Shown here: piece by piece, positions 1-60,802 of the stretch | Position numbering within the stretch: the first letter of the stretch is position 1 | Layout: each line of letters starts with the position of its first letter | From: Bacillota bacterium | GTDB lineage: Bacteria; Bacillota; Clostridia; Christensenellales; UBA1242 | Assembly: GCA_009787915.1 (NCBI GenBank) | Contig: WQSK01000002.1 | Span: 1 to 60,802, forward strand | DNA: 60,802 nt | Direction: 5' to 3' | The notes under the pieces: generated by a model | Told to the model about the DNA's origin: nothing | The model's database searches: none | The model's input: only the letters and a program-made list of their open reading frames with translations | Translations under genes and position numbers: made by a program

Positions 1-840
1 AATCTGTGTTGTTGAAAAACCAAATGTATACGTAAACACGTGGAGCCCCAAACTCGTGATAAACGCCCCCGCCGATAAACTCACGGCATACCCAAAAATC
101 AAGAGCGCAACATTTTTTTGTTTCATCACACCGAAGAACTCGCCGAATATGCTCGAGAGCCCACCCTTCTTAGCGCGCGCGGAGTCAGATGGCTTTGGAC
201 TCTCTAAAAAGTCATCCGATGAAAGCGCCCGACGTGTCCCGATAAAACATATGACCGCGCAAAGTATGCAAAGCGTACTCGTCACCCACGCAATCCCCAT
301 GTACCCCCCAGGCAGCGACGGGTCGCGCAAAAATACCAACATAAGTAATGACGGAACCAAAAGACTTGAAAACGAAAATGCCGCGCGAAAGTTTTGCACC
401 GCGGTTCTGTCATCGTATGACCGCGACAAATCCAAGCCCAGCGCGCTATACGGTGTGGAATAACACGTGTTAAACGTTTCCATTAATAAAAGCATAATGA
501 ACAAGAGCCAAAACTTTGCGTTTATCCCAAGACCACTTGGGATAGACCACAACAATAGGTTTGCAACCGCAACCGCTATGCCCGCAAAAAGTATCCACCC
601 GTGACGTTTGCCGAATCGTCGGCTTTTTGTGTTGTCCGATAGGTGGCCTACAATAGGGTCTGTTGTTGCATCCCAAACGGTGCTTATCCCAATTGCGATT
701 CCCATAAGGGTCCCTGGGATTCCCAAAACACCTGTGCCAAAAAACATGAGGAAAGAACTTGTGGTTTGTCCAATGCTCCCGTAACCGAAAGCCCCGACCC
801 CGTACAAAAACTTTGTCCTTGTTTTGACATTTGTTGACAT
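1..840 (-). CDS. GPH-family (glycoside-pentoside-hexuronide:cation symporter-like) MFS transporter, N-terminal 280 codons; the 3' end lies beyond the left window edge
   Basis: Absent from the ORF track because there is no stop in the window. Hand translation of the minus strand from the ATG at 840-838 gives MSTNVKTRTKFLYGVGAFGYGSIGQTTSSFLMFFGTGVLGIPG...VWDATTDPIVGHLSDNTKSRRFGKRHGWILFAG... and stays open to position 1. The DP-x-x-G-x-x-SD-x-T-x-SR-x-GKR loop motif and TM periodicity are typical of MelB/YicJ-type carriers. Confidence 0.75.
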   Translation of the reverse strand, partial: MSTNVKTRTKFLYGVGAFGYGSIGQTTSSFLMFFGTGVLGIPGTLMGIAIGISTVWDATTDPIVGHLSDNTKSRRFGKRHGWILFAGIAVAVANLLLWSIPSGLGINAKFWLLFIMLLLMETFNTCYSTPYSALGLDLSRSYDDRTAVQNFRAAFSFSSLLVPSLLMLVFLRDPSLPGGYMGIAWVTSTLCILCAVICFIGTRRALSSDDFLESPKPSDSARAKKGGLSSIFGEFFGVMKQKNVALLIFGYAVSLSAGAFITSLGLHVFTYTFGFSTTQI

Positions 841-857
841 TTCTATTTATATGTGCT

Positions 858-1196
858 ATGATTGATGTAATGAAAGAATTAAGAGAAGTAATTGAGGAAT
901 TAAAGAAAAAGAAGTCCGCAAACCCTCAGGCGGCACGTTGTGAAACTGCATTTATTGATGTAGTTGAGAGTATGACAGATTTTGGCGACGCGATGCTGGA
1001 TAGTCCCACTGATTTAAGTTTAGCGTGGATTAAGGGCATGGTTGATGCTCTAGCGTTGTTCGGAGAGGGGCTTAAACACGTCGTGGCACAAATCCAGGCA
1101 AACGCACAGGAGGTTGATGCCGACCAAAAACTTAACAAAGTTGGCGACCTTGAAGGCGGACCAAAAATAATACAATTCCCAACCACAAGAACGTAA
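858..1196 (+). CDS. Hypothetical small acidic helical protein
   Basis: ORF 831-1196. Internal ATGs at 858 and 870 (MKELREVIEELKKKK...) avoid overlap with the divergent transporter start. No recognisable domain. Confidence 0.4.
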   Translation: MIDVMKELREVIEELKKKKSANPQAARCETAFIDVVESMTDFGDAMLDSPTDLSLAWIKGMVDALALFGEGLKHVVAQIQANAQEVDADQKLNKVGDLEGGPKIIQFPTTRT

Positions 1197-1254
1197 AACA
1201 TGTGTCGATTTTTGTTGCTAAATGACACCAGTTTGGTACATACTAAGAACATAC

Positions 1255-2205
1255 ATGGGGAAAATGGATAGGCTTCTTGAATTCGGGAACAGCCGACGGG
1301 GTAAACTCGTCGGGTGGGGGTTGTCCCTTGTTTTTGCGTTGATATTTTTTGTTGGTATCGGAATGACGGCCTCGGGTGCGGCTTCACCAAATATTCAAAA
1401 CATCGAGGTCATCGCTCAAAACGTACACCAAGGCACAGTCGTTGACGCAGACGGTGGAGGAAACTTTTTTGGGTGGCACCTAACCGTCACAGACCTAAAA
1501 ACCCCTCTTCGTATAAACACGATACCTTTTGTTCAAACCGCACAAGTTCGCTTGTCCACGGGGTCGCACCTTATAACAATTCGTGATGAAACCATTATGT
1601 CTGGGGGGTCTACATACATAGAATTAAACCCCGTCGGCGGAATGTTTGAGTTTCACAGCCCCGAACCAGACCGCGACGTAGACCGCATTGTCATAGCCGT
1701 CGAGTGCGGGAATATGCCTACAAGGTTTATCTTTGTCCGAATTGTTTTGACAGAGCACGCAACTCAATTTACAGCAAGGCTTGAAAGAAACCCTGGTTCA
1801 CCTGACGCGTGGGTTCCCGCATCCGTCATCCGTCACGAGGAGTTTGTAAACACACAAACCCCGCTGGGCAATGACATCAGATATCGCGCACGTATCCAAT
1901 TCAAAATTTTCGGGCAGGTCGTATTTGACTCTATTCGCAGGGAGCGCATCGGCGAGGAGTATCGATACGAGTATAATCGCTTTTCAATCACAGAACTTGG
2001 TCTCCCCACAGTTCCAATAGGTCTGTTTGCCGAGTGCATAAACCCCGAGGTCGGGAGCACGGGTCTTATCTTGGTGCAAGGGGCAGGACGAACTACGGAG
2101 GAACAAACGTTTGTAATAAACTTCCGAATTGCGGTAAACTTTAACGACCAAGAGTTTGTAATGAACCCAAATTTTCGCGTGAATATTGTTGTTCCTCCGC
2201 AATAA
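1255..2205 (+). CDS. Hypothetical membrane-anchored extracytoplasmic protein
   Basis: ORF 1222-2205. ATG at 1255 (MGKMDRLLEF...) is followed by one hydrophobic helix (LVGWGLSLVFALIFFVGIGMTASGAA) and then a roughly 270-aa soluble region with no family I recognise. Confidence 0.55.
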   Translation: MGKMDRLLEFGNSRRGKLVGWGLSLVFALIFFVGIGMTASGAASPNIQNIEVIAQNVHQGTVVDADGGGNFFGWHLTVTDLKTPLRINTIPFVQTAQVRLSTGSHLITIRDETIMSGGSTYIELNPVGGMFEFHSPEPDRDVDRIVIAVECGNMPTRFIFVRIVLTEHATQFTARLERNPGSPDAWVPASVIRHEEFVNTQTPLGNDIRYRARIQFKIFGQVVFDSIRRERIGEEYRYEYNRFSITELGLPTVPIGLFAECINPEVGSTGLILVQGAGRTTEEQTFVINFRIAVNFNDQEFVMNPNFRVNIVVPPQ

Positions 2206-2223
2206 TTGGTGTACAATGGTTAC

Positions 2224-3588
2224 ATGACTACGATTGAAAAAATCACAGCACTTTGCAAAAGCCGTGGCTTTGTTTTCCCTGGCAGTGAAATTTATGGCGG
2301 ACTTGCAAACACGTGGGACTTTGGACCCCTTGGTGCCGAGTTAAAAGAAAACATCAAACGCGAATGGTGGAAATTTTTTGTCCAGCAAAACCCAACAAGT
2401 GTTGGACTTGACGGCGGTATTTTAATGAACTCGGCAGTTTGGAAAGCCTCGGGTCACGTTGATGGTTTTAATGACCCGCTTATTGATTGTAAATCTTGTA
2501 AAACCCGACATCGCGCAGACCACCTGATAGAAAAGCACAGCAAAGGTAAAGTGAGCGCGGATTTTAAGCCGAACGAGTGGCTTGAAAAATGGATTGATGA
2601 CAACAAGGTCAAATGTCCGACTTGTGGAAAAACCGATTGGACAAAAATCCGCCAGTTTAACCTTATGTTCAAAACAAATCGCGGAGTCGTCGAGGGGCAA
2701 GAAGATACTGTTTACCTCCGACCAGAAACCGCGCAGAACCAGTTTGTTAATTTCACGAATGTTCAACGCTCTATGCGCATGAAAATCCCTTTTGGGATTG
2801 GGCAAGTTGGTAAAGCATTCAGAAACGAAATAACACCAGGGAACTTTATTTTTAGAACTATCGAGTTTGAACAAATGGAGCATCAACAGTTTTGTCACGC
2901 AAAAGACGCCAAGAAATTCTATGAGGATTACAAGAAACTCGCTTGGGAGTTTAACACCAAAGTTTTGGGTATTAACGAAAAAAACCTTAGGTTCAAAGAC
3001 CACGAAACTTTGTGCCACTATGCAAAGATGGCGTGCGACATTGATTATAATTTTTCATTTGGCTGGGGAGAATTGGCGGGAACACACCACCGAAGCGAGT
3101 TTGATTTGACACAACACATCAACCACAGCAAAAAATCCCTTGAATACACCGACCCTGTGACGAACGAAAAGTTTGTTCCTACGGTAATTGAATCTTCGCA
3201 GGGGCTTAATCGTTCGGTGCTTGTTTGTTTGCATGACGCGTATCACGAAGAAAAAGTTGACGACGACACCCGTGTAGTTTTAAAATTACATCCGCGGATT
3301 GCTCCGTACAAAGTTGCGGTTTTGCCCCTCCAAAAAAAGGAGCAGGGCGAACAGGCCTACGAACTGTGTCGCGAGTTGTCAAAGCACTTTGCCTGTACCT
3401 ACGACGATACCGCGAGCATCGGCAAACGCTATCGCCGACAAGACGAGATTGGAACACCTTTTTGTATCACCGTGGATTTTGACTCTGTTAAGGGCAAAAG
3501 TGTTACCATCCGCCACCGCGACACGATGAAGCAAGAAAGAATCAAAACAAAGGAGATTGAAAGTTATGTCAAATTGCATATTCTGTAG
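2224..3588 (+). CDS. glyQS: Glycine--tRNA ligase (single-chain class II GlyRS)
   Basis: MTTIEKITALCKSRGFVFPGSEIYGGLANTWDFGPLG..., FRNEITPGNFIFRTIEFEQME and a C-terminal anticodon-binding-type region. Start placed at ATG 2224, in frame with track ORF 2206. Confidence 0.9.
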   Translation: MTTIEKITALCKSRGFVFPGSEIYGGLANTWDFGPLGAELKENIKREWWKFFVQQNPTSVGLDGGILMNSAVWKASGHVDGFNDPLIDCKSCKTRHRADHLIEKHSKGKVSADFKPNEWLEKWIDDNKVKCPTCGKTDWTKIRQFNLMFKTNRGVVEGQEDTVYLRPETAQNQFVNFTNVQRSMRMKIPFGIGQVGKAFRNEITPGNFIFRTIEFEQMEHQQFCHAKDAKKFYEDYKKLAWEFNTKVLGINEKNLRFKDHETLCHYAKMACDIDYNFSFGWGELAGTHHRSEFDLTQHINHSKKSLEYTDPVTNEKFVPTVIESSQGLNRSVLVCLHDAYHEEKVDDDTRVVLKLHPRIAPYKVAVLPLQKKEQGEQAYELCRELSKHFACTYDDTASIGKRYRRQDEIGTPFCITVDFDSVKGKSVTIRHRDTMKQERIKTKEIESYVKLHIL

Positions 3589-3883
3589 GATTGCCGAAGG
3601 CAGTTTACCCAGCAAAATTATCTATGACGATGAATACACAATGGCAATCTTGGACATCGCGCCAGAACGCCCTGGGCATACTATTGTTATTCCAAAAAAG
3701 CATTGCGAAAACCTTTTGGATTGTGACCAGGACACACTTCTTCATGTTATGAACGCCGTCCGTTTGGTTACGCGTAACCTTAAAACGGGCGGAGCAAAAG
3801 CAATAAAAGTCGTACAAAACACGGGTGCACCGCTCCAGGAAGTTTTCCATTTGCACTTTCATGTGATTCCGTATAATGATTAA
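3566..3883 (+). CDS. HIT-family (histidine triad) nucleotide hydrolase
   Basis: MSNCIFCRIAEG..., HLHFHVIP histidine-triad motif. AAGGAG lies upstream of ATG 3566. Confidence 0.85.
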   Translation: MSNCIFCRIAEGSLPSKIIYDDEYTMAILDIAPERPGHTIVIPKKHCENLLDCDQDTLLHVMNAVRLVTRNLKTGGAKAIKVVQNTGAPLQEVFHLHFHVIPYND

Positions 3884-4436
3884 GATTATCGTTCTCGACG
3901 GGCCGCGCGGGGTAGGCAAAGACGCGCTTATTCGCACTATTTTGGCGACGTGTCCAAAGACAAAAAAAATTGTTAATTTCTGTACGCGCCCCATGCGCCC
4001 AGGTGAAGTTGAGGGCGTGGATTATTTTTTTACCGATAATGAAACCTTTTTCAAAAAGAGGGAGAGCGGTGAAATCATAGAACAATCCGAGTTCCATGGA
4101 ACCTATAGGGGGATGAGTAAAAAAGTAATCGACAACATCATCTCCCAAAACAACCAAATCGCCATTGTCACCACAGATATTTATGGCATTCGTGTTTTGA
4201 GAAAAATCTTTAAAGACTTGGTCGTTGCTTTTTTCATCACCGTTGATACCGAAGTTTTGCGTCAAAGACTTATCGCTATTGGCGACAAGACCGTTGAAGA
4301 ACGCCTTTTGACATATGAATCACGGAGTAAATTCAAAAACGAATCCGACCACATTATTGAAAACAACACGACCCTAGAGGACACCGTTTGTAAAATCAAA
4401 GATATTTTGGAGAAACAATATGGAACAAAACTCTGA
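3876..4436 (+). CDS. gmk: Guanylate kinase-like P-loop kinase
   Basis: IIVLDGPRGVGKDALI (P-loop) and CTRPMRPGEVEGVDYFF resemble the guanylate kinase TTRPxRxGExxGxDYxF block. Overlaps the HIT stop. Confidence 0.65.
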   Translation: MIKIIVLDGPRGVGKDALIRTILATCPKTKKIVNFCTRPMRPGEVEGVDYFFTDNETFFKKRESGEIIEQSEFHGTYRGMSKKVIDNIISQNNQIAIVTTDIYGIRVLRKIFKDLVVAFFITVDTEVLRQRLIAIGDKTVEERLLTYESRSKFKNESDHIIENNTTLEDTVCKIKDILEKQYGTKL

Positions 4437-5511
4437 GAACTTTAACGAGGTCGAAACCACAAGTGTTTCCACCCACCAATGCGGGTCTTGCGGCTCTCAG
4501 ATGAAGTTCGACATTGAATACGGAGTTTTGGCTTGCGGACATTGCCAAACGGTCAAACTTATCGACAATGATGATGCTATTTGGAGGCGTGAACTCACGG
4601 ACGAAATTATGCGCACCCACACATTGCGCACAGATGGGACGGTTGTGCGGTGCCAAGGCTGTGGCTCTACCGAAGTTTTGGACCGAACCGCGATTAACAA
4701 AATTTGTAATTTTTGCGGAAACACATCTGTTGTTGCTACTGAAGATTTATGCGGAATACAACCTGACGGGATTATACCATTTACATTGGACAAAGCCCAA
4801 ATCCATCAAATGTTTGCAAACTGGATGAAAAGCCGCCCTTTCGCCCCAGGTGTTTTCAAACGCACAGACGTAAGGGAACGACTTAACCCAATCTATATTC
4901 CTTCATGGTCTTTTTCGGCGGAAGCAGATGGCTTTTACGATGGAACCCTTGGACGGCGCGTTATGCGACAAACACGCAACCGTCATGGCCAAATCATCAC
5001 ATCAAGCGTTATAAGGTACTTTCGCGTCAATGGGGTTTTACGACGCCACTATACAGACTATCTAATCCAAAGTTCAAAAAGTATTTCCCCAATCAACTTT
5101 AAAACCCTAAACCCTTTTTCTTTGGGCGAGGTACAACCTTATAGGACCGACTATCTCGCAGGGATTCCGACAGAGCACTATTCACGTCTTTTGGAAGATT
5201 GTTTCAAGGAATTCACCGAAAAAATCAAGCGTGACATCCGACGCGATGTTGTTCGAAACCACCACGCTGACCTTGTGCAAACTCTTTCTATCAATCTTTC
5301 GTTTAACAAAAAGAAGTTCAACTATATTTTGTTGCCAATATATATCGCGCATTACAAGTACCGCGGAAAGACCTACAACTTCTACGTCAACGGAACAAGT
5401 GGAAAAATTGTGGGTAAGTACCCTGTGAGTTTCAGAAAAATCGGTTTTTTAATCTTCGGTGTTGTCGCAGCACTGGCTGGGGCAGTAGCCGCGTACTATT
5501 TTTTGTTCTAA
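4420..5511 (+). CDS. Zinc-ribbon protein with C-terminal transmembrane anchor (hypothetical)
   Basis: Two CxxC...CxxC pairs (CGSCGS...CGHC; CQGCGS...CNFCG) and a terminal hydrophobic helix IGFLIFGVVAALAGAVAAYYFLF. Confidence 0.6.
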   Translation: MEQNSENFNEVETTSVSTHQCGSCGSQMKFDIEYGVLACGHCQTVKLIDNDDAIWRRELTDEIMRTHTLRTDGTVVRCQGCGSTEVLDRTAINKICNFCGNTSVVATEDLCGIQPDGIIPFTLDKAQIHQMFANWMKSRPFAPGVFKRTDVRERLNPIYIPSWSFSAEADGFYDGTLGRRVMRQTRNRHGQIITSSVIRYFRVNGVLRRHYTDYLIQSSKSISPINFKTLNPFSLGEVQPYRTDYLAGIPTEHYSRLLEDCFKEFTEKIKRDIRRDVVRNHHADLVQTLSINLSFNKKKFNYILLPIYIAHYKYRGKTYNFYVNGTSGKIVGKYPVSFRKIGFLIFGVVAALAGAVAAYYFLF

Positions 5512-5520
5512 ATAACAAAC

Positions 5521-5537
5521 TTATCCACTTATCCACA
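5521..5537 (+). promoter_or_regulatory. Tandem DnaA-box-like sites (TTATCCACT + perfect TTATCCACA)
   Basis: Sequence ttatccacttatccaca lies in the 77-nt gap upstream of yabP. The second 9-mer equals the DnaA-box consensus. Confidence 0.5.
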
Positions 5538-5588
5538 AGTATAACACCCCTAATTAAACTAATACTATATAATAACATATATATCTAT

Positions 5589-5849
5589 ATGGACAACTCT
5601 CAATCAAACCTAACATTAACTAACAGAAAAGAACTCTCGCTTACTGGAATCAAAAAAGTCAAATCAACGGAACCGAACATGGTCGTTGCCTCTTTGGGTG
5701 AAACAGGTGTTGTTATATCTGGTTCCAACCTATCCGTCGAACACCTTGATATAAAAGAAGAACAACTCATTATTACTGGAACCATAGATTCTATTAAATT
5801 CACAAACACGGTTTCCAAAAATTTCAGTATTAAAAACATGTTCAAATAA
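5589..5849 (+). CDS. yabP: YabP-family sporulation protein
   Basis: LTLTNRKELSLTGIKKVKSTEPNMVVASLGETGVVISGSNLSVEHLDIKEEQLIITGTIDSIKF follows the YabP pattern: L-x-L-x-NRK-x-L-x-L-TG-V, then IxG-x-L-x-hLD-h, then G-x-IDSh. Confidence 0.6.
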   Translation: MDNSQSNLTLTNRKELSLTGIKKVKSTEPNMVVASLGETGVVISGSNLSVEHLDIKEEQLIITGTIDSIKFTNTVSKNFSIKNMFK

Positions 5850-5870
5850 TTATTTTAATACTATTATAGT

Positions 5871-6053
5871 ATGAACTTCGTGCTGTACCAATTTCTGTGG
5901 GCAATAGGCTTGGTGTTTTTTCTGGCGCTTGGCATAGCGGTTATCCACATATTCACGCACGGAGTTTTCAAAAACAAATACGCCCCAATCTTTGAAATTT
6001 TATCGGTTTTCACAGTCTTTGCGTATATACTTGCTTTCCACGTGAATTTCTGA
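5871..6053 (+). CDS. Small two-TM membrane protein in the position of yabQ
   Basis: 60 aa with two hydrophobic helices, immediately after yabP as yabQ is in Bacillus. Sequence similarity could not be judged. Confidence 0.35.
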   Translation: MNFVLYQFLWAIGLVFFLALGIAVIHIFTHGVFKNKYAPIFEILSVFTVFAYILAFHVNF

Positions 6054-6064
6054 TACTGTTTTTT

Positions 6065-7015
6065 ATGAGCACAACATCACTCTACCGAAAATACCGTCCG
6101 CAGAAATTTGGGGACATGATTGGGCAAGATTACATAGTTAAAATTTTGCACAACCAAATTCAGGGGAACAAAGTTTCGCACGCATATCTTTTTTGCGGGA
6201 GTCGCGGAACAGGAAAAACAACAACAGCCAAGATTTTTGCGAGTGAACTCACAGACGTTCTTGATATCTTTGAAATTGACGCAGCAAGCAATAACTCTGT
6301 CCAAGATGTTCGGGATATCACCGACAAAGTAAAATACCCGCCTGTTCGCGGCAAGTACAAAATCTATATCATTGACGAAGTTCATATGTTTTCAGGGGCG
6401 GCGTTTAATGCTTTTTTGAAAACATTGGAGGAAACCCCGTCACACGTTATTTTTATCTTGTGTACAACCGAACCTCACAAAATTTTACCGACGGTGCAAA
6501 GCAGGTGTCTAAGGTTTGACTTTCGTTCAGCCAGCGAAAAAGATGTGGCGAAACTCTTAGAGCGCGTTACAAAAAAAGAAAACATTTTGATTGACAAAGA
6601 ATCTATCGCACTGATTTCAACGGCCGCCGCGGGGGCATATCGTGACGCGTTGTCTTTTCTTGAAACAATATCAAGTTTTGCAAACGGGTCGCAAATAACG
6701 GGGAGCACCGTTGCGATGGTTTTGGGGTCGGTACCGCCTGAGGTTTTGAACGCACTTCTTGATTCGGTAAAAAAGTGCGACTTTAAAAAGATTATTGAAA
6801 CTTGCGGAAAGATTTTTGAACGCGGTGTTAATGCAGGGTTGCTTGTCCGAAATATGTTGGAGCAAATTAAACAACGGATTATCAAGGGTGAGGACTATAT
6901 GGCAATATTTCGTTCGTTCAGTGAATTGGAGTTATCAATTAAAAACTCGGTTGACCCGCGTGCGAGTTTTGAAAACACGTGTTTGGTGGCAGGCATAGAT
7001 GGAAACGCGAAGTGA
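6065..7015 (+). CDS. dnaX: DNA polymerase III gamma/tau subunit, ATPase module (domains I-III only)
   Basis: LYRKYRPQKFGDMIGQDYIVKILHNQI, GSRGTGKTTTAKIFA (Walker A), IYIIDEVHM (Walker B), TTEPHKILPTVQSRC (SRC motif). Confidence 0.9.
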   Translation: MSTTSLYRKYRPQKFGDMIGQDYIVKILHNQIQGNKVSHAYLFCGSRGTGKTTTAKIFASELTDVLDIFEIDAASNNSVQDVRDITDKVKYPPVRGKYKIYIIDEVHMFSGAAFNAFLKTLEETPSHVIFILCTTEPHKILPTVQSRCLRFDFRSASEKDVAKLLERVTKKENILIDKESIALISTAAAGAYRDALSFLETISSFANGSQITGSTVAMVLGSVPPEVLNALLDSVKKCDFKKIIETCGKIFERGVNAGLLVRNMLEQIKQRIIKGEDYMAIFRSFSELELSIKNSVDPRASFENTCLVAGIDGNAK

Positions 7016-7283
7016 TTGGGCGCAAATCCTTAAACGCCTAAGAGATGCGAGCGAGGAAGTAATTTTGTCGGTTATAAGTAACCTCGATGTTACGTTTACA
7101 CACGACGCAATTAACATATATGTAGAGGTCAAATCTACGTACGATATGTTGGTTAAGAACCAGGCGGTGTTTGATTCGGACAAAGTTAAAATTCACTACC
7201 GTCCAAAGTCCAAAAATGCGCATATAACTATGGAGCAAAAACTTGGCAATTTGTTTGGTGATAGGCTTTTTGTTGAGGTATAA
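6999..7283 (+). CDS. DnaX C-terminal-domain-like ORF overlapping the dnaX stop
   Basis: 94 aa, in +1 frame relative to dnaX with a 17-nt overlap. SDWAQILKRLRD...VTFTHDAINIYV resembles the W-x-x-hL...h-x-h-x-F segment at the C-terminus of full-length Firmicute DnaX. Confidence 0.45.
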   Translation: METRSDWAQILKRLRDASEEVILSVISNLDVTFTHDAINIYVEVKSTYDMLVKNQAVFDSDKVKIHYRPKSKNAHITMEQKLGNLFGDRLFVEV

Positions 7284-7289
7284 TATTTT

Positions 7290-7970
7290 ATGAAATTCAG
7301 TATAAACGCAAAAGTTTTTGAAATCGCACCGACCATGAAAATCGGCGTACTTGAATTATCGGGTATAAACAACAAGGCGGATGTCGGCAAGTTCTTTGAT
7401 ACGGAATTGGCTTTGATAACAAAAGACCTTGCTAAAAAGTTTGACGGGGTCGAGTTGGCGGAATATCCATTGGTTAAATCTTGGCGGGAGATATACAAAA
7501 AGTTCGGCGAGAAAAAAGCACGCTCTTCAATCGAGGCACTTATTAGGCGCATTGTCGGCGGAAAGGGTTTGTATCGAATCAATGCTTTGGTGGATTTATA
7601 TAATTTGGCGTCGCTTAGGTTCGAACTCCCTGCAGGGGGCGAGGACACGGATATGATGAAAGCACCGCTTGAATTAACAATAGCGGAGGGGACCGAGGAG
7701 TTTTTGCCACTTGGAGGTGGTGTTGAAAATCCAAACAATGGCGAAGTCATTTACAAAAGCGGCGATATAGTCGTGTGCAGGAATTTTAATTATAGAGAGA
7801 GTGATATTACAAAACTCACCGAAAACACAAAAAACGCCGTTATTGTTTTCGAGGATGTTTTTGGGTCGGAAGAAGAACTTAACAAGGCTATGGATTGGTT
7901 GGCGGAAAAAGCAAAAACATTTCTTGGGGCGGATGTAAAGTCACGCTTTGTATATAAGGAGGGGGAATGA
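7290..7970 (+). CDS. B3/B4 (PheRS beta-subunit-like) domain protein
   Basis: WREIYKKFGEKKARSSIEALIRRIVGGKGLYRINALVDLYNLASLRFELPAGGED matches my recollection of the stand-alone B3/4 tRNA-binding-like family. Confidence 0.7.
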   Translation: MKFSINAKVFEIAPTMKIGVLELSGINNKADVGKFFDTELALITKDLAKKFDGVELAEYPLVKSWREIYKKFGEKKARSSIEALIRRIVGGKGLYRINALVDLYNLASLRFELPAGGEDTDMMKAPLELTIAEGTEEFLPLGGGVENPNNGEVIYKSGDIVVCRNFNYRESDITKLTENTKNAVIVFEDVFGSEEELNKAMDWLAEKAKTFLGADVKSRFVYKEGE

Positions 7971-8269
7971 AAAACTTTGGCGGAATGGGCGGCATGAACA
8001 TGCAGCAAATGATGAAGCAGGCAAAAGAAGCACAGGCGCAAATTGAGCGCGCAAAAGAGGAGTTGGCGGAAACCAGTGTTGAGGCAACAGCAGGTGGCGG
8101 AATGGTCACCATTGAAATGAGCGGTGCTTACGAAGTCGTCAACATGAAAATTGACAAAAATGTTGTCGACCCCGATGATGTCGAGATGCTAGAGGATTTG
8201 ATTATTGCGGCTACGAACGAGGCTATTACGCAGGTCAATGCACTTAGGGCAGAAAAATTGCCGATGTAA
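7967..8269 (+). CDS. ybaB: YbaB/EbfC nucleoid-associated protein
   Basis: MNMQQMMKQAKEAQAQIERAKEELAETSVEATAGGGMVTIEMSGAYEVVNMKIDKNVVDPDDVEMLEDLIIAATNEA, in the conserved position after dnaX. Confidence 0.9.
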   Translation: MKNFGGMGGMNMQQMMKQAKEAQAQIERAKEELAETSVEATAGGGMVTIEMSGAYEVVNMKIDKNVVDPDDVEMLEDLIIAATNEAITQVNALRAEKLPM

Positions 8270-8286
8270 TAAAGGAGAATTTTGAA

Positions 8287-8433
8287 ATGAGATTAGAAAA
8301 TAAAACCCCCTATCCAAACCGCTCTGTCGGCGACAACTCGGTGACCCCCTTTACGAAAAGGGGAATGGCTCTGTTAAAAAATTCCCCCTTATTAAAGGGG
8401 GTGTCGCATAGCGACGGGGTTTTTTATGGCTAA
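8287..8433 (+). CDS. 48-codon ORF embedded in a hairpin-rich leader, overlapping the gltX-like start (coding status uncertain)
   Basis: AAAGGAG lies 9 nt upstream of ATG 8287. It translates as MRLENKTPYPNRSVGDNSVTPFTKRGMALLKNSPLLKGVSHSDGVFYG. The stop TAA 8431-8433 overlaps ATG 8426 of the next gene. Too short for the ORF track. Confidence 0.3.
   Translation: MRLENKTPYPNRSVGDNSVTPFTKRGMALLKNSPLLKGVSHSDGVFYG
8339..8405. repeat. Inverted pair of a GC-rich palindromic repeat (GTGACCCCCTTTAC-N-AAAGGGGAAT / ATTCCCCCTT-N-AAAGGGGGTG)
   Basis: Hairpins CCCCTTT/AAAGGGG (about 8346-8364) and CCCCCTT/AAGGGGG (about 8384-8401). A further possible outer pairing is AAAACCCC (8302-8309) with GGGGTTTT (8417-8424). 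The same core recurs at 33047-33073 on the other strand. Confidence 0.6.
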
Positions 8434-9688
8434 ACAAGTTTTCCGTATCGCACCAAGCCCGACTGGGGAATTGCATATAGGGACGCTTGGGATGGCGTTG
8501 GTTAATTACATGATGGCTAAGGCCTCGGGCGGCAAGTTTTTAATCCGCATTGATGACACAGACACCGCCCGAACAATCGAGGGTGCGGAGAAGCGTTTGC
8601 TTGAGGGGCTTGGTAAATTTGGTATTGTTTTTGACAACCCAAAGAATATTTTAAGACAATCAGAGCGTGGTGACATATACAAAAAAGTCGCCGAGGATTT
8701 GGTTAAAAGAAATTTGGCCTATCACGACGACGGGGCGATTCGTTTGAGGGCGCCACAAAACAAAGAACCAATCAAGTGGGATGATATGGCGCGGGGGGCA
8801 ATGTCTTTGCCTGCGATTGACCGCGACCCTGTAATTTTGAAATCAAACGGTTTGCCGCCGTATAGCCTCGGTCACATTATCGACGACACCGAAATGGGAA
8901 CAACCGTTGCGGTGCGCGGGGAGGAATGGATTGCCTCAACGAACGAGCATATTCAACTCTACAACGCCGTTTACAACAAAGATGTTTTTAAAAAAACAAT
9001 TCCTACCGCGTGGAAGTATTGCCACATCCCTGTAATTTGTATATTGGACAATGGGAACAAGCGAAAACTCTCTAAACGCAAAGACCGAGAAGCCCTTGTT
9101 GAAAACTTTTTGACCGAGGGTTATCCGACCCGTGCGGTTATTGAATATCTTTTGACGATATACAATACGGACTACGAAATTTGGAGAGAGCAAAATCCAA
9201 ATGTCGATTGGCGCAAGTTCAACTTTCGCAGTGAAAAAATTGGTTCCAACAGCCCATTGTTTGACCGCGACAAGTTGGATTCTATTGCACGAAATATTAT
9301 CGCCGAGATGACGATGAAAGAACTTGAACCCGAGGTGCGAAACCACTTTGGGGATAAATTAAGCGAAGAACAATACAAAAACGTGTTTACCCTTTTGGCG
9401 ATTGACCGAGGAACCGAAAGACCGCGAAAAGACATTTGCAAGTACAGCGAAATTTTGACCGAGTTTGATTATTTGTTCAAGCCCGTAAAAATGACGCCTT
9501 TGTTAAAAAAATATGCCGAACTCATCAGCGGGGTTTCGGACAAAGATACGTGGTTTCCGCTTGTGAAAGAAAAGGCAACAGATTTTGGCTTTAAAAACGT
9601 GCGCGAGTTCACGCAGGCTGTGAGGGTGGAACTCACGGGGCGCGAGAAATCAACCGACCTTTATACAATATCCAAGATTTTGCTTTGA
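8426..9688 (+). CDS. gltX: Glutamate--tRNA ligase-like class I synthetase (short, 420 aa)
   Basis: FRIAPSPTGELHIGTLGMALVNYMMAKASGGKFLIRIDDTD (HIGH region), RQSERGDIYKK, KLSKRK (KMSKS-like). Confidence 0.75.
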   Translation: MAKQVFRIAPSPTGELHIGTLGMALVNYMMAKASGGKFLIRIDDTDTARTIEGAEKRLLEGLGKFGIVFDNPKNILRQSERGDIYKKVAEDLVKRNLAYHDDGAIRLRAPQNKEPIKWDDMARGAMSLPAIDRDPVILKSNGLPPYSLGHIIDDTEMGTTVAVRGEEWIASTNEHIQLYNAVYNKDVFKKTIPTAWKYCHIPVICILDNGNKRKLSKRKDREALVENFLTEGYPTRAVIEYLLTIYNTDYEIWREQNPNVDWRKFNFRSEKIGSNSPLFDRDKLDSIARNIIAEMTMKELEPEVRNHFGDKLSEEQYKNVFTLLAIDRGTERPRKDICKYSEILTEFDYLFKPVKMTPLLKKYAELISGVSDKDTWFPLVKEKATDFGFKNVREFTQAVRVELTGREKSTDLYTISKILL

Positions 9689-9695
9689 GGTCGCC

Positions 9696-10835
9696 TTGAA
9701 CAAAAATCACGCACTTTTGTATTTACACACATTTTTAATGCGCACAGGAAAGAACGTCACCTCTGTGTTTTCGGCCGTGCTCTTGTACAGATTGGGGTTT
9801 GATGTATCTTTTATACTCTTGTTCATTGGGTTAATGTTCGGGCTCATGGGTTTGCTCTCTCCGCTTAGTCCATTTCTTGTTTCACGGATTGGATTTGTCT
9901 GGAGCCACGCCATTGGCAACGCATCACTTGCCGTAGGGAGCCTATTACTTTTATTGGGTGATTTTAGTGCTGTGACATTTGTACTTTCGTTTATATTTTT
10001 GGCTTTGGCGGGCGGGATAAACCACCCCATAGGTCACATGGTCAAAGCGACGTTCATAGACGACAAAACAAGGGGGCGGACAAATGCAAAAATAATGATA
10101 GTATCGTCACTAAGCATCATTCCCGCGTCGCTTCTTGTTGGGTTGTTAATGGATTATGCTTTTGCGCTTTATATCTTTATGATTGTTATTTTGCTGGCGA
10201 CAATTGTCCCAATATATTTTCTTATGAGAAAACAAGAGCCCACCCGAAAATACAAACTGCGTGAACCGTACAAAAACTTTTTTGATAAATCTTTTTCAAG
10301 GTATATACCGCAAATGTCGCTCCAAGCCTTCCCGATAATTGAGGGTGCAATCATCGCGCTTTTTATTTATCTTTTGGTTGGCGACATAGCCACAGTCGCG
10401 TACATTGTCATTGCGGCGGCAATTGTTGAGATAATTGCAATATATATTTTTGGTCGGAGCAAAGACAAGTACGGGCGAAAAGCCTTTTTGTTTTCTACAA
10501 TATTAAGGTCTACGGCATCTTTGATTTTGGCATTTGTGAACTTTACGATATGGCTTGTAACGTTCGGCAGAATTTGGTTGGTGTTTACGGCACGAATCCA
10601 TGACACCTCCGTAAACGTTTTGGTTCAAAAAGCAACAACTGAGTCCACCGACCCGATTATATTCACAACGTCAAAAGAAATGGTGTTGTGCTTTACCGAG
10701 TTTTTGGCACTCATGATGTTAAGCGTTTTGGCTTTGTTTATTCACGAAACCGCGTTGGTTGTAATATTTGTTTTGTCTTTTATCTCCGTGTGGGCGATTT
10801 ATTTTAGGTGGCTATACACGGCAAGACGAAAATAG
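9696..10835 (+). CDS. Polytopic membrane protein, MFS-like
   Basis: 379 aa with about 10-12 hydrophobic segments. No specific signature recognised. Confidence 0.55.
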   Translation: MNKNHALLYLHTFLMRTGKNVTSVFSAVLLYRLGFDVSFILLFIGLMFGLMGLLSPLSPFLVSRIGFVWSHAIGNASLAVGSLLLLLGDFSAVTFVLSFIFLALAGGINHPIGHMVKATFIDDKTRGRTNAKIMIVSSLSIIPASLLVGLLMDYAFALYIFMIVILLATIVPIYFLMRKQEPTRKYKLREPYKNFFDKSFSRYIPQMSLQAFPIIEGAIIALFIYLLVGDIATVAYIVIAAAIVEIIAIYIFGRSKDKYGRKAFLFSTILRSTASLILAFVNFTIWLVTFGRIWLVFTARIHDTSVNVLVQKATTESTDPIIFTTSKEMVLCFTEFLALMMLSVLALFIHETALVVIFVLSFISVWAIYFRWLYTARRK

Positions 10836-10836
10836 A

Positions 10837-11007
10837 CTATTCCTTTTTCTCTTTTACGAACTTGTCGCCTGTTATTCGCGACAAACAAACGTTTACGTTT
10901 TGCACTATTAATTCTAGGTGTCCTACGATTATGTTTTGCCTTGCGGCTTTTCTTTTTTCTTCGCTGAACTCGTCTGCAACTGTTTGCTCTTTATCTTTTG
11001 TTTCCAT
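10837..11007 (-). CDS. Small protein S1 (56 aa), divergent from XRE gene X1; paralog of 13987-14148
   Basis: Hand translation: METKDKEQTVADEFSEEKRKAARQNIIVGHLELIVQNVNVCLSRITGDKFVKEKKE. About 22 of 42 aligned residues are identical to S2 (HL..IV..VN.CL.R.TG.K core). Too short for the ORF track. Confidence 0.5.
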   Translation of the reverse strand: METKDKEQTVADEFSEEKRKAARQNIIVGHLELIVQNVNVCLSRITGDKFVKEKKE

Positions 11008-11066
11008 AACAATACGCTATCATAACAAATGTCTATAAGTCAAGTACTTATAGCATACTGTAATAT

Positions 11067-11282
11067 GTGAGTGTGGAAATCTTTGCACAACGCCTTCAAA
11101 GTGTCTTGGACAAGCATGATATATCGCAAAATAAATTTGCGACAATGCTTGGTGTGCAACAACCGACAGTTTGGCAATATTGTAACGGCAAGCGTATGCC
11201 CTCCGCCGTAATGGTTGCGCGCATAAGTGAATTATTGGACGTGTCGACGGATTATTTGTTGGGGCGCACAGATAAATTTTAA
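11067..11282 (+). CDS. XRE-family single-HTH regulator X1
   Basis: (MSV)EIFAQRLQSVLDKHDISQNKFATMLGVQQPTVWQYCNGKRMPSAVMVARISELLDVSTDYLLGRTDKF. Alternative GTG start at 11073. The palindrome CTATAAGT-N5-ACTTATAG at 11031-11051 lies in the shared control region. Confidence 0.8.
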   Translation: MSVEIFAQRLQSVLDKHDISQNKFATMLGVQQPTVWQYCNGKRMPSAVMVARISELLDVSTDYLLGRTDKF

Positions 11283-11285
11283 TGC

Positions 11286-11576
11286 TCACTCCGTCGGTAA
11301 CTTGTACGCAAACTTTTCATCAACAATTAAATACCGCGCCACATTGTTTTTTACAAGGCGCAAACTCTTGCACGGGATTTCTTCCAATTCGGAGGTCGGA
11401 ACTTTTGGTGTTATCACCGCGTCGGCTTGTTCGTTCACCGTGATTTTTTCAAAACCCGTGTCAATGAAAAGGTCGGTGTTCGGAAACCAAGTTATGTCAA
11501 GGGGCGCGTTGGTGCGGAACTCGTTGTTTAAAAGAACTTCGCCTGTGTAATTTAGTTTGATATTAATTGTGTTCAC
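11286..11576 (-). CDS. Hypothetical protein (about 96 aa, GTG start assumed)
   Basis: Part of track ORF 11286-11714. The N-terminal part of that ORF would overlap the rlmB start, so I place the start at GTG 11576 (NTINIKLNYTGEV...). An alternative plus-strand ORF (11227-11550) looks less protein-like. Confidence 0.4.
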   Translation of the reverse strand: MNTINIKLNYTGEVLLNNEFRTNAPLDITWFPNTDLFIDTGFEKITVNEQADAVITPKVPTSELEEIPCKSLRLVKNNVARYLIVDEKFAYKLPTE

Positions 11577-11601
11577 AAAAATATATATGTATACTGATGC
11601 T

Positions 11602-12321
11602 ATGTTAATCGAAGGAAAAAACGCGGTGACAGAGTGCATCATAGGCAACTCGACAATTGACAAGATTTTTATTTTAAAAGGCACGACTGACCAAGGTCTT
11701 GTAAACAAAATCAAACACAGCGGGGTTCAGTACCAGTTTGTGGACAAGGCGGCACTTGACCGTATGTCAAAGACAAAAAATCATCAGGGCTTTATTGCGC
11801 TCGTGACGGATTATAAATACTATTCCATTGACGAGATTGTTAATGACGCCTACAAAAAGGGGAGTCAACCCCTGATTTTGATTTTGGATGGGCTCGAGGA
11901 CCCACACAATTTTGGCAACATAATTCGTACTGCCGAGTGCATGGGCGTGGACGGTATCTTGATTCCAAAGAACCGCAGTGTGTCGGTCAACGAAACTGTC
12001 ATTCGCGTCAGCGCGGGTGCGACAACACATATGCACATCTCTAAGGTCGTCAACATCAACACCGAGATTGAAAACCTAAAGAAAAAGGGCTTTTGGATTT
12101 TTGCCGCAGAAGCAGGCGGGATAGATGTGGCTCAAACAAACATGAGTGGCCCAATCGCAATCGTAATGGGGGGTGAAAACACAGGGGTCAGCCAGTTGAC
12201 ACGGCAACTTTGCGACGCGCGCGTTTCAATCACAATGTACGGAAAAATAAATAGTCTAAATGTCGCGAATGCGACAGCCATGATTTTGTACGAGATTAAC
12301 CGCCAAAGGAAGTCCAAGTGA
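11602..12321 (+). CDS. rlmB: TrmH/SpoU-family 23S rRNA 2'-O-methyltransferase
   Basis: MLIEGKNAVTECI..., LILILDGLEDPHNFGNIIRTAECMGVDGILIP, IAIVMGGENTGVS, NSLNVANATAMILYE. Confidence 0.85.
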   Translation: MLIEGKNAVTECIIGNSTIDKIFILKGTTDQGLVNKIKHSGVQYQFVDKAALDRMSKTKNHQGFIALVTDYKYYSIDEIVNDAYKKGSQPLILILDGLEDPHNFGNIIRTAECMGVDGILIPKNRSVSVNETVIRVSAGATTHMHISKVVNINTEIENLKKKGFWIFAAEAGGIDVAQTNMSGPIAIVMGGENTGVSQLTRQLCDARVSITMYGKINSLNVANATAMILYEINRQRKSK

Positions 12322-12779
12322 CGGAATATAAAATTGATGAGAGGCTTGTCCGTGTTTTGGCGCGGAAATATGCGAACAGCCAAAACGAGGAAGAAGATTT
12401 GTTCCAAGAAGGGCAGATTGCATACTTGAGGGCTATACAGACTTTTGACGAATCAAAAAATATAAGAATCGAAGCCTATGCCACGCGCATTATTAAAAAC
12501 CGCTTTATTGATTTGTTGAGAAAAAAACGGGACACCAGCCAAGATGTGGACAGTGAATCCGCGTCCGCAGAATATTCTTTGGACCAACGCGTGAGTTTAA
12601 TCGAAATCAAACAAATCTTGGCAACCCACATCGCAGACATAGACCGCGCAATTTTCAATTCGTACATTGAGGGCTTTTCATATGATGAAATCAGCAAGAT
12701 TTTCGACCTGCCCAAAAAGAAAATAGACAACATAATCCAAAAGGTCAAACGCGCAATACGCGAACGGGTTGACGGGTGA
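12318..12779 (+). CDS. Small sigma-70-family factor (SigH-like by context)
   Basis: Region 2 (EEEDLFQEGQIAYLRAIQTFD..., YATRIIKNRFIDLLRKK) and region 4 (GFSYDEISKIFDLPKKKIDNIIQKVKRAIR). The GTG start overlaps the rlmB stop, and sigH follows the rlmB homolog in Bacillus. Confidence 0.75.
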   Translation: MTEYKIDERLVRVLARKYANSQNEEEDLFQEGQIAYLRAIQTFDESKNIRIEAYATRIIKNRFIDLLRKKRDTSQDVDSESASAEYSLDQRVSLIEIKQILATHIADIDRAIFNSYIEGFSYDEISKIFDLPKKKIDNIIQKVKRAIRERVDG

Positions 12780-13407
12780 GCAGATGAACGGATTGATAAT
12801 TTTGGGCTCTGGTCGTAACGGAAAAACAACTTTGGCGACACTTGTTGCAAAGAAGCACAAATGTATATTGATTCACACGGACTGTCTTATGACCGCGTTC
12901 CAAGAAGTTTTTCCGCACCTTGAAATTGCGCACCTGCAATCCACCGACAATGGCAAGGAGAGTTTCGCGCGCTTTGTTTCAACATATGCCGAAACAATAT
13001 TGGGCTATGGCGACATGAATGTTGTTATCGAGGGCGGTATTCTGTCACTTGAACAGGCGCGCAACCTTTTCGACCCCAAGGTTTTCAAAATCGTCGTTTT
13101 GGGTTGCCCTAATGCGACGCCTAGGCAATGGTTCGATGCCGTTCGTAAAAACGACACAGACAAAGAGCCGACGTTTTATTTTACCAATGAAAAACTCTTG
13201 GAAAAGGCACAACACAATATTGACCGTAGCAAGCAAATGTTTGCCGAGTGCAAAAAACACGGCATTGAAACACTTGATACTTTTTCAAACAGGGGAGAGG
13301 TCTTTTCGGATTTTGTAAATAAAACAAAGTTCTCCCAACGCCCAGGCACGACCTCAGAGCGCAAAATTGGGCTTGAAAACTATATCAACCAACACGTTAA
13401 TAAATAG
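12769..13407 (+). CDS. P-loop NTPase/kinase-like protein
   Basis: IILGSGRNGKTTLATLVAKKH Walker A. Overlaps the sigma gene stop. Family not resolved. Confidence 0.55.
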   Translation: MTGEQMNGLIILGSGRNGKTTLATLVAKKHKCILIHTDCLMTAFQEVFPHLEIAHLQSTDNGKESFARFVSTYAETILGYGDMNVVIEGGILSLEQARNLFDPKVFKIVVLGCPNATPRQWFDAVRKNDTDKEPTFYFTNEKLLEKAQHNIDRSKQMFAECKKHGIETLDTFSNRGEVFSDFVNKTKFSQRPGTTSERKIGLENYINQHVNK

Positions 13408-13419
13408 ACCCCATGCGAA

Positions 13420-13584
13420 CTACTTGCCCGAAACCTTTGTTATGACTTCGTCGAGTTGCGCCACAAGTTGTGCAATTCGTTGTTCTTGTTGTCTTTTTAC
13501 AAGGCGCACAAGCCCCATAAACAAATTCACAATGTCTTGGTCGGACAGTTCGGTTTCGATTGGCATGTTCATTATGTTTTCCAT
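13420..13584 (-). CDS. Possible small coiled-coil protein downstream of X2
   Basis: MENIMNMPIETELSDQDIVNLFMGLVRLVKRQQEQRIAQLVAQLDEVITKVSGK is the 3' part of track ORF 13420-13815, whose 5' part overlaps X2. No SD seen. Confidence 0.25.
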   Translation of the reverse strand: MENIMNMPIETELSDQDIVNLFMGLVRLVKRQQEQRIAQLVAQLDEVITKVSGK

Positions 13585-13712
13585 GTAATTGTTATTGACC
13601 GAATTTGTGAAGTCAAAACCCCCTCGCCCGTACAATATGTTCCCACACTTCGTGTGGTTTACTAAGGTTACACCTCGTTTCGTGTAGTCATATTTGTCAC
13701 GGGAGCATTTTA

Positions 13713-13922
13713 TTAAAATTCGTCGGTCAATCCCAACAAGTAATCCGCTGAAACATCCAGAAATTCGCATATTCGCAATAACATCGTTACGGAGGGTAAT
13801 CGTTGACCATTGCAAAGTTTGCAGACCGCTGTTTGGTCAACATCGAGTACAGATGCAAATTTTCTTTGTGAGAAGCCACGCTTTTCAAGCACTGCTTTCA
13901 ATCTTGTTGAAAATATTTCCAT
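13713..13922 (-). CDS. XRE-family single-HTH regulator X2 (close paralog of X1)
   Basis: MEIFSTRLKAVLEKRGFSQRKFASVLDVDQTAVCKLCNGQRLPSVTMLLRICEFLDVSADYLLGLTDEF. The near-palindrome ATATAGTACTTTAT (13928-13941) lies in the control region. Confidence 0.8.
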   Translation of the reverse strand: MEIFSTRLKAVLEKRGFSQRKFASVLDVDQTAVCKLCNGQRLPSVTMLLRICEFLDVSADYLLGLTDEF

Positions 13923-13951
13923 AATTATATAGTACTTTATGTCCTATTGTG

Positions 13952-13980
13952 TTGACATATGGCTTGTTGTCCTATAGTAT
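13952..13980 (+). promoter_or_regulatory. Sigma-70-type promoter TTGACA-17-TAGTAT, 6 nt before ATG 13987 (leaderless)
   Basis: Read directly from the sequence. No SD between the -10 element and the ATG. Confidence 0.55.
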
Positions 13981-13986
13981 GGTTTT

Positions 13987-14148
13987 ATGGGAAGAAAAAA
14001 ACAGGAGCAAATAAGTCCAGAAGAACGCGAGCGAATACGCCAAAAAATAATCACCGAACATCTAAAAGAAATTGTCCGCAGTGTCAACGCCTGTTTGTTC
14101 CGTATGACAGGCGAAAAATACAGAATAGAAAAAGACCCTATGCCTTAA
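13987..14148 (+). CDS. Small protein S2 (53 aa), divergent from X2; paralog of S1
   Basis: MGRKKQEQISPEERERIRQKIITEHLKEIVRSVNACLFRMTGEKYRIEKDPMP. Converges on and overlaps the hup 3' end by 11 nt. Confidence 0.5.
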   Translation: MGRKKQEQISPEERERIRQKIITEHLKEIVRSVNACLFRMTGEKYRIEKDPMP

Positions 14149-14410
14149 CGTCGTCTTTAAGTTTTTTGCCAGGTTTGAATTTTGGAGCAACACTTGCCGC
14201 AATTTTAACGGTTTCGCCCGTGAGTGGATTGCGCCCTTCGCGTGCTGCCTTTTTCACAAGCACAAACTTGCCGTGCTTAAAAACAACTTCATCGCCTTTT
14301 TTAAGTGTTTCAACAATAATGCTCCAAAAGTCATCAACGATTTTTGAACTTTCCTTTACTGGCAAATCCGTGCGACTTGCCAAGATTTCTATGAACTCAG
14401 ATTGTTTCAT
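14138..14410 (-). CDS. hup: HU-family DNA-binding protein
   Basis: MKQSEFIEILASRTDLPVKESSKIVDDFWSIIVETLKKGDEVVFKHGKFVLVKKAAREGRNPLTGETVKIAASVAPKFKPGKKLKD. Confidence 0.9.
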   Translation of the reverse strand: MKQSEFIEILASRTDLPVKESSKIVDDFWSIIVETLKKGDEVVFKHGKFVLVKKAAREGRNPLTGETVKIAASVAPKFKPGKKLKDDVKA

Positions 14411-16052
14411 GTTTTACTACCTCCTTAGGGTGTAATTTATTTAACCGCACAAGTTTAAAAAATGCAATTAAAATGACCCACAAAATTGTGCACAAAGCAC
14501 CTGCCAAGACGACCCACCACCGATTGTCTGGCAAAACCGACGCAAGCGCAAACGTGCCAAGGGTAAAAACCCCTGTAATAAATATCAACTTTGGCAAGGT
14601 TTTTAAAACATTTTCGCGAATTTTTATTTCTTGGAGTCCAAATATAATGTTCAATACAAACGCCGCCGCAAAGCACAAAACATTCCCAATCGACACGGCA
14701 TAGATTCCAACAGGTGTTCCGATAAGCGAAAATTGTACAACAATTTTGATTGCCCCACCTACAAGTAGGGCAATAAGGGGCTTTGTAGGTTTACCCGCGC
14801 CTTGTAACATTGCTGTGAATATCGCGCTTATAGGCAAAAAGATAATAACCAAACTCTCTATCATCAACAGGTTTCTTGCTAATTCTAAATGGTGGGGATA
14901 TTCCGCAAACGCGCTGTGATAAAGTAGGTCGATGATTTTTTTTGCAAACGCAAAATAAAAAATAGCAAAAAACACGGATATCAAGAGCGTATAGTTTACC
15001 GCATCTGACATCTTGTCACGGAGTTCCTTTGTTTTCTTTTGTTTCAAGAGCGCCGACACCGTGGGAACAATCGCAGTTGCAACGGCAACACCCAACATCG
15101 CAGGCAGGTTTATAAGCGTATGAACCGCCCCCGAAGAAATACCAAACAGTTTTGTGGCTTCACGGTGTTCTATGCCAGAGCGCACCAACATGTTTATAAC
15201 AAACATACTGTCTAAAACCAAAATCAACGGAAAAATCGCGGCCATCAAGGTCACGGGAGCCGAGGCTTTTGTTATCTTCCACATCAAGCCAAGCGACACA
15301 AACCGCTCGCCCTCCGTTTTTGGCACACGTGTTGATGAAATCGCAGGAGCAAGACTTTTCGAAGATTTCGTGGTGCGAGGCTCCTCTTTATTTTGTATAG
15401 AGGAGCCTGCGGTTTTCGGAATCTGAGAAAAGTTTTGCTCCTGCGGTTTCGAGAGCAAAAAGTGCAAAAACAAATAACAGAGCGCCACAACCTCGGAAAT
15501 CGTAACCCCAAGTATCGCCCCAAACACCGCCCAAATAACACTGTATTGCGCAAACCAAAAAGCAAGCCCCAAACCAACCCCAAGTTTAACGACTTGTTCA
15601 ATGACCTGGCTAATGGCCGTGGGAACCATATTTTGAAGCCCCTGAAAGTAACCTCGAAACGCAGATATTATACAAACCAAAAAGACACTCGGCGCAATCG
15701 CCAAATAAATGACGCCTACATCACCGTTGCCTTGCGCCCCTGCGATTTGGTAGGACAAAATCATGAATAGCGCAGTGACCAACGCCCCCACAAGCCCCAA
15801 CAGTATCACCGAGTTTAGCAAAATACGTTTTGGGTTCTCGCCAGCCGCTATCATGCGCGAAATGGCAACAGGGAAGCCCGCCGACGATGTAATAAGTAAA
15901 AGCGCGTACAACGGGAAAACCATTTGGTAAATCCCCATCCCAAAGTTTCCGACTATGTGCGTCAGTGGGATACGAATCGCAACGCCCAAAAGCCGACAAA
16001 AAATGCCCGCCCCCGCCAGGATTAACGCCCCCGTCAAAAATTTTTGTTGCAC
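14397..16052 (-). CDS. MOP-superfamily flippase (MurJ/SpoVB-like)
   Basis: 551 aa with about 14 TM segments. N-terminus FLTGALILAGAGIFCRLLGVAIRIPLTHIVGNFGMGIYQMVFPLYALLL is typical of MurJ/SpoVB polysaccharide-biosynthesis proteins. Confidence 0.75.
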   Translation of the reverse strand: MQQKFLTGALILAGAGIFCRLLGVAIRIPLTHIVGNFGMGIYQMVFPLYALLLITSSAGFPVAISRMIAAGENPKRILLNSVILLGLVGALVTALFMILSYQIAGAQGNGDVGVIYLAIAPSVFLVCIISAFRGYFQGLQNMVPTAISQVIEQVVKLGVGLGLAFWFAQYSVIWAVFGAILGVTISEVVALCYLFLHFLLSKPQEQNFSQIPKTAGSSIQNKEEPRTTKSSKSLAPAISSTRVPKTEGERFVSLGLMWKITKASAPVTLMAAIFPLILVLDSMFVINMLVRSGIEHREATKLFGISSGAVHTLINLPAMLGVAVATAIVPTVSALLKQKKTKELRDKMSDAVNYTLLISVFFAIFYFAFAKKIIDLLYHSAFAEYPHHLELARNLLMIESLVIIFLPISAIFTAMLQGAGKPTKPLIALLVGGAIKIVVQFSLIGTPVGIYAVSIGNVLCFAAAFVLNIIFGLQEIKIRENVLKTLPKLIFITGVFTLGTFALASVLPDNRWWVVLAGALCTILWVILIAFFKLVRLNKLHPKEVVKHETI

Positions 16053-16070
16053 ATAAAAGTATCTGCAAAT

Positions 16071-16079
16071 TGTGGATAA
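16071..16079. promoter_or_regulatory. Perfect DnaA box (TGTGGATAA)
   Basis: Exact 9-mer in the 33-nt gap between the flippase start and the comFC stop. Confidence 0.4.
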
Positions 16080-16085
16080 CTATGA

Positions 16086-16751
16086 TTAGTTCACAACCCT
16101 CGCGAGGACAATAACATGAACCTCTTTTGCCCCAGATTGTTTTAGCACCCGCGCACATTCATTAACCGTAGTTCCGCTTGTAAAAACATCATCCACGATT
16201 AGAAATTTTTTGCCTTGCACATCGGCATCGTCCTTTACTGCGAATGCACCGCGGAGGTTCTCTTGCCGCTCTTTTACTGACATTTGTTTTTGAGGGGCAG
16301 TATTTTTTGTTCTGACCAAAACATTTGTATCGACCACTAGACCCATGTCCTCAGCAATGTGGTTGGCGAGTAATTCCGCCTGATTATATCCGCGTTTTCT
16401 GTATCGTTTCTTGCAAAGGGGCACGGGAACCAAAACAAAGTCCCCAAGAACAGCCTCGGTTTTCAAGAGTGTCGCAACCATGTAAGGGTAGAGTCCCTCG
16501 GCGACCTGGGCATTGTCACCGTACTTAAGTCGCAAAATAACAGGTACAATCAAACCGTCGTATACGAAAGCAGAATGTGCGGCTTTAAAAAACTTTTTGG
16601 CTTTTGTATCGGCGAGGGCTAAGGGTTCAGTGTTGATTGATAAATCCTCGGCGCATTTGACGCACATAAAACCGTTGTCGGTCGCGTTAAGTTCGCCCAG
16701 ACAAACAAAGCACGTACAGTTCGGAAACAAAAAACCCAACACGCGTTTCAT
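16086..16751 (-). CDS. comFC: ComF-family phosphoribosyltransferase-like protein
   Basis: N-terminal Cys pairs (CTCFVC...CVKC) and a C-terminal PRT motif KKFLIVDDVFTSGTTVNECARVL. Confidence 0.85.
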   Translation of the reverse strand: MKRVLGFLFPNCTCFVCLGELNATDNGFMCVKCAEDLSINTEPLALADTKAKKFFKAAHSAFVYDGLIVPVILRLKYGDNAQVAEGLYPYMVATLLKTEAVLGDFVLVPVPLCKKRYRKRGYNQAELLANHIAEDMGLVVDTNVLVRTKNTAPQKQMSVKERQENLRGAFAVKDDADVQGKKFLIVDDVFTSGTTVNECARVLKQSGAKEVHVIVLARVVN

Positions 16752-16817
16752 ATGATATTATCTACCTAAAATTGTGTAGCACAAACCACTTACCCAAATA
16801 TGTGTGACAATTTTAAT

Positions 16818-17030
16818 ATGAAAGTATTTTGTGAACGACTTAATGAACTGAGAACAGACCGCGACATATCCATGAGCGAATTGGCACGGCAAACGGGTGT
16901 GCCCCAACAAAGTATCAGTCGATGGGAGTCTGGTGAGGGTTCGCCAAGTGTAGAATCGGTTATAAAATTTGCAAAACATTTTAATGTTTCGGCGGATTTT
17001 TTGCTTGGGTTAAAAGACGATTATTATTGA
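16818..17030 (+). CDS. XRE-family single-HTH regulator X3
   Basis: MKVFCERLNELRTDRDISMSELARQTGVPQQSISRWESGEGSPSVESVIKFAKHFNVSADFLLGLKDDYY. Confidence 0.8.
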   Translation: MKVFCERLNELRTDRDISMSELARQTGVPQQSISRWESGEGSPSVESVIKFAKHFNVSADFLLGLKDDYY

Positions 17031-17841
17031 TACGTAAATTTTTAATCCACCCAGCAAAACCCTGTGTGTACGGACACCCAAGCCGCTGCACATTCGGTAA
17101 ATGAAAATCACTTCCGCCTGTTACAAGCAAATTGTTTGTCTTGCAAAAATTAACAAGGTACTCTCTTTTCTCTTTGTCCGCGGTGGTGTGAAAACACTCT
17201 ATCCCGTCAACAAAATCTTTTGCGTAGTTTAAAACATAGTCAACATCGGGGTAATGATATGGGTGAGCAAGAAACGCCAAGCCACCGCACCTGTGGATAA
17301 TGTCGACCGCTTTGGAAAGTTCTGGGTACACGTGCGACAGGTCAACAAACCATTTTGACTTTGGGTTTACCATGTTTGTGCGAAGAAACTGGGAAGAATT
17401 CAATGGGCTTAATGACGGGTCGACTTTTATCATTTGCTCTCCATATTTTTTGACAACCGCAATATGCGTGTATCCGTTTGGTGTGACGTCCGAGAGTTCT
17501 AACTTCGCATCAATACCAAGTTTTTTAAGCACATCCTCGGTGACTTGCTTTGAAATCGGGGTAGTTTTTAAAAGGGTATAGTTTTTAATCTCTTTTTCCA
17601 CTTTGGCAACATCAATTCCGTATCCCAAAACATCAACAAACTGTTTACCAACAAAAGCACTTAACTCTACCCCTGTCACGAGTTTGCCATTATAAACGTC
17701 CCCAAGTTCTTTGTACGCCTGAACAGAATTATGGTCCGTTATCGAAAGAACAGAAATCCCAGACTTGTTTGCGAGTTCCAATAGTTCGCGCGTCGACAAC
17801 ATCCCGTCGCTGTTATTCGTATGTGTGTGTAAATCAACCAT
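16981..17841 (-). CDS. PHP-domain metal-dependent phosphoesterase
   Basis: MVDLHTHTNNSDGMLSTRELLELANKSGISVLSITDHNSV..., GGSDFH. Start placed at ATG 17841. The 3' end overlaps X3 convergently by 50 nt. Confidence 0.75.
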   Translation of the reverse strand: MVDLHTHTNNSDGMLSTRELLELANKSGISVLSITDHNSVQAYKELGDVYNGKLVTGVELSAFVGKQFVDVLGYGIDVAKVEKEIKNYTLLKTTPISKQVTEDVLKKLGIDAKLELSDVTPNGYTHIAVVKKYGEQMIKVDPSLSPLNSSQFLRTNMVNPKSKWFVDLSHVYPELSKAVDIIHRCGGLAFLAHPYHYPDVDYVLNYAKDFVDGIECFHTTADKEKREYLVNFCKTNNLLVTGGSDFHLPNVQRLGCPYTQGFAGWIKNLRINNNRLLTQAKNPPKH

Positions 17842-17905
17842 ATCTTTTATTGTAATTATTATACTTGTAACATGCAAATGAATATGATATAGTTAGGGCG
17901 CTCTC

Positions 17906-17926
17906 GGCACGGTCGGCAAGTAGTAA
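17906..17926 (+). repeat. Exact 21-nt duplicate of the tRNA-Cys 5' acceptor strand + D-arm (GGCACGGTCGGCAAGTAGTAA)
   Basis: Identical to 17988-18008. The two copies are separated by 61 nt that contain three small hairpins (AACATT/AATGTT, CCTTGC/GCAAGG, AGTAA/TTACT). Confidence 0.7.
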
Positions 17927-17987
17927 CATTTCGCGTTCTCTCAATGTTGCACCTTGCCTGTCTGCAAGGAGTAAGAACCTTTACTGT

Positions 17988-18062
17988 GGCACGGTCGGCA
18001 AGTAGTAAGCTCCAGGTCTGCAAAACCTGTATTCGTGGGTGCAAATCCCACCCGTGCCTCCA
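17988..18062 (+). tRNA. tRNA-Cys (anticodon GCA), CCA encoded
   Basis: Hand fold: acceptor GGCACGG/CCGTGCC; anticodon stem CAGGT/ACCTG with loop CTGCAAA; T stem GTGGG/CCCAC; discriminator U then CCA. Unusual points are a 3-bp D stem, a D loop AAGTAGTAA without GG, and a T loop TGCAAAT with G at position 55. Confidence 0.75.
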
Positions 18063-18080
18063 AATTCCCCCGCGGTTGTA

Positions 18081-18109
18081 TTGACAAAATGTGAGAATTG
18101 TGTTATATT
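18081..18109 (+). promoter_or_regulatory. Sigma-70-type promoter TTGACA-17-TATATT, 6 nt before ATG 18116 (leaderless)
   Basis: Read directly from the sequence. The track start at 18098 lies inside the promoter and is unlikely. Confidence 0.55.
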
Positions 18110-18115
18110 AACATG

Positions 18116-18736
18116 ATGGATTTATATGGAGAAGAGAGGGATGCATTTCATAAATTTTATAATGATGCACTTTCGGCTTGTGCAAGTGACGAGAGTAAGA
18201 TTCTTCAATCGCTGGTGGAAAGTCTTTTGGAAAAATCAATCGCAAGTAGAATGGGTTTTAGGTATGCCATAGCACGCCGTTGTGTTGGTAAAGATAGCAA
18301 CAGCATACCTGCCCAAGTCGATTGGGACAGTTTCGTACACTGTGCTCGGTCTGTTAAGGGATGTGAATTGCTTTTAGAACATATCGGTAAATTATTCGGC
18401 GAAGATGAGTGTTATAACGCTCAGCGCGCATATTTAATAAAAAAATTGCAAGAGTGCATGGAAAGAAGGCACGTCATAGGTGATGATAAAGAGTATCGAA
18501 AATCTTTTAAAGCATACGACTTTGTCACGGAATCTACCGTCAGACGGGACTCAGTTGGATACTTGAATGGAAAAGGGTATATTATAGATGAAATGTTGGT
18601 TGAATTGGCAAAGACGAAAGGTTTGGGTGACTGGTCTGTTACCGAGGAAAAAGGCTGTGGAAATTCACTAAAGAATGGCGGAAAACTTTCAACTACAACT
18701 AATCGTATGTGGATGCCTATACACAAAAAACTTTGA
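18116..18736 (+). CDS. Hypothetical protein (206 aa)
   Basis: MDLYGEERDAFHKFYNDALSACASDESK... No recognisable domain. First gene after tRNA-Cys, in a stretch that looks more AT-rich by eye. Confidence 0.5.
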   Translation: MDLYGEERDAFHKFYNDALSACASDESKILQSLVESLLEKSIASRMGFRYAIARRCVGKDSNSIPAQVDWDSFVHCARSVKGCELLLEHIGKLFGEDECYNAQRAYLIKKLQECMERRHVIGDDKEYRKSFKAYDFVTESTVRRDSVGYLNGKGYIIDEMLVELAKTKGLGDWSVTEEKGCGNSLKNGGKLSTTTNRMWMPIHKKL

Positions 18737-18766
18737 CAAATATCAAGAGTTGTGGTATTCTTGTGT

Positions 18767-20140
18767 ATGGCAAAAATCGTATCAATCGACCCAAGCAATA
18801 ACAAAGAAATCGGTAGCACAACAATCACAACCGAAAAAGAAATAATAACCCTTGTGCAAAAGTCCAAAAAAGCGCAACTTGGTTGGGGTGCGCTATCGGT
18901 CAAAGAAAGAATAAAACATATCAAAAGCATGTTTGATGTTTTCAAGGCAAACGAAGATAAACTTGTGAACCTTATATCAAAAGAAATGGGTAAAGGGGTA
19001 ACAAGTGCCCGTGGTTCACTTGATTTTTATTTTGAAAATTTACAATGGTACATAGACAATGCCGAGAGATGCTTGCAAGATGAAATTTTGAATGAAACAA
19101 AAAGCGAAATAAGCAAAATTGTTTTTGAACCCAAAGGTGTTGTAGCAAGCATAATCCCATGGAATTATCCATTTGGAATGTTTGTATGGCAAGGCTGTCA
19201 AAACTTGATTGCTGGGAACACTGTCATAATGAAACCAAGCGAATTCACAAGTTTAACAGGCAAGTTGATTGCGGATTTAATAGAAAAATCAAGTTTACCC
19301 AAAGATGTTTTTATCACAATATATGGTGATGGCAAAGTTGGCGAGATTTTGGTTAATCAGGATATAGACTTGATTTGTTTTACGGGGTCTACCGCGGTCG
19401 GGCAATTGTTGTATAAAAAAGCCGCTGAAAAGTTTATACCTGCACTTATGGAACTTGGTGGCTCGGCCGCTGGTATTGTTTTTGACGACGTAGATGTTGA
19501 CCATATTGTGGACAGTATTTACGAGAATCGCTTTTTGAATAACGGACAATCATGTGATGCACTTAAAAGATTACTTGTGCATGAAAGCAAGTTTGATATT
19601 GTTGTTGAAAAACTTAAAAAACTTGTGACTGGCAAAGTTGTTGGCAAACCATCCGACACAAAAACCGATATTGGTCCGTTGGTATCAAAAAGGCATTTTG
19701 AACTGGTAGCAAGTCAAGTTGACGATGCAATTAACAAGGGTGCAAAAGTAATTTGCGGAGGCAAAAAATTAAATCTTGATAACGGCAATTATTATGAACC
19801 AACAATCCTAACAAACATAAAAAAAGATATGCGGGTTTGGAACGAGGAAGTTTTTGGACCCGTTTTGCCCATCATGCCGTTCAAGACATTCGAGCAGGCA
19901 ATAGAGTTGGCAAACGATACAAGATACGGTCTTGGCGGCTATATATTCACAAGCAATAAAAACACGTTTGAAAAAGCCAGTCGTTTGTTAAAAACTGGTG
20001 GGCTTTGTCAAAATAATTTGTCGTATGTTCAACCACAAAACCCATTTGGTGGAACAAAGATGTCTGGGCTTGGTCGAAACAATGGCAAGCACGGCTTCCA
20101 AGAACTATGCAACCTCAAAGTGATTACCTGCGAAAAATAA
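18767..20140 (+). CDS. NAD(P)-dependent aldehyde dehydrogenase family protein
   Basis: MELGGSAAGIVFDD (ELGG motif), NNGQSCDALKRLLVH (catalytic Cys block), EEVFGPVLPIMPFKTFEQAIELANDTRYGLGGYIFT. Confidence 0.85.
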   Translation: MAKIVSIDPSNNKEIGSTTITTEKEIITLVQKSKKAQLGWGALSVKERIKHIKSMFDVFKANEDKLVNLISKEMGKGVTSARGSLDFYFENLQWYIDNAERCLQDEILNETKSEISKIVFEPKGVVASIIPWNYPFGMFVWQGCQNLIAGNTVIMKPSEFTSLTGKLIADLIEKSSLPKDVFITIYGDGKVGEILVNQDIDLICFTGSTAVGQLLYKKAAEKFIPALMELGGSAAGIVFDDVDVDHIVDSIYENRFLNNGQSCDALKRLLVHESKFDIVVEKLKKLVTGKVVGKPSDTKTDIGPLVSKRHFELVASQVDDAINKGAKVICGGKKLNLDNGNYYEPTILTNIKKDMRVWNEEVFGPVLPIMPFKTFEQAIELANDTRYGLGGYIFTSNKNTFEKASRLLKTGGLCQNNLSYVQPQNPFGGTKMSGLGRNNGKHGFQELCNLKVITCEK

Positions 20141-20187
20141 TTAAACCCTTTGACGGAATTTGTATTTTTGTGCTATATTGCTTTGCA

Positions 20188-20700
20188 ATGAAAACATTGT
20201 TTGAAACAAAAAGATTAAAAATCCGCGATTGGCAAAAAGGCGATGCCGCCGATTTATTCGAGTTGTCAAACACCGATATCTATGAATTTATTGAGGCATA
20301 CGGTTGGAAACCTATTAAAACAAAAAAAGACGCAGAGGCGATTATAGAGGCATGGACAAAAGGTGAAAAGCACCCTCTTTGCCCATCACAAAAATTACAG
20401 TACGCAATCGCATTGAAAACGGGGAAGGTCATAGGGACACTTGGTTTGTCAGAACGCGAGAGTGATGCAATCCAAGTCGGATTTATTTTTAACAGCAACT
20501 CTAAGGGGAAAGGCTATGCGACCGAGATGTTAATAGGTTTGATTGCGCACAACGATGCGCGGGGAATTAAAACCGTTGCTTATACATCCGAAGGAAACCA
20601 CGCCGCGGCGCGTGTAATGGAAAAATCAGGCATGAAATATCAATGCGAGGACCGCCTACCCGACATGCCGTTTGTACGATTTGTTGTATATTCGGTTTGA
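20188..20700 (+). CDS. GNAT-family N-acetyltransferase (RimJ/RimL-like)
   Basis: MKTLFETKRLKIRDWQKGDAADLFEL..., GFIFNSNSKGKGYATEMLIGLI, NHAAARVMEKSGMKY. Confidence 0.8.
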   Translation: MKTLFETKRLKIRDWQKGDAADLFELSNTDIYEFIEAYGWKPIKTKKDAEAIIEAWTKGEKHPLCPSQKLQYAIALKTGKVIGTLGLSERESDAIQVGFIFNSNSKGKGYATEMLIGLIAHNDARGIKTVAYTSEGNHAAARVMEKSGMKYQCEDRLPDMPFVRFVVYSV

Positions 20701-20732
20701 CCACAAAATGTTTTGTGTGCTATAGTAAAAAC

Positions 20733-21986
20733 ATGAAACTTTCGAACTCACCATTTAAAACATCAAAGACCCGTGGCACGGATGAATTTCGCTCTGTCGA
20801 AATCATGTTCCAATCGGGGCAGTTAAAGCGACACTCCGCAGGCGTGTATGGTTTTGGGCCATTAATGTTGCGTGCAATGAACAACACCGCCTCGATAATC
20901 CGCAAGCACCTAGACAAATGCGGATGCGTCGAGGTATCGTTGCCGTTGTTACAAGCCAAACCCCTGTGGGTCGAGAGCGGTCGTTTCGAGGCATACAAAA
21001 AAGCCGACACAACTTTTTATGCCAAAGGGCGCGATGGGGAATACTTTTTTTCACCCACTGCGGAAGAATTCATGCTGGATATAATCCGAAATCATGTGTC
21101 TAGTTATCGTGACCTAAATTTCAATGTTTATCAAATAGGGCACAAGTTCCGCGACGAGATTCGCGTGCGCGGTGGACTAACCCGTGGGAAAGAGTTTTTA
21201 ATGAAAGACGGATATTCTTACAGTGAAAGCAAAGAAGAAATGGAAAAAGCCTACGCAGTGATGAGGCAGTGTTATTTGGACATCTTTACCGAAATGGGGT
21301 TAAAAGCCGTTGCTGTCCAAGCCATAAACAACTTCGGCGGGAAAGTGTCCGAAGAAATCGTTGCTTTTTCTGACATGGGCGTAGACAAAATTTTGTACAA
21401 CGAAAAAACAGGCTTCGCGATTAACAGCGAAGTTTTGGACGACCCAACGACACGTGCTATTATAGAAGAAAAATACGGCAAAATTAACCCAGCAACCTTG
21501 GTGGAAAAAACCGCCCTGGAACTTGGGCACATTTTCCAACTTGAACAAGCCTATTCAAAAACCATGAACCTTAAGTTCACGGACAGAACTGGCAAGCCCG
21601 ACTTTTGTTGGATGGGAACATATGGTATCGGTGTAGGCCGCGCCATGAATGTGGTGCTAGAGCAAAATTGTGATAATGACGGTTTGGTTTTTCCGCTATC
21701 AATCGCCCCATACAAAATCGGGATAGTAAATTTAAACGACGCACCACAAACAAAAACCGCTGGGAAACTCTATGATTTTTTTACGAACAAAAATATTGAA
21801 GTTATCTGGGATGATAGAGATTTATCTTTGGGCATAAAAATTAAAGATATGCTCCTTTGTGGGATTCCGTATATCGTGATTATTGGCAAAAATCAGAACG
21901 GGGATAAACTCGAGGTCGAAGTCCGAAAAACGCGAGAGAAAAAATCTCTGACAAAGGGGGAGTTGGTTCGTGAAGTTACAGGGTGA
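20733..21986 (+). CDS. proS: Proline--tRNA ligase (short form without insertion/editing domain)
   Basis: GQLKRHSAGVYGFGPLMLRAMNN, YQIGHKFRDEIRVRGGLTRGKEFLMKDGYSY (motif 2), GTYGIGVGRAM (motif 3), and a C-terminal anticodon-binding-like region. Confidence 0.85.
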   Translation: MKLSNSPFKTSKTRGTDEFRSVEIMFQSGQLKRHSAGVYGFGPLMLRAMNNTASIIRKHLDKCGCVEVSLPLLQAKPLWVESGRFEAYKKADTTFYAKGRDGEYFFSPTAEEFMLDIIRNHVSSYRDLNFNVYQIGHKFRDEIRVRGGLTRGKEFLMKDGYSYSESKEEMEKAYAVMRQCYLDIFTEMGLKAVAVQAINNFGGKVSEEIVAFSDMGVDKILYNEKTGFAINSEVLDDPTTRAIIEEKYGKINPATLVEKTALELGHIFQLEQAYSKTMNLKFTDRTGKPDFCWMGTYGIGVGRAMNVVLEQNCDNDGLVFPLSIAPYKIGIVNLNDAPQTKTAGKLYDFFTNKNIEVIWDDRDLSLGIKIKDMLLCGIPYIVIIGKNQNGDKLEVEVRKTREKKSLTKGELVREVTG

Positions 21987-22788
21987 TTATCATACGCATA
22001 CACGCTTTAGTGATGGTAAAAACAATGTTATTGACATGGTTCGTGCGGCCAAGGAAAAAGGTCTTCGTGAATTTGCGATAACCGACCACAGTATTAACAA
22101 AATTATTAATGGTTTCAGGGGACGGAATTTTGACAGGTACCAAGGTGAAATCGAATCCGCGCGTGCGGAGATGCCCATGCTTGTGGGTATTGAGGCCAAT
22201 GTTGTTTCAACAAGTGGGCGGATTGACCTTGATAGACGTATGGAAGGAAAAACCGATATCGTCCTATGTGGTGTTCATGTTATGGTGATTTTTACGCCTT
22301 GGGCATTTTTGACGTTTTTGTTACCAAACGTGTTTTTTAGACTAATCCACTGGACACCTCAATTCATGCGCCGAAGAAATACAAACATTGTCACCCGTGC
22401 AATCAGAAACAACGACGTAGACGTATGGACACACCCAAATCGGTATGTGAGGCTTAATGTGCTGGAGGTCGCCCGTGTTTGTGTAGAGCGGGGAACGCTT
22501 ATTGAACTTAATGGGAAAAAGATTTCTTTCCGCCCGATTGATTTTGAAAAAATGCGTGCCTTGGGTGCCAAGTTTATTGTCAACTCGGACGCACACAACA
22601 CGCAATCTATCGCGAGTGTTGCCCGTGTCGAGGAGTTTTTGAAAAACTGTGACTGGGAGCAAAGCGACATTATAAATCTAAACCAAACCTACACGGAGTA
22701 CAAAAATGCAAAATCTACTGACGCAAATCAAGACGGAAATCCAGGTGCTGAAAAGCCAAAACGCGGAATCTTCGGTAGACGCAATTAG
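21970..22788 (+). CDS. PHP-family phosphatase
   Basis: GDYHTHTRFSDGKNNVIDMVRAAKEKGLREFAITDHS..., VNSDAHN. Confidence 0.7.
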   Translation: MKLQGDYHTHTRFSDGKNNVIDMVRAAKEKGLREFAITDHSINKIINGFRGRNFDRYQGEIESARAEMPMLVGIEANVVSTSGRIDLDRRMEGKTDIVLCGVHVMVIFTPWAFLTFLLPNVFFRLIHWTPQFMRRRNTNIVTRAIRNNDVDVWTHPNRYVRLNVLEVARVCVERGTLIELNGKKISFRPIDFEKMRALGAKFIVNSDAHNTQSIASVARVEEFLKNCDWEQSDIINLNQTYTEYKNAKSTDANQDGNPGAEKPKRGIFGRRN

Positions 22789-23278
22789 AAACCTTCTTTT
22801 GTCAGCCACAGGGAGTTTCAAAACCGCGTACCACCTAGAGTTTTTTGCCCCAGATGTTGTTTCGGCACACTATTTGTGCGAGCGTTTGGCGGTGCATAAC
22901 ATCTTTGCGAATATCACAAACAACAGGGTGTATATAAAAGACAGCGAAAGTATCTGTAATCTCCTTGCCTACGTGGGGGCGGTCGAGAGTTTGTGCGAAC
23001 TCAACAACCAAATCGCAATGCGAGAATGCAAAAATGTTTCTAATCGTCGTGCTAATTGTGACTCGGCGAACATTAAAAAGTCCGTTGAAACCGCACAAAA
23101 ACAAATCCAACTCTTTAAACAGATTAAACAAGGCGAAAAATTTGAAACCCTTGACGCGGAACTTCGCGCGCTGATTGAAACACGTTTGGAAAACCCAACC
23201 GCGACCTATGACGAGTTGGGGGAGATTTTGGGCCTCACAAAAAGTGCCGTTGTACGGAGGATAAAGAAACTGTCGTAG
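22706..23278 (+). CDS. whiA: WhiA-like DNA-binding protein, short (190 aa)
   Basis: NNQIAMRECKNVSNRRANCDSANIKKSVETAQKQ and a C-terminal HTH (RLENPTATYDELGEILGLTKSAVVRRIKKL) match the WhiA C-terminal half. Roughly the first third of canonical WhiA is missing. Overlaps the PHP gene by 83 nt. Confidence 0.6.
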   Translation: MQNLLTQIKTEIQVLKSQNAESSVDAIRNLLLSATGSFKTAYHLEFFAPDVVSAHYLCERLAVHNIFANITNNRVYIKDSESICNLLAYVGAVESLCELNNQIAMRECKNVSNRRANCDSANIKKSVETAQKQIQLFKQIKQGEKFETLDAELRALIETRLENPTATYDELGEILGLTKSAVVRRIKKLS

Positions 23279-23340
23279 ACTCCAATTTCTAAAAAATTAG
23301 TGACAACGGTGTGACAGCGAAAAAACAACCCTTAAAATAG

Positions 23341-23420
23341 GCTCCCGCGCCTTGCGCGGTTTGCTAATAAAGTGTCCGCGCCCGTTCGCTGAATTAGCAA
23401 ACCACACAAGGTGTGGGAGC
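23341..23420. other. 80-nt three-way-junction-forming element between convergent whiA-like and X4 genes
   Basis: Outer stem GCTCC/GGAGC, hairpin GCGC-CTT-GCGC, a 10-bp arm GTTTGCTAAT/ATTAGCAAAC with a 24-nt loop, and hairpin CACAC-AAG-GTGTG. Strand and function unknown. Confidence 0.35.
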
Positions 23421-23424
23421 ATAA

Positions 23425-23625
23425 TTAATCAAACCCGAATAAAAAATTGGGGTCGCATTCAAGGGCTATTGCAATTTGTCTTATCATATCTACAGACGGT
23501 TCACGTGTACCCCTTTCCCATGTGCTAACTGTTATTTGGTTTACGCTCAGCAAATCTGCAAGTTGATATTGCGTTAATTTTTTATCTTCACGCGCCTGTC
23601 TAAGCCGCTCGCCGAATTTTGCCAT
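23425..23625 (-). CDS. XRE-family single-HTH regulator X4
   Basis: MAKFGERLRQAREDKKLTQYQLADLLSVNQITVSTWERGTREPSVDMIRQIAIALECDPNFLFGFD. Confidence 0.8.
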   Translation of the reverse strand: MAKFGERLRQAREDKKLTQYQLADLLSVNQITVSTWERGTREPSVDMIRQIAIALECDPNFLFGFD

Positions 23626-23636
23626 AAATTAAAATA

Positions 23637-23679
23637 GTACAAAATGTACATATGGGTATTGACAGAGTACATAATGTAC
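23637..23679. promoter_or_regulatory. Two GTAC-centred operator-like palindromes (GTACA-AAA-TGTAC; AGTACAT-A-ATGTACT) overlapping promoter TTGACA-17-TAAAGT
   Basis: The second palindrome (23665-23679) fills the spacer between TTGACA (23658-23663) and TAAAGT (23681-23686). Confidence 0.5.
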
Positions 23680-23692
23680 TATAAAGTAGTTC

Positions 23693-23761
23693 CATGGAAA
23701 AACTTGTAAATACGGAGGATAAAGAAATTATCGTAGTTAAAAATTTAATCAAACCCGAATA
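23693..23761 (+). pseudogene. Truncated 5' remnant of the small gene found intact at 24014
   Basis: ATGGAAAAACTTGTAAA is identical to the first 17 nt of the 24014 gene (both begin MEKLV). It then runs into the duplicated X5 3' end and stops after 22 codons. Confidence 0.4.
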
Positions 23762-23945
23762 AAAAATTTGGGTCGCATTCGAGGGCTATTGCAATTTGTC
23801 TTATCATATCAACAGACGGTTCAGAAACCCCAGTTTCCCAATTGCTAATTGATGTTTGCCTCACATGAAGAATGTCTGCAAGTTGTGTTTGGCTCACCCC
23901 TTTTATTTGCCTTGCCTCTTTGATTTTCCCGCCGATATCTGTCAT
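23745..23945 (-). CDS. XRE-family single-HTH regulator X5 (tandem duplicate of X4)
   Basis: MTDIGGKIKEARQIKGVSQTQLADILHVRQTSISNWETGVSEPSVDMIRQIAIALECDPNFLFGFD. The last 25 aa and about 80 nt (23745-23825) are near-identical to 23425-23505. Confidence 0.8.
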   Translation of the reverse strand: MTDIGGKIKEARQIKGVSQTQLADILHVRQTSISNWETGVSEPSVDMIRQIAIALECDPNFLFGFD

Positions 23946-23978
23946 ACAAAACTCTATCAAGAAATTTGATATTTCTAC

Positions 23979-24007
23979 TTGCAATACCAAGGTTCTTGAT
24001 ATATAGT
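23979..24007 (+). promoter_or_regulatory. Sigma-70-type promoter TTGCAA-17-TATAGT, 6 nt before ATG 24014 (leaderless)
   Basis: Read directly from the sequence, in the X5 divergent control region. Confidence 0.55.
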
Positions 24008-24013
24008 GATTGC

Positions 24014-24211
24014 ATGGAAAAACTTGTAAAAATGCGCCAAGAACTTGAGGACTTTAAAAGAAGCGTCGGGAGCATCAACGCCTTTGTAAATTGTAAACTC
24101 CCCGAAAAGATGTACTCGTTTGACTTTGACGAACTCCAAGATTATTTGAAATACTTGTGCGGATATATTGATTGCATGATTGATTTTGAACTACCACTCG
24201 TGCTATCATAA
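24014..24211 (+). CDS. Small hypothetical protein (65 aa) divergent from X5 and immediately upstream of dnaE
   Basis: MEKLVKMRQELEDFKRSVGSINAFVNCKLPEKMYSFDFDELQDYLKYLCGYIDCMIDFELPLVLS. The stop lies 4 nt before the dnaE ATG. Confidence 0.5.
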   Translation: MEKLVKMRQELEDFKRSVGSINAFVNCKLPEKMYSFDFDELQDYLKYLCGYIDCMIDFELPLVLS

Positions 24212-24215
24212 AAAC

Positions 24216-27200
24216 ATGAGTTTCGTTCACCTACACGTTCACACAGAGTTCAGCCTTTTGGATGGGGCGGCGAGGATATCACGCCTTGCCAAAGAAGCCC
24301 GTGCAAAGGGCATGGATGCGTGCGCAATTACCGACCACGGAAATATGTACGGCGCATATCGTTTCTACAAGGCTGTCAAAGAATTCAACAAGGGCGCAAC
24401 CGACCGCGGGGAAAAACCTTTTAAGGCAATCATCGGTTGTGAAATCTATATTGTTAGTGATGCGACAAAAAATATTTTTTCCGAACACATAAACCACCTT
24501 GTACTTTTGTGCAAAAGCAACGAGGGCTATATAAACCTGTGCAAGATTAACACTTCCGCGTGGCTTGACGGTTTTTACAAAAAACCACGTATTGATTTCG
24601 AGTTTTTGAAAAAACATAGCAAGGGACTTATTTGTTTGTCGGCGTGTTTGGCTGGACCTGTCGCGTATTTATTAAAGCAAGGCATGACCGATGAAGCCAA
24701 GAAAATGGCATTGCTGTTAAAAGATATTTTCGGCGACGATTTTTATATAGAAATCCAAGACAATGGAATGGCTGACCAAAACGAGATGAACCCGAAACTT
24801 ATAAAGTTGGCGAGGGAGTTGAACATACCTTTGGTTGCAACAAACGATGTGCATTACCTATCGCGCGAGGATGCGGATATGCAACGCGCTTTGGTCTGTG
24901 TCACAACAAAAAAGTTTATTGACGAACCAAATGATATGCTTATGGAAACCGACGAGTTTTACCTAAAGTCCCCCGAGGAGATGAAAAAGAACCTTGGGAA
25001 AATCGCCCCAGACGCAATTGAAAACACGGTTAAAATCGCCGAGCAATGCAATTGCCACCCGTTTGGTTTCCAAGACCTGTTGCCACGCTTTGATGTGCCA
25101 GACGGGGGTGACAAGCAAAAATACTTTCGCAAACAAATCGAGGCAGGATTGGAGCGTTTGTACGGAAAACCCTTGTCAAAAGCAGTCAAAGAAAGATATG
25201 AAATGGAGTGCCACGTTATCACGAGTCAAAACTATGTGGATTACTTTTTGGTTGTTGCGGACTTTATGCAGTATGCAAAAGACAACGGAATTGCAACAGG
25301 TCCAGGAAGGGGCTCGGGTGCGGGGAGTATCATTGCCTATGCACTTGGGATAACGCGCCTTGACCCGCTTAAGTACAATTTGCTTTTTGAACGCTTTTTG
25401 CATTTGGAAAGGCCGTCAATGCCCGACTTTGATTTGGACTTTTGTTGCAATCGCCGAGCCGAAGTTATCGACTATGTTATAAACAAATATGGGGCGGCAA
25501 ACGTTTGCCAGATTATAACGTTTGGTACGCTTGCGGCCAAAGCGGCGATTAAGGATATCTCGCGCGTTTTCCGTATGCCGTATTCCGAGGTTGATAAACT
25601 TACAAAGCCTATCGACATTCCACAAACCGAAAAGCCCCCATTCTTGCCTTATATCTTTGGTTTGAAAAAACTTAGTAAGCCACTTGCCGAAGCCCCAGAA
25701 AAAGACCACATTGCGTATAACAAAGAATCTGAAAAACTGGCCCGTTTGAAAAAGCCCGAACTTATCGAGGCGTATAAAAACAATCCCGAAGTTAAAAAAG
25801 TTATAGACATGGCGTTAAAAGTCGAGGGCTTCCCGCGGAATTGTTCGACCCATGCGGCTGGCGTTATTATTTGTAAAGAAGCAATTGGAACAGTCACACC
25901 GCTTCAACGAAACGGCCCTGATATCACAAGCCAATATGACATGAAAGAGGTCGAAGAACTTGGGTTGTTGAAAATGGACTTTTTGGGTTTGATTACCTTG
26001 ACCGATATTCAGGGCACAATTAACGACATCAAAAAATACACGGGCAAAGAAATAGATATGTACAGTTTCAAATACGACGACCAGGCGGTTTTCAAAATGA
26101 TTACCGACGGTGACACCGACGGTGTGTTTCAATTGGAATCTGGCGGGATGAAGCGTGTGCTTCGCGACCTAAAACCCGATGTGTTCGAGGACATCATTGC
26201 TACCGTTGCATTGTTTAGACCTGGGCCGATGTCTATGATTCCTGATTATTGTAAAAACAAACATGACCCGAAACTGACAACCTATGAACATCCGATGCTT
26301 GAACCGATTTTGAGGAACACCTATGGGCAAATTGTTTACCAAGAACAGGTCATGGACGTGTTTAGAGTTATGGGTGGGTATAGCCTTGCCCAAGCCGACA
26401 TGGTGCGCCGAGCCATGGGGAAGAAAGACCCAAAGTTACTCGCGAAACAGCGTGATATCTTTTTGCAAGGCAACGAAAAGATGAAAATCAAAGGTGCCAT
26501 TGCAAACGGTGTTAAGTCTGCGGTTGCAAAAAGTATCTTTGAAAAAATGGAAAAGTTTTCAGGCTATGCGTTTAACAAATCTCACGCAGCGTGTTATGCG
26601 TATATTGCTTATCAAACCGCGTGGTTAAAGCATTATTATTACTCGTATTACATGGCAAATGTTTTGAACAACCGAATCGGCAAGTGGGATGACATGATTA
26701 AATATATCGCGAGTGTCCGAAACCGAGGTTTGGAGATTTTGTCGCCCGATATTAACAAGAGCGAAATCTTTTTCACCGTCGAGGGTGGAAACATCCGTTT
26801 TGGTTTAGCAGCCCTTAAAAACGTTGGGGAAGCGGTCATTGAATCGATTCTTAAAGAACGCAGAAAAAAGGGGGACTTTAAAAGTTTCGGGGACTTTTGC
26901 GGTCGTGTCGACACCGAGGTTTTAAACAAACGTTGTTTAGAGAGCCTTATATTGGGTGGCGCGTTTGACGGTTTTGGAAATACCAGAAGTTCGTTGATGG
27001 CGGTGTACCCAAACATTGCGAAACTTGTTACGGGTGAGAAAAAAGCGGCGACCGCAGGCCAAGTTTCTATGTTCGGTGAAATCAGCGACCAACTCAAGGT
27101 CGAAATCCCAAACGTCAAAGAATACGATTCCGAACACAAATTGAAACTTGAAAAAGAGGTTGTTGGGATATATTTGTCTGGCCACCCACTGGCAAGTTAC

Positions 27201-27821
27201 GCCGATTTGTTCGAGCAATTTACCTTTAACACCGCCAAAATCAAATACGCGATAAATGATGAGGACGATGGAAACGAGGACGACGAAAACGCTATTCCCG
27301 TTCAAAGGTTCCGAGGGAATGAAACGGTGTCTTTTGGTGCGATTGTAACAAACGTAGACCGAAAAGTCGCCAAAGCCTCGGGCAAAGAAATGGGAATTTT
27401 AAAGGTCGAAGATTTTTATGGCTCGATTGAATGTATGTTGTTTCCGAACCTATATATGCGTGTTAAGGAACTTGCCGTCAAAGACGCAGTTGTCAAAGTC
27501 ACGGGCAGGGTATCACGCCGAGAGGGCGAACAACCGACAATCTTGGCGGAGGATATATCTTTGTTACGACCAAACAATGCGGCATTGTCAAAAGAAGAAA
27601 TCACAAATCGCCGATTGTATCTTCGTTTTAATACAAAAGACATAAAATTAAATAACGAGGTTCAAAATATTTTGTCGGCGTACACTGGGGGTGTTACGGT
27701 GACGATTCGGTGTACTGCAACAAACGAGGCACTAAAACACCCTCTCACAGTGCGCGAATGCAACACCCTAAAATTTGAACTTGAAAACCTACTTGGTGCC
27801 GACAACATTCTTTTTAGATAA
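24216..27821 (+). CDS. dnaE: DNA polymerase III alpha subunit (DnaE type)
   Basis: MSFVHLHVHTEFSLLDGA (PHP domain), PDFDLDFC, STHAAGVII, FQLESGGM, ALFRPGP, FNKSHAACYAY, and a C-terminal OB-fold region. Confidence 0.95.
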   Translation: MSFVHLHVHTEFSLLDGAARISRLAKEARAKGMDACAITDHGNMYGAYRFYKAVKEFNKGATDRGEKPFKAIIGCEIYIVSDATKNIFSEHINHLVLLCKSNEGYINLCKINTSAWLDGFYKKPRIDFEFLKKHSKGLICLSACLAGPVAYLLKQGMTDEAKKMALLLKDIFGDDFYIEIQDNGMADQNEMNPKLIKLARELNIPLVATNDVHYLSREDADMQRALVCVTTKKFIDEPNDMLMETDEFYLKSPEEMKKNLGKIAPDAIENTVKIAEQCNCHPFGFQDLLPRFDVPDGGDKQKYFRKQIEAGLERLYGKPLSKAVKERYEMECHVITSQNYVDYFLVVADFMQYAKDNGIATGPGRGSGAGSIIAYALGITRLDPLKYNLLFERFLHLERPSMPDFDLDFCCNRRAEVIDYVINKYGAANVCQIITFGTLAAKAAIKDISRVFRMPYSEVDKLTKPIDIPQTEKPPFLPYIFGLKKLSKPLAEAPEKDHIAYNKESEKLARLKKPELIEAYKNNPEVKKVIDMALKVEGFPRNCSTHAAGVIICKEAIGTVTPLQRNGPDITSQYDMKEVEELGLLKMDFLGLITLTDIQGTINDIKKYTGKEIDMYSFKYDDQAVFKMITDGDTDGVFQLESGGMKRVLRDLKPDVFEDIIATVALFRPGPMSMIPDYCKNKHDPKLTTYEHPMLEPILRNTYGQIVYQEQVMDVFRVMGGYSLAQADMVRRAMGKKDPKLLAKQRDIFLQGNEKMKIKGAIANGVKSAVAKSIFEKMEKFSGYAFNKSHAACYAYIAYQTAWLKHYYYSYYMANVLNNRIGKWDDMIKYIASVRNRGLEILSPDINKSEIFFTVEGGNIRFGLAALKNVGEAVIESILKERRKKGDFKSFGDFCGRVDTEVLNKRCLESLILGGAFDGFGNTRSSLMAVYPNIAKLVTGEKKAATAGQVSMFGEISDQLKVEIPNVKEYDSEHKLKLEKEVVGIYLSGHPLASYADLFEQFTFNTAKIKYAINDEDDGNEDDENAIPVQRFRGNETVSFGAIVTNVDRKVAKASGKEMGILKVEDFYGSIECMLFPNLYMRVKELAVKDAVVKVTGRVSRREGEQPTILAEDISLLRPNNAALSKEEITNRRLYLRFNTKDIKLNNEVQNILSAYTGGVTVTIRCTATNEALKHPLTVRECNTLKFELENLLGADNILFR

Positions 27822-27832
27822 AATGTTTCGGG

Positions 27833-28524
27833 TCACGTGCGCGCCGCCGCCTTTTGCTTTCTTTCAAGCCGTATCCACTGGAACACCCCATAGATATCAA
27901 ACAGTATAAAGAACCCGCACATCACAACGAACGGGATTAACATCGTGTTTCCACCAAGCACCGCCAACAACCAAAGTATCCCCAACGTCAAATCGGTTGT
28001 TAGGAAAGCAAATTGGTTGAACTTCCAACGTCTTGTCAGGGTGTATTCGGCGAACAAGATTGAAACTATTGATAACGTGCTGACGACGAGTTCCGCGGTA
28101 TTAATTGCGCGGAGTAAAAAATATGTTCCGACGCCGATTATTGCAAGGGTTACCGCTACCCCCCCCATTCGCGCGCGGGCAAATTGTTCCGTACAACTAC
28201 GACCGTTTTATCGCCACTATCCCTGTGCCTAAGCCAATGAAAAATCCCATAGATATACAACGGAATAATCAATCCCCCGTAAATTATCATTTCTCCATAA
28301 TAATTTGTGGTGTAGGCAAGTGCCACATAGAAACTTAGATAAACAACGCCCACAAAGCGGTTTATGATTTTTGCTTTTGCCTGTAAAAATACCACACACA
28401 GACCCAATACGCAATTAACAATGACCAACCAGTTCGATTCAAAAACAATCGCCAAAGCAACAACCGTAATTTGTGCGGCCAAAAAAAGACACAAATCCCA
28501 AACCGTGAACCCAAGTTTTTTCAT
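27833..28524 (-). pseudogene. pnuC: PnuC-like nicotinamide riboside transporter split by a frameshift at a G8 tract
   Basis: Two ORFs (28156-28524 and 27833-28168) each carry PnuC-like halves (...IIYGGLIIPLYIYGIFHWLRH... and ...FFILFDIYGVFQWIRLERK). They overlap at gaaTGGGGGGGGtag (C8 on the plus strand, 28159-28166). One extra G would fuse them. Confidence 0.7.
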
Positions 28525-29459
28525 ACACTCACCAACGCAAGGGCGATACTGCACGCGATTATAATTGCAATCGGAATGATGGTGCTTGGGCGAATCTTTT
28601 CTTTCAGCAATACAACCCCCGCCAAAACAGTAAGCACAGTCGTAATTGTCAAAATAGCATCCAAAACGCCCAAGTTCATAACTATGGCAAGTGGCAAGAA
28701 AAACAACGCCGACGGTGAATCCATCAATCCGATACCAACAAGATTTTTATTAGTGAACGTGTCTTTCAAAGTACTTTTAATTGGCACGCGGAATATCAAA
28801 AGCGCGACAAAGCAAACCGCCACAGAGATACTGGACCGAAAAAAGTTAAACGTTGTTACGTGTACATCAAGATTGCCAACTATTTCACGCTTGGTAACTA
28901 TGTTTGCGGTTACACAGACCACCCACAAAAACAACCACAAAAGCCCAATTAAAAGTTCTTTGGATTTTAACTTGCAAGGCTCTTGCTTATACTGAAAGTA
29001 CCCTTTCATAATGCAGGCAAAAAATATAATGAGTACCAGTACAATCTCGGCGGTACCAACATTATCACCGAAAATCAACCATGATGCGCCAAGCAAAAAT
29101 ATCATACTCATTTGTGTGAATGGACTCGCTATTGAAATGGGCACATACTTTATCCCAAGCACCCACGTCACGATGCACAAAATCAAGAATACAACACTTA
29201 GTAAAATTAAACCCATTGACGCCCAGTTCACACCACGTAACACATCATCATGCACCGCAAACCCAACCCCGAACGCAATCGAAAAGACAATAAATGCCCA
29301 CATTATTTGGGCAAACAATGTGACCAAAGTTCCGCGATTGTTTAATTTATAAAACAACGAACTTGCCACACCCATGACAACAAGCGGTATCAATAAAAGA
29401 TAAATCACATTAAATTTTACAACAATGGGGTTGATTATCCAAATGATTTTGTGATACAA
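28521..29459 (-). CDS. EamA/DMT-superfamily transporter
   Basis: 312 aa with about 10 TM segments in two similar halves. The stop overlaps the pnuC ATG (ATGA). Confidence 0.65.
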   Translation of the reverse strand: MYHKIIWIINPIVVKFNVIYLLLIPLVVMGVASSLFYKLNNRGTLVTLFAQIMWAFIVFSIAFGVGFAVHDDVLRGVNWASMGLILLSVVFLILCIVTWVLGIKYVPISIASPFTQMSMIFLLGASWLIFGDNVGTAEIVLVLIIFFACIMKGYFQYKQEPCKLKSKELLIGLLWLFLWVVCVTANIVTKREIVGNLDVHVTTFNFFRSSISVAVCFVALLIFRVPIKSTLKDTFTNKNLVGIGLMDSPSALFFLPLAIVMNLGVLDAILTITTVLTVLAGVVLLKEKIRPSTIIPIAIIIACSIALALVSV

Positions 29460-29466
29460 TATAGGT

Positions 29467-30036
29467 ATGAATCAAAAGACAGTCCAAAGATACGAACACA
29501 TTGTAATTGCCGCCGACGCAATCCACAGGGGGGAAGTAAACACCCTTATCACGGCACTTGGTGACCTTGTGGGCAACGATTTTCAAACCGCATTCGAGAT
29601 GTGGGAATTTGCACTATTGAAAACGCCAGAGAAAGGCGCAGGTGACATCGTTACGCGTGGTTTGAATTTGTTTTTGAAAACCACAGAAGCCAAAACCCGC
29701 CAACTCTTTGCGGAAAGTAACCCCTTGCAAAAACTTGTTTATACATCGGTTTCGGCAAACCATAGTGACGTTGTTGATTTTCTCGGCAATTTTATTTTGT
29801 CAGGAAAACTTGACGTGGCGGAGGAGTGTCTTTCAAAACTGCGTGCCAACACAAACTTTGATTTCGGTGATGTTATGAAAACCGTGCTTGAATCTGTGTT
29901 TGCGCTTTATTGTGAAAAACACGATGTACGTGTTGCGGTGCTTAACAAAAAGCAAAAAACACTTTTGCAAAACTATATTGATAAAATCAAGGGTCCGAAC
30001 AAGGCACTCCTTACACAAAGGATGAAAGAAATTTGA
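29467..30036 (+). CDS. Hypothetical helical cytoplasmic protein (189 aa)
   Basis: No recognisable motif. The stop overlaps the TTG start of the next gene. Confidence 0.5.
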   Translation: MNQKTVQRYEHIVIAADAIHRGEVNTLITALGDLVGNDFQTAFEMWEFALLKTPEKGAGDIVTRGLNLFLKTTEAKTRQLFAESNPLQKLVYTSVSANHSDVVDFLGNFILSGKLDVAEECLSKLRANTNFDFGDVMKTVLESVFALYCEKHDVRVAVLNKKQKTLLQNYIDKIKGPNKALLTQRMKEI

Positions 30037-30635
30037 CCGCAATTGTCATAACAGTTTTTGGTGTTATCATAGTCGCGGTTATTGTTATTGCGGTCTTTTA
30101 TGTTTTGCACCACGAAAGAAAAGACAGAAATATTCGGAACCACGCCGAGGTCGAAACCAATGATATAAAAATCATGGCAGATTATATACGTAACAACCAA
30201 GCCAAGGAACAAGCCATGTTGGTTGCGAAACAAGAAAAACGTGACCTTATGAAACATCAACTTGATACTTTTAAGCAAACCAAAGAGGAACTAAAAGACA
30301 AACTTAAAAGCCAACTCGACGAACGCCAATGGGAACCACTTTCCTCAATCCTTAACAACGTTGATAAAGGCGGGGTGGGAATCTATGTTTTGTACAACCA
30401 GGACAAGGACAAATACTATGTCGGTCAAGCCAAACAAATATACAAACGAATCAAGGACCACTTTTTTGTGGAGGACATCGCGCTTGATTTTTTGGCAGGG
30501 GACAAGATAAGTTTCAAATATCTAACTGCAAACGAATTGGACGACAGTTATCGCCTCGACCACATTGAAAAAACGGGAATCGAAATTTACGAGGCAGGGA
30601 CAAAAGGCTATAACAAAACCGCGGGGAATATCTAA
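30033..30635 (+). CDS. Membrane-anchored coiled-coil protein with C-terminal GIY-YIG nuclease-like domain
   Basis: N-terminal helix TAIVITVFGVIIVAVIVIAVFYVL, a charged coiled-coil segment, then GVGIYVLYNQDKDKYYVGQAKQIYKRIKDH...IEKTGIEIYEAGTKGYNKTAGN (GIY...YVG...R..H...E...N pattern). Confidence 0.6.
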   Translation: MTAIVITVFGVIIVAVIVIAVFYVLHHERKDRNIRNHAEVETNDIKIMADYIRNNQAKEQAMLVAKQEKRDLMKHQLDTFKQTKEELKDKLKSQLDERQWEPLSSILNNVDKGGVGIYVLYNQDKDKYYVGQAKQIYKRIKDHFFVEDIALDFLAGDKISFKYLTANELDDSYRLDHIEKTGIEIYEAGTKGYNKTAGNI

Positions 30636-30733
30636 TACCCACGCACAAGGGATAGTTTATCCATACTAAAAGTATATGTTAAGACACCTTAACGACGCAA
30701 GTAAAAATGTTATACAACCACTACAATTTTATT

Positions 30734-30940
30734 ATGGATAACTTTCACAAAGTTTTGAAAGCGTTGCGTGAAGAAAGAGAACTTTCGCAAGACCAACTTG
30801 GCAAAGCCCTAGGTTACAAGTCACATTCTATAATTGCCCAGTGGGAAAGTGGCAGGATGTTTCCCGCAATTGAAAATTTGATTGCTATTGCCAATTTTTT
30901 TGGTGTGTCCATTGACTATTTGGTGGGCAGGGAAAAGTGA
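30734..30940 (+). CDS. XRE-family single-HTH regulator X6
   Basis: MDNFHKVLKALREERELSQDQLGKALGYKSHSIIAQWESGRMFPAIENLIAIANFFGVSIDYLVGREK. The palindrome ATACT-AAA-AGTAT lies upstream (about 30664-30676). Confidence 0.8.
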   Translation: MDNFHKVLKALREERELSQDQLGKALGYKSHSIIAQWESGRMFPAIENLIAIANFFGVSIDYLVGREK

Positions 30941-30991
30941 TTTCAAATTCCATTTGCTTGCCTTTAAATTCTTTGTCTAATATAATGCAAT

Positions 30992-31717
30992 ATGGCATTT
31001 GCAATTTTTGGTGACATTCACGGAAACCTAGAAGCCCTTGAGGCAATCCTCAACCACGCCCGCAAAAACAGGAAAATCAAAGAGATATACTTTTTGGGTG
31101 ACGCAATTACTTTTGGTCCAGACAGCAGTGCGTGTTTGAAACTCCTTGCAAAGCACAAGGTCAAATGCGTCGTGGGAAATCATGAGCAACGCGTAACCCG
31201 TTACGACAAGGCGGTAAAAACAATGACCTACGCCTCTAACGAGCACATGCAATATATCTTTGGGAGCCTCGACCGCGACGATTTGCGCTTTATAAAAACA
31301 ATGCCCCTGCAAATAAAGATTAACTACCGTGGTGCGAACGTTTTTTTTACGCACTATGTCACAGACAAAGACGGTGTCGTCAAAGACGATTACGAAGAAT
31401 TCACCGAATCACGCCTTAACAAAATGTTCGAGTACGCAAAAAGCGATGTTATATTTTTCGGTCACATCCATAAGCGCAAAATCATCATTGACGAAAACAA
31501 TAAAAGTTACGTCTGCGTTGGCCCAAGCGGTTGCGTTAAAGGCGACAAAACCTTTTACACATATTTCGAGGTCAACCGTGAAAGCGGGGATAGTCACTTT
31601 GATATCTATCGCGTCAATGTGCCGTTCAACCGCAAAAAGTTTGAGGACAAAATATATAACACCCCGCTCCCTGACAAAGAAAACTATGCACCCCATGTTT
31701 TTGGGATGACACTGTAA
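30992..31717 (+). CDS. Calcineurin-like metallophosphoesterase
   Basis: MAFAIFGDIHGNLEAL, YFLGDAITFGPD, VVGNHE, FFGHIH. Promoter TTGCCT-17-TATAAT (30958-30986) ends 5 nt before the ATG. Confidence 0.8.
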   Translation: MAFAIFGDIHGNLEALEAILNHARKNRKIKEIYFLGDAITFGPDSSACLKLLAKHKVKCVVGNHEQRVTRYDKAVKTMTYASNEHMQYIFGSLDRDDLRFIKTMPLQIKINYRGANVFFTHYVTDKDGVVKDDYEEFTESRLNKMFEYAKSDVIFFGHIHKRKIIIDENNKSYVCVGPSGCVKGDKTFYTYFEVNRESGDSHFDIYRVNVPFNRKKFEDKIYNTPLPDKENYAPHVFGMTL

Positions 31718-31729
31718 AATATTTTTCAA

Positions 31730-31912
31730 TCAAACAGAAAAAGTATCATCAATATCGTCTTCAGGATAATCGCCTGGTAGGCTCATTTCAACTGTCCTAA
31801 CAATTTGGTGCTTGTCTTCCACTTCATAAGACATACCAATGTCCAAATCGGCAAGTTCTTTCAATGTTTCTTCAACTACTGCACCTTCTCTGTTTTTTCC
31901 ATAATTTCTCAT
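31730..31912 (-). CDS. Possible small acidic protein (60 aa)
   Basis: MRNYGKNREGAVVEETLKELADLDIGMSYEVEDKHQIVRTVEMSLPGDYPEDDIDDTFSV, an internal start of track ORF 31730-31978. Confidence 0.3.
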   Translation of the reverse strand: MRNYGKNREGAVVEETLKELADLDIGMSYEVEDKHQIVRTVEMSLPGDYPEDDIDDTFSV

Positions 31913-31998
31913 GCAAAGAACGTACCACAAAAAACATGTTTTGTCAAGTGTATGAAAAATATCCCACTTGTCAAACATTTAGGTCAGGGAGGGGAAAC

Positions 31999-32622
31999 AT
32001 GCCAACATATAACCGATACAACAAAGCGCAAACAAAAGAACAAGACCTTACAAAAAGAAGAACTATCATAGCCTCGAGTGTCCTTGCATTGTTTGTGGCT
32101 GCGCTTGCGTCCACCGTGCTTGCCGTGACACTCTCCGCACCGAACAACAGACCCGAGGGTCCGCCAGTAGGAGGTCCTGACGAAGACTACGTTTCAACCG
32201 CCGTGGTTTTCAGGTCACCGATTAATGCTTTTACTTCTGTTCTTAAAGACTTCTCGAACCAACTAGAATGGAATGCTACAATGAATCGCTGGGAGTCACA
32301 TCGCTTAATGGCAATCGCGACCACAGCAGGTGAACCAGTCCTAGCAGTCTTCGGCGGAACAGTCACAAGTGTTCGCAACCACACTTTGTTTGGACGCCAA
32401 GTTATTGTTGAACACCGTGATGGGCTTAGAACCGTGTACAGCAACCTTGACCCGAACACCCAAGTAACCGAAGGGCAACGCGTTGAAAAAGGTCAGCAAC
32501 TTGGTCGCGTCGGAACAACCTCGAACGTAGAATTCATAGACACACCGCATCTTCGCTTTGAAGTTTTCAGTAACGACCGCCGTGTTAATCCAAATGACTG
32601 GATTGACTTCCAAGTTAAATAA
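31999..32622 (+). CDS. Membrane-anchored LytM/M23-domain protein with degenerate active-site motifs
   Basis: TM helix IIASSVLALFVAALASTVLAV, then an M23-like core (GEPVLAVFGGTVTSV...VIVEHRDGLRTVYSNL...GQRVEKGQQLGRVGTT...TPHLRFEVFSNDRRVNPNDWI). The usual HxxxD and HxH positions read differently (HLRFE instead of HLHFE). Confidence 0.7.
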   Translation: MPTYNRYNKAQTKEQDLTKRRTIIASSVLALFVAALASTVLAVTLSAPNNRPEGPPVGGPDEDYVSTAVVFRSPINAFTSVLKDFSNQLEWNATMNRWESHRLMAIATTAGEPVLAVFGGTVTSVRNHTLFGRQVIVEHRDGLRTVYSNLDPNTQVTEGQRVEKGQQLGRVGTTSNVEFIDTPHLRFEVFSNDRRVNPNDWIDFQVK

Positions 32623-32647
32623 CAGTTTTTGTTTAAACCACTTAGCC

Positions 32648-32685
32648 AAAAAGACCGCATTGACTTTGCGGTCTTTTTGTTTTTA
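32648..32685. terminator. Bidirectional intrinsic terminator between the M23 gene and uppP
   Basis: AAAAAGACCGCA-ttgactt-TGCGGTCTTTTTGTTTTT. GC-rich stem flanked by an A-run and a T-run. Confidence 0.6.
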
Positions 32686-33492
32686 CAAGACAAACAACGT
32701 AACGATACTTAATAAAACCAAATAAATACTGAACCACCAGAGTTTTACATTTTTGATGATTTTAAGCATGAACTTGATTGCAAATATCCCAGACACAAAC
32801 GCGGCGATAAACGCGATTGTTAACGGGAGCGGTTGAACATCCATAGGCGCACCGCCAGAGTTTATGACCTCGAAAACCAACGACGCGATGATAATCGGTA
32901 TAGACATCAAAAACGAATACTCGGCGGCGGTTTCTCTTTTTACCCCCGTAGCCATCAATGTTGATATCGTTGTACCGCTCCGTGAAAGCCCTGGGATTAC
33001 CGCCAAAAATTGTGTGAACCCAACTGCCATGGCGGACGGATAGGATATTCCCCCTTTTGTAAAGGGGGTCACGGTGTCATTGTTTTGTGCGGATTCTGGT
33101 CGGGGGTTTTTATTGTTTTTATCATCCAACATCGTTACCCCAAACAATATAATCGCCGTCAACATGAATGTTATAGGAAGCACCCGATAATTAAACGCGC
33201 TCTCCATGACTTCCCGAAACAACAATACAAACACGCACGTAATTATTGTGGATAAAACCAAACAGTAGTTCATCTTGTTAAATGGATTTTTGATTAAGTT
33301 CCATATTGTTTTTCTAAAAACAATAACAACCGCCAGCAATGTCGCCACGTGCAACAGTATTGTAAACAGCAAGATATCCTCTGGCAATCCAAAAATGCGT
33401 TGGAAAAGTATAAGGTGCCCGCTTGATGACACAGGCAAAAATTCTGTGAGTCCTTGAATAATTCCCAAAAATAGTGCTATCGCGTTTGACAT
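32683..33492 (-). CDS. uppP: Undecaprenyl-diphosphate phosphatase
   Basis: LGIIQGLTEFLPVSSSGHLIL and FLAVIPGLSRSGTTIS signature blocks. Confidence 0.9.
   Translation of the reverse strand: MSNAIALFLGIIQGLTEFLPVSSSGHLILFQRIFGLPEDILLFTILLHVATLLAVVIVFRKTIWNLIKNPFNKMNYCLVLSTIITCVFVLLFREVMESAFNYRVLPITFMLTAIILFGVTMLDDKNNKNPRPESAQNNDTVTPFTKGGISYPSAMAVGFTQFLAVIPGLSRSGTTISTLMATGVKRETAAEYSFLMSIPIIIASLVFEVINSGGAPMDVQPLPLTIAFIAAFVSGIFAIKFMLKIIKNVKLWWFSIYLVLLSIVTLFVL
33047..33113 (-). repeat. Copy of the GC-rich palindromic repeat inside the uppP reading frame
   Basis: The minus-strand sequence aataaaaaccccc...cgtgaccccctttacaaaagggggaat aligns with 8298-8365. The 27-nt core matches at 24 of 27 positions by hand alignment. 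It is translated as ...KNPRPESAQNNDTVTPFTKGGI.... Confidence 0.55.
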
Positions 33493-33524
33493 CTATAATA
33501 TTTATAGATAAAATATCCTTAGGT

Positions 33525-33806
33525 ATGACAGAAAACGAAAGAAGAATCAAAAAACGTGTGCAACTCATCGTGGGGGCCAGCATGTCGGTGTTTTTCGCAC
33601 TGGTGATAACCTTGGTTGTGCAACTGGCGGTTTTAGGGAACCAAAACTCTATGCGCAGAAATCTCGAGCGCACCCAAACCGCGCTGACACAACAAATTGC
33701 GCACGAGGAGCAAAATCTCCGCTATTACACGTCCGAAGCATTTATCCAAGAATGGCTTTTGCGCGAACTTGGTTACGGTCGTGAGGGTGCGCAACTTTTT
33801 AGATAA
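33525..33806 (+). CDS. FtsB/DivIC-type septum formation initiator
   Basis: One TM helix (LIVGASMSVFFALVITLVVQLAVL), a coiled coil, then SEAFIQEWLLRELGYGREGAQLF, typical of the DivIC/FtsB C-terminus. Confidence 0.6.
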   Translation: MTENERRIKKRVQLIVGASMSVFFALVITLVVQLAVLGNQNSMRRNLERTQTALTQQIAHEEQNLRYYTSEAFIQEWLLRELGYGREGAQLFR

Positions 33807-33807
33807 T

Positions 33808-34563
33808 ATGGCAAAAGTTATCGACCAACAAACCGACGATAAAATTCACCACGGACGGCGTGAAAAGTTAAGGGCGAGTTTCAAACGATATGGACTTGAA
33901 ACATTTAATGAAACACAGGTTTTGGAATACGCACTTGGTGTTGCAATACCGCGAATAGACACAAATCCAACAGCGCATAGGCTCATGGACGCGTTCGGGA
34001 GTTTAGACGGTGTGATATCGGCGAGTGCAGAAAAACTTGTTTCAATCCCAGGGGTTGGGGAACAGGCGGCCAGTTTTTTGCACTTTTTAAAACAGTTCAC
34101 AATCTATATGGCTGACGTAGACCGCAAAGACACCATAATAAAATCGTCATCCGATGCGCGTGCAATGCTTGTTGATTTAATGCAAAAATATGGGCATGAA
34201 TGCTTTGTTGTTTTGTGCCTCGACCGCAAAGGCAAAGTCATCCTTCACGACAAAATCCACGGCGACATTGACAAGGTCGAGATTGATGTTCGAAAAATCG
34301 CCGACATGGCAATGCGCGTAAATACGGCAAGCATCCTGTTCGCCCATAACCACCTCACGGGAACACCAAACCCGTCTGACGCAGACATGGATTTAACGCG
34401 ACTTATTGTAAACGTGTTGACCCCGCTTGGAATCGACGTAATGGACCACATCGTTTTTGCAGAGGACAAACACTATAGTTTCTTCGGCCAAGGAATCATT
34501 GACATATTCAAGCGTGAGCACAACGCTTTTGTTCAATCTCAGGATTACAAAGATGTTTTTTAG
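33808..34563 (+). CDS. radC: RadC-family JAB-domain protein
   Basis: GRREKLRASFKRYGLETFNETQVLEYALG, LVSIPGVGEQAASFL (HhH), ASILFAHNHLTGTPNPSDADMDLTRL (JAMM-like H-x-H...S..D). Confidence 0.85.
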   Translation: MAKVIDQQTDDKIHHGRREKLRASFKRYGLETFNETQVLEYALGVAIPRIDTNPTAHRLMDAFGSLDGVISASAEKLVSIPGVGEQAASFLHFLKQFTIYMADVDRKDTIIKSSSDARAMLVDLMQKYGHECFVVLCLDRKGKVILHDKIHGDIDKVEIDVRKIADMAMRVNTASILFAHNHLTGTPNPSDADMDLTRLIVNVLTPLGIDVMDHIVFAEDKHYSFFGQGIIDIFKREHNAFVQSQDYKDVF

Positions 34564-35024
34564 AATGACCCGAGTATCATCGGCCAACCCACGGTTGTTC
34601 TCCCCCCATTGACCGCGATTTGGAGGTTGACCCTTTGTCCCTCTGTGACAATAAATCTGTCGTTGCGGTTTGTGTGGGCAAGGGTACTACTTATACTCCC
34701 AATTTGTGACACTGAAACAACGTTTGCCCCGAACGTCCGCAAGATTGTATCCACATCTTTGTGTGACGTGGAAAACGATATAGACTCGCCGTCAATGCGC
34801 GTGAATTTCGCCCTTGCCCGCTCGGCGTCGCGCGGGTCAATCGAATATATAAACGCAAAACCTACACTTGCCACCGATTGAAACAATGGGCTTTCCACAA
34901 CTTCGGTTGAATAGATTCTAAAAATGCCCATGTCAGAGAGTTCCTCTAGGCGCACCCTGTTTGGTGTTGCCAAACCAATAATAACAAGTGCCAAACTTAA
35001 CGCAACAAAAATGGCGAACTTCAT
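34560..35024 (-). CDS. Hypothetical secreted protein
   Basis: Signal-like N-terminus MKFAIFVALSLALVIIGLATP. No domain recognised. Confidence 0.55.
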   Translation of the reverse strand: MKFAIFVALSLALVIIGLATPNRVRLEELSDMGIFRIYSTEVVESPLFQSVASVGFAFIYSIDPRDAERARAKFTRIDGESISFSTSHKDVDTILRTFGANVVSVSQIGSISSTLAHTNRNDRFIVTEGQRVNLQIAVNGGRTTVGWPMILGSF

Positions 35025-35044
35025 ACTTTGGTTATTGACAAAGA

Positions 35045-35053
35045 TGTGGATAA
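35045..35053. promoter_or_regulatory. Perfect DnaA box (TGTGGATAA)
   Basis: Exact 9-mer in the divergent intergenic region 35025-35200. Confidence 0.4.
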
Positions 35054-35100
35054 CTGTAAATCATAAAAACAAAAATTCCCAAGAAATTCCCCGAAAACCC

Positions 35101-35138
35101 TTGACATAGACGACGACGACGACGACGTACACTATACT
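35101..35138 (+). promoter_or_regulatory. Promoter-like TTGACA ... TATACT pair separated by a 26-nt spacer containing (GAC)6
   Basis: TTGACA 35101-35106, GAC x6 at 35109-35126, TATACT 35133-35138. Downstream are AGGAGG and ATG 35201. Confidence 0.4.
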
Positions 35139-35200
35139 TGTCCGAAAAAATGGGGAAAACTCGTTTTTGTGGAAAAACAAAACATAGGAGGACGATACAA

Positions 35201-35929
35201 ATGGCAACTTGGAATTGCCCAGGCTGTGGTAAAGAGATAATTGGCGGGAGCGAAGGTACGTGGATTTGCGGGAACTGTGGCACCGAATCAAGCATGATGG
35301 GTGCGGCGGGAATGGAAGTCGGTCTTGCGGTCGCAAAAGTGGTTTTCAAAATTTTGTTCCTACCGATAACTGGTATATTCATGACAAAGAATTTTTTCAA
35401 AACAAGTAAATCCGCTGGATGGATGATGCTTGTGGCTACATTACTTTCATACATTGGGTTTTTACTTTTGTTGCCGTTCACTCCGTCACCATTCCATAAC
35501 TTTTTGGCTAACTTGATTGTGGCAGGTCCTGTATTGATTGTTGCGTGTATTTTGGCTGCGATTGCAAAACGTAAAAACAAAAAACAACAAGAATTAACCG
35601 CTGCTCATGCCCAAGTCGCCGTGCAAAAAGCAAAAGAAGAGCGGGAAGCAAAAGAAAAAGCCGAGTTCGACGCGTTACCTGTTGAAGAGTGTCCTGCAAA
35701 AATCATCGACAAAAAGTGCGAAACAAAACACACGGGTGAAACCGACACACATTACTCAAGGTCTTTCGAGATTTACAAATTTACACTTGAATACAAAGGC
35801 GGTGAACGCGACTGCGAAGAAATTGAAGAGAGTACTTATAACAAATTTGTTGTTGGTGACCAGGTTATTATCTCTAAAAAAGGTGGTATTATGGTCGACA
35901 TTAAGGTCAAGCCGAAAGCCAAGAAATAA
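35201..35929 (+). CDS. Zinc-ribbon membrane protein with C-terminal beta-rich (DUF2500-like) domain
   Basis: MATWNCPGCGKEIIGGSEGTWICGNCG, 3-4 TM helices, a charged linker, then ...FEIYKFTLEYKGGERDCEEIEESTYNKFVVGDQVIISKKG. AGGAGG lies upstream. Confidence 0.6.
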   Translation: MATWNCPGCGKEIIGGSEGTWICGNCGTESSMMGAAGMEVGLAVAKVVFKILFLPITGIFMTKNFFKTSKSAGWMMLVATLLSYIGFLLLLPFTPSPFHNFLANLIVAGPVLIVACILAAIAKRKNKKQQELTAAHAQVAVQKAKEEREAKEKAEFDALPVEECPAKIIDKKCETKHTGETDTHYSRSFEIYKFTLEYKGGERDCEEIEESTYNKFVVGDQVIISKKGGIMVDIKVKPKAKK

Positions 35930-35979
35930 TAGAGCAGTAATACTCTTTTTAAAAATAAATTTTTGTGCAATAATATCTC

Positions 35980-36906
35980 ATGAAAAAGATTCTGGTCGAA
36001 TGTGCGCCAATGGCGGGCTATACAGATTTGGCTTTTCGCCGAGTTCTGGCAGACCACGGCGCCCAGGTTTTATGGACGGAAATGGTTTCTGTGGCCGCAC
36101 TTTTTTATGATAATAAAAAGACAAAAAAACTTTTGGAATTTGACTCTGGGAATCAAACAGACATAAACGGGAAGTCCGACCCTAAAAATCCCCCAGTAAA
36201 GAACGTGGTCCAAATTTTCGGTCACAAACCAGAACATTTCAAAAGCGCAATCGAGGCAGGTCACTTTGAAGGCTTTGATGAAATCAATATAAACATGGGT
36301 TGTCCTGCCTCGAAAATTATAAGGAACAAAGAGGGTTCCGCACTTATGTCTTTCAACAAAGATACGGGTGCTGAACCCATGTTTGTGCAAATAATCAAGA
36401 CTTGTGTTTCTGCCGTGCGGGGTTTGAAAACACCAGTTCCTGTATCCGTGAAAATGCGCCTTGGCTTAAAATCGGGTTTTGATTATGTATCTTTTGCAAA
36501 AGAATGTGAACGCGCAGGGGCGGCCCGACTTATCGTACACGGTAGAACCGCCGACATGATGTACTCGGGTGTCGCCGATTGGAAGGCTATTGCCGAAATC
36601 GTTAAAAACGTAAAAATTCCCGTCATTGCAAACGGAGATATAAAAACCCTCGGGGACGCAAAACGTTGTATTGAACAAACAAGTGCGCACGGGGTAATGG
36701 TTGGCAGAGTACTTTTGCAACTTTATCGAAAATATTTACACACAAATATACGAATACTAAGGGGTGAGAAAATTCTTAAGGACGGCGGAATTGAAAGCCC
36801 AAAACCCACGGCGACACAATTTTTGTCGGGGGATAATAGCCCTATTGTGTGTGACCATGTGTGCCACAACATTCGCAGGCTTCTCGTGGGCGTCGACCCC
36901 GAATGA
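35980..36906 (+). CDS. tRNA-dihydrouridine synthase
   Basis: VECAPMAGYTDLAFRRV, INMGCPASKI, RLIVHGRT, and IANGDI followed by GVMVGR. The last roughly 48 codons overlap the VanW gene and look non-Dus-like, so the 3' end is uncertain. Confidence 0.8.
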   Translation: MKKILVECAPMAGYTDLAFRRVLADHGAQVLWTEMVSVAALFYDNKKTKKLLEFDSGNQTDINGKSDPKNPPVKNVVQIFGHKPEHFKSAIEAGHFEGFDEININMGCPASKIIRNKEGSALMSFNKDTGAEPMFVQIIKTCVSAVRGLKTPVPVSVKMRLGLKSGFDYVSFAKECERAGAARLIVHGRTADMMYSGVADWKAIAEIVKNVKIPVIANGDIKTLGDAKRCIEQTSAHGVMVGRVLLQLYRKYLHTNIRILRGEKILKDGGIESPKPTATQFLSGDNSPIVCDHVCHNIRRLLVGVDPE

Positions 36907-37972
36907 TGCGTATTTTACATTAAGCCTCCCTAGCCGTACAGTACACGTGACCGACGATTTGTTGCGCGGTGGCTGGTGGAACGCACGCGAACAACGCGCA
37001 ATATACGGCGGGAAAAACCTTTTTGAGTTTTCAAAAGACCTATGCTCCCGAAACCCCGAGAAAACAATAAGGGAAAGCCTCCCCGATGTTTGGATGTTGA
37101 TAGAGAAACTTTGCCGTGAATCCCACACGACCCCAAGCGACGGAATAATTATCTTTAACCCAGATGACGAGGAAAAATTTGATGTATCTGGACAAAGATA
37201 TGGCTATGGCCTCGACCGCGCCAGATTGTCCCGTGATATTTTGTCTGCGTTAAAGTCTGGGCAACACCGTATAATCCACGTCCAACAAAAAATGGTAAAA
37301 CCAACCCCCAAGAAAGATATGTTGAAACAAATTTGTTTGCGTGGGGGGTATAAGACATATTTTAATTCTTACCCAAATCGCGAGCACAATATAATGTTAG
37401 CACTTAAAAAATTTCATGGTCTTGTGATTGCCCCAGGCCAAACCGTGAGTTTCAATCAAACTGTTGGTCCGCGAAGTCAAGCCCGTGGTTTCAAAGAAGC
37501 AAAAATCATCATGGACGGCGCGTTCATCCCAGGGGTAGGAGGTGGAGTCTGTCAAGCCAGCACGACCTTGTTCAACGCGCTTTTGTTGGCGGGGGTACAG
37601 ATTGACAAGTCATACAACCACTCGCTCCCAATAACCTATGTGCCGCTTGGGCGTGATGCAATGGTTTCGTCCATGGCGGATTTAAAATTCACAAACGACA
37701 CGGGGGAGGCGTTATATATAGAAACAGAAACCGTTTTTGCTTCTGGCTCAAAACACGGACACGCAAGGGTGACAATCTATGGTGCAAAACCACGTGTTAA
37801 ATACAAACCGCGCGTTGTAATGGTTTGCCCAACCCAGCCTTGCGTCGATTCTGAAACCCCAGACGATGTTGAACCCAAAAAAGAACCACGCCGAACTCGA
37901 ACCTATTTGGACACATACAAAGACGGCCAACTTGTGCAAAGCAAACTGGTTAGAAAGAGTTCCTATAAATAG
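36764..37972 (+). CDS. VanW-family protein
   Basis: N-terminal TM helix. GGGVCQASTTLFNALLLAGVQIDKSYNHSLPITYVPLGRDAMV is the VanW core. Confidence 0.75.
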   Translation: MRKFLRTAELKAQNPRRHNFCRGIIALLCVTMCATTFAGFSWASTPNDAYFTLSLPSRTVHVTDDLLRGGWWNAREQRAIYGGKNLFEFSKDLCSRNPEKTIRESLPDVWMLIEKLCRESHTTPSDGIIIFNPDDEEKFDVSGQRYGYGLDRARLSRDILSALKSGQHRIIHVQQKMVKPTPKKDMLKQICLRGGYKTYFNSYPNREHNIMLALKKFHGLVIAPGQTVSFNQTVGPRSQARGFKEAKIIMDGAFIPGVGGGVCQASTTLFNALLLAGVQIDKSYNHSLPITYVPLGRDAMVSSMADLKFTNDTGEALYIETETVFASGSKHGHARVTIYGAKPRVKYKPRVVMVCPTQPCVDSETPDDVEPKKEPRRTRTYLDTYKDGQLVQSKLVRKSSYK

Positions 37973-37994
37973 TTTTTTGTGCTAAACTTCCAAT

Positions 37995-38738
37995 ATGGAA
38001 GCATGGGTAATAGTCCTGATTGTTTTATCGGTCCTGGGGTCGATAGCGTGTTTTGGCCTACCAATATATTATGGCAATCAAAAATTAAGCGGACAAACGG
38101 GAGAAAAATATGTTTCACGTTACCTACAGAAACTGGGCTGTGGCGAAGTAATCAACAACCTAATCTTGGAACACGCCGAGGGTAAAACACGGCAACTTGA
38201 CCACATTGCGGTGTCCGCAAAAGGCCTTTTTGTAATTGAAACAAAAGACCGTTCAGGGATTATCTACGGCGAAGAAAACTGGCATGAATGGGTCCAAGTC
38301 ACAAAAACAAACGAGTACAAATTTTATAACCCAATAAAACAAAATTCAGGACAGGTCCGCGCCATAGAGTACTTTCTTAAAAACAACGGCTTTCCAAAAG
38401 TCCCAGTCTTTGGTTTTGTAATCTTTTTAAACGGTGAAGTTTTTACCAAGACCAAACTTGCAGGAACTTTTGTCGGTTTTATAAAATACTTCCAGTGCAA
38501 AGACGATATTTTGACCCCAGATGTCGTGGATGAAATCTATAAAAAGTTGCAAGCCGCCAAAGATAACAGCACAGTCTCGGGCAAACAACACACAAAGAAC
38601 GTGAAAACTATGCTGGATAAAATCGAGAACAACATCTGTCCAAGATGTAACTCAAATCTCGTGCCGCGCAAGGGAAGATATGGAGAGTTCTATGGGTGTT
38701 CAAAATATCCCTCGTGTAAATTTGTCAAAAAGCAATGA
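37995..38738 (+). CDS. NERD-domain protein with C-terminal topoisomerase-type C4 zinc finger
   Basis: TM helix, QLDHIAVSAKGLFVIETKDRSG (NERD core), and CPRCNSNLVPRKGRYGEFYGCSKYPSCKF. Confidence 0.75.
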   Translation: MEAWVIVLIVLSVLGSIACFGLPIYYGNQKLSGQTGEKYVSRYLQKLGCGEVINNLILEHAEGKTRQLDHIAVSAKGLFVIETKDRSGIIYGEENWHEWVQVTKTNEYKFYNPIKQNSGQVRAIEYFLKNNGFPKVPVFGFVIFLNGEVFTKTKLAGTFVGFIKYFQCKDDILTPDVVDEIYKKLQAAKDNSTVSGKQHTKNVKTMLDKIENNICPRCNSNLVPRKGRYGEFYGCSKYPSCKFVKKQ

Positions 38739-38756
38739 GTGTGATATCGTTTTCAT

Positions 38757-39458
38757 ATGACATTGCAACAAATAAAAGAAATTTTCGAAAAACACGCCAA
38801 CATTGAACTTGGGTTGCGCGACACAAAATATATGCGTAATTTGTTTCCGCACTATGGCGTACGTGCCAGCGACCGCGACAAATTGTTTAAACCGCTTTTT
38901 GATGCCAAAGACAACCCAATTGATTGGGGGCTTGTCCAAGGTTTGTGGGATGAACCAATGCGCGAAATGCAATACATCGCCGTGTGGTATCTTTGGTGCA
39001 AGCGGGCGCAACTGACAAAAGCCGACCTGACAACCTTACGAAAGTTCGCCCAAGTCAAATCCTGGTGGGATACAATAGACGGACTTTGCGTAACAGTAGG
39101 CAATATTGTTTCGAGGGATGAGAGCACAAAACAAATCATGCTGGATTGGAGTACCGATGAAAACTATTGGATAAGAAGGATTGCTTTGCAACACCAACTG
39201 TATTTCAAGGCCAAAACTGACACAGAGTTGCTCTCCCAAATAATCAAAAACAACTTCGGTGAAAAGGAACGGAGCAATCCATCTGCGGACGGCAAAAACC
39301 AAGAACAGAACCGCGCGTTTTTTATTAACAAGTCTATTGGTTGGGTTTTGCGCGAGTTTGCAAAGACCAACCCCGATTGGGTTCGCAACTTTGTTTTGGA
39401 AAACAAAGATAGCATGGCGAAACTTTCAATACGGGAAGCCACCAAACATTTGAAATAA
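38757..39458 (+). CDS. DNA alkylation repair (AlkD-like HEAT-repeat) protein
   Basis: MRNLFPHYGVRASDRDKLFKPL, WIRRIALQHQL, NKSIGWVLREFAKTNPDWVRNFV. Confidence 0.75.
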   Translation: MTLQQIKEIFEKHANIELGLRDTKYMRNLFPHYGVRASDRDKLFKPLFDAKDNPIDWGLVQGLWDEPMREMQYIAVWYLWCKRAQLTKADLTTLRKFAQVKSWWDTIDGLCVTVGNIVSRDESTKQIMLDWSTDENYWIRRIALQHQLYFKAKTDTELLSQIIKNNFGEKERSNPSADGKNQEQNRAFFINKSIGWVLREFAKTNPDWVRNFVLENKDSMAKLSIREATKHLK

Positions 39459-39512
39459 ACGTTTGCTTTATTTAAAAAGTGGTGATAAGATGGCTTTTGT
39501 ATCGGAGGAAAT

Positions 39513-40562
39513 ATGAATACAAAAATCATTTGCACAATCGGACCAAAAACAGGTCAATCCAAAGAGTCCTATCCAATCATGGAGGCTCTTGCCAAGGCAG
39601 GCATGAACGTTGCCCGCATTAACTGTAGCCACGCTTCGGTTGAAAACATCAACCAAACAACCGCGAACGCACGTATGGCATCAAAGAAAACAAAAAAAGA
39701 AGTACTTGTTATGCTCGACACAAAAGGCCCAGATGTAAGGTTGGGGACCTTTGGCGAGCCATTCGTTACCGTTGAAGCGGGTCAAAAGTTTACTTTTTAC
39801 TTTGGCGACAAGTACAAAAACCACGTCGGGACAAAAGACGGTGTCTATGTTCAATACGACAAATTCCCAAGCATTATCAAGGTTGGTGCCGACATTCGTT
39901 TGAACGACGGACGTTTGGCTATGACCGTAACAAAAATCAAACCTGACATGGTCGAGGCAAAAGTTGTTGAAGGTGGAATCCTTAAGGACAAAAAAGCCCT
40001 TGCCGCACCTGGTTATGATTTGCAACTTCCATTTATCTCGCCCGAGGACGTTATTGATTTCGAGGCGGGGGTAAAAGCAGGGGTTGATTGGATAGCAGCA
40101 TCCGCGGTCATGCGTGAGAGCGATATCACAGAACTTCGTGCTCTTTTACAAAAATTGGGTGCACCGCACATCAAAATTATTTCTAAAATCGAGGACCGTT
40201 TGGGTCTTTCAAACCTTGACGCGATTATCGCCGCCAGTGACGGAATCATGGTTGCGCGTGGCGGTCTTGGTACTGATATCGGTTTGGATAAACTCCCTGC
40301 TGTTCAAAAAGACATGATTAAACGCACCCGTGCTGCTGGTAAAATCATCGTTACGGCAACAGAGATGATGGAATCTATGATGGACAAACCAAACCCGACC
40401 CGTGCCGAAGCCTCGGACGTTGCAAACGCGGTTTGGGATGGAACAGACTTTATTATGTTCAGCGGCGAAACGGCCGCAGGAAAATATCCTGTTGAAACCG
40501 TTGAATGGGCATCAAGAATCGCCACCGAAGCCGAAAAATCCAAAGACCTTTACAGGGTTTAA
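39513..40562 (+). CDS. pyk: Pyruvate kinase, A+B domains only (349 aa)
   Basis: TKIICTIGPKT, MNVARINCSHA, LDTKGPDVRLG, ISKIEDRLGLSNLDAIIAASDGIMVARGGLG, TATEMMESM, SGETAAGKYPVETV. Ends about where the C-terminal domain normally begins. Confidence 0.85.
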   Translation: MNTKIICTIGPKTGQSKESYPIMEALAKAGMNVARINCSHASVENINQTTANARMASKKTKKEVLVMLDTKGPDVRLGTFGEPFVTVEAGQKFTFYFGDKYKNHVGTKDGVYVQYDKFPSIIKVGADIRLNDGRLAMTVTKIKPDMVEAKVVEGGILKDKKALAAPGYDLQLPFISPEDVIDFEAGVKAGVDWIAASAVMRESDITELRALLQKLGAPHIKIISKIEDRLGLSNLDAIIAASDGIMVARGGLGTDIGLDKLPAVQKDMIKRTRAAGKIIVTATEMMESMMDKPNPTRAEASDVANAVWDGTDFIMFSGETAAGKYPVETVEWASRIATEAEKSKDLYRV

Positions 40563-40580
40563 TTACAAGTTTGTTTTCAA

Positions 40581-40613
40581 AAAAGGGTGGTTGACTTTAC
40601 CGCCTTTTTTTGT
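40581..40613 (+). terminator. Intrinsic terminator after pyk, overlapping the next promoter
   Basis: AAAAGGGTGG-ttgacttta-CCGCCTTTTTTT. Confidence 0.5.
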
Positions 40614-40619
40614 TATATT
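40591..40619 (+). promoter_or_regulatory. Sigma-70-type promoter TTGACT-17-TATATT, 7 nt before ATG 40627 (leaderless)
   Basis: Read directly from the sequence. Confidence 0.55.
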
Positions 40620-40626
40620 ATTTGTA

Positions 40627-41337
40627 ATGGATAATATTAAAGAACTTTTGACTTTGGCAGAGGGTCGTATCAGCACACAAGCCAAACTGAAAAACATTGA
40701 AAGAAACTTCAACTTGTTTTTGTCAAACTCGGATTTTCTCACAAAAAACCTGTGGGTATTGAACCAGTCCAACCCAGAACTCGGGAAACTTATGTATCAC
40801 CTTGGTTCGTTCGCGCCCCAAGTATATGCCCAGGGTTTAAGCGAAGCCTTTAAACGCAGCAACAAACCATATGACGCGCGCGTAGTCAAAGTGGTCGACG
40901 GAGATATTAACTTGCAAGAGGGCTACTACGACGAAATCCGCGGCCGATTAAAAGCGTCGAGAGAAAACGGGCGTGCAATATCTTTGTCAGAGAGTGTTTA
41001 TATTGGCAAAGAAAATCTAATTGGAACCATTAAAAACGGTGAGAGTGTTTTTACGAACTCTTATTTGGACGAAGAAGAATTGGACCGCGCAATTGATAAC
41101 CCTGCGACCCTTGAAACCCTAGACCGCCCTATCTTCCCGTTCGATGCCCAAGGCAGGGCTTGCTTGTTTGCATTTTTGAATGGGTATGATGTACCAACGA
41201 CATACAAAAACCACATATGCCCAAAAGTAAAAGTGCCAAATAGCCGTCTGCACAAAGATTTTATAAACTATGTCACCGCACGACAAGTTGACAAAAATAT
41301 AACCGACCTAGATATTGACAATTTTGATTTTTCGTGA
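40627..41337 (+). CDS. Hypothetical 236-aa protein, paralog A (pairs with 44442-45149)
   Basis: MDNIKELLTLAEGRIST...NPELGKLMYHLGSFAPQVYAQGLSEAF...DNPATLETLDRPIFPF... Shares blocks with paralog B (DPELAQFMYKIGSFNAEKLAEYLNESF; NDPATLMGIERRIYPF). Confidence 0.6.
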   Translation: MDNIKELLTLAEGRISTQAKLKNIERNFNLFLSNSDFLTKNLWVLNQSNPELGKLMYHLGSFAPQVYAQGLSEAFKRSNKPYDARVVKVVDGDINLQEGYYDEIRGRLKASRENGRAISLSESVYIGKENLIGTIKNGESVFTNSYLDEEELDRAIDNPATLETLDRPIFPFDAQGRACLFAFLNGYDVPTTYKNHICPKVKVPNSRLHKDFINYVTARQVDKNITDLDIDNFDFS

Positions 41338-41343
41338 TATAAT
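41315..41343 (+). promoter_or_regulatory. Perfect-consensus promoter TTGACA-17-TATAAT, 6 nt before ATG 41350
   Basis: TTGACA 41315-41320, 17-nt spacer, TATAAT 41338-41343. Embedded in the 3' end and stop of paralog A. Confidence 0.6.
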
Positions 41344-41349
41344 AATAAC

Positions 41350-41433
41350 ATGAACCAAAGTTGCAAATTCAAAGGAATTGGACTTCACCATCACCATGTG
41401 GGCAAAGCACCGCATGGTTTTATCTGTAACTAA
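41350..41433 (+). CDS. Candidate leaderless His-rich leader peptide (27 aa)
   Basis: ATG AAC CAA AGT TGC AAA TTC AAA GGA ATT GGA CTT CAC CAT CAC CAT GTG GGC AAA GCA CCG CAT GGT TTT ATC TGT AAC TAA translates as MNQSCKFKGIGLHHHHVGKAPHGFICN. There are four consecutive His codons plus a fifth. Confidence 0.55.
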   Translation: MNQSCKFKGIGLHHHHVGKAPHGFICN

Positions 41434-41458
41434 TATTATTTAAAACGAACCATGTGAA

Positions 41459-41493
41459 ACCGCTTTGCCGAAACACCGTGCAAGGCGGTTTTT
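41459..41493 (+). terminator. Intrinsic terminator of the candidate attenuator
   Basis: ACCGCTTTGC (41459-41468) pairs with GCAAGGCGGT (41480-41489) over 10 bp including one G-U, followed by a T-run. Its 5' arm can alternatively pair with GGCAAAGC at 41401-41408. Confidence 0.65.
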
Positions 41494-41548
41494 AGTTGTC
41501 GCAACTTTTGGTTCAAAAAATAAATTAAAATTTAAGGAGAAAATAAAA

Positions 41549-42538
41549 ATGAATAATCTTGAAAAAATAAAAAGAGAAAGTAATAAGAAAACGTGCGGCG
41601 TCATATGCCCGCGACAAGAAAAAAAGTGCAAGACGAAATACGGTTTTGGATTCAATAGGGCATCCCTTTTGGATTTCGGTGTTATCGAAAAAGAACCGAA
41701 ATACTGTATTTCAACGGAGGACGGAGCCGAAATAATGGATGCATGGAATGTAAAAGGGCGAAAACCTCTTAGCCCCGAAGAACTTGACGAGGTGGTTTTG
41801 AAAAACAGGAAACTTACCCCAGAGTACATGATGAAGATAAAATACGGGGCAAGACTCTCCGTTGCCCTCCCAAGCGGAATAATGATAGGGAGAGCATATG
41901 AACTATTTGCAAGGGCAGGACTTAGGAGTCGCGATTTTGAAGAAAAGTTCGACGATAAAACCTATGAATACCAAGGTCCCGAAGCGGTTTTCAATGTAAC
42001 AAAACCAAGCGACGTACCCCAAGCAATCGACGGAGGCTATGACGACTTTGGTATCTGTGGATTCGATTCAAAACGCGAATACGAACTCTCGAACATCACC
42101 CCAAGCGGTGCTATGGCGGGTCGTGGATTTGTATCGGATTTTATACCCGACTTGGGACTTTGCAACATGACGTTTAAGGTCTGTGGTCTGCCTGAAAATA
42201 AAAAGAAATTCGCCGAACGCCTCAAAAACGGTCTGCCAATCGTCGTTGCAACCGCATACCCCGCGATTGCAATGGACTATTTGTCCAAAAAATACCCGAA
42301 CGCAAGATTCGACATCCGAACATTAAACGGCAAAGTCGAGAGTGCACCCGCCCGATACGGCGACGATGCAATTTTTGAAATTGTCGGCACAGGCGCGGCA
42401 CTTGAAGCCAACAGACTTGAGGTCTATAGCAACGCTATGGACAACCCAACACGGCTCTTGTTATCACGTGTAGCAATCCGAAAAGACCCACGTATAATGC
42501 AAGTTGCCGAGAAGATTAAAGAACAGGTGCTTTCATGA
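41549..42538 (+). CDS. hisG: ATP phosphoribosyltransferase (HisG short-form)-like protein with a roughly 105-aa N-terminal extension
   Basis: AAGGAG lies 8 nt upstream of ATG 41549. LSVALPSG..., KPSDVPQAIDGGYDDFGICGFDS, VVATAYPAIAMDYLSKKYPNARFDIRTLNGKVESAPARYGDDAIFEIVGTGAALEANRLEV align block by block with short HisG as I recall it. The N-terminal Cys/Lys-rich extension is unassigned. Confidence 0.7.
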   Translation: MNNLEKIKRESNKKTCGVICPRQEKKCKTKYGFGFNRASLLDFGVIEKEPKYCISTEDGAEIMDAWNVKGRKPLSPEELDEVVLKNRKLTPEYMMKIKYGARLSVALPSGIMIGRAYELFARAGLRSRDFEEKFDDKTYEYQGPEAVFNVTKPSDVPQAIDGGYDDFGICGFDSKREYELSNITPSGAMAGRGFVSDFIPDLGLCNMTFKVCGLPENKKKFAERLKNGLPIVVATAYPAIAMDYLSKKYPNARFDIRTLNGKVESAPARYGDDAIFEIVGTGAALEANRLEVYSNAMDNPTRLLLSRVAIRKDPRIMQVAEKIKEQVLS

Positions 42539-43848
42539 AAAAGTTTGAATTATACTGCCTCGGCGGAAACGAAACCGCGATTATAACGAAGAATTTGCCA
42601 GATGCAGAAGCCCTTGTTTTATCAAAACAAATCATGCGCGAAAACCCCGAAGTCGAACAAGTCGCCATTATAGAGTCCGTGAAAAACAATGTTTGTAATT
42701 TCCGAATGACAGGGGGCGAGTTTTGCGGCAACGCAGTCCGCGCGGTTGCCGAGTTCATGAGGCGGAACTTTGGTTTTTCAAAATCGAAAATCATTATAAA
42801 CGGCATTGAAATCGAGGGCGAGAGCAATGGGCGGACAAGCACCATAACCCTGCCCAAGAAAAGTTTGTTGCGCGAGGTCAAAACCCTAGGCGGTCGGACC
42901 TATGTTGTGATGAACGGAATCACACACGTTGTTGTGGATGGTCGGGGCGATGAAGTTTTGGCTCGTAAAATCAAAGACGACGCAACCGCCCGCGGAATCA
43001 CAAATGACGCGTTTGGCGTAATGTTTTTGGACGGAAACAAAATCAACCCATTTGTCTGGGTGGAAAAAGCCCAAACCTTTTTCAACGAAACCGCATGCTT
43101 AAGCGGGAGTATCGCGGTGTCTATCTTTTTGAACCAAACAAAAATTATCCAACCAACTAATGAAACCTACACAATTGAAATCACCGACACGAAAATAACG
43201 GCAGGTGGCAAAGTTGCCTTCATAGACAAAGAAACCACGACCAAGTTGGAGCAAGGTTTTGTTAAATACGCCGACCTTGTAGGCATCAAAAAATGCAATC
43301 CGAAAACGGACAAAGAGGCTTTGGTGACTTTTGGTGATGTGCTTGTGCGTGAAAGTGTTTTTCAAAAACTTGGCATGGTAGACAAAAATTTGAAGGCCAT
43401 TAACCCAAATTTGGAATTGGTTGTTGTCGAGGGCTGGCGACCCATGAAAGTCCAAGAGGCAAAATTCAACGAAATCCGCGAGCAACTTAAATTCAAATAT
43501 ACCGACGAGCAGGAACTACTCGAAGCCGTGCACCGCCTTATCGCTGTGCCAAGCGTTTGTGGGCACCCAACGGGCGGAGCCGTAGACGTGACAATCCGCG
43601 ACACGATAACGGGGGAACTTTTGGATTTCGGCACACCGATTCACGACTTATCTACAAAAGACGTTTATACATTCTCGCCACGGTTTGATGAAAACTCTGT
43701 CGGGCGCAAAAATCGTGAACTCCTGCGCCGTGCCATGGTGGAACAAAACTTTGCCCCGTTTGATGGCGAGTGGTGGCACTTTTCATACGGCGACAAAGAA
43801 TGGGCCGTGTACTATGGTCTTGAACAATTTTTGTATGGCGCACGTTAA
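42535..43848 (+). CDS. Fusion protein: DapF-like PLP-independent epimerase/racemase domain + VanX/DdpX-like D,D-dipeptidase domain
   Basis: N-terminal half: LGGNETAII, MTGGEFCGNAVRAVAEF and NETACLSGSIAV (two Cys blocks as in DapF CGNG / ACGTG). C-terminal half: LVVVEGWRPMKVQ, SVCGHPTGGAVDVTI, DGEWWHFSYGD (VanX-type motifs). ATG overlaps the hisG-like stop (ATGA). Confidence 0.65.
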   Translation: MKKFELYCLGGNETAIITKNLPDAEALVLSKQIMRENPEVEQVAIIESVKNNVCNFRMTGGEFCGNAVRAVAEFMRRNFGFSKSKIIINGIEIEGESNGRTSTITLPKKSLLREVKTLGGRTYVVMNGITHVVVDGRGDEVLARKIKDDATARGITNDAFGVMFLDGNKINPFVWVEKAQTFFNETACLSGSIAVSIFLNQTKIIQPTNETYTIEITDTKITAGGKVAFIDKETTTKLEQGFVKYADLVGIKKCNPKTDKEALVTFGDVLVRESVFQKLGMVDKNLKAINPNLELVVVEGWRPMKVQEAKFNEIREQLKFKYTDEQELLEAVHRLIAVPSVCGHPTGGAVDVTIRDTITGELLDFGTPIHDLSTKDVYTFSPRFDENSVGRKNRELLRRAMVEQNFAPFDGEWWHFSYGDKEWAVYYGLEQFLYGAR

Positions 43849-43853
43849 GAACT

Positions 43854-44399
43854 GTGGTATATTTATTTGTGCAAATAATCGGAGTTACGGGTTTAAGCGG
43901 AAGCGGCAAGACCACATGGTGTGCAAAACAAAATGGCGAGCACATCGAGGTGGACCGTTTTGTGTATGCGGTTTTGGACGAGGCCGACTTTATCGACGCC
44001 GTTGTGAAATTGCTGGGTACTGATATCTTTGTTGTGAAAGGCAAAACGGACAAACGGAAACTTGGAGAGATTGTTTTTGCGTCTGACGCGGACACGATTT
44101 TTCAGTATAACAAACTCGTTTGGAATTTTGTAGAACCAAGGATGCACACGGCGATTGCTTCGGCACGCAAAACAGGCAGGGATATTTTTATTGACTATCT
44201 TTTTTTGACGCACCCGCTGGCAGGGCTTTGGGAACTTTGCACGAAAAAAGTCCTAATCACGCGCGACGACAACAAGCGGTTAATGGCAGTAGCAAAACGC
44301 GATGGAGCCACTGTTGATTATATCCGCGCCCGTGACACTGCATTCCCGTTTACATTCAACGAAAAAGAATTTGATACTGTAATTCGGGTTGATGTATAG
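43854..44399 (+). CDS. coaE: Dephospho-CoA kinase
   Basis: IIGVTGLSGSGKTT P-loop, about 180 aa. An alternative GTG start exists at 43869. Confidence 0.8.
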   Translation: MVYLFVQIIGVTGLSGSGKTTWCAKQNGEHIEVDRFVYAVLDEADFIDAVVKLLGTDIFVVKGKTDKRKLGEIVFASDADTIFQYNKLVWNFVEPRMHTAIASARKTGRDIFIDYLFLTHPLAGLWELCTKKVLITRDDNKRLMAVAKRDGATVDYIRARDTAFPFTFNEKEFDTVIRVDV

Positions 44400-44405
44400 T
44401 GCCTA

Positions 44406-44434
44406 TTGACAAAGCATCTAAAAAGTGATACATT
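44406..44434 (+). promoter_or_regulatory. Sigma-70-type promoter TTGACA-17-TACATT, 7 nt before ATG 44442 (leaderless)
   Basis: Read directly from the sequence. Confidence 0.5.
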
Positions 44435-44441
44435 ATAATTG

Positions 44442-45149
44442 ATGAGCAATATTAATAAAGAAATATTTGAAACGGCAAAAGCCCATTTCAATGCGCAAGC
44501 CGAGCAAATACGGCTAAGTAAAGCGTTGTATTTTGCAATCGATGCACGAAAGGACAAAGCCCTCTTTAACATGCCTTTGGCAGAATTAAAGGCAAAAGAC
44601 CCTGAACTCGCACAATTTATGTACAAAATTGGTTCTTTTAATGCAGAAAAATTGGCGGAATATTTGAACGAGTCCTTTGACATCTATTTCAAGAACGACA
44701 ACTTTAAATTTTCTGCGACCACAAAGCGCACTGTAAACGACATAACTTTGTGTGAGGATAACTTTGACAAAATAGTCGAATTACTGAAAAAGGAAAACCC
44801 AAAAAAAAGAAACCCAGGATTGTATGACTATGTACCAGTTTGGGGTCACGAAAGGCATTTAGGCGACATTTATAATGGGCAATATACTTTTGGTTCGTCG
44901 TTTATAACAGAAGAACAAAAGCAAATGGCGATAAACGACCCTGCGACTCTTATGGGGATTGAAAGGCGTATCTATCCATTTAGCGATGTAAAGGCTGAAC
45001 ACTCTCTGTACTCACTTCTCGCGGGGCATACTGCATGGATGGAGGTAACGTCGCCCAACCGCGACAGGACTATAGAAAAAGTATTCGGTAGATGTGTTCC
45101 ATACGTAGTCGGAAGAAATATACAAGAACTTGGCGATGATTTTGTTTAA
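44442..45149 (+). CDS. Hypothetical 235-aa protein, paralog B (pairs with 40627-41337)
   Basis: See paralog A. Same length class and shared sequence blocks. Confidence 0.6.
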   Translation: MSNINKEIFETAKAHFNAQAEQIRLSKALYFAIDARKDKALFNMPLAELKAKDPELAQFMYKIGSFNAEKLAEYLNESFDIYFKNDNFKFSATTKRTVNDITLCEDNFDKIVELLKKENPKKRNPGLYDYVPVWGHERHLGDIYNGQYTFGSSFITEEQKQMAINDPATLMGIERRIYPFSDVKAEHSLYSLLAGHTAWMEVTSPNRDRTIEKVFGRCVPYVVGRNIQELGDDFV

Positions 45150-45910
45150 CCCTCAATAGACGGTGCTTTTTTCTGTCTTGTTTTTAGGATAACCAAAACA
45201 ATCCCCATGAAAATCGCGGTAGCAATAAGCCCCAACCCGTACCAAAGCGGTTGATTTGCAAACCTGTCGATTATGACTATGTAAGGAGGAGCCGTGTCGT
45301 ACCCAATTGTGTTTCCGCGAAAAAAATAACTGTGGAAAACAATCAGGTTGTCATGGCGATATGCAGAGGGAACACTTGAACGGCGTGTTGTTGATTCAAA
45401 CACAAAAAAGTACTGTTTGTAATTCGCAGAAGCAAATGTGAATAACTCCCGCGCACGGGCTTCAATTGCGTTTATACGCGCACGTGTGTCATGTTCCTCA
45501 TCAAGTCTTTCAAGTAGTACCCACGGGTTTTCAAAACTGAGTTCTCTGTCAACAAAAAATGCACTCTCGGTAATGGTGCGGTTCACGCCAACTGGGCGTT
45601 CGATTTCGGGAACTTTGTTCCAATCAAAAAATGCGGTGAAACTGTTAAAGTACAACTCGACTTGCAAAATTCCCTGGCTTGCCGATACATAGGCGTACAT
45701 ATCGTAATCGCCAATCATCTCGGTGATAGTTGTGTCTAGGGCATCAAGCGCATCGGCAGGCACGGTTTCGCTTGCCAAAGAATACCTCATTAACAAAATT
45801 ACATCCCAGTTATCGGGGAAGTGAATCATGTCGTGTTGGGGTTGTCTTGAACAACCCGTGGCAAAGACCGCCACGAACAACACAATTGAAATTACACAAA
45901 GTTTTTTCAT
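45146..45910 (-). CDS. Lipoprotein with C-terminal TM helix (hypothetical)
   Basis: MKKLCVISIVLFVAVFATGCSRQ lipobox, and a C-terminal helix LWYGLGLIATAIFMGIVLVIL. Confidence 0.6.
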   Translation of the reverse strand: MKKLCVISIVLFVAVFATGCSRQPQHDMIHFPDNWDVILLMRYSLASETVPADALDALDTTITEMIGDYDMYAYVSASQGILQVELYFNSFTAFFDWNKVPEIERPVGVNRTITESAFFVDRELSFENPWVLLERLDEEHDTRARINAIEARARELFTFASANYKQYFFVFESTTRRSSVPSAYRHDNLIVFHSYFFRGNTIGYDTAPPYIVIIDRFANQPLWYGLGLIATAIFMGIVLVILKTRQKKAPSIEG

Positions 45911-45991
45911 CTACTATCTATATTATTGCAAAGGGGCTTTAAAGTCTATATGTTTTCGCACACTTTTAGAACAACCTGCGTATTCTGACTT

Positions 45992-46372
45992 ATGTTAAAT
46001 AATAACTGCACACCAATCACACATACGATAGTCGCGGGAGATACACTTTGGAGCCTTGCAATCCGCTATAACACAACCGTTGAAAAATTACTTGAACTAA
46101 ACCCAGGTGTCGAGGTCTATAACCTTGAAATCGGTTCACAACTTGTTGTTTCAGAATGCACTCACCCAACACACCCACCTGTAACACCTGTTCCGCCAAT
46201 CGGGGAAGTCCCAAACCGCCCATGCCACGGCAACAACCACACAGAGCATTTCCGCAAAATGTTTGAAATGCAACTTTGTTGGCTTGCCGACCAATACGGT
46301 ATGGACGAAGTCCGCAAAATTGTAAGAAGCCTTTCCCACGCTTGGGAAGGTAACAGAAACCCTTGCCGTTAA
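45992..46372 (+). CDS. LysM-domain protein
   Basis: HTIVAGDTLWSLAIRYNTTVEKLLELNPGVEVYNLEIGSQLVV. Confidence 0.7.
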   Translation: MLNNNCTPITHTIVAGDTLWSLAIRYNTTVEKLLELNPGVEVYNLEIGSQLVVSECTHPTHPPVTPVPPIGEVPNRPCHGNNHTEHFRKMFEMQLCWLADQYGMDEVRKIVRSLSHAWEGNRNPCR

Positions 46373-47241
46373 TTGTCGGAAGGTTTTGATTTTTTCACAC
46401 GGGTCACATCATCCGTTTGAACCTCTGCATTTGCACAACATGGCCCGACCGCTTTGGTTGGGCTTTGTTGTTCTGGCATACGGAACACATCTCTGATAGG
46501 CGATGTGTATTTTCTAAAGAACTTAAGCAACGTTTTGTGGTAAAGCACCAACAATACCAAGTTAATAACCATAACGTTCACCAGCAATATAAGTTCAAAG
46601 ATTGTTGCGTGGTCAAGTATCATAGGTATAAGGAAGTTGTATGCGATAAGGAGCAACACCTCGAATGGGCGGAACACCATTACGATAAGCATGAATTGCC
46701 AAAACCGCATCTTTGACGCACCGCAAATAAGGCAAATCAAATCTGTTGGCATAAATGGGATAAGGAACAACCAAGGTACGGCGTTTGTACCTTTTGTACC
46801 AACCCAATCAAGACGTCGTTCAATATTTTCTTTTCCAAAAAGCCAAAACATCAAATTACGTCCGCCAAACCGACCTACCATATAAAGGGCAATAGATGCG
46901 AGTATAACCGAGATAGACCCAACCGCCAAAGTAATCCAAAAGTTCCCGCCAAACAATAAAAACCCTGCGGTTATGAACAGTGTTGTGTTTCCTGGGATAA
47001 AACTTAGGAACACCGCCTGTACTATGAACAAAACAATGTAAACCACATAGAGCCAGAACCCAAACCCAGAGAGGGTTTCTTCCATAGCCTCGGGGTTCAT
47101 AAGCCCCAGTGCATCAAACAGGAAAAACCCGCCGACGCTTATCCCCGCAATCACGGCAATCGCACCAAGGAGTTTATAAAACTTTGGGCTCTTAAACATT
47201 CTTCCCATGTTATAAAAAAATGCATGTATCATATCTTTCAT
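46369..47241 (-). CDS. TVP38/TMEM64 (DedA-related) family membrane protein
   Basis: Polytopic, with FIPGNTTLFITAGFLLFG and PFMPTDLICLICGASKMRFWQF blocks. Confidence 0.65.
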   Translation of the reverse strand: MKDMIHAFFYNMGRMFKSPKFYKLLGAIAVIAGISVGGFFLFDALGLMNPEAMEETLSGFGFWLYVVYIVLFIVQAVFLSFIPGNTTLFITAGFLLFGGNFWITLAVGSISVILASIALYMVGRFGGRNLMFWLFGKENIERRLDWVGTKGTNAVPWLFLIPFMPTDLICLICGASKMRFWQFMLIVMVFRPFEVLLLIAYNFLIPMILDHATIFELILLVNVMVINLVLLVLYHKTLLKFFRKYTSPIRDVFRMPEQQSPTKAVGPCCANAEVQTDDVTRVKKSKPSDN

Positions 47242-47253
47242 ATATATGTATCC

Positions 47254-48126
47254 TTATCTCCCCCAAAGCCACCTAAACGAAATATAATGCCAAAGTGTAT
47301 CAAAAAACCAATTCGTCGCGGTTTGGTTTGGTATTTTTTCTTGGACAACACCTGATAAAATAGATGTTGGCTGTGGACCAAAGTACGCGCTGTCGATACT
47401 CATTTGTGAGAGTTCTGCTGCTGTACCTCTGCCTCCTCTGTGGTCGCCCAAATAAAACATATAGCCCTGTGGTATGTACATCTCAAAGCGTTCGCGCTCG
47501 TAATTCCAACGGCGAAAGTATTCACCATCCTCCGTTGTGCGATTGAACCCAGGGTTATTGTGAATATCGCGGAATCGGTATGTCACAGAGAAACTAAATG
47601 GCGGTATCCCTGTTTGCTGATAAGTCCAAAAGTCATTAAAATAATGTGTCGAGTTATGATGCACGTTGTTTCCAAAAAGGTATGTAAAGCCAGGGTGGTT
47701 GTTATCGTGTTCTACACCGTCAACGGTAATAATGAAACGACCTTCATAAAGACATCGTTCAAAATGAACCCACTCGCCATCTATGGCAACGAGTCTTTTT
47801 ATGTGCAAGACCGTTTCCCCTGTTGTAAGTGTGTGCCTCACAACAATAATGTCACCGCGCTCTGGAGAACGAAAACGGTTTACCAAAACGGAATCTGTGT
47901 TTGCCCCGCTTGCGTTAAGCGACATCATCATGCTTTGTCCTGTAACGGCCGCCAAAAAGAAAATTATTGTAAACGTGACAAGTCCAACACCAACAAGGGC
48001 GGAAACCCCAAAAATGCTGGAGGCAACTATGGTTAAAATTCGCCCCCGACGGGTGCCCTCTTTTAAATCACGCCCGTGGTGCTCGGCACTGTATTCTTGT
48101 GATACAAAACCCCGTTTTCTTGCCAT
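47254..48126 (-). CDS. lepB: Signal peptidase I (S26)
   Basis: Start moved to ATG 48126 (MARKRGF...) because the longer track ORF overlaps the SDR gene. TM helix, then VTGQSMMMSL (Ser box), RGDIIVV, IKRLVAIDGE, YLGDHRGGRGTAAELSQMSIDSAYFG. Confidence 0.8.
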   Translation of the reverse strand: MARKRGFVSQEYSAEHHGRDLKEGTRRGRILTIVASSIFGVSALVGVGLVTFTIIFFLAAVTGQSMMMSLNASGANTDSVLVNRFRSPERGDIIVVRHTLTTGETVLHIKRLVAIDGEWVHFERCLYEGRFIITVDGVEHDNNHPGFTYLFGNNVHHNSTHYFNDFWTYQQTGIPPFSFSVTYRFRDIHNNPGFNRTTEDGEYFRRWNYERERFEMYIPQGYMFYLGDHRGGRGTAAELSQMSIDSAYFGPQPTSILSGVVQEKIPNQTATNWFFDTLWHYISFRWLWGR

Positions 48127-48154
48127 ATTAAAAAGTATCATATATAATATTGCT

Positions 48155-48844
48155 ATGTCAAAAACAATTATCATCACAGGTGCAAGTGACGGACTTGGGA
48201 AAGCACTCGCACAATTGTGCATTAAAAACAAGTTTGGGGTTATTAACATAAGCCGAACGCCTTGTACCATAAAAGGTGTTGAGAATATATCTTGTGACTT
48301 GTCAAACGAAGACGACCTTTTAAAAACCATAGAAATTATCAAAACCAAGTATTCAGACTTTTCGGTTCTTGTAAATAACGCCGCGATTGTTGGACATTCG
48401 GAAATAAACAAACTGGATTTTTCTAAACTTGAAAAGACTTTTAAAATAAATACAATAGCACCATTATTTTTGGTGTCTAAACTTTTTGACCTGATAGTAA
48501 AAAACCAAGCAGATATCATAAACGTCGGAACTACACATAGCCAACATGCACATCCTGGTATGGAAGGGCAACTTGCGTATGTATCAAGCAAGTATGGGCT
48601 TCGCGGGGGAAGTTACAACATTGCGAAAGAACTTAAAGAAACAAAGAGCCGAATGATTCACGTCCACCTGGGTGGTTTTCAATCAAAAATGCACGAGAAA
48701 GATTATGGCAACGTGATGCAAGACCCACAAAACTGGATGACCCCAAGCGACATTGCCGAGATACTTTTGTATCTTGTTGGTTTACCAAAACAAATTGAGA
48801 TAAGCGAAATAACTATTAACAGAAAAACTAGACGTATGATATAG
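48155..48844 (+). CDS. Short-chain dehydrogenase/reductase
   Basis: MSKTIIITGASDGLGKALA (TGxxxGxG), NNAA, YVSSKYGLRG (YxxxK). Confidence 0.8.
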   Translation: MSKTIIITGASDGLGKALAQLCIKNKFGVINISRTPCTIKGVENISCDLSNEDDLLKTIEIIKTKYSDFSVLVNNAAIVGHSEINKLDFSKLEKTFKINTIAPLFLVSKLFDLIVKNQADIINVGTTHSQHAHPGMEGQLAYVSSKYGLRGGSYNIAKELKETKSRMIHVHLGGFQSKMHEKDYGNVMQDPQNWMTPSDIAEILLYLVGLPKQIEISEITINRKTRRMI

Positions 48845-48857
48845 TTTGTGCTATTTT

Positions 48858-51164
48858 ATGTTCATGGATTTTCCAACAATACACAAAAAATGGCAACAGT
48901 ATTGGCGCGACAACGACGTCAATAAATACAATGGTTTGGGCAAAAAACCATATTTTTTACTCGAGATGTTTCCGTACCCAAGCGGTTCAACCCTGCACAT
49001 AGGGCATTTCTATATGTATTCTTTGCCTGACACGCACGCAAGGTTCATGCGTATGTGTGGACACGATGTGTTTCACCCTATGGGCTTTGATGCGTTTGGT
49101 TTGCCTGCCGAAAACCATGCACTTAAAACAGGCACACATCCGCGCGATAACACCATAAAAAACATGGAGATTATGCGCCGTCAGTTTGAAGAACTCGGTG
49201 GTATGTATCACTGGAACACTGGGAAAGCCAACATTCTTACAACTTGTTTTCCTGATTATTACAAGTGGAACCAATGGTTGTTTTTGCAACTATTAAAGCA
49301 CGGGCTTGCATATCAAAAAGAAGCCCCAGTCAATTGGTGCGATAAATGCAAAACGGTTTTGGCAAACGAACAGGTTTTGGGAAACAATAGTTGCGAACGC
49401 TGTGACACAGTTATAGAGCGCCGTAACATGAAACAATGGTTTATCCGAATCACTGATTATTCTGAAAAACTATTGGTTGGTTTGGACACCCTTGATTGGC
49501 CTTCAAAAACAAAGGCAATGCAAAAAAACTGGATAGGGAAGAGTACGGGCGAACTCGTCACTTTTAAATCAACCGTTTCGGATGGTTTCCAAGTGTTTAC
49601 CACAAGACCAGATACGATTACCATGGTTACATTCGTTGTTATCGCGCCAGAACATCCCGACGTCCAAAAATACATCACCAAAGAAAACAAAACCGCATGT
49701 GACAAATATATAAAAACCGCAATGTCAAAATCCGAAGTCGACCGCCAATGTGTCGAGAAAACAAAGACAGGTGTTTTCACAGGTTCTTTTGTTAAAAACC
49801 CTGTGACAGGTGACGACGTTCCTGTGTGGGTTGCGGACTATGTTCTGTATGGACATGGAACAGGTGCGGTTATGGGCGTTCCCGCGCATGACGAGCGTGA
49901 CCATGAATTTGCAACCGCATTTAAAATCAAGATTATCGAGGGCGATTTTTATAAAAAACCCGTCGGCAAGAAAACCACAACATATCGCCTGCGTGATTGG
50001 GGTATTGGTCGCCAACGATATTGGGGAACACCAATCCCGATTATTTATTGCGATGTACACGGTACTGTACCTGTTCCTGAAAAAGACCTGCCCATTGAAC
50101 TACCTTACATAAAGGACTTTAAACCAAAAGGTTCGGCTCCTCTTGCATCTGTGCCCGAATTTATTAATACAAAATGCTCGATTTGTGGAAAAGCGGCGAC
50201 ACGCGAATGTGATACTATGGATACATTTGTGTGTAGCAGTTGGTACCACCTCCGTTATCAATACAATGACCGTGCCGATGTGCCGTTTGAAAAAAATGGT
50301 ATGGCGGTTGACACCTATGTAGGCGGTGCCGAGCACAGCTGCGGACACCTTTTGTATGCGCGCTTTATCCACAGGTTTTTGTACGAAAAAGGTTTTGTTA
50401 AAAACCCCGAGCCGTTCAAAAAACTGATTCATCAAGGTATGGTTTTGGGACCCGATGGACAAAAGATGTCGAAATCAAAAGGCAACGTAATCGCACCTGA
50501 AAACTATACACAAAAATATGGGAGCGACATCCTTCGTTTGTATATGCAGTTTGGTTTTAACTTTACCGATGGTGGTCCGTGGGATGAAAAAACACTTCAA
50601 TCCGTTGTCAAATTTATTGACCGTATAGAGAGGTTGATTTTGTCACTTCCTAAGAATCTCCCAGGCAAAATTTCCGACAAGGACAAAGACCTTTTATATG
50701 TCGAGCACAACGCGATTAAATCGGTTCGCCACGATTTGGAAAACTTTTCTTTTAACACCGCAGTTGCCCGTTGTATGGAACTTTTAAACGCGATTTCTGA
50801 TTATTCAAAAAAAACCGATGCAACCCCTTGTGTTGTGAACTTTGCGACAAGGACGCTCGTGTTGTTAATCGCGCCTATGATCCCGCATATTGCCGAGGAG
50901 TTCTGGCAAATGCTTTGTGAAAAACCATCTGTGTTTAACCAATCGTTTCCAGTTGCGAATGAAAAGTACCTTGTCAAGTCCACGGTAGAAATCGCGGTAC
51001 AAATCAACAGCAAGATTGTAGGCCGTATCGTTGTTCCCTCGGAAGCCACACAAGACACAGTGACCAAATTGTGTAAAGACTTTACAAATGGCAAAAATCC
51101 AAGTAAGGTTATCTATATTCCTGGACGGATTATTAACTTTATCATCGCGGAGGCGGGCAAGTAA
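48858..51164 (+). CDS. leuS: Leucine--tRNA ligase
   Basis: FPYPSGSTLHIGHFYMY (HIGH), CP1/editing region, GGAEHSCGHLLYARF, KMSKSKGN. Confidence 0.9.
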   Translation: MFMDFPTIHKKWQQYWRDNDVNKYNGLGKKPYFLLEMFPYPSGSTLHIGHFYMYSLPDTHARFMRMCGHDVFHPMGFDAFGLPAENHALKTGTHPRDNTIKNMEIMRRQFEELGGMYHWNTGKANILTTCFPDYYKWNQWLFLQLLKHGLAYQKEAPVNWCDKCKTVLANEQVLGNNSCERCDTVIERRNMKQWFIRITDYSEKLLVGLDTLDWPSKTKAMQKNWIGKSTGELVTFKSTVSDGFQVFTTRPDTITMVTFVVIAPEHPDVQKYITKENKTACDKYIKTAMSKSEVDRQCVEKTKTGVFTGSFVKNPVTGDDVPVWVADYVLYGHGTGAVMGVPAHDERDHEFATAFKIKIIEGDFYKKPVGKKTTTYRLRDWGIGRQRYWGTPIPIIYCDVHGTVPVPEKDLPIELPYIKDFKPKGSAPLASVPEFINTKCSICGKAATRECDTMDTFVCSSWYHLRYQYNDRADVPFEKNGMAVDTYVGGAEHSCGHLLYARFIHRFLYEKGFVKNPEPFKKLIHQGMVLGPDGQKMSKSKGNVIAPENYTQKYGSDILRLYMQFGFNFTDGGPWDEKTLQSVVKFIDRIERLILSLPKNLPGKISDKDKDLLYVEHNAIKSVRHDLENFSFNTAVARCMELLNAISDYSKKTDATPCVVNFATRTLVLLIAPMIPHIAEEFWQMLCEKPSVFNQSFPVANEKYLVKSTVEIAVQINSKIVGRIVVPSEATQDTVTKLCKDFTNGKNPSKVIYIPGRIINFIIAEAGK

Positions 51165-51673
51165 TGGAAAACAAACCAAAAAAGAAAACAACATATGCTA
51201 ACGTAAAACGCGTCATGGAAGTCGGCGCAATGGCAACCCCGCTTGTTGTTGTTTTTGCCGTGTTTTTGGCACCATTGATTGCGGACTCAAGTTACTATCT
51301 TTTTATTGCGTCATTACAACCCGAATATCTTCGCCCGTACTTTTTTATGCTCGGGGGTTGGGGAATTGCGGTTGCGGTTATGGCACTTATCACGGTTGGG
51401 TTTCTCACCGTATATTATATCCGTCGCTCTTTGGCGTTGCGAGCGACTTGTTACGTATGTATATCGGTACTTTTGACATTGTGTATATCTACCGCGATTA
51501 TAGCATCGGTTACGGTGTTCGGACATGACCCTGTACCATATGTCTTGGCATATGGATTCTTTGATTTACTGCAACACATCATCGCCGTTATAATATTCGC
51601 AACTATGAACCTTGCTTTCATTCTTGGCTGGGTTTGGATATCGGAAAAATTGCGCCATGCCGAGGAAGAATAA
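51164..51673 (+). CDS. Hypothetical 4-5 TM membrane protein
   Basis: Hydrophobic segments throughout. Overlaps the leuS stop. Confidence 0.5.
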   Translation: MENKPKKKTTYANVKRVMEVGAMATPLVVVFAVFLAPLIADSSYYLFIASLQPEYLRPYFFMLGGWGIAVAVMALITVGFLTVYYIRRSLALRATCYVCISVLLTLCISTAIIASVTVFGHDPVPYVLAYGFFDLLQHIIAVIIFATMNLAFILGWVWISEKLRHAEEE

Positions 51674-51680
51674 ACCCACA

Positions 51681-52670
51681 ATGAAGCGTATCAGCATTAT
51701 TGGCTCTACAGGTTCGGTTGGCAAACAAGCCTTGCAGGTCATCGCCGCTCTCAAAGACCATTTCGAGATTATTGCACTCGCGTGTGGAAGCAATGTAAAA
51801 CTTTTGAAACAACAAGCGAAAAAATTTAAACCCCGTTATACGTGCGTTGGGGAGGGGGAACTTTTTAAAATCGCAAACGACCGTGATAATGACATGATTT
51901 TGTTTGCTTCATCAGGCGTGTCGGCGCTTGAACCATTATTGTTAGCAATCGAAAACGGGATTGATATTGCGCTTGCGAATAAAGAAGTCCTTGTTATCGC
52001 GGGCGAAATCATAATGAAAAAGGCGCGTGAACACAAAGTAAACATCATCCCCGTGGACAGCGAACACAGTGCAATTCACCAGTGTTTGCAAAACGGACGT
52101 GCAGAAAATATTTCCAAGTTAATTCTGACGGCCAGCGGCGGACCATTTTTGCGTACCGACAAAAAGGTTATGGACAACGCGACGGCAGAGCATGCCCTTG
52201 CACATCCGCGTTGGATTATGGGTAAAAAGATATCGGTTGACTCCGCGACCATGATGAACAAGGGCTTTGAAGTAATCGAGGCGCACCACCTTTTTGGTGT
52301 TCCATACGAAAATATCGAGGTCGTCATTCACCCTCAAAGTATTGTCCATTCTATGGTGGAATTTGTTGACGGTTCTGTAATCGCACAACTTGGTGTCCCA
52401 AGCATGCACATTCCGATTCAATACGCGCTGACCTATCCCGAGCGTGTACAGGGTATAAAGTCGAATTCTTTTAATATAACCGACATTGCACGCTTGGATT
52501 TTGAAAAGCCAGATTTTAAAAAGTTCCCATGTTTGGCTTTGGCAATTAAAGCGGGGAAACAGGGCGGTGACGCACCTGCACGACTAAACGCCGCAAACGA
52601 CAAAGCCGTACAAGATTTTTTGGACGGGAAAATAAAGTTCGGCGACATTTACAAAATGGTCAGCAATTGA
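51681..52670 (+). CDS. dxr: 1-deoxy-D-xylulose-5-phosphate reductoisomerase (short C-terminus)
   Basis: MKRISIIGSTGSVGKQAL, ALANKEVLV, PVDSEHSAIHQCL, LTASGGPF, HPRWIMGKKISVDSATMMNKGFEVIEAHHLF, HPQSIVHSMVEF. Confidence 0.85.
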   Translation: MKRISIIGSTGSVGKQALQVIAALKDHFEIIALACGSNVKLLKQQAKKFKPRYTCVGEGELFKIANDRDNDMILFASSGVSALEPLLLAIENGIDIALANKEVLVIAGEIIMKKAREHKVNIIPVDSEHSAIHQCLQNGRAENISKLILTASGGPFLRTDKKVMDNATAEHALAHPRWIMGKKISVDSATMMNKGFEVIEAHHLFGVPYENIEVVIHPQSIVHSMVEFVDGSVIAQLGVPSMHIPIQYALTYPERVQGIKSNSFNITDIARLDFEKPDFKKFPCLALAIKAGKQGGDAPARLNAANDKAVQDFLDGKIKFGDIYKMVSN

Positions 52671-52700
52671 CAACCATAAAAAACTATGTCATGTTTGGGT

Positions 52701-55424
52701 ATGGGACTTTTTCAATCAGATAACACGCGTCACGTACGAAGACTTCAAAAAATCGCCGAGCGCGTAATGCTCTTGGAGGACGAATTCAAGGAAAAAACGG
52801 ACGAGGAGTTAAAAAACCTCACACAGGAATTCAAGCGCAGAATTGAAACGGGCGAGAGCATCGAAACCGTTTTGCCAATGGCTTTTGCCACGGTGCGTGA
52901 AGCTGCAGCCCGTGTTTTGAACCAACGACCATATTATGTCCAGATTCTTGGGGGATTGGCACTTCACCAAGGTCGTATCGCCGAGATGAAAACGGGTGAG
53001 GGAAAAACTCTTACAAGTATCTTTCCGTGTTATTTGAACGCGCTTAAGGGAAAAGGTGTTCACGTCGTCGAGGCCAACGAATATCTCGCAAAACGTAACC
53101 AAGAATGGATGGGTAAGGTTCACAGGTTTTTGGGGCTCACCGTTGGTTATGCCCGCGCCCATGACAAGCCCGAACAGAAAAAAATCGCCTACGATTGCGA
53201 CATTACATATGTAACAAGTTCGGAACTTGGGTTTGATTACCTTAGGGACAATGTTGCGCTTAGGGCGGATGACCGTGTTCTTCGCGGAAACTATATGGCA
53301 ATAGTCGACGAGGCGGACAGTATCTTGATTGACGAATCACGAACCCCGCTTATCATGTCAAGTCGCACCGAGGATAACAGTTCGCACTATAAAAACTGTG
53401 ACAAGTTTGTAAGAACCCTTGGTGAAAACGATTTTGAGGTTGACCTCAAAGAACGTGCGGTTCGTTTGACCGATTTGGGTATTGACAAAGCCGAACGTGC
53501 TTTTGGTACGGAAAATATCTCAAGTGCCGAAAACATGGAATTGAACCACTTTATTGATAATGCCTTGAAAGCACATCTTTTGTATCACCAAGACGAAGAA
53601 TACATTATAAACAAAGACCGCGAAGTCATCATAATCGACCAAAACACTGGGCGTCAAATGGTGGGGCGACGTTTTGGTAATGGACTGCACCAAGCAATCG
53701 AGGCAAAAGAGGGCGTGCCTATTCGTAACGAGGACAAAACCGTTGCGACAATTACAATACAGAACTTGTTTAAATTATATGCGAAACTATCGGGCATGAC
53801 GGGTACGGCAAAAACCGAGGAAATGGAATTTCAAAAAATCTATGGTGTTGACGTTGTTCAAATCCCAACGAACAAAGAAGTCATCCGCGAGGACGCCCCA
53901 GATGTTGTTTTCACAAAACTTGAAAGAAAGATGCAGGCTATCTTAGAGGATGTTGAATTCAGATACCAGAGGAAACAACCTGTTCTTATAGGTACGACTA
54001 CAATCGAGAAGTCCGAAGAAGTTTCCAAGTTGCTTAAAACCAAAAAGATTCCTCACGATGTTTTGAACGCAAAAAACCACGAGCGCGAGGCCGATATTGT
54101 TGCCCAAGCAGGTCGCCTTGGACAAGTCACAATTGCCACAAACATGGCAGGTCGTGGTACCGACATTTTGTTGGGGGGAAACCCAGACTATATGGCGACC
54201 CAGCACCTAAGAAAAGAAAACTATGACGAAGAACAAATTTATAATGCAACCAGTTTCTATGACACCGATGATAAAGAGGTGCAAAAACTGCGCACGTATT
54301 ATAAAGAACTTCTTGCGAAATACAAAGAACAAACCGAGGCGGAAAAAGAACAGGTTGTTGAACTTGGTGGTTTGCATATCATAGGAACCGAGCGTCACGA
54401 CAGCCGACGTATTGATAACCAATTGCGCGGTCGTGCAGGACGGCAAGGTGACCCTGGGTCCACTATCTTTTATATGAGTTGTGAAGACGAAATCATGAAA
54501 CGTTTTGGTAAAGACGTTGTTGGGGGTTCTCTTCGGTTTTTCAGAATGGACGATATTCAAAGTAGAATGCTAACCAGATTGTTCGAGCGCGTCCAAAAAC
54601 GTGTCGAGGGTTATTACTTTGACCATCGCCGTCAAACGTTTGAATACGACAACGTCATGAACGGCCAGCGCGAACGTATCTATGAACAAAGAAACCGAAT
54701 CCTTGACGGCGAAGATGTCCACAAACAGATTCTTGCAATGTTCCCCGAGGTTATCGCAAAAATTGTTGCCCAAGCAATCGATGTGTCGGCGAATTATTCC
54801 GAGTGGGACCTAGCCCGTGCAAACGAGGTTTTAGGGGCAAGATTATTTGGTGAAAAAGTCGATTACCTTGACAAAGAAAACACCGAGGGCGCGGACTTTG
54901 AAGATATTTGCGAAATGGTCACCGAGGCCGCGATGAACGGGTACATCGAAAAATATGAAAAGTTAAAACAAGCAGGCTTGGACTTTTCGGTTCTTGAGAG
55001 AAAAATTTTGCTCGAAGCAATCGACACAAGATGGATGGACCACATCGATGCAATGGTGCATCTAAGAAATGGTATAGGTTTAAGAGGTTATGGTCAACGC
55101 AACCCGATTAACGAATACCTCGCCGAATCCATAGATATGTACAACCGTATGGTTGAATCTATTAACGAAACCGCGGTTTTGTATCTGTTTAAAATCAACG
55201 TCACAATTGAACAAGCCCGACCTCGTCAAACCGAGAGCCCATTTGGCGCAACACGCAAGCACCACTCGGCACCGACAGCAGGGCCTGTTGTGCATAACCA
55301 ACTTGGACCCGTGGCGTCGAACGTACAAAAAACCCAAGTCCACCAGTTCAAAAAAGACATCGGGCGCAACGAACCTTGCCCATGCAAAAGTGGCAAAAAA
55401 TACAAGCAATGTTGTGGGCGGTAA
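52701..55424 (+). CDS. secA: Preprotein translocase ATPase SecA
   Basis: IAEMKTGEGKTL, IVDEADSILIDESRTPLI, TGTAKTEE, ATNMAGRGTDI, and a C-terminal zinc motif CPCKSGKKYKQCCG. Confidence 0.95.
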   Translation: MGLFQSDNTRHVRRLQKIAERVMLLEDEFKEKTDEELKNLTQEFKRRIETGESIETVLPMAFATVREAAARVLNQRPYYVQILGGLALHQGRIAEMKTGEGKTLTSIFPCYLNALKGKGVHVVEANEYLAKRNQEWMGKVHRFLGLTVGYARAHDKPEQKKIAYDCDITYVTSSELGFDYLRDNVALRADDRVLRGNYMAIVDEADSILIDESRTPLIMSSRTEDNSSHYKNCDKFVRTLGENDFEVDLKERAVRLTDLGIDKAERAFGTENISSAENMELNHFIDNALKAHLLYHQDEEYIINKDREVIIIDQNTGRQMVGRRFGNGLHQAIEAKEGVPIRNEDKTVATITIQNLFKLYAKLSGMTGTAKTEEMEFQKIYGVDVVQIPTNKEVIREDAPDVVFTKLERKMQAILEDVEFRYQRKQPVLIGTTTIEKSEEVSKLLKTKKIPHDVLNAKNHEREADIVAQAGRLGQVTIATNMAGRGTDILLGGNPDYMATQHLRKENYDEEQIYNATSFYDTDDKEVQKLRTYYKELLAKYKEQTEAEKEQVVELGGLHIIGTERHDSRRIDNQLRGRAGRQGDPGSTIFYMSCEDEIMKRFGKDVVGGSLRFFRMDDIQSRMLTRLFERVQKRVEGYYFDHRRQTFEYDNVMNGQRERIYEQRNRILDGEDVHKQILAMFPEVIAKIVAQAIDVSANYSEWDLARANEVLGARLFGEKVDYLDKENTEGADFEDICEMVTEAAMNGYIEKYEKLKQAGLDFSVLERKILLEAIDTRWMDHIDAMVHLRNGIGLRGYGQRNPINEYLAESIDMYNRMVESINETAVLYLFKINVTIEQARPRQTESPFGATRKHHSAPTAGPVVHNQLGPVASNVQKTQVHQFKKDIGRNEPCPCKSGKKYKQCCGR

Positions 55425-55428
55425 CGAT

Positions 55429-55905
55429 ATGGCGTACAGACCCAAAGCCGCAGCAGGTGTATTTGTTTTAAGAAACGTTGGTTTGGACACCGAGGTTTTG
55501 TTGCAGAAAAGAGGCAAGGAGAGTGCCTATGAAGTAGGTCACGGAAAGTACGACGCAACCGCCTCTGGTCACGTAGAGAATGAAACCGAATCCCTCACCA
55601 TGTGTGCCAAGCGCGAGGCTATGGAAGAACTTGGTATTTCTTTCGATGAAAAAGACGCGGTTTTTACAACTTGTGTTTATTCCCAAGACGGCACCACGAC
55701 CACGTACATAGCGCTTTATTACTTTGTCGACAAATACACAGGAACCCCAACAATATGTGAACAAGGGAAAGTCGAAGCCTTGGAATGGTTTCCGATGAAC
55801 AAATTGCCAAAAAACTTGTGGCCGCTTTCAGTCGTAGAAGCGTTGAAAAACTATGACAAAAAAATAAGATTCTCGGAAGTAGGATTTAAAGGAGATAAAA
55901 AATGA
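55429..55905 (+). CDS. NUDIX hydrolase
   Basis: SGHVENETESLTMCAKREAMEELGI approximates the Nudix box GX5EX7REUXEEXGU. Confidence 0.8.
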   Translation: MAYRPKAAAGVFVLRNVGLDTEVLLQKRGKESAYEVGHGKYDATASGHVENETESLTMCAKREAMEELGISFDEKDAVFTTCVYSQDGTTTTYIALYYFVDKYTGTPTICEQGKVEALEWFPMNKLPKNLWPLSVVEALKNYDKKIRFSEVGFKGDKK

Positions 55906-56417
55906 TTTTGGACGCAATCAAAAAACGCAGGAGCATAAGGAAATACGACCCAAACGGTGTTGTAACCGACGAACAGGTAAAAGAGTTGTTAGAGGCCGCA
56001 ATGTTGGCACCAAGCGCGTGCAACACCCGACCGTGGGAGTTTATCGTTGTTCGTGACCGCGCGATACTTGATAAAATTGCCGACTTTCATAACTTTGCAA
56101 AAATGCTTAAAACCGCGAGCCTTGCAATCATTGTTGTTGCACTCCCTGACACGCAAAAGGGTTTGCCTGGCGAGGGTATGTGGCAACATGATTGTGGGGC
56201 AACGACCCAAAACATTTTGTTACAGGCCGCCGAGTTAAACCTAGGCACCTGTTGGTGTGGTCTACACCCAGTTGAAAATTACATGACCGAAATTCGCAAA
56301 ATTTTTGGTCTGCCTAAAAACAAAATACCGTTCTGCGCAATTGCGGTAGGTGTTCCCGCCGAGAACTTCGGCAGCCGCGGCAAGTACGAAGAATCAAAAG
56401 TCACGTGGGTAAGATAA
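55902..56417 (+). CDS. Nitroreductase-family protein
   Basis: IKKRRSIRKYDPN, APSACNTRPWEFIVV, and a typical fold length. Confidence 0.8.
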   Translation: MILDAIKKRRSIRKYDPNGVVTDEQVKELLEAAMLAPSACNTRPWEFIVVRDRAILDKIADFHNFAKMLKTASLAIIVVALPDTQKGLPGEGMWQHDCGATTQNILLQAAELNLGTCWCGLHPVENYMTEIRKIFGLPKNKIPFCAIAVGVPAENFGSRGKYEESKVTWVR

Positions 56418-56426
56418 AAATCTTTT

Positions 56427-56435
56427 TGTGGATAA
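56427..56435. promoter_or_regulatory. Perfect DnaA box (TGTGGATAA)
   Basis: Exact 9-mer, 11 nt upstream of the -35 element of the next promoter. Confidence 0.4.
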
Positions 56436-56446
56436 CTTAAAAACAG

Positions 56447-56473
56447 TTGACAATTTCTGGGGGGGGGTAGACT
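56447..56473 (+). promoter_or_regulatory. Promoter TTGACA-15-TAGACT with a G9 tract in the spacer, 6 nt before ATG 56480
   Basis: TTGACA 56447-56452, G9 56459-56467, TAGACT 56468-56473. The geometry matches the other leaderless promoters in this window except for the short spacer. Confidence 0.5.
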
Positions 56474-56479
56474 GTTTTT

Positions 56480-57343
56480 ATGGATAAAAATATTTTTGAA
56501 AGAATCAGGAAACACGCGACCAAAGGAATTGGAATCGCACTACTCTCAGCAACCTTAGTCGGATGCGCAGTACCAAAACAAATCATGCCCGACCGCGACA
56601 AAGACTGCGACCCTGGCACCGAAGAACCAAAACCAGACAGACTGCAAGAACGCTATGATGAACAACTGGAGGCAATCCGTGCCGAAGCAAAAGAGATTCG
56701 TGACCAACTTCAATCTTTTGTGGATTTCAAACGTGACCAAAGTGTTGCGGACTTTGAAACTGCCGAAATAGTGCGTGCAGAAATCGCAGTCCTTGTCCAA
56801 CTGATTGATAAACAAGACACAGTTGCTAACAGCACAAACCTCGAGGACGCATCAATCGCACTCGGCGAGGTACTGTCTTTGACTTTGCTTGGCAAAACAA
56901 ATAAAGAGTTGGAAAAACTCAGCGATGAAGAACGCCTGAAACTTGAAACAACGCCAGAGATGAAAACTGTACAAATTCTGCACTCTTTGGTTTTTGTGAA
57001 CAACATTGAAAAGCGTGATTTCGAACAAAATGATATTGACGCTCTGTTTGAAACTGCTGGCGCACTTGTCCCAGGGGCGTTATTCCCAAGGGACAACATA
57101 GACGAGGCAATCATTATCGTGCATAATGCGGTTGCGGAAAACATCCCAGGCTTTATGCCACCACGCTTTATGCCACAAGAATTGCGCATGGGGCTGACTG
57201 GGCAGATTAAATCTATTGCAAGAGGTCAGGCGGTTTTGGACGACAAAGAAACCGAAAGAAATATGAACAACAGTCTTGGTGGGGAGACCGCACCGAAACG
57301 AACACGTTCCCAAATTCAAAAGCAATTTGGCTTGGAATTATAA
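56480..57343 (+). CDS. Lipoprotein (hypothetical, helical/acidic)
   Basis: GIALLSATLVGCAVPK lipobox. Confidence 0.6.
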   Translation: MDKNIFERIRKHATKGIGIALLSATLVGCAVPKQIMPDRDKDCDPGTEEPKPDRLQERYDEQLEAIRAEAKEIRDQLQSFVDFKRDQSVADFETAEIVRAEIAVLVQLIDKQDTVANSTNLEDASIALGEVLSLTLLGKTNKELEKLSDEERLKLETTPEMKTVQILHSLVFVNNIEKRDFEQNDIDALFETAGALVPGALFPRDNIDEAIIIVHNAVAENIPGFMPPRFMPQELRMGLTGQIKSIARGQAVLDDKETERNMNNSLGGETAPKRTRSQIQKQFGLEL

Positions 57344-57365
57344 ATCATTGGTGTTAAAATCTAGC

Positions 57366-57776
57366 ATGTCAGTAATGAGCATGAATTTTGGAAAGCACAT
57401 TGTCTTTTCGGAGTACAAGGAAACAAAAACAGAGTTTGACAATAAAAGTGGTCGGCTTGTAGGTGTTGGTGTTTTGTCGCCTATCCCTGCCGATTCCCGT
57501 TCGTGTTTGGTGCGTATTTCAAGCAACAAAAATAACGACATACATCGTGGCATCCTAATTTGCCACGGTCACGTTAAAAACGATTTTGTTGGCGAGTACA
57601 AAGACATGCAATCAACCTTGTTGATAACAAAAGACAATGATAAATATCACCTTGCTTGGTCAGTTGACGGCAAAGATACTTTTTATGGATTCGGCAAAAT
57701 TGTCGACGGCAACCTTGCTTTTGCCTATGGCGAAATGGACAGTAAATTCACGTTCGGAATTGAAATAAATAATTAA
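57366..57776 (+). CDS. Hypothetical small protein (136 aa)
   Basis: Internal ATG of track ORF 57276-57776 (MSVMSMNFGKHIVFSEYKE...). No motif recognised. Confidence 0.45.
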   Translation: MSVMSMNFGKHIVFSEYKETKTEFDNKSGRLVGVGVLSPIPADSRSCLVRISSNKNNDIHRGILICHGHVKNDFVGEYKDMQSTLLITKDNDKYHLAWSVDGKDTFYGFGKIVDGNLAFAYGEMDSKFTFGIEINN

Positions 57777-58957
57777 ATCCTATCCAATCGCCTTGGCGAG
57801 CCAATATAGTTATACAAAAGCCCCAATTGGTCGGTCGGGACATAAACAAACGTCCCACCGTCATATTGCAGGATTAAGTACTCTTTTTTCTCAGACCCAA
57901 ATTCCATGCGTTTCTTTCCAATGTATCTTCCAAGTCCATGTTTTTGATGTATGACCAAAGACCCCTCCTGCGGAATCTCGAATTCACAATCGCAATAATC
58001 CAACCCCTCGGTGGTCGCACAGTTTTCATTGTGAATTGTCTGTGGTTGCGGTGGGGCGGTGCCAATAGAATAAACCACAATCCCTTGGTCAACCAATTCG
58101 AACGAAGCCCCCAATGGTTTTTGCACTATATTGATTGCGCCATGATGAATGTTGTCATATGTCGTGATTTTATAAGTGATTGCTTTTTGTTCAAGGTACC
58201 GCTCTAACGCTTTTGATTTTCCCACATAGCAAACAACGGTTTTGTTTCGTGACTTTATGTTCCAAACCAACTCGGGTACCAGCACCGATATCGCCGAGAA
58301 ATAATTTGCAACAGGCGCGGTACGGATTTTAAGTGACACCACAGGCTCAAATGGTTCTTTCAAATTAACCCAGATTGCCAACTTTGTTTCTTGTTCCAAA
58401 ACAATTATAGGGTACCTATGTTTTAGGCTCTCCAAAACGCTGGTATGTTCTGTGGCTATGTATCGGTCGGGGATAGGGGCAATTGTACAAGACTTTAACG
58501 TGTCAATTGTTGTAAACCCACCTGGGTCAATGGTTTTTATTTGTTCTATTTCGTCACCCAAAAACATTATGCGAAACAAAATACCGTCAGAAAACACGTC
58601 CAATATATCACCCCTAAGTTGCCATTCGCCCTCGTGTTCAATTCGTACAACTTTTTGGTAACCAAACTCTGTCAAGGTCGCAACCATGTCTTTAAGTGCA
58701 ATCCTCTGACTGCCCTTGTACAAAACAGGCGGGGGGATGATTGGTATCTGTGTTTCAAGATTATCCGCACTTGTCACCGTGACGGTGGTTCCAAGTTCCA
58801 AACCCATGTTTTCAAACACCGTGCGTGCATGCTCCATGTTCTCGGGGTGGCTTGCAACATACGCGAACGGAACCCCAATTGCACCTGCAATCACGGGCGC
58901 AACAGAAATATCGTCAATCACAACCGAAGTATTATTTTCATGAGGGATTTTAAACAT
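57773..58957 (-). CDS. mfd: Mfd (transcription-repair coupling factor) N-terminal fragment: UvrB-homology module + RNAP-interacting domain, no translocase
   Basis: GEWQLRGDILDVFS (as in Mfd/UvrB GEFSVRGGILDIF) and EGSLVIHQKHGLGRYIGKKRMEFGSEKKEYLILQYDGGTFVYVPTDQLGLLYNY (CarD/TRCF RID). The ORF stops right after the RID. Follows pth as mfd does in Bacillus. Confidence 0.75.
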   Translation of the reverse strand: MFKIPHENNTSVVIDDISVAPVIAGAIGVPFAYVASHPENMEHARTVFENMGLELGTTVTVTSADNLETQIPIIPPPVLYKGSQRIALKDMVATLTEFGYQKVVRIEHEGEWQLRGDILDVFSDGILFRIMFLGDEIEQIKTIDPGGFTTIDTLKSCTIAPIPDRYIATEHTSVLESLKHRYPIIVLEQETKLAIWVNLKEPFEPVVSLKIRTAPVANYFSAISVLVPELVWNIKSRNKTVVCYVGKSKALERYLEQKAITYKITTYDNIHHGAINIVQKPLGASFELVDQGIVVYSIGTAPPQPQTIHNENCATTEGLDYCDCEFEIPQEGSLVIHQKHGLGRYIGKKRMEFGSEKKEYLILQYDGGTFVYVPTDQLGLLYNYIGSPRRLDRI

Positions 58958-59522
58958 TTTTGTTCCTCACATTATATTGGCTTTGCAATTTGTCCAAAGG
59001 CACACCCCGCAAAACATCTTGCACAGCCTCAACCGATTGACTAAGTGCCTCTGTGATTGTTTCCTTTTCTTCTTTTGGTATTTTTGTCAAAACATATTTT
59101 GCAATACACGTCGGAGGCTTTTCCGACATTATCCCAACACGAACCTTCATATATTGATTAGTTCCCAAAAGGTCGTTAATACTACGAATCCCGTTGTGAC
59201 CGCCACCCGAGCCCCCAAAAGATATCCTAATGTGCCCCTTTTCTATATATAGGTCGTCATACACAACCACAATGTTTTCGGGTGCAATCTTGTGCTTGCG
59301 AACAACCGCCAAAACCGCCTGACCGCTTAGGTTCATATACGTGAGGGACTTTAACACAATCGTCCCACCCAATTGACACGTCATTTGATTACCTTTCTTT
59401 TTAAATTCAAGCCCATGCTTTTCCGCCAACAAATCCACGGCCAAAAACCCCATGTTGTGCCATGTTTGAAAGTACTTGCCCTCGGGGTTCCCAAGTCCCA
59501 CAACCAAATGCGTGATTTTCAT
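58950..59522 (-). CDS. pth: Peptidyl-tRNA hydrolase
   Basis: LVVGLGNPEGKYFQTWHNMGF, VVYDDL, GGSGGGHNGIRSI. Confidence 0.9.
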   Translation of the reverse strand: MKITHLVVGLGNPEGKYFQTWHNMGFLAVDLLAEKHGLEFKKKGNQMTCQLGGTIVLKSLTYMNLSGQAVLAVVRKHKIAPENIVVVYDDLYIEKGHIRISFGGSGGGHNGIRSINDLLGTNQYMKVRVGIMSEKPPTCIAKYVLTKIPKEEKETITEALSQSVEAVQDVLRGVPLDKLQSQYNVRNKNV

Positions 59523-59575
59523 GTTGTTATTTTATCACAAATAGTGGCAGTCAGGCAAACTAAAATAAAAATCCT

Positions 59576-59908
59576 ATGGTACAGTCTTTTGTGGAAAAAT
59601 TGACAAAAGAACAACTTGCCGAAATCTCACGAGAGAATGGAAAACGTGGAGGTCGCCCCACGAATTTTAAACTGGCGGAATACGCCCTTCGGAACAGAGG
59701 TCTTGATCTTATGGAGATGAACCAAATTTGGCTTGATTTTCACCGTGGTTGTCCGCACGCAACAAAGTATCTCCGCAACTCCATCCGCGATTACCGCAAG
59801 GTCGTATCACAGGAAAAAGGAAAGCCAGTTTTGTTCCCACAAGAACCCAGAAATAACCCAAGAAAAACCCAGAATAAACCCAAATTTAACCCAGAAATAA
59901 CCTGGTAA
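59576..59908 (+). CDS. Hypothetical basic protein (110 aa)
   Basis: ENGKRGGRPTNFKLAEYA... No family recognised. The 3' end carries the 22-bp repeats. Confidence 0.45.
   Translation: MVQSFVEKLTKEQLAEISRENGKRGGRPTNFKLAEYALRNRGLDLMEMNQIWLDFHRGCPHATKYLRNSIRDYRKVVSQEKGKPVLFPQEPRNNPRKTQNKPKFNPEITW
59844..59902 (+). repeat. Three direct repeats of AACCCAGAA(A)TAA(A)CC(CA) at exact 22-nt spacing
   Basis: Copies start at 59844, 59866 and 59888. The period is not a multiple of 3 although the repeats lie in the last 22 codons of the ORF, about 45 nt upstream of the ychF ATG. Confidence 0.7.
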
Positions 59909-59947
59909 TGGCTTGTGAAAATGGAAAAACACTGTTATCATAAAAAC

Positions 59948-60802
59948 ATGAAAATCGGAATCGTAGGACTCCCGAACGTGGGGAAGAGCACTTTGTTTAA
60001 CGCAATCACGCGGGCAGGTGCATTGGCGGCAAACTACCCGTTTGCCACAATCGAGCCCAACATCGGCATCGCAAAAATCGCGGATTCGCGTGTTGATTTT
60101 TTGGCTGAACATTACAAACCAAAAAGTACAATTCACGCGTCAATCGAATTCGTGGACATAGCGGGGCTTGTAAAGGGTGCGGCCAGTGGCGAGGGGTTGG
60201 GCAATCGGTTCCTTGCAAAAATTCGCGAGGTTGACGCCATCGTCCACGTCGTGCGCGCGTTTACAAAAGGCGACATTATCCACGTGGACGGCTCTGTTGA
60301 CCCCGCACGCGATATTGACACGATTGAAACCGAGTTGGGGCTTGCCGACCTCGAAGCCAAAGCAGGCGCGCCAAAATTAATGGACAAGCCCGTAATCTTT
60401 TGCGTAAACGTCGACGAAGCCGCGGATATAAAAACGGGTGTTCCTGAAAATCTCAAAGCGTTTTTGAAAAACAAAAAATCCGTAGTTCTGTGCGCGAAAC
60501 TTGAAGAAGAATTGTCTAACATAGCGGACGACGCGGAACGGCGCGAAATGATGGACGCGTACGGAATTAAGGAAAGCGGTCTTGATGTCTTGGCGCGCAC
60601 CGCATATGAAACCGTGGGGTTAATCAGTTACTTTACGGCGGGCACCCCCGAGGTTCGGGCTTGGACAATCCAAAAAGGCACAAAAGCCCCAGGGGCGGCG
60701 GGGAAAATCCACACGGACTTTGAACGCGGGTTTATTAGGGCAGAGGTTATCTCTTATGACGATTTTGTGGCTTGTGGAAACATGGTAAAGGCAAAAGAAC
60801 AA
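59948..60802 (+). CDS. ychF: Ribosome-binding ATPase YchF, N-terminal 285 codons (continues past the right edge)
   Basis: Absent from the ORF track because there is no stop. Hand translation: [44 protein letters not shown]...[38 protein letters not shown]... Confidence 0.9.

Follow-up and report, generated by a model that had tools for sequence, protein, structure and literature searches.

The window, by which we mean the whole 60,802-nt stretch of DNA analysed here, contains a hisG-like operon on its forward strand, and the region before its first gene holds a promoter, a mini-ORF with a run of histidine codons and several RNA segments that can pair in alternative ways (all features below are on this strand). 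The hisG-like gene (41549-42538, 329 aa) is followed by a second gene (42535-43848, 437 aa) that encodes an N-terminal CntK/HisR-type histidine-racemase-like domain and a C-terminal M15 (VanX-like) dipeptidase domain, a third that encodes a CoaE-like P-loop kinase (43854-44399), and a fourth, unknown ORF (44439-45149), after which comes a convergent gene. The initial annotation, made from the sequence by eye, had likened this locus to the enterobacterial his leader, but what lies downstream is not a classical his operon of the hisGDCBHAFI type: it consists of the hisG-like gene, the racemase-like/M15 fusion, the CoaE-like kinase and the unknown ORF.

The first gene had been called a HisG homologue with a Shine-Dalgarno sequence. 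This holds for residues ~100-324, which have the short-form ATP phosphoribosyltransferase fold, but not for the first ~95, an extension absent from homologues. The protein scores 75.8 bits against Pfam PF01634 HisG (cut-off 25.5) and 80.5 bits against TIGR00070 hisG, the latter barely over its cut-off of 75.75, and it matches PDB HisG chains (2vd2 over residues 100-323). By family model the gene is thus a hisG, and its ATP phosphoribosyltransferase activity is putative. The N-terminal extension (about residues 1-98) matches nothing in Pfam, and a search of 5.8 billion proteins brought up no homologue. A Shine-Dalgarno sequence (AAGGAG, 41534-41539) lies 9 nt ahead of the ATG at 41549, and this pair aligns with the Shine-Dalgarno/ATG of hisG homologues. 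Through its hisG-like and histidine-racemase-like genes the operon is linked to histidine, and the hisG-like gene with its orphan domain together with the racemase/dipeptidase fusion hints at an uncharacterised histidine-related function, which an attenuator upstream would mark as induced by histidine starvation.

Ahead of this operon is a sigma-70-type promoter (41315-41343) with a consensus score of 12/12, comprising a -35 TTGACA (41315-41320), a 17-nt spacer in which TG precedes the -10, and a -10 TATAAT (41338-41343). The upstream gene (40627-41337) ends inside the promoter's spacer (TGA 41335-41337). Six nucleotides (AATAAC) separate the -10 from an ATG at 41350, and we found no purine-rich Shine-Dalgarno sequence before this ATG, so promoter, spacing and the lack of a ribosome-binding signal are all as initially annotated. 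The ATG opens the leader mini-ORF MNQSCKFKGIGLHHHHVGKAPHGFICN (41350-41433), which has the claimed 27 codons, plus TAA (41431), and contains four consecutive histidine codons, CAC CAT CAC CAT, at 41386-41397 (the candidate regulatory codons) and a fifth at 41413-41415. Indeed, every sequence feature listed in the initial annotation was found where it had been placed.

Because the leader AUG is only 7 nt past the -10, the usual distance for a transcription start, it probably forms the 5' end of its transcript, i.e., promoter geometry points to transcription starting at or beside A41350 and to a leaderless mRNA. That the start is leaderless is made plausible by the recurrence of this -10/ATG geometry at real genes of the window, namely those for ProRS, DnaE, Pth, an SDR and PHP proteins, and at a related locus (L005); the genome as a whole seems to use leaderless starts often. 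Alternatively, the attenuator could be the same but its AUG reached on longer transcripts, by reinitiation. Such transcripts might come from a second promoter-like site at 41288-41316 (consensus 10/12) or from the promoter near 40591 that serves the upstream gene, with termination-reinitiation after the TGA at 41335-41337, 12 nt ahead of the AUG. This would fit an upstream gene that stops within the promoter spacer with no terminator between it and the leader, and at two related loci (L005 and L006) the upstream genes also stop ~15 nt short of the leader ATG. However, ribosomes generally reinitiate poorly across 12-15 nt when no Shine-Dalgarno sequence is present, 12/12 promoters at two loci set the A of the ATG exactly 7 nt past the -10, and many bona fide gene starts in the window share that geometry. 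A third related leader (L001) is preceded by its own terminator, promoter and Shine-Dalgarno sequence, and coupling to the upstream gene is therefore not conserved. We consider the longer-transcript route unlikely.

The leader RNA can be divided into four segments. Segment 1 (41393-41401) overlaps His codons 3-4 and is the 5' arm of an anti-antiterminator; its first eight nucleotides, ACCATGTG (41393-41400), recur in the same orientation within segment 3, at 41449-41456. Segment 2 (41401-41420) pairs either with segment 1 (via 41410-41418) or with segment 3 (41447-41469), and segment 3 in turn provides the 5' arm of an intrinsic terminator whose 3' arm is segment 4 (41477-41492), which overlaps the U-run. 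The annotated pairing of ACCATG with CATGGT is real and forms the core of a 9-bp hairpin, 1:2 (41393-41401 with 41410-41418; -15.1 kcal/mol). The annotated terminator hairpin and T-run after the ORF were confirmed, the arms lying at 41457-41468 and 41480-41491, and in the minimum free energy (MFE) fold the stem extends to 41456-41470 and 41477-41492 (-21.5 kcal/mol), followed by U5 (41490-41494).

The terminator's 5' arm does have the alternative partner first noticed by eye: GGCAAAGC at 41401-41408 pairs perfectly (8 bp) with GCTTTGCC at 41462-41469. The adjacent 10-bp helix (41411-41420 with 41447-41456) was likewise seen in the ribosome-masked folds described below. Together these make up antiterminator 2:3 (41401-41420 with 41447-41469; -23.3 kcal/mol), and since it and the terminator both use 41456-41469, they are mutually exclusive. 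Directly 3' of the terminator is a further strand (41501-41515) that is complementary to the transcript's predicted 5' end (41351-41364). The resulting closing helix, 14 bp long and interrupted by a single bulge, takes in the UG of the AUG and is present in both the MFE and centroid folds; in read-through RNA it is predicted to enclose the entire leader. Overall, the leader folds more stably than shuffled sequences (z = -4.4 for 41350-41500 and z = -5.3 for 41350-41560).

To place the stalling register we used masked folds, in which a ribosome footprint was blocked on the leader RNA, both before the terminator 3' arm exists and on the full leader. With the pre-terminator-arm RNA, the antiterminator forms in full when the ribosome is stalled at His1 or His2 (-24.3 to -24.4 kcal/mol); stalls at His3 or His4 cover part of GGCAAAGC, and with it part of the antiterminator. 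Only some of the four His codons are ideally placed. With the ribosome at the stop codon, helix 2b:3a is lost; GGCAAAGC is left behind the ribosome, where it could in principle still pair with GCUUUGCC. In free pre-terminator-arm RNA, 2:3 is thermodynamically preferred over 1:2. Given that segment 1 recurs in segment 3a, some basal read-through might arise by strand displacement.

The initial annotation had suggested comparing the free energies of the two states. In folds of RNA that stops short of the terminator 3' arm the antiterminator forms, but at full-length equilibrium the terminator prevails, with a terminator pair probability of at least 0.93 even when a ribosome is stalled. The model therefore relies on co-transcriptional kinetics, like classical attenuators. 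In trp and other classical attenuators the terminator likewise wins thermodynamically and regulation works kinetically. For this reason, we set aside equilibrium folding as a refutation of a competitive antiterminator.

A comparative search of the kind the initial annotation had called for supports the His run. The hisG-like gene has three close homologues (57-61% identity), and each of them is preceded by a His-run mini-ORF between promoter and terminator(s). L005 repeats the window's geometry exactly (TTGACA-17-TATAAT-6-ATG; 12/12 promoter, 6 nt, ATG); its mini-ORF, MLIKRNHHHGI*, has no Shine-Dalgarno sequence and is followed by two terminators. In masked folds of L005, helices A:B and C:D form when the ribosome is stalled, and both terminators form when it sits at the stop. 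The leader peptide of L006/L007 is MNIQRVTFAKGGTIAIHHHGI, and that of L001 is MKVELFKRNHHHGS, which is Shine-Dalgarno-led. In L006 and L001 the 5' end pairs with the terminator 3' arm, analogous to the window's closing helix. His codons vary synonymously among the L001, L005 and L006 leaders, the His-run mini-ORFs recur before homologous genes though flanking genes differ, and the relatives, which carry one or two canonical terminators, retain the His-run ORF in leaders whose RNA sequence has otherwise diverged.

Farther afield, distant his operons of termite-gut Clostridia and of Erysipelotrichaceae (metagenome-assembled genomes of Oscillospiraceae, Clostridiales and Erysipelotrichaceae) have Shine-Dalgarno-led, His-rich leaders with terminators. 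At least four His within seven residues of a mini-ORF were found in 9 of 39 hisG upstream regions, compared with none of the 39 reverse complements and 2 of 555 other 350-nt chunks. Among reference genomes (one scan covering 185,579 species genomes), hisG relatives reached at most 39% identity. In a metagenome scan with clade-specific patterns, relatives among the matches listed were at 38-40% identity, and because of this the close clade remains at four or more loci.

These comparisons bear on whether the mini-ORF is a coincidence, in which case the hairpin and U-run would be the upstream gene's terminator and the hisG-like operon would be unregulated or regulated by a protein (a HisR-type repressor or an RNA-binding protein). 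The terminator is indeed 3' of the gene at 40627-41337, which otherwise has none, and the window's helices offer no sequence variation from which covariation could be read: the two other assemblies with this locus are 100% identical to the window, and the relatives' hairpin regions could not be aligned with the window's hairpins. Against this, a consensus promoter between the upstream stop and the terminator would be needless if the terminator served only the upstream gene, and the 8-bp perfect match and the 10-bp alternative helix run into the terminator arm. A run of at least four His codons occurs only once in the 60.8-kb window (all frames, both strands), at this very spot, with a chance expectation of ~0.05 per strand of the window and ~2e-4 per 200-nt stretch. 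Coincidence would also have to account for the recurrence of His-run mini-ORFs at homologues with changed flanks and synonymous codons, and we judge it highly improbable.

A T-box, riboswitch or other non-ribosomal ligand or tRNA sensor, with incidental His codons, would suit so strongly structured a leader (z = -4.4 to -5.3), and in many Firmicutes the RNA element that most often controls his genes is a T-box (PMC9413887). Rfam searches at gathering score (whole window) and at permissive E-values up to 10 (41150-41650) nevertheless returned no T-box (RF00230), His_leader (RF00514) or ykkC/PRPP match, nor anything else relevant. The leader is also just ~145 nt long, and its relatives keep the His-run ORF despite RNA divergence, so of the alternatives weighed here this is the least probable. 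Among 18 related loci without His leaders, a gathering-score Rfam scan did not find a T-box either.

We conclude that the locus is probably a histidine-responsive, ribosome-mediated transcription attenuator with a leader peptide translated from a leaderless mRNA. The ribosome-mediated histidine attenuation proposed in the initial annotation is thus supported by the leader's anatomy, the masked-fold switch, the His-run leaders of related loci and the geometry of L005. Transcription would begin at or adjoining A41350, and a 70S ribosome would load at the 5'-terminal AUG and read the 27-codon ORF. If His-tRNA(His) runs low, the ribosome would stall with His codon 1 or 2 (41386 or 41389) in its A site, covering segment 1 and leaving segment 2 free. 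Free segment 2 would then pair with segment 3 and hold the terminator's 5' arm, and with that arm sequestered RNA polymerase would read into the hisG-like operon. When His-tRNA is plentiful, the ribosome would reach the TAA at 41431, unwinding or covering segment 2b (41410-41420), whereupon segments 3 and 4 would form the terminator hairpin, which together with U5 would end transcription near 41494. Untranslated RNA would fold hairpin 1:2 first and should also terminate. Read-through RNA from the upstream gene would be one such untranslated case, its AUG being internal and without a Shine-Dalgarno sequence.

The mini-ORF might instead act on translation, by way of ribosome-binding-site (RBS) accessibility, or on mRNA stability. 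Mycobacterial leaderless sORFs for cysteine act on translation (bioRxiv 10.1101/834739), their attenuators targeting the RBS, and the window's closing helix (41351-41364 with 41501-41515) could alter the accessibility or stability of the 5' end. In the window, however, the Shine-Dalgarno sequence of the hisG-like gene is unpaired in all predicted folds and a canonical stem and U-run lie ~55 nt upstream of it, and each relative has a canonical terminator or two. An effect on translation or stability is therefore very unlikely to be the main one, and transcription attenuation remains our preferred reading.

Attenuation is a known mechanism, and the window's leader is a further, well-supported and comparatively backed case of its histidine form outside Proteobacteria. 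Like enterobacterial hisL (RF00514), the leader has a short ORF with consecutive His codons before hisG and alternative helices in which antiterminator and intrinsic terminator share sequence, and ribosome position is predicted to set the fold. Unlike hisL, it has no sequence or structure match to RF00514, four plus one His codons instead of seven, no Shine-Dalgarno sequence, an AUG at the predicted 5' end and a three-helix, trp-like layout.

The initial annotation regarded this architecture, on a leaderless transcript of a Bacillota-like genome, as undescribed, which was overstated because Firmicutes His attenuators and leaderless leader peptides in other phyla have already been described. 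The former were predicted by comparative genomics alone in the Bacillus cereus group, Peptostreptococcaceae/Lutispora and Erysipelotrichales (Ashniev et al. 2022, PMC9413887). They too are from low-GC Gram-positives and have 3-5 consecutive His codons just upstream of attenuator and terminator hairpins, features that the window's leader shares. Those leaders, however, are drawn with an RBS and precede complete hisZG... operons, whereas the window's leader has no RBS and an atypical operon, and its uncultured lineage lies outside the groups named there. The related loci examined here extend that list of 17 genomes, with His leaders common among them before hisG in uncultured gut Clostridia and Erysipelotrichaceae.

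Leaderless leader peptides have been implicated in attenuation in Deinococcus deserti (PMC4007540) and Streptomyces lividans (PMC8079986). These and the mycobacterial systems resemble the window's leader in their 5'-terminal AUG (predicted in our case), cognate-codon enrichment, hairpins with or without a U-run and many leaderless genes, but they belong to Deinococcota and Actinomycetota, mostly of high GC content. The main texts of these papers name Cys, Trp, Leu, Ile/Val, Ala, Thr and Met leaders only, with none for His. In Bacillota, the experimental leader-peptide attenuators include the leucine-rich peptide of Staphylococcus aureus ilv-leu (PMC5794164) and a Listeria branched-chain amino acid attenuator (PMC5864092). 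These show that ribosome-mediated attenuation works in low-GC Gram-positives, sensing branched-chain amino acids where the window's leader is predicted to sense histidine. What appears to be new is a predicted leaderless His leader in a low-GC Gram-positive-type genome, its non-canonical operon and the closing helix that would join the 5' end to the post-terminator strand.

If this reading is right, leaderless initiation and attenuation can coexist in such a genome. A 5'-terminal AUG can be engaged only once it is outside RNA polymerase, and transcription-translation coupling in bacteria is debated. A leaderless attenuator would offer a simple natural system for studying the timing of ribosome loading relative to transcription.

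A broader joint reading is possible but doubtful: that an uncultured low-GC Gram-positive-type lineage, represented by metagenome assemblies only, starts a large share of its genes leaderless and has adapted attenuation to such initiation, with the leader governing an undescribed histidine-acquisition module, not biosynthesis. The module would comprise the HisG-like protein with its orphan N-terminal domain, the histidine racemase/VanX-type dipeptidase fusion and the kinase, and the closing helix would silence the leader AUG once read-through has occurred. The description of the genome as Bacillota-like is plausible. No rRNA is present in the 60.8-kb window. The DnaE encoded there exceeds the cut-off of model PRK06826, which we take to be clostridial-type DnaE. 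The window also encodes WhiA and a SpoVB-like protein, and many of its proteins are short or orphan.

The gene at 41549-42538, which encodes a HisG-like protein, is preceded by a leader that is probably a histidine-responsive, ribosome-mediated attenuator with a leaderless leader peptide. A sigma-70-type promoter, TTGACA-17-TATAAT (41315-41343, forward strand), matches the consensus at 12/12 positions and has a TG before its -10. Six bases past the -10, ATG 41350 opens a 27-codon forward-strand ORF, MNQSCKFKGIGLHHHHVGKAPHGFICN, which ends at TAA 41431-41433, and there is no purine-rich Shine-Dalgarno sequence between the -10 and this ATG. The ORF contains CAC CAT CAC CAT at 41386-41397 (His1 to His4) and a fifth His codon at 41413. 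The elements described in the initial annotation are all present where it placed them. The run is the only one of at least four His codons in the 60.8-kb window (all frames, both strands); base composition predicts ~0.05 such runs per strand and ~2e-4 per 200-nt stretch. A second promoter-like site, TTGACA-17-GATATT (41288-41316, 10/12), overlaps the main promoter and lies 27 nt upstream of it, and its transcript could have a short leader without a Shine-Dalgarno sequence.

Folding divides the leader into four segments that can form three mutually exclusive helices: 1:2, 2:3 and 3:4. The terminator (41456-41470 with 41477-41492, followed by U5; -21.5 kcal/mol) was found by both inverted-repeat search and folding. 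The antiterminator 2:3 (41401-41420 with 41447-41469; -23.3 kcal/mol) consists of a perfect 8-bp pairing (41401-41408 with 41462-41469), found by inverted-repeat search, and a 10-bp helix (41411-41420 with 41447-41456, termed 2b:3a), found by folding. Hairpin 1:2 (41393-41401 with 41410-41418; -15.1 kcal/mol) includes the ACCATG/CATGGT pairing, and these methods recovered every helix initially proposed. Compared with dinucleotide shuffles, the leader is unusually stable (z = -4.4 for 41350-41500 and -5.3 for 41350-41560).

The initial annotation asked whether the antiterminator can compete with the terminator. We folded RNAs ending before the 3' arm of the terminator, with a ribosome mask reaching A+11. 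When the A site holds His1 or His2, the full antiterminator folds best (-24.3 to -24.4 kcal/mol); with the ribosome at His3 or His4, GGCAAAGC is partly masked; and with the ribosome on the stop codon, helix 2b:3a is lost. At equilibrium the terminator wins in every case, which is a weak point of the model, although the terminator is likewise favoured at equilibrium in the trp paradigm; the switch would depend on the kinetics of folding during transcription.

Transcription would start at A41350, and a 70S ribosome would initiate at the 5'-terminal AUG. If the His codons were decoded slowly, 2:3 would form ahead of the synthesis of segment 4 and the polymerase would read through; if they were decoded quickly, the ribosome would cover segment 2, 3:4 would form and the polymerase would stop at the U-run. 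RNA that is not translated would be expected to form 1:2 first and then to terminate. The same outcome is expected for read-through transcripts of the upstream gene (40627-41337), which lacks its own terminator; the AUG is internal to such transcripts and has no Shine-Dalgarno sequence before it. A further weak point of this mechanism is that GGCAAAGC lies behind a ribosome that has halted on the stop codon. In addition, ACCATGTG of segment 1 recurs in segment 3, so strand displacement, and hence basal read-through, could occur. Translational control is unlikely as the main mechanism, since the folds leave the Shine-Dalgarno sequence of the hisG-like gene free and the leader has a canonical terminator. 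The first bases of the leader (41351-41364, with the UG of the AUG among them) also complement 41501-41515, immediately downstream of the terminator, and the resulting helix (14 bp, one bulge) closes the entire attenuator in read-through RNA. In L006 and L001, two loci of close homologues, the 5' end pairs instead with the 3' arm of the terminator. We can only speculate that such pairing blocks re-initiation or protects the 5' end.

The decisive evidence for the leader is the comparison with related loci. Other metagenome assemblies contain three genes closely homologous to the hisG-like gene (57-61% identity), and in each locus a mini-ORF with a His run follows a promoter and precedes one or two terminators. 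L005 repeats the leaderless geometry of the window: TTGACA-17-TATAAT (12/12), 6 nt, then an ATG without a Shine-Dalgarno sequence, encoding MLIKRNHHHGI*. L006/L007 has TTGACA-17-CATGGT-6-ATG, with a weak -10, and encodes MNIQRVTFAKGGTIAIHHHGI, while L001 has TTGACT-17-TATAAT and then a Shine-Dalgarno-led ORF, MKVELFKRNHHHGS. Their His codons are CAC CAT CAC, CAT CAT CAC and CAT CAT CAT, and such synonymous differences, among themselves and from the window, are what coding constraint predicts. When a ribosome is masked at the His codons of L005, a hairpin A:B forms together with a C:D pairing that holds the arm of the second terminator, and when it is masked at the stop codon, both terminators form. 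Together with the helices and masked folds, these leaders support the attenuation architecture first proposed. The window leader is 100% identical in two further assemblies, and its hairpin region cannot be aligned with the relatives'. If the hairpin merely terminated the upstream gene, both the consensus promoter between the upstream stop and the terminator and the recurrence of His-run ORFs in different genomic contexts would be left unexplained. A tRNA- or ligand-sensing leader RNA is disfavoured because T-box, His_leader and riboswitch models all gave no match.

In the window, L005 and L006, the upstream gene stops only 12-15 nt ahead of the leader ATG, and reinitiation after this stop codon may be an additional route to leader translation. 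Leaderless initiation is favoured by the two perfect promoters at the exact leaderless distance (window and L005) and by similar starts across the window, where a promoter, 5-8 nt and an ATG without a Shine-Dalgarno sequence precede many real genes. Examples on the forward strand are ATG 20733 (ProRS), 24216 (DnaE), 29467, 30992, 40627, 48155 (SDR) and 59948 (YchF-like), and on the minus strand 59522 (Pth) and 17841 (PHP protein). Family models agree with such N-termini for ProRS, DnaE, Pth, an SDR, a PHP protein and a metallophosphoesterase. Of 20 ATGs in the window that have a promoter before them, six are the earliest ATG in an ORF of 100 aa or more, versus a 5% background (P = 3e-4). Leaderless mRNAs therefore appear to be common in this genome, and a leaderless leader fits its habit.

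The gene after the leader was correctly called a HisG homologue. It encodes 329 aa from ATG 41549, with its Shine-Dalgarno sequence, AAGGAG (41534-41539, forward strand), 9 nt upstream. In the protein, residues ~100-324 match Pfam HisG, TIGR00070 (80.5 bits, cut-off 75.75) and solved short-form HisG structures, e.g. B. subtilis 2vd2. All nine database homologues are 231-245 aa long, with alignment beginning at residue ~96. All lack the N-terminal extension of ~95 residues (41549-41833), which contains four Cys, has no Pfam match and has no detectable relatives among 5.8 billion proteins. Because the Shine-Dalgarno/ATG region of the window aligns with the relatives' hisG start, the extension seems to have been inserted behind the start codon.

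The genes that follow differ from the usual his genes. Directly downstream, 42535-43848 encodes a 437-aa protein whose N-terminal half is histidine-racemase-like (PDB 9cr6, E = 2e-11; NCBIfam HisR/CntK models; Pfam CntK_N in a precomputed record) and whose C-terminal half is an M15 VanX-like dipeptidase. Next come a CoaE-like P-loop kinase and a 236-aa ORF without an assigned family. L005 has an M15 peptidase gene (L005 1139-1780) after its hisG-like gene, and in L001 the order is hisG-like, a HisZ/HisS-like gene, and a gene whose product carries M15 at its C-terminus (L001 2489-3862). The association of hisG-like and M15 genes, kept in all three loci, points to a conserved histidine-related module that is uncharacterised.

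At 33-40% identity, more distant hisG genes belong to ordinary his operons in MAGs from termite gut labelled Oscillospiraceae, Clostridiales or Erysipelotrichaceae; L008 and L044 are metagenome contigs that carry no such label. Their leaders are Shine-Dalgarno-led and His-rich, e.g. MTRLIPTTHSHAGVHHHVHHIRHG... and MNTKHYTHHTSSHHHHLMAFCVI, followed by GC-rich hairpins and U-runs; such an ORF and a terminator precede the his operon in L008, L013, L015, L019, L021, L024, L026, L035, L041 and L044. Mini-ORFs with at least four His in seven residues occur in 9/39 hisG upstream regions, versus 0/39 reverse complements and 2/555 other 350-nt chunks of the same loci.

The window element shares its logic with the enterobacterial hisL attenuator and has no homology to RF00514, a search for which found nothing in Firmicutes (Ashniev et al. 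2022, PMC9413887). That study predicted novel His-leader attenuators, with 3-5 His codons in a row and an RBS for the leader, in 17 genomes (B. cereus group, Peptostreptococcaceae plus Lutispora, and Erysipelotrichales); Oscillospiraceae, where we found His leaders, are absent from its groups. Leaderless leader peptides for attenuation have been described in Deinococcus deserti (14 candidates; PMC4007540) and Streptomyces lividans (PMC8079986), and mycobacteria have leaderless leader peptides for Cys that act on translation (bioRxiv 10.1101/834739). In Firmicutes, leaderless transcripts are reportedly rare (PMC3896937). The novelty initially claimed therefore narrows: His leaders had already been predicted in Firmicutes and leaderless leader peptides described elsewhere, but the probable leaderless His leader in a low-GC Gram-positive-type genome, before a non-canonical histidine-linked operon, is new.

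The window also encodes WhiA, a SpoVB-like flippase and a DnaE above the cut-off of PRK06826, which we take to be a clostridial-type DnaE model. Several housekeeping proteins are short: pyruvate kinase (39513-40562) has 349 aa and only the barrel domain, Mfd (57773-58957, minus strand) has only the N-terminal 394 aa, GluRS (8426-9688; 420 aa) and DnaX (6065-7015; 316 aa) are unusually short, and WhiA (22706-23278) aligns with its model over the C-terminal half alone. Many other proteins are short or orphan, and many ORFs have no family match. Together, the short housekeeping proteins and orphan ORFs suggest a divergent or reduced genome.

Follow-up and report, generated by a model that had tools for sequence, protein, structure and literature searches.

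A His-leader operon with a HisG-like protein and a racemase/M15 hydrolase fusion, a candidate histidine salvage module, in a Clostridia-type genome

A stretch of 60,802 nucleotides of Bacillota DNA (hereafter the window) contains an operon with the anatomy of a His-leader attenuator, in which a HisG-like gene is coupled to the gene of a fusion between a putative HisR/CntK-type racemase and a VanX-type M15 zinc amidohydrolase. With moderate confidence, we interpret it as an operon induced by histidine starvation that encodes a bifunctional hydrolase/racemase and a non-catalytic HisG-like partner, and the module is probably one for histidine salvage. This interpretation is based on the control region, on the residues and domain matches of the two proteins, and on the recurrence of the racemase and M15 pair in other lineages beside genes related to histidine.

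Organization and control of the operon

The features of the locus are listed in Table 1. The mutually exclusive antiterminator and terminator behind a leader with four consecutive His codons are the anatomy of a His-leader attenuator. Attenuation had been proposed in an earlier note made by reading the DNA, and all of its elements (promoter, leader, hairpin 1:2, antiterminator and terminator) could be located; control by histidine supply is what their arrangement suggests. In the antiterminator, GGCAAAGC would pair with GCUUUGCC and CCGCAUGGUU with GAACCAUGUG, sequestering the 5' arm of the terminator in the predicted fold, and the folding z-score of the leader/terminator region is -5.6. In minimum free energy folds of the leader RNA with the ribosome masked, the terminator was not abolished by masking alone; the antiterminator is visible only in the fold of the transcript before the 3' arm of the terminator has been made, as expected for kinetic control. 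Since about 7 nt separate the end of the -10 hexamer from the ATG of the leader, the leader mRNA may be translated leaderless. A scan of positions 41200-41700 gave no Rfam match for the leader, neither at the gathering threshold nor at E<=10; the His_leader model (RF00514, which we take to be the relevant family for this comparison) was built from enterobacterial sequences. T-box elements and Rfam His_leader, considered as candidates upstream of the module, were found neither in the window nor in 8 loci.

Table 1. Features of the operon and its control region (window positions).
Feature	Position	Strand	Details
Promoter	41315..41343	+	TTGACA, 17 nt spacer, TG-extended TATAAT; 12/12 consensus match
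Leader peptide ORF	41350..41433	+	MNQSCKFKGIGLHHHHVGKAPHGFICN, then stop; 27 codons
Four His codons in a row	41386-41397	+	CAC CAT CAC CAT, inside leader ORF
Hairpin 1:2 (pause/anti-antiterminator)	41393..41418	+	5' arm overlaps His codons 3-4
Antiterminator	41401..41469	+	41401-41420 pairs with 41447-41469, -24.4 kcal/mol
Intrinsic terminator	41456..41494	+	G+C-rich stem then U5, -21.5 kcal/mol
hisG-like gene	41549..42538	+	329 aa; ATG start; AAGGAG Shine-Dalgarno at 41534-41539
HisG-like N-terminal extension	41549-41830	+	about 94 aa, lineage-specific, no homologues
Short-form HisG core	41831-42535	+	Pfam HisG, aa 152-324
Fusion gene	42535..43848	+	437 aa; ATGA overlap with hisG-like stop
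Putative HisR/CntK-type cofactor-independent racemase domain	42535..43233	+	aa 1 to about 233; PF26317 CntK_N (precomputed)
VanX-type M15 zinc amidohydrolase domain	43240..43848	+	aa about 236-437
coaE-like P-loop kinase gene	43854..44399	+	Pfam CoaE E 1.6e-9, 38 bits, cut-off 27

A TTG at 41465 was discarded as the start of the hisG-like gene, since it sits inside the terminator and the Shine-Dalgarno sequence precedes the ATG instead. The gene order described in the earlier note (an ATGA overlap between the hisG-like gene and the 437-aa ORF, coaE next, and no further his genes) was found to be correct: the fusion gene begins within the preceding gene, a CoaE-like Pfam match lies directly after it, HisH, HisA, HisF, HisIE, HisZ, HisD, HisRS, HisE, GNAT and HutH are all absent across the 60.8-kb window, and within +/-10 kb there is no match to the his-biosynthesis Pfam families other than one to PF00977, which corresponds to a Dus-type TIM-barrel gene. 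The coaE-like gene starts 6 nt downstream of the fusion and is probably co-transcribed with it. No terminator-like site lies between the two (43848-43854), with two weak stem-loops within the coaE ORF only, and the next promoter-like site is at 44406-44434. This gene was not found in the other module loci surveyed. A complete his pathway may be present elsewhere in this Clostridia-type genome; a CPR genome without amino-acid synthesis was considered as the source and rejected, SecA being 74% identical to proteins of Christensenellaceae/Firmicutes MAGs.

The fusion protein and its HisG-like partner

The N-terminal half of the fusion, guessed in the earlier note to be a CntK-type histidine racemase, does carry the two-cysteine signature (EFCGNA, ETACLSGS), with C64 in GGEFCGNA and C188 in ETACLSGS, both invariant across the fusion alignment, and that guess is the assignment best supported by sequence, profile and predicted fold. 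A phmmer search of the PDB gave HisR as the best match (9cr6/9cr1, E 2e-11), followed by CntK (7e-5), with no true DapF; among NCBIfam models histidine racemase came first (64.5 bits), CntK scored 37 bits and no DapF model appeared; and Foldseek returned HisR (1e-13), CntK (4e-12), PhzF (4e-9) and DapF (6e-8). These NCBIfam scores are below the equivalog cut-offs (400 for NF052224 and 300 for NF033599, respectively), and by its sequence this half is a distant relative of HisR/CntK, not an orthologue. HisR A210 aligns with L189 of the fusion, where a hydrogen bond would presumably be made through the backbone, while N11, E62, G65, N66, E185 and S190 align with N18, E65, G68, N69, E206 and S211 of HisR, which are the proposed histidine-binding residues of that enzyme (PMC11602996). 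Neither CntL (nicotianamine-synthase-like) nor CntM (opine dehydrogenase) was found within +/-10 kb or in the other annotated loci.

In the C-terminal half, the VanX/DdpX motifs that had been pointed out (GWRP, HPTGGAVDVT, EWWHF) are present, and Pfam PF01427 (Peptidase_M15, VanX family) matches residues 270-422 (E 2e-14, 54.3 bits against a cut-off of 27). When aligned to VanX (1r44), H344 and D351 of the HPTGGAVDV motif and H415 of EWWHF, the zinc ligands, correspond to H116, D123 and H184, and E412, the catalytic base, to E181. R302 of the GWRP motif is invariant in the M15 subfamily and is presumably equivalent to VanX R71, the transition-state arginine. The equivalog scores are 37.6 against 320 bits for VanX and 37.1 against 176 bits for DdpX; with scores in both halves of the fusion so far below the cut-offs, specificity may differ from that of HisR or VanX. 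The joining of two genes by the assembly was also considered and rejected, since the same protein is found on two independent contigs and around 60 homologous fusions exist, so that the fusion is real.

The HisG-like protein has a Pfam HisG match (E 5e-21, 75.8 bits) and passes the TIGR00070 cut-off marginally (80.5 bits, with a cut-off of 75.75). The top 50 Foldseek matches are all HisG, the best ones being HisGS structures, with TM values of 0.76-0.83 to the target. According to the alignment, in Psychrobacter arcticus numbering, both catalytic arginines are gone, R32 being replaced by I (I111) and R56 by E, and further substitutions are K57 to Y, C115 to M and D179 to G; the PRPP-loop region is still recognisable. 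In the P. arcticus HisGS reference sequence used, R32, R56, K57, C115 and D179 stand at their published numbers. R32 and R56 stabilise the pyrophosphate leaving group, and their single alanine mutants are 25- and 42-fold less active, respectively (PMC9734150).

No HisZ partner or his operon setting for this protein is present within the 60.8-kb window. It falls in a small and divergent clade of short-form HisG proteins, every one of them linked to an M15 gene; its closest relatives are all M15-linked and under His leaders, and a member of the sister clade (P0129) sits in a genuine hisG-hisD operon. The module HisG of other lineages is canonical, looks catalytic and is accompanied by HisE/HisIE/HisZ. 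The earlier proposal of a binding partner rather than an enzyme is thus favoured by the loss of both arginines in the window copy, but does not extend to those canonical proteins. Judging from its residues, the window protein is most likely a non-catalytic ligand-sensing or scaffolding partner, and not the first enzyme of the biosynthetic pathway. The Cys/Lys-rich N-terminal extension noted before also exists, with a length of about 94-100 aa instead of the 105 aa or so first given; pLDDT is below 50 for residues 1-72 and about 50-56 for residues 73-100, and neither a homologue nor a confident fold was found for it. MAFFT and weak phmmer matches had suggested that the extension might be the remnant of an M15 domain, left over from an ancestor in which M15 and HisG were fused (M15::HisG); this idea was dropped because the extension, when compared by itself with the fusion profile in hhalign, gave a probability of 0.85%.

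Distribution of the module and its histidine-related setting

A survey of gene neighbourhoods, as had been advised, revealed the racemase and M15 domains fused or within 6 kb, and mostly adjacent, in 35 of the 84 loci surveyed, often with histidine-related neighbours. The pair is present in Clostridia, Patescibacteria/Saccharibacteria, one Micrarchaeota archaeon and Alphaproteobacteria, and its fusions exist in both domain orders. Other fusions are Rac::GNAT, GNAT::Rac, M15::HisG (20 proteins) and SLOG::M15. Nearly half of the loci with the pair (16/35) have a GNAT, adjacent or fused to the racemase, whose nearest families are, weakly, antibiotic and amino-acid-analogue N-acetyltransferases; in the archaeal carrier the order is racemase, GNAT-cluster gene, M15 and then a histidase gene. 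AstE_AspA deacylases and M20 peptidases recur near the module, and so do SLOG/LOG-like, nucleoside hydrolase, HAD, PfkB and NUDIX genes; such nucleotide/ribose-processing genes suggest that a ribosyl or nucleotide moiety may form part of the substrate. The module locus of Nocardia resembles a small-molecule cluster. A function in anti-phage defence was considered and discarded, PADLOC giving no matches. Literature searches on racemase/dipeptidase, HisG plus Saccharibacteria and VanX plus HisG found no published account of the module, which is apparently undescribed, the fusion being already in databases with automatic annotation. The published similarity network of histidine racemases took sequences of up to 308 residues, and fusions were therefore excluded from it.

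Within 6 kb in the 35 loci, HisRS/HisZ was found 13 times, HisG 10, HisE 7 and HutH 4. The HisRS copies linked to the module are adjoined by tRNA-His genes and are 48-85% identical to one another; in one locus (L012) the module HisRS is a second copy, 34% identical to the other. His-run leaders are located upstream of module genes in 9 of 78 regions, versus 11 of 783 regions (p=2e-5). Upstream of the homologous operons, HHH or HH leaders are found in the closest relatives (L092, L093 and L094) and in 8 further lineages, and a His leader followed by a terminator is found upstream of module genes in Clostridia, Paceibacterota, Roizmanbacteria and other Patescibacteria. In addition, a TrpR-family YerC/YecD gene is present in 8 of the loci with racemase and M15, directly upstream in most; the His repressor HisR belongs to this family (PMC9413887). 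HisRS, HutH, the HisR/YerC repressor and the His leaders thus give comparative support to the histidine-responsive module, which would liberate or racemise His, that the earlier note had put forward.

Possible function, alternatives and relation to known systems

According to the salvage interpretation, scarcity of charged tRNA-His would halt the ribosome at the four leader His codons, and with the antiterminator formed, transcription would continue past the terminator. The putative VanX-type domain would then free D-histidine from a small amide (a dipeptide ending in D-His, or else an N-acyl-D-His), and the putative HisR/CntK-type two-cysteine domain would turn it into L-His, to be used by histidyl-tRNA synthetase, or by histidase where HutH adjoins, while the HisG-like protein, translationally coupled to the fusion, may serve as a ligand-sensing or scaffolding partner. 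Given the nature of archaeal walls, the existence of an archaeal carrier makes D-Ala-D-Ala from its own wall an unlikely substrate of the M15 domain; we know of no natural pool of D-His dipeptides. There are points against this interpretation: a racemase working under starvation would deplete L-His as well if its consumption did not pull the equilibrium, the GNAT of 16/35 loci has no role in the scheme, a purely regulatory HisG fails to explain the canonical module HisG with HisE/HisIE/HisZ elsewhere, and the nucleotide/ribose-processing neighbours described above also count against it.

A role for the GNAT, which could trap D-His, would exist if the reaction ran in the opposite direction, from L-His to D-His, for an opine metallophore, N-acetyl-D-His or a D-His-ended wall precursor, the VanX-like domain removing competing D-Ala-D-Ala as in the VanT/VanXY logic. 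CntK is a precedent for D-His as a building block, and the pairing resembles that of racemase and D,D-dipeptidase in VanC-type operons. We nevertheless regard D-His production as unlikely, since consuming L-His would be counter-productive under induction by histidine starvation, CntL/CntM-type or Ddl-type genes were not seen in the neighbourhoods, linkage is to consumers of L-His (HisRS, HutH) and one carrier is an archaeon. The GNAT genes adjacent or fused to the racemase, the AstE_AspA deacylases and M20 peptidases nearby and the same regulation by histidine could also reflect deracemisation of N-acyl-histidine, with the GNAT acylating one His enantiomer and the racemase and an amidohydrolase (M15, AstE/AspA or M20) completing an irreversible D-to-L conversion. 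That there is no GNAT in the 60.8-kb window, that the racemase retains N11 and E185, proposed to bind the free alpha-amino group, and that VanX-type enzymes cut amides of D-amino acids, yielding D-His and not L-His, make this improbable.

By analogy with the way in which MccE and MccF confer immunity to microcin C, another function may be protection of HisRS against an antimetabolite of the histidyl-nucleotide type: inhibition would mimic His starvation and bring about a second HisRS, a GNAT acetylating the amino group of the toxin and an amidase to cleave it, with HisG and nucleotide enzymes processing the nucleotide part. The similarity among module HisRS copies, the second copy in L012, the weak relationship of the GNAT to N-acetyltransferases of antibiotics and amino-acid analogues, the recurrent SLOG/LOG-like, nucleoside hydrolase and HAD genes and the Nocardia locus would be in line with it. 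However, it assigns no role to the histidine racemase, although no other gene accompanies M15 so constantly; we know of no inhibitor of this kind, the linkage to HutH and the regulation of the HisR/YerC type are signs of ordinary histidine metabolism, and PADLOC was without matches. We consider this function quite improbable. Least probable is a chance arrangement in which a normal first his gene precedes an ordinary DapF combined with a D-Ala-D-Ala dipeptidase of the cell wall, with no relation to histidine. The HisG-like protein does just pass TIGR00070, the M15 domain passes the threshold of the Pfam VanX family and P0129 lies in a hisG-hisD operon, but sequence, profile and fold all place the N-terminal half nearer to HisR/CntK than to DapF, the racemase-M15 linkage or fusion recurs across phyla beside HisRS, HutH and regulators of histidine, the HisG-like protein has lost both catalytic arginines and the ATGA-coupled genes are under a His attenuator.

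The salvage interpretation places a relative of HisR and CntK, to our knowledge the only two cofactor-independent histidine racemases characterised, in a regulatory and genomic frame of control by His starvation, fusion to a hydrolase and links to HisRS, HisG and histidase in lineages very distant from one another. Several carrier lineages depend on hosts and presumably cannot make amino acids; if salvage is correct, it would be a new histidine route for auxotrophic symbionts and gut anaerobes, with D-His compounds as nutrients and HisG reused outside biosynthesis. The survey also turned up candidate leader-peptide attenuators in Patescibacteria, of which we know no earlier report. A broader view, which we hold to be doubtful, is that of an unrecognised, widespread branch of the histidine regulon, in which a coupled His racemase and VanX-like amidohydrolase, often with a GNAT, would form a salvage/deracemisation machine feeding a dedicated, starvation-induced HisRS, and HisG would have been recruited and, in the clade of the window, exapted into a non-catalytic histidine/nucleotide-sensing subunit, in parallel to the exaptation of HisRS into HisZ. 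Such a branch may span Clostridia, CPR bacteria, a DPANN archaeon and Alphaproteobacteria, with HisG fused to M15 and still catalytic in some lineages. If true, 'orphan' histidine racemases, F. nucleatum HisR among them, would for the first time have a physiological role assigned to them, and D-histidine or D-His amides would be a significant environmental source of histidine.

With regard to known systems, the Geobacillus pathway for irreversible D-to-L conversion of amino acids combines a GNAT, an N-succinylamino-acid racemase and a desuccinylase, and the same three roles (acyltransferase, racemase and metallo-amidohydrolase) co-occur in many module loci. In contrast to that pathway, the module racemase has the DapF fold, not that of the enolase superfamily, and appears to be suited to free His, the hydrolase comes from a lineage of D-specific enzymes and the GNAT is absent from the window. 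VanX/DdpX (M15D) have in common with the M15 half the Pfam family, the His-Asp-His zinc ligands, the catalytic Glu and the Arg; the window subfamily differs in a characteristic EWWHFSYGDKEWA motif, and the neighbours of the module M15 are histidine-related instead of those of a vanHAX or ddp setting. Short-form HisGS, e.g. that of P. arcticus HisGS/HisZ, has the same fold as the window protein, which carries an additional N-terminal insertion of around 94 aa and has no hisZ in the window. The leader is organized like the enterobacterial His-leader attenuators, with the same short ORF with 3-5 His codons in a row followed by alternative hairpins, and candidates have been described in the Bacillus cereus group, Peptostreptococcaceae and Erysipelotrichales (PMC9413887); whereas his-operon attenuators control biosynthetic operons, the leader in the window precedes a racemase-hydrolase module. 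Finally, HisR (Fusobacterium nucleatum, 9CR1/9CR6) and CntK (Staphylococcus aureus, 6JIS), with about 25% and 17% identity to the racemase half, respectively, have the same DapF-type two-domain fold and share with the fusion the two cysteines in GGEFCGN and E-x-x-C-x-SG motifs and the Asn/Glu residues proposed to bind His. F. nucleatum HisR is an orphan gene with no M15, GNAT or HisRS among its neighbours and CntK belongs to the cntKLM metallophore cluster, while the racemase domain of the window is fused to an M15 hydrolase under what appears to be histidine control.

Operon and attenuator in the window

The region forms a compact operon on the + strand, whose elements are collected in the table together with the histidine leaders of other loci. 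Codons 13-16 of its leader ORF read CAC CAT CAC CAT, and the 215-nt leader folds far better than shuffled controls (z = -5.6). When the fold was computed on a transcript lacking the 3' arm of the terminator, i.e. not yet made, an antiterminator was obtained in which GGCAAAGC:GCUUUGCC is stacked on CCGCAUGGUU:GAACCAUGUG and the 5' arm of the terminator is sequestered. Since its 5' strand sits inside the leader ORF, directly 3' of the His codons, the same three states follow as in the classical four-segment attenuator: a ribosome stalled at the first His codons would leave this strand free and allow read-through, one reaching the leader stop codon would cover it and cause termination, and without a ribosome the 1:2 hairpin would compete for it, so that the terminator forms. 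The leader thus has the anatomy of an attenuator, from which we infer regulation in vivo; an Rfam scan of it returned no family, neither T-box nor His_leader.

Features of the operon in the window and histidine leaders at other surveyed loci (Rac, racemase domain or gene)
Locus	Feature	Positions	Strand	Remarks
Window	Extended sigma-70-type promoter	41315-41343	+	TTGACA, 17 nt, TG-n-TATAAT; 12/12 match
Window	Leader ORF	41350-41433	+	27 codons, MNQSCKFKGIGLHHHHVGKAPHGFICN and stop; starts ~7 nt past -10 hexamer
Window	1:2 hairpin	41393-41418
Window	Antiterminator	41401-41420 with 41447-41469		-24.4 kcal/mol
Window	Terminator hairpin	41456-41494	+	G+C-rich, U5 tail; -21.5 kcal/mol
Window	Shine-Dalgarno	41534-41539	+	AAGGAG, 5' of hisG-like ATG 41549
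Window	hisG-like gene	41549-42538	+	ATG start; stop overlaps ATG of fusion ORF
Window	Fusion ORF	42535-43848	+	437 codons
Window	coaE-like gene	43854-44399	+	6 nt 3' of fusion ORF
L005, L006	His leader			upstream of M15::HisG
L009 (Patescibacteria)	His leader	9690-9929		upstream of Rac::M15
L010 (Paceibacterota)	His leader	820-1002		upstream of Rac-GNAT-M15
L012	His leader			two occurrences
L014	His leader
L015, L021	His leader			upstream of hisS-M15
L018 (Roizmanbacteria)	His leader	8380-8542
L092, L093	His leader

No Shine-Dalgarno accompanies the leader-peptide ATG (41338-41352), which lies ~7 nt beyond the extended -10 box, and its translation may start on a leaderless mRNA. TTG 41465, tried as the start of the hisG-like gene, is spurious, falling within the terminator. 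The operon is flanked by two paralogous genes of ~236 aa (40627-41337 and 44439-45149, both +) sharing the motif NDPATL..R.I(F/Y)PF, and looks as if it lay between tandem duplicates; for these paralogues Pfam gave nothing significant, only a weak sub-cut-off match to GldB_lipo (E 0.021), and PADLOC gave no match. SecA of the window shares 74% identity with Christensenellaceae/Firmicutes MAG proteins, which points to a Clostridia-type bacterium rather than a CPR organism. The source genome may have a complete his pathway outside the window.

Domains of the fusion and of the HisG-like protein

The N-terminal half of the fusion (aa 1 to ~233) gave no match in the local Pfam copy and carries the precomputed domain PF26317 CntK_N. 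Compared by sequence with solved structures, it is closest to both known cofactor-independent histidine racemases, HisR of F. nucleatum (E 2e-11) and CntK of S. aureus. The best NCBIfam models were likewise 'histidine racemase' HisR and CntK, no DapF model being matched in that search, and Foldseek with the AlphaFold model (mean pLDDT 74.8) ranked HisR (E 1e-13) and CntK above PhzF and DapF. The catalytic cysteine pair is present (C64, C188), and the residues proposed by Lamer et al. to bind histidine in HisR, N18, E65, G68, N69, E206 and S211 (PMC11602996), align with N11, E62, G65, N66, E185 and S190 of the fusion. Sequence matches, NCBIfam, the modelled structure and conserved residues are evidence for a half of histidine racemase type that differs from HisR and CntK in scoring far below their equivalog cut-offs, as a distant relative and not an orthologue. 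This half has its nearest homologues, at 52-57% identity, in stand-alone proteins 242-260 aa long. At the one such locus examined (L003, protein P0007, 8001-8741), the racemase has HTH-regulator and conjugation-like genes around it, and neither M15 nor his genes occur in the neighbourhood.

The C-terminal half (~aa 236-437) belongs, with 54 bits, to Pfam Peptidase_M15/VanX; it is likewise a distant relative and not an orthologue, with a score far below the VanX equivalog cut-off. Alignment to VanX (1r44) showed that the zinc ligands H344, D351 and H415 and the catalytic Glu E412 are kept; R302, invariant within the subfamily, is presumably the counterpart of the VanX transition-state arginine, R71.

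Residues ~95-329 of the HisG-like protein constitute a short-form HisG core, with 75.8 bits for Pfam HisG and 80.5 bits for TIGR00070, narrowly above its cut-off of 75.75; the top 50 Foldseek matches were all HisG structures, short forms leading, and only 8 other proteins were retrieved with it from a collection of 5.8 billion sequences. This core is degenerate. LPSG(R/K/I)M replaces the canonical PKGR in the window protein and its three closest relatives (57-61% identity), while the next clade out, which contains a bona fide hisG-hisD gene, has PKGR. In an alignment with HisGS of P. arcticus, R32 is replaced by I, R56 by E, K57 by Y, C115 by M and D179 by G in the window protein. In HisGS the single mutations R32A and R56A reduce activity 25- and 42-fold (PMC9734150), and the loss of both arginines, one through charge reversal, argues that the window copy would be a poor ATP phosphoribosyltransferase or none, and probably a non-catalytic partner. 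The first ~94 residues are an extension unique to the window protein (16 Lys and 4 Cys in its first 100 residues), for which phmmer and hhalign found no relative and AlphaFold gave pLDDT <50 over residues 1-72; the closest homologues begin exactly at the HisG core. The extension has the look of an in-frame insertion, given that the Shine-Dalgarno is 5' of ATG 41549 and that the initial eight residues are similar to those with which the nearest homologue begins.

The gene pair and its regulation in other genomes

Relatives of the fusion numbered ~470 in a word-indexed search and 3470 cluster representatives in an exhaustive one. Among the 120 best matches, CntK_N and M15 were combined in ~60, 20 were M15::HisG(::HisG_C) fusions of 506-626 aa, one was a SLOG/LOG-like::M15 fusion and the remainder were single-domain proteins; racemase-M15 fusions occur in both domain orders. 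Racemase and M15 were fused or at most 6 kb apart, forming what we call the module, in 35 of 84 surveyed loci, 80 of which were taken from one genome per species. Within 6 kb of these 35 there were genes for GNAT acetyltransferases (16 loci; fused to the racemase in 8, in either order), HisRS or HisZ (13), HisG (10), TrpR-family YerC/YecD proteins (8, mostly directly upstream), HisE (7), histidine ammonia-lyase (4, above the hutH equivalog cut-off) and AstE/AspA-type deacylases (4); hisB, hisC and hisD were absent among the annotated genes of every module locus. That these are ordinary genes, neighbours by chance, was considered; by our estimate HisRS, taken as a single-copy gene of a 1-3 Mb genome, would lie this close by chance in ~1%, and 37% was observed. 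Among the carriers are gut 'uncultured Clostridia' and Oscillospiraceae MAGs, Saccharibacteria, Paceibacterota, Roizmanbacteria, Peribacteria, Micavibrio, other Alphaproteobacteria and a Micrarchaeota archaeon, and in one Nocardia (L030) M15 adjoins a HisG-like gene and HisRS.

The gene orders range from hisS - Rac - GNAT - M15::HisG - hisE (L005/L006), hisZ - hisG - Rac::GNAT - hisIE - hisS - M15 (L014) and hisS - hisZ - hisG - Rac - GNAT - hisH - hisA - hisF - hisIE - hisS - M15 (L012) to hisG - hisE - Rac - GNAT with M15 adjacent in Saccharibacteria (L035-37) and Rac - GNAT - M15 followed by a histidase (HutH-cluster) gene in the archaeon (L019). M15 linkage is constant throughout the HisG clade of the window: its closest relatives have leader - hisG-like - M15 (L093), leader - hisG-like - hisS - Rac::M15 (L092) and leader - Rac::M15 (L094, with only two adjacent His codons, HH, in the leader).

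In three loci tRNA-His genes lie directly beside the module HisRS (L005, 6644-6720; L006, 6611-6686; L011, 7005-7162, two tandem copies). In L088 (973-4932), L089 (7466-9299) and L030 (9040-16877), SLOG-cluster4/LOG-like proteins are either neighbours of M15 or fused to it, near AstE_AspA, PfkB, nucleoside hydrolase, HAD, methyltransferase, HisRS and RelA/SpoT genes; these loci represent a module variant with a nucleotide flavour.

In several loci (table), module genes are preceded by short ORFs that contain HHH or HHHH and have a strong terminator 3' of them. His runs were found in 9/78 upstream regions of module genes, one of them (L035) a coding-sequence overlap and not a leader, versus 11/783 other upstream regions (Fisher p = 2e-5), and no other amino acid showed a comparable excess in this test. 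The TrpR-like neighbour is a member of YerC/YecD, the family that Ashniev et al. identified as the histidine repressor of Gram-positive bacteria, also named HisR; candidate attenuators with 3-5 His codons were described in the same work for some Firmicutes his operons (PMC9413887). Leaders and repressor together would place the module under two unrelated histidine-sensing devices. Leaders with His-codon runs and intrinsic terminators were also seen in Patescibacteria (CPR; L009, L010, L018). We know of no description of ribosome-mediated attenuation in this group. In Verrucomicrobia (L045, 6526-6693) and Waddliaceae (L049, 6605-6745), short ORFs ending in ...HH(S/L)SHHHEHPAH precede a stand-alone M15 gene by ~3 kb and may be His leaders of a different operon.

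Proposed function and relation to known systems

We propose that low histidyl-tRNA would induce the operon, that the M15 domain would release D-His from a small amide, and that the racemase would convert it to L-His, feeding HisRS, or histidase where HutH is present. Production of D-His was considered as the opposite direction; the predicted starvation induction, the link to consumers of L-His and the archaeal carrier, in a domain where D-Ala-D-Ala is not expected, favour L-His supply. To our knowledge no D-His amide occurs in nature, and the salvage scheme is weak in leaving the GNAT without a role and the canonical HisG and HisE (with HisI, HisZ, HisHAF) of other lineages unaccounted for. 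GNAT, racemase and amidohydrolase would all take part in the deracemisation of N-acyl-His, which was also considered. A ribosyl or nucleotide moiety may belong to the true substrate, as suggested by the repeated presence of SLOG/LOG-like, nucleoside hydrolase, HAD, PfkB and NUDIX genes nearby.

Another possibility considered is that the module shields HisRS from a histidyl-nucleotide antimetabolite. In its favour are the HisRS copies linked to the module, which across lineages are 48-85% identical to each other (L012, L005, L011, L014, L015, L021), and the second copy in L012, a Clostridia MAG whose two HisRS genes (899-2218, 8646-9962) are 34% identical and accompanied by hisZ. The same copies suggest a distinct, possibly mobile, starvation-induced type of HisRS.

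Literature searches returned no description of the racemase::M15 fusion, of its linkage with GNAT, HisRS and HisG (M15::HisG fusions included), of its membership in a histidine regulon or of an M15-linked, arginine-less HisG clade. The similarity network in the HisR racemase paper left out proteins >308 aa, and database pipelines label these proteins 'D-alanyl-D-alanine dipeptidase/diaminopimelate epimerase' or 'ATP phosphoribosyltransferase'. Every part comes from a known superfamily, and attenuation by a His leader is a known mechanism; the module offers a testable physiological setting for HisG outside biosynthesis and for the cofactor-independent racemases of histidine.
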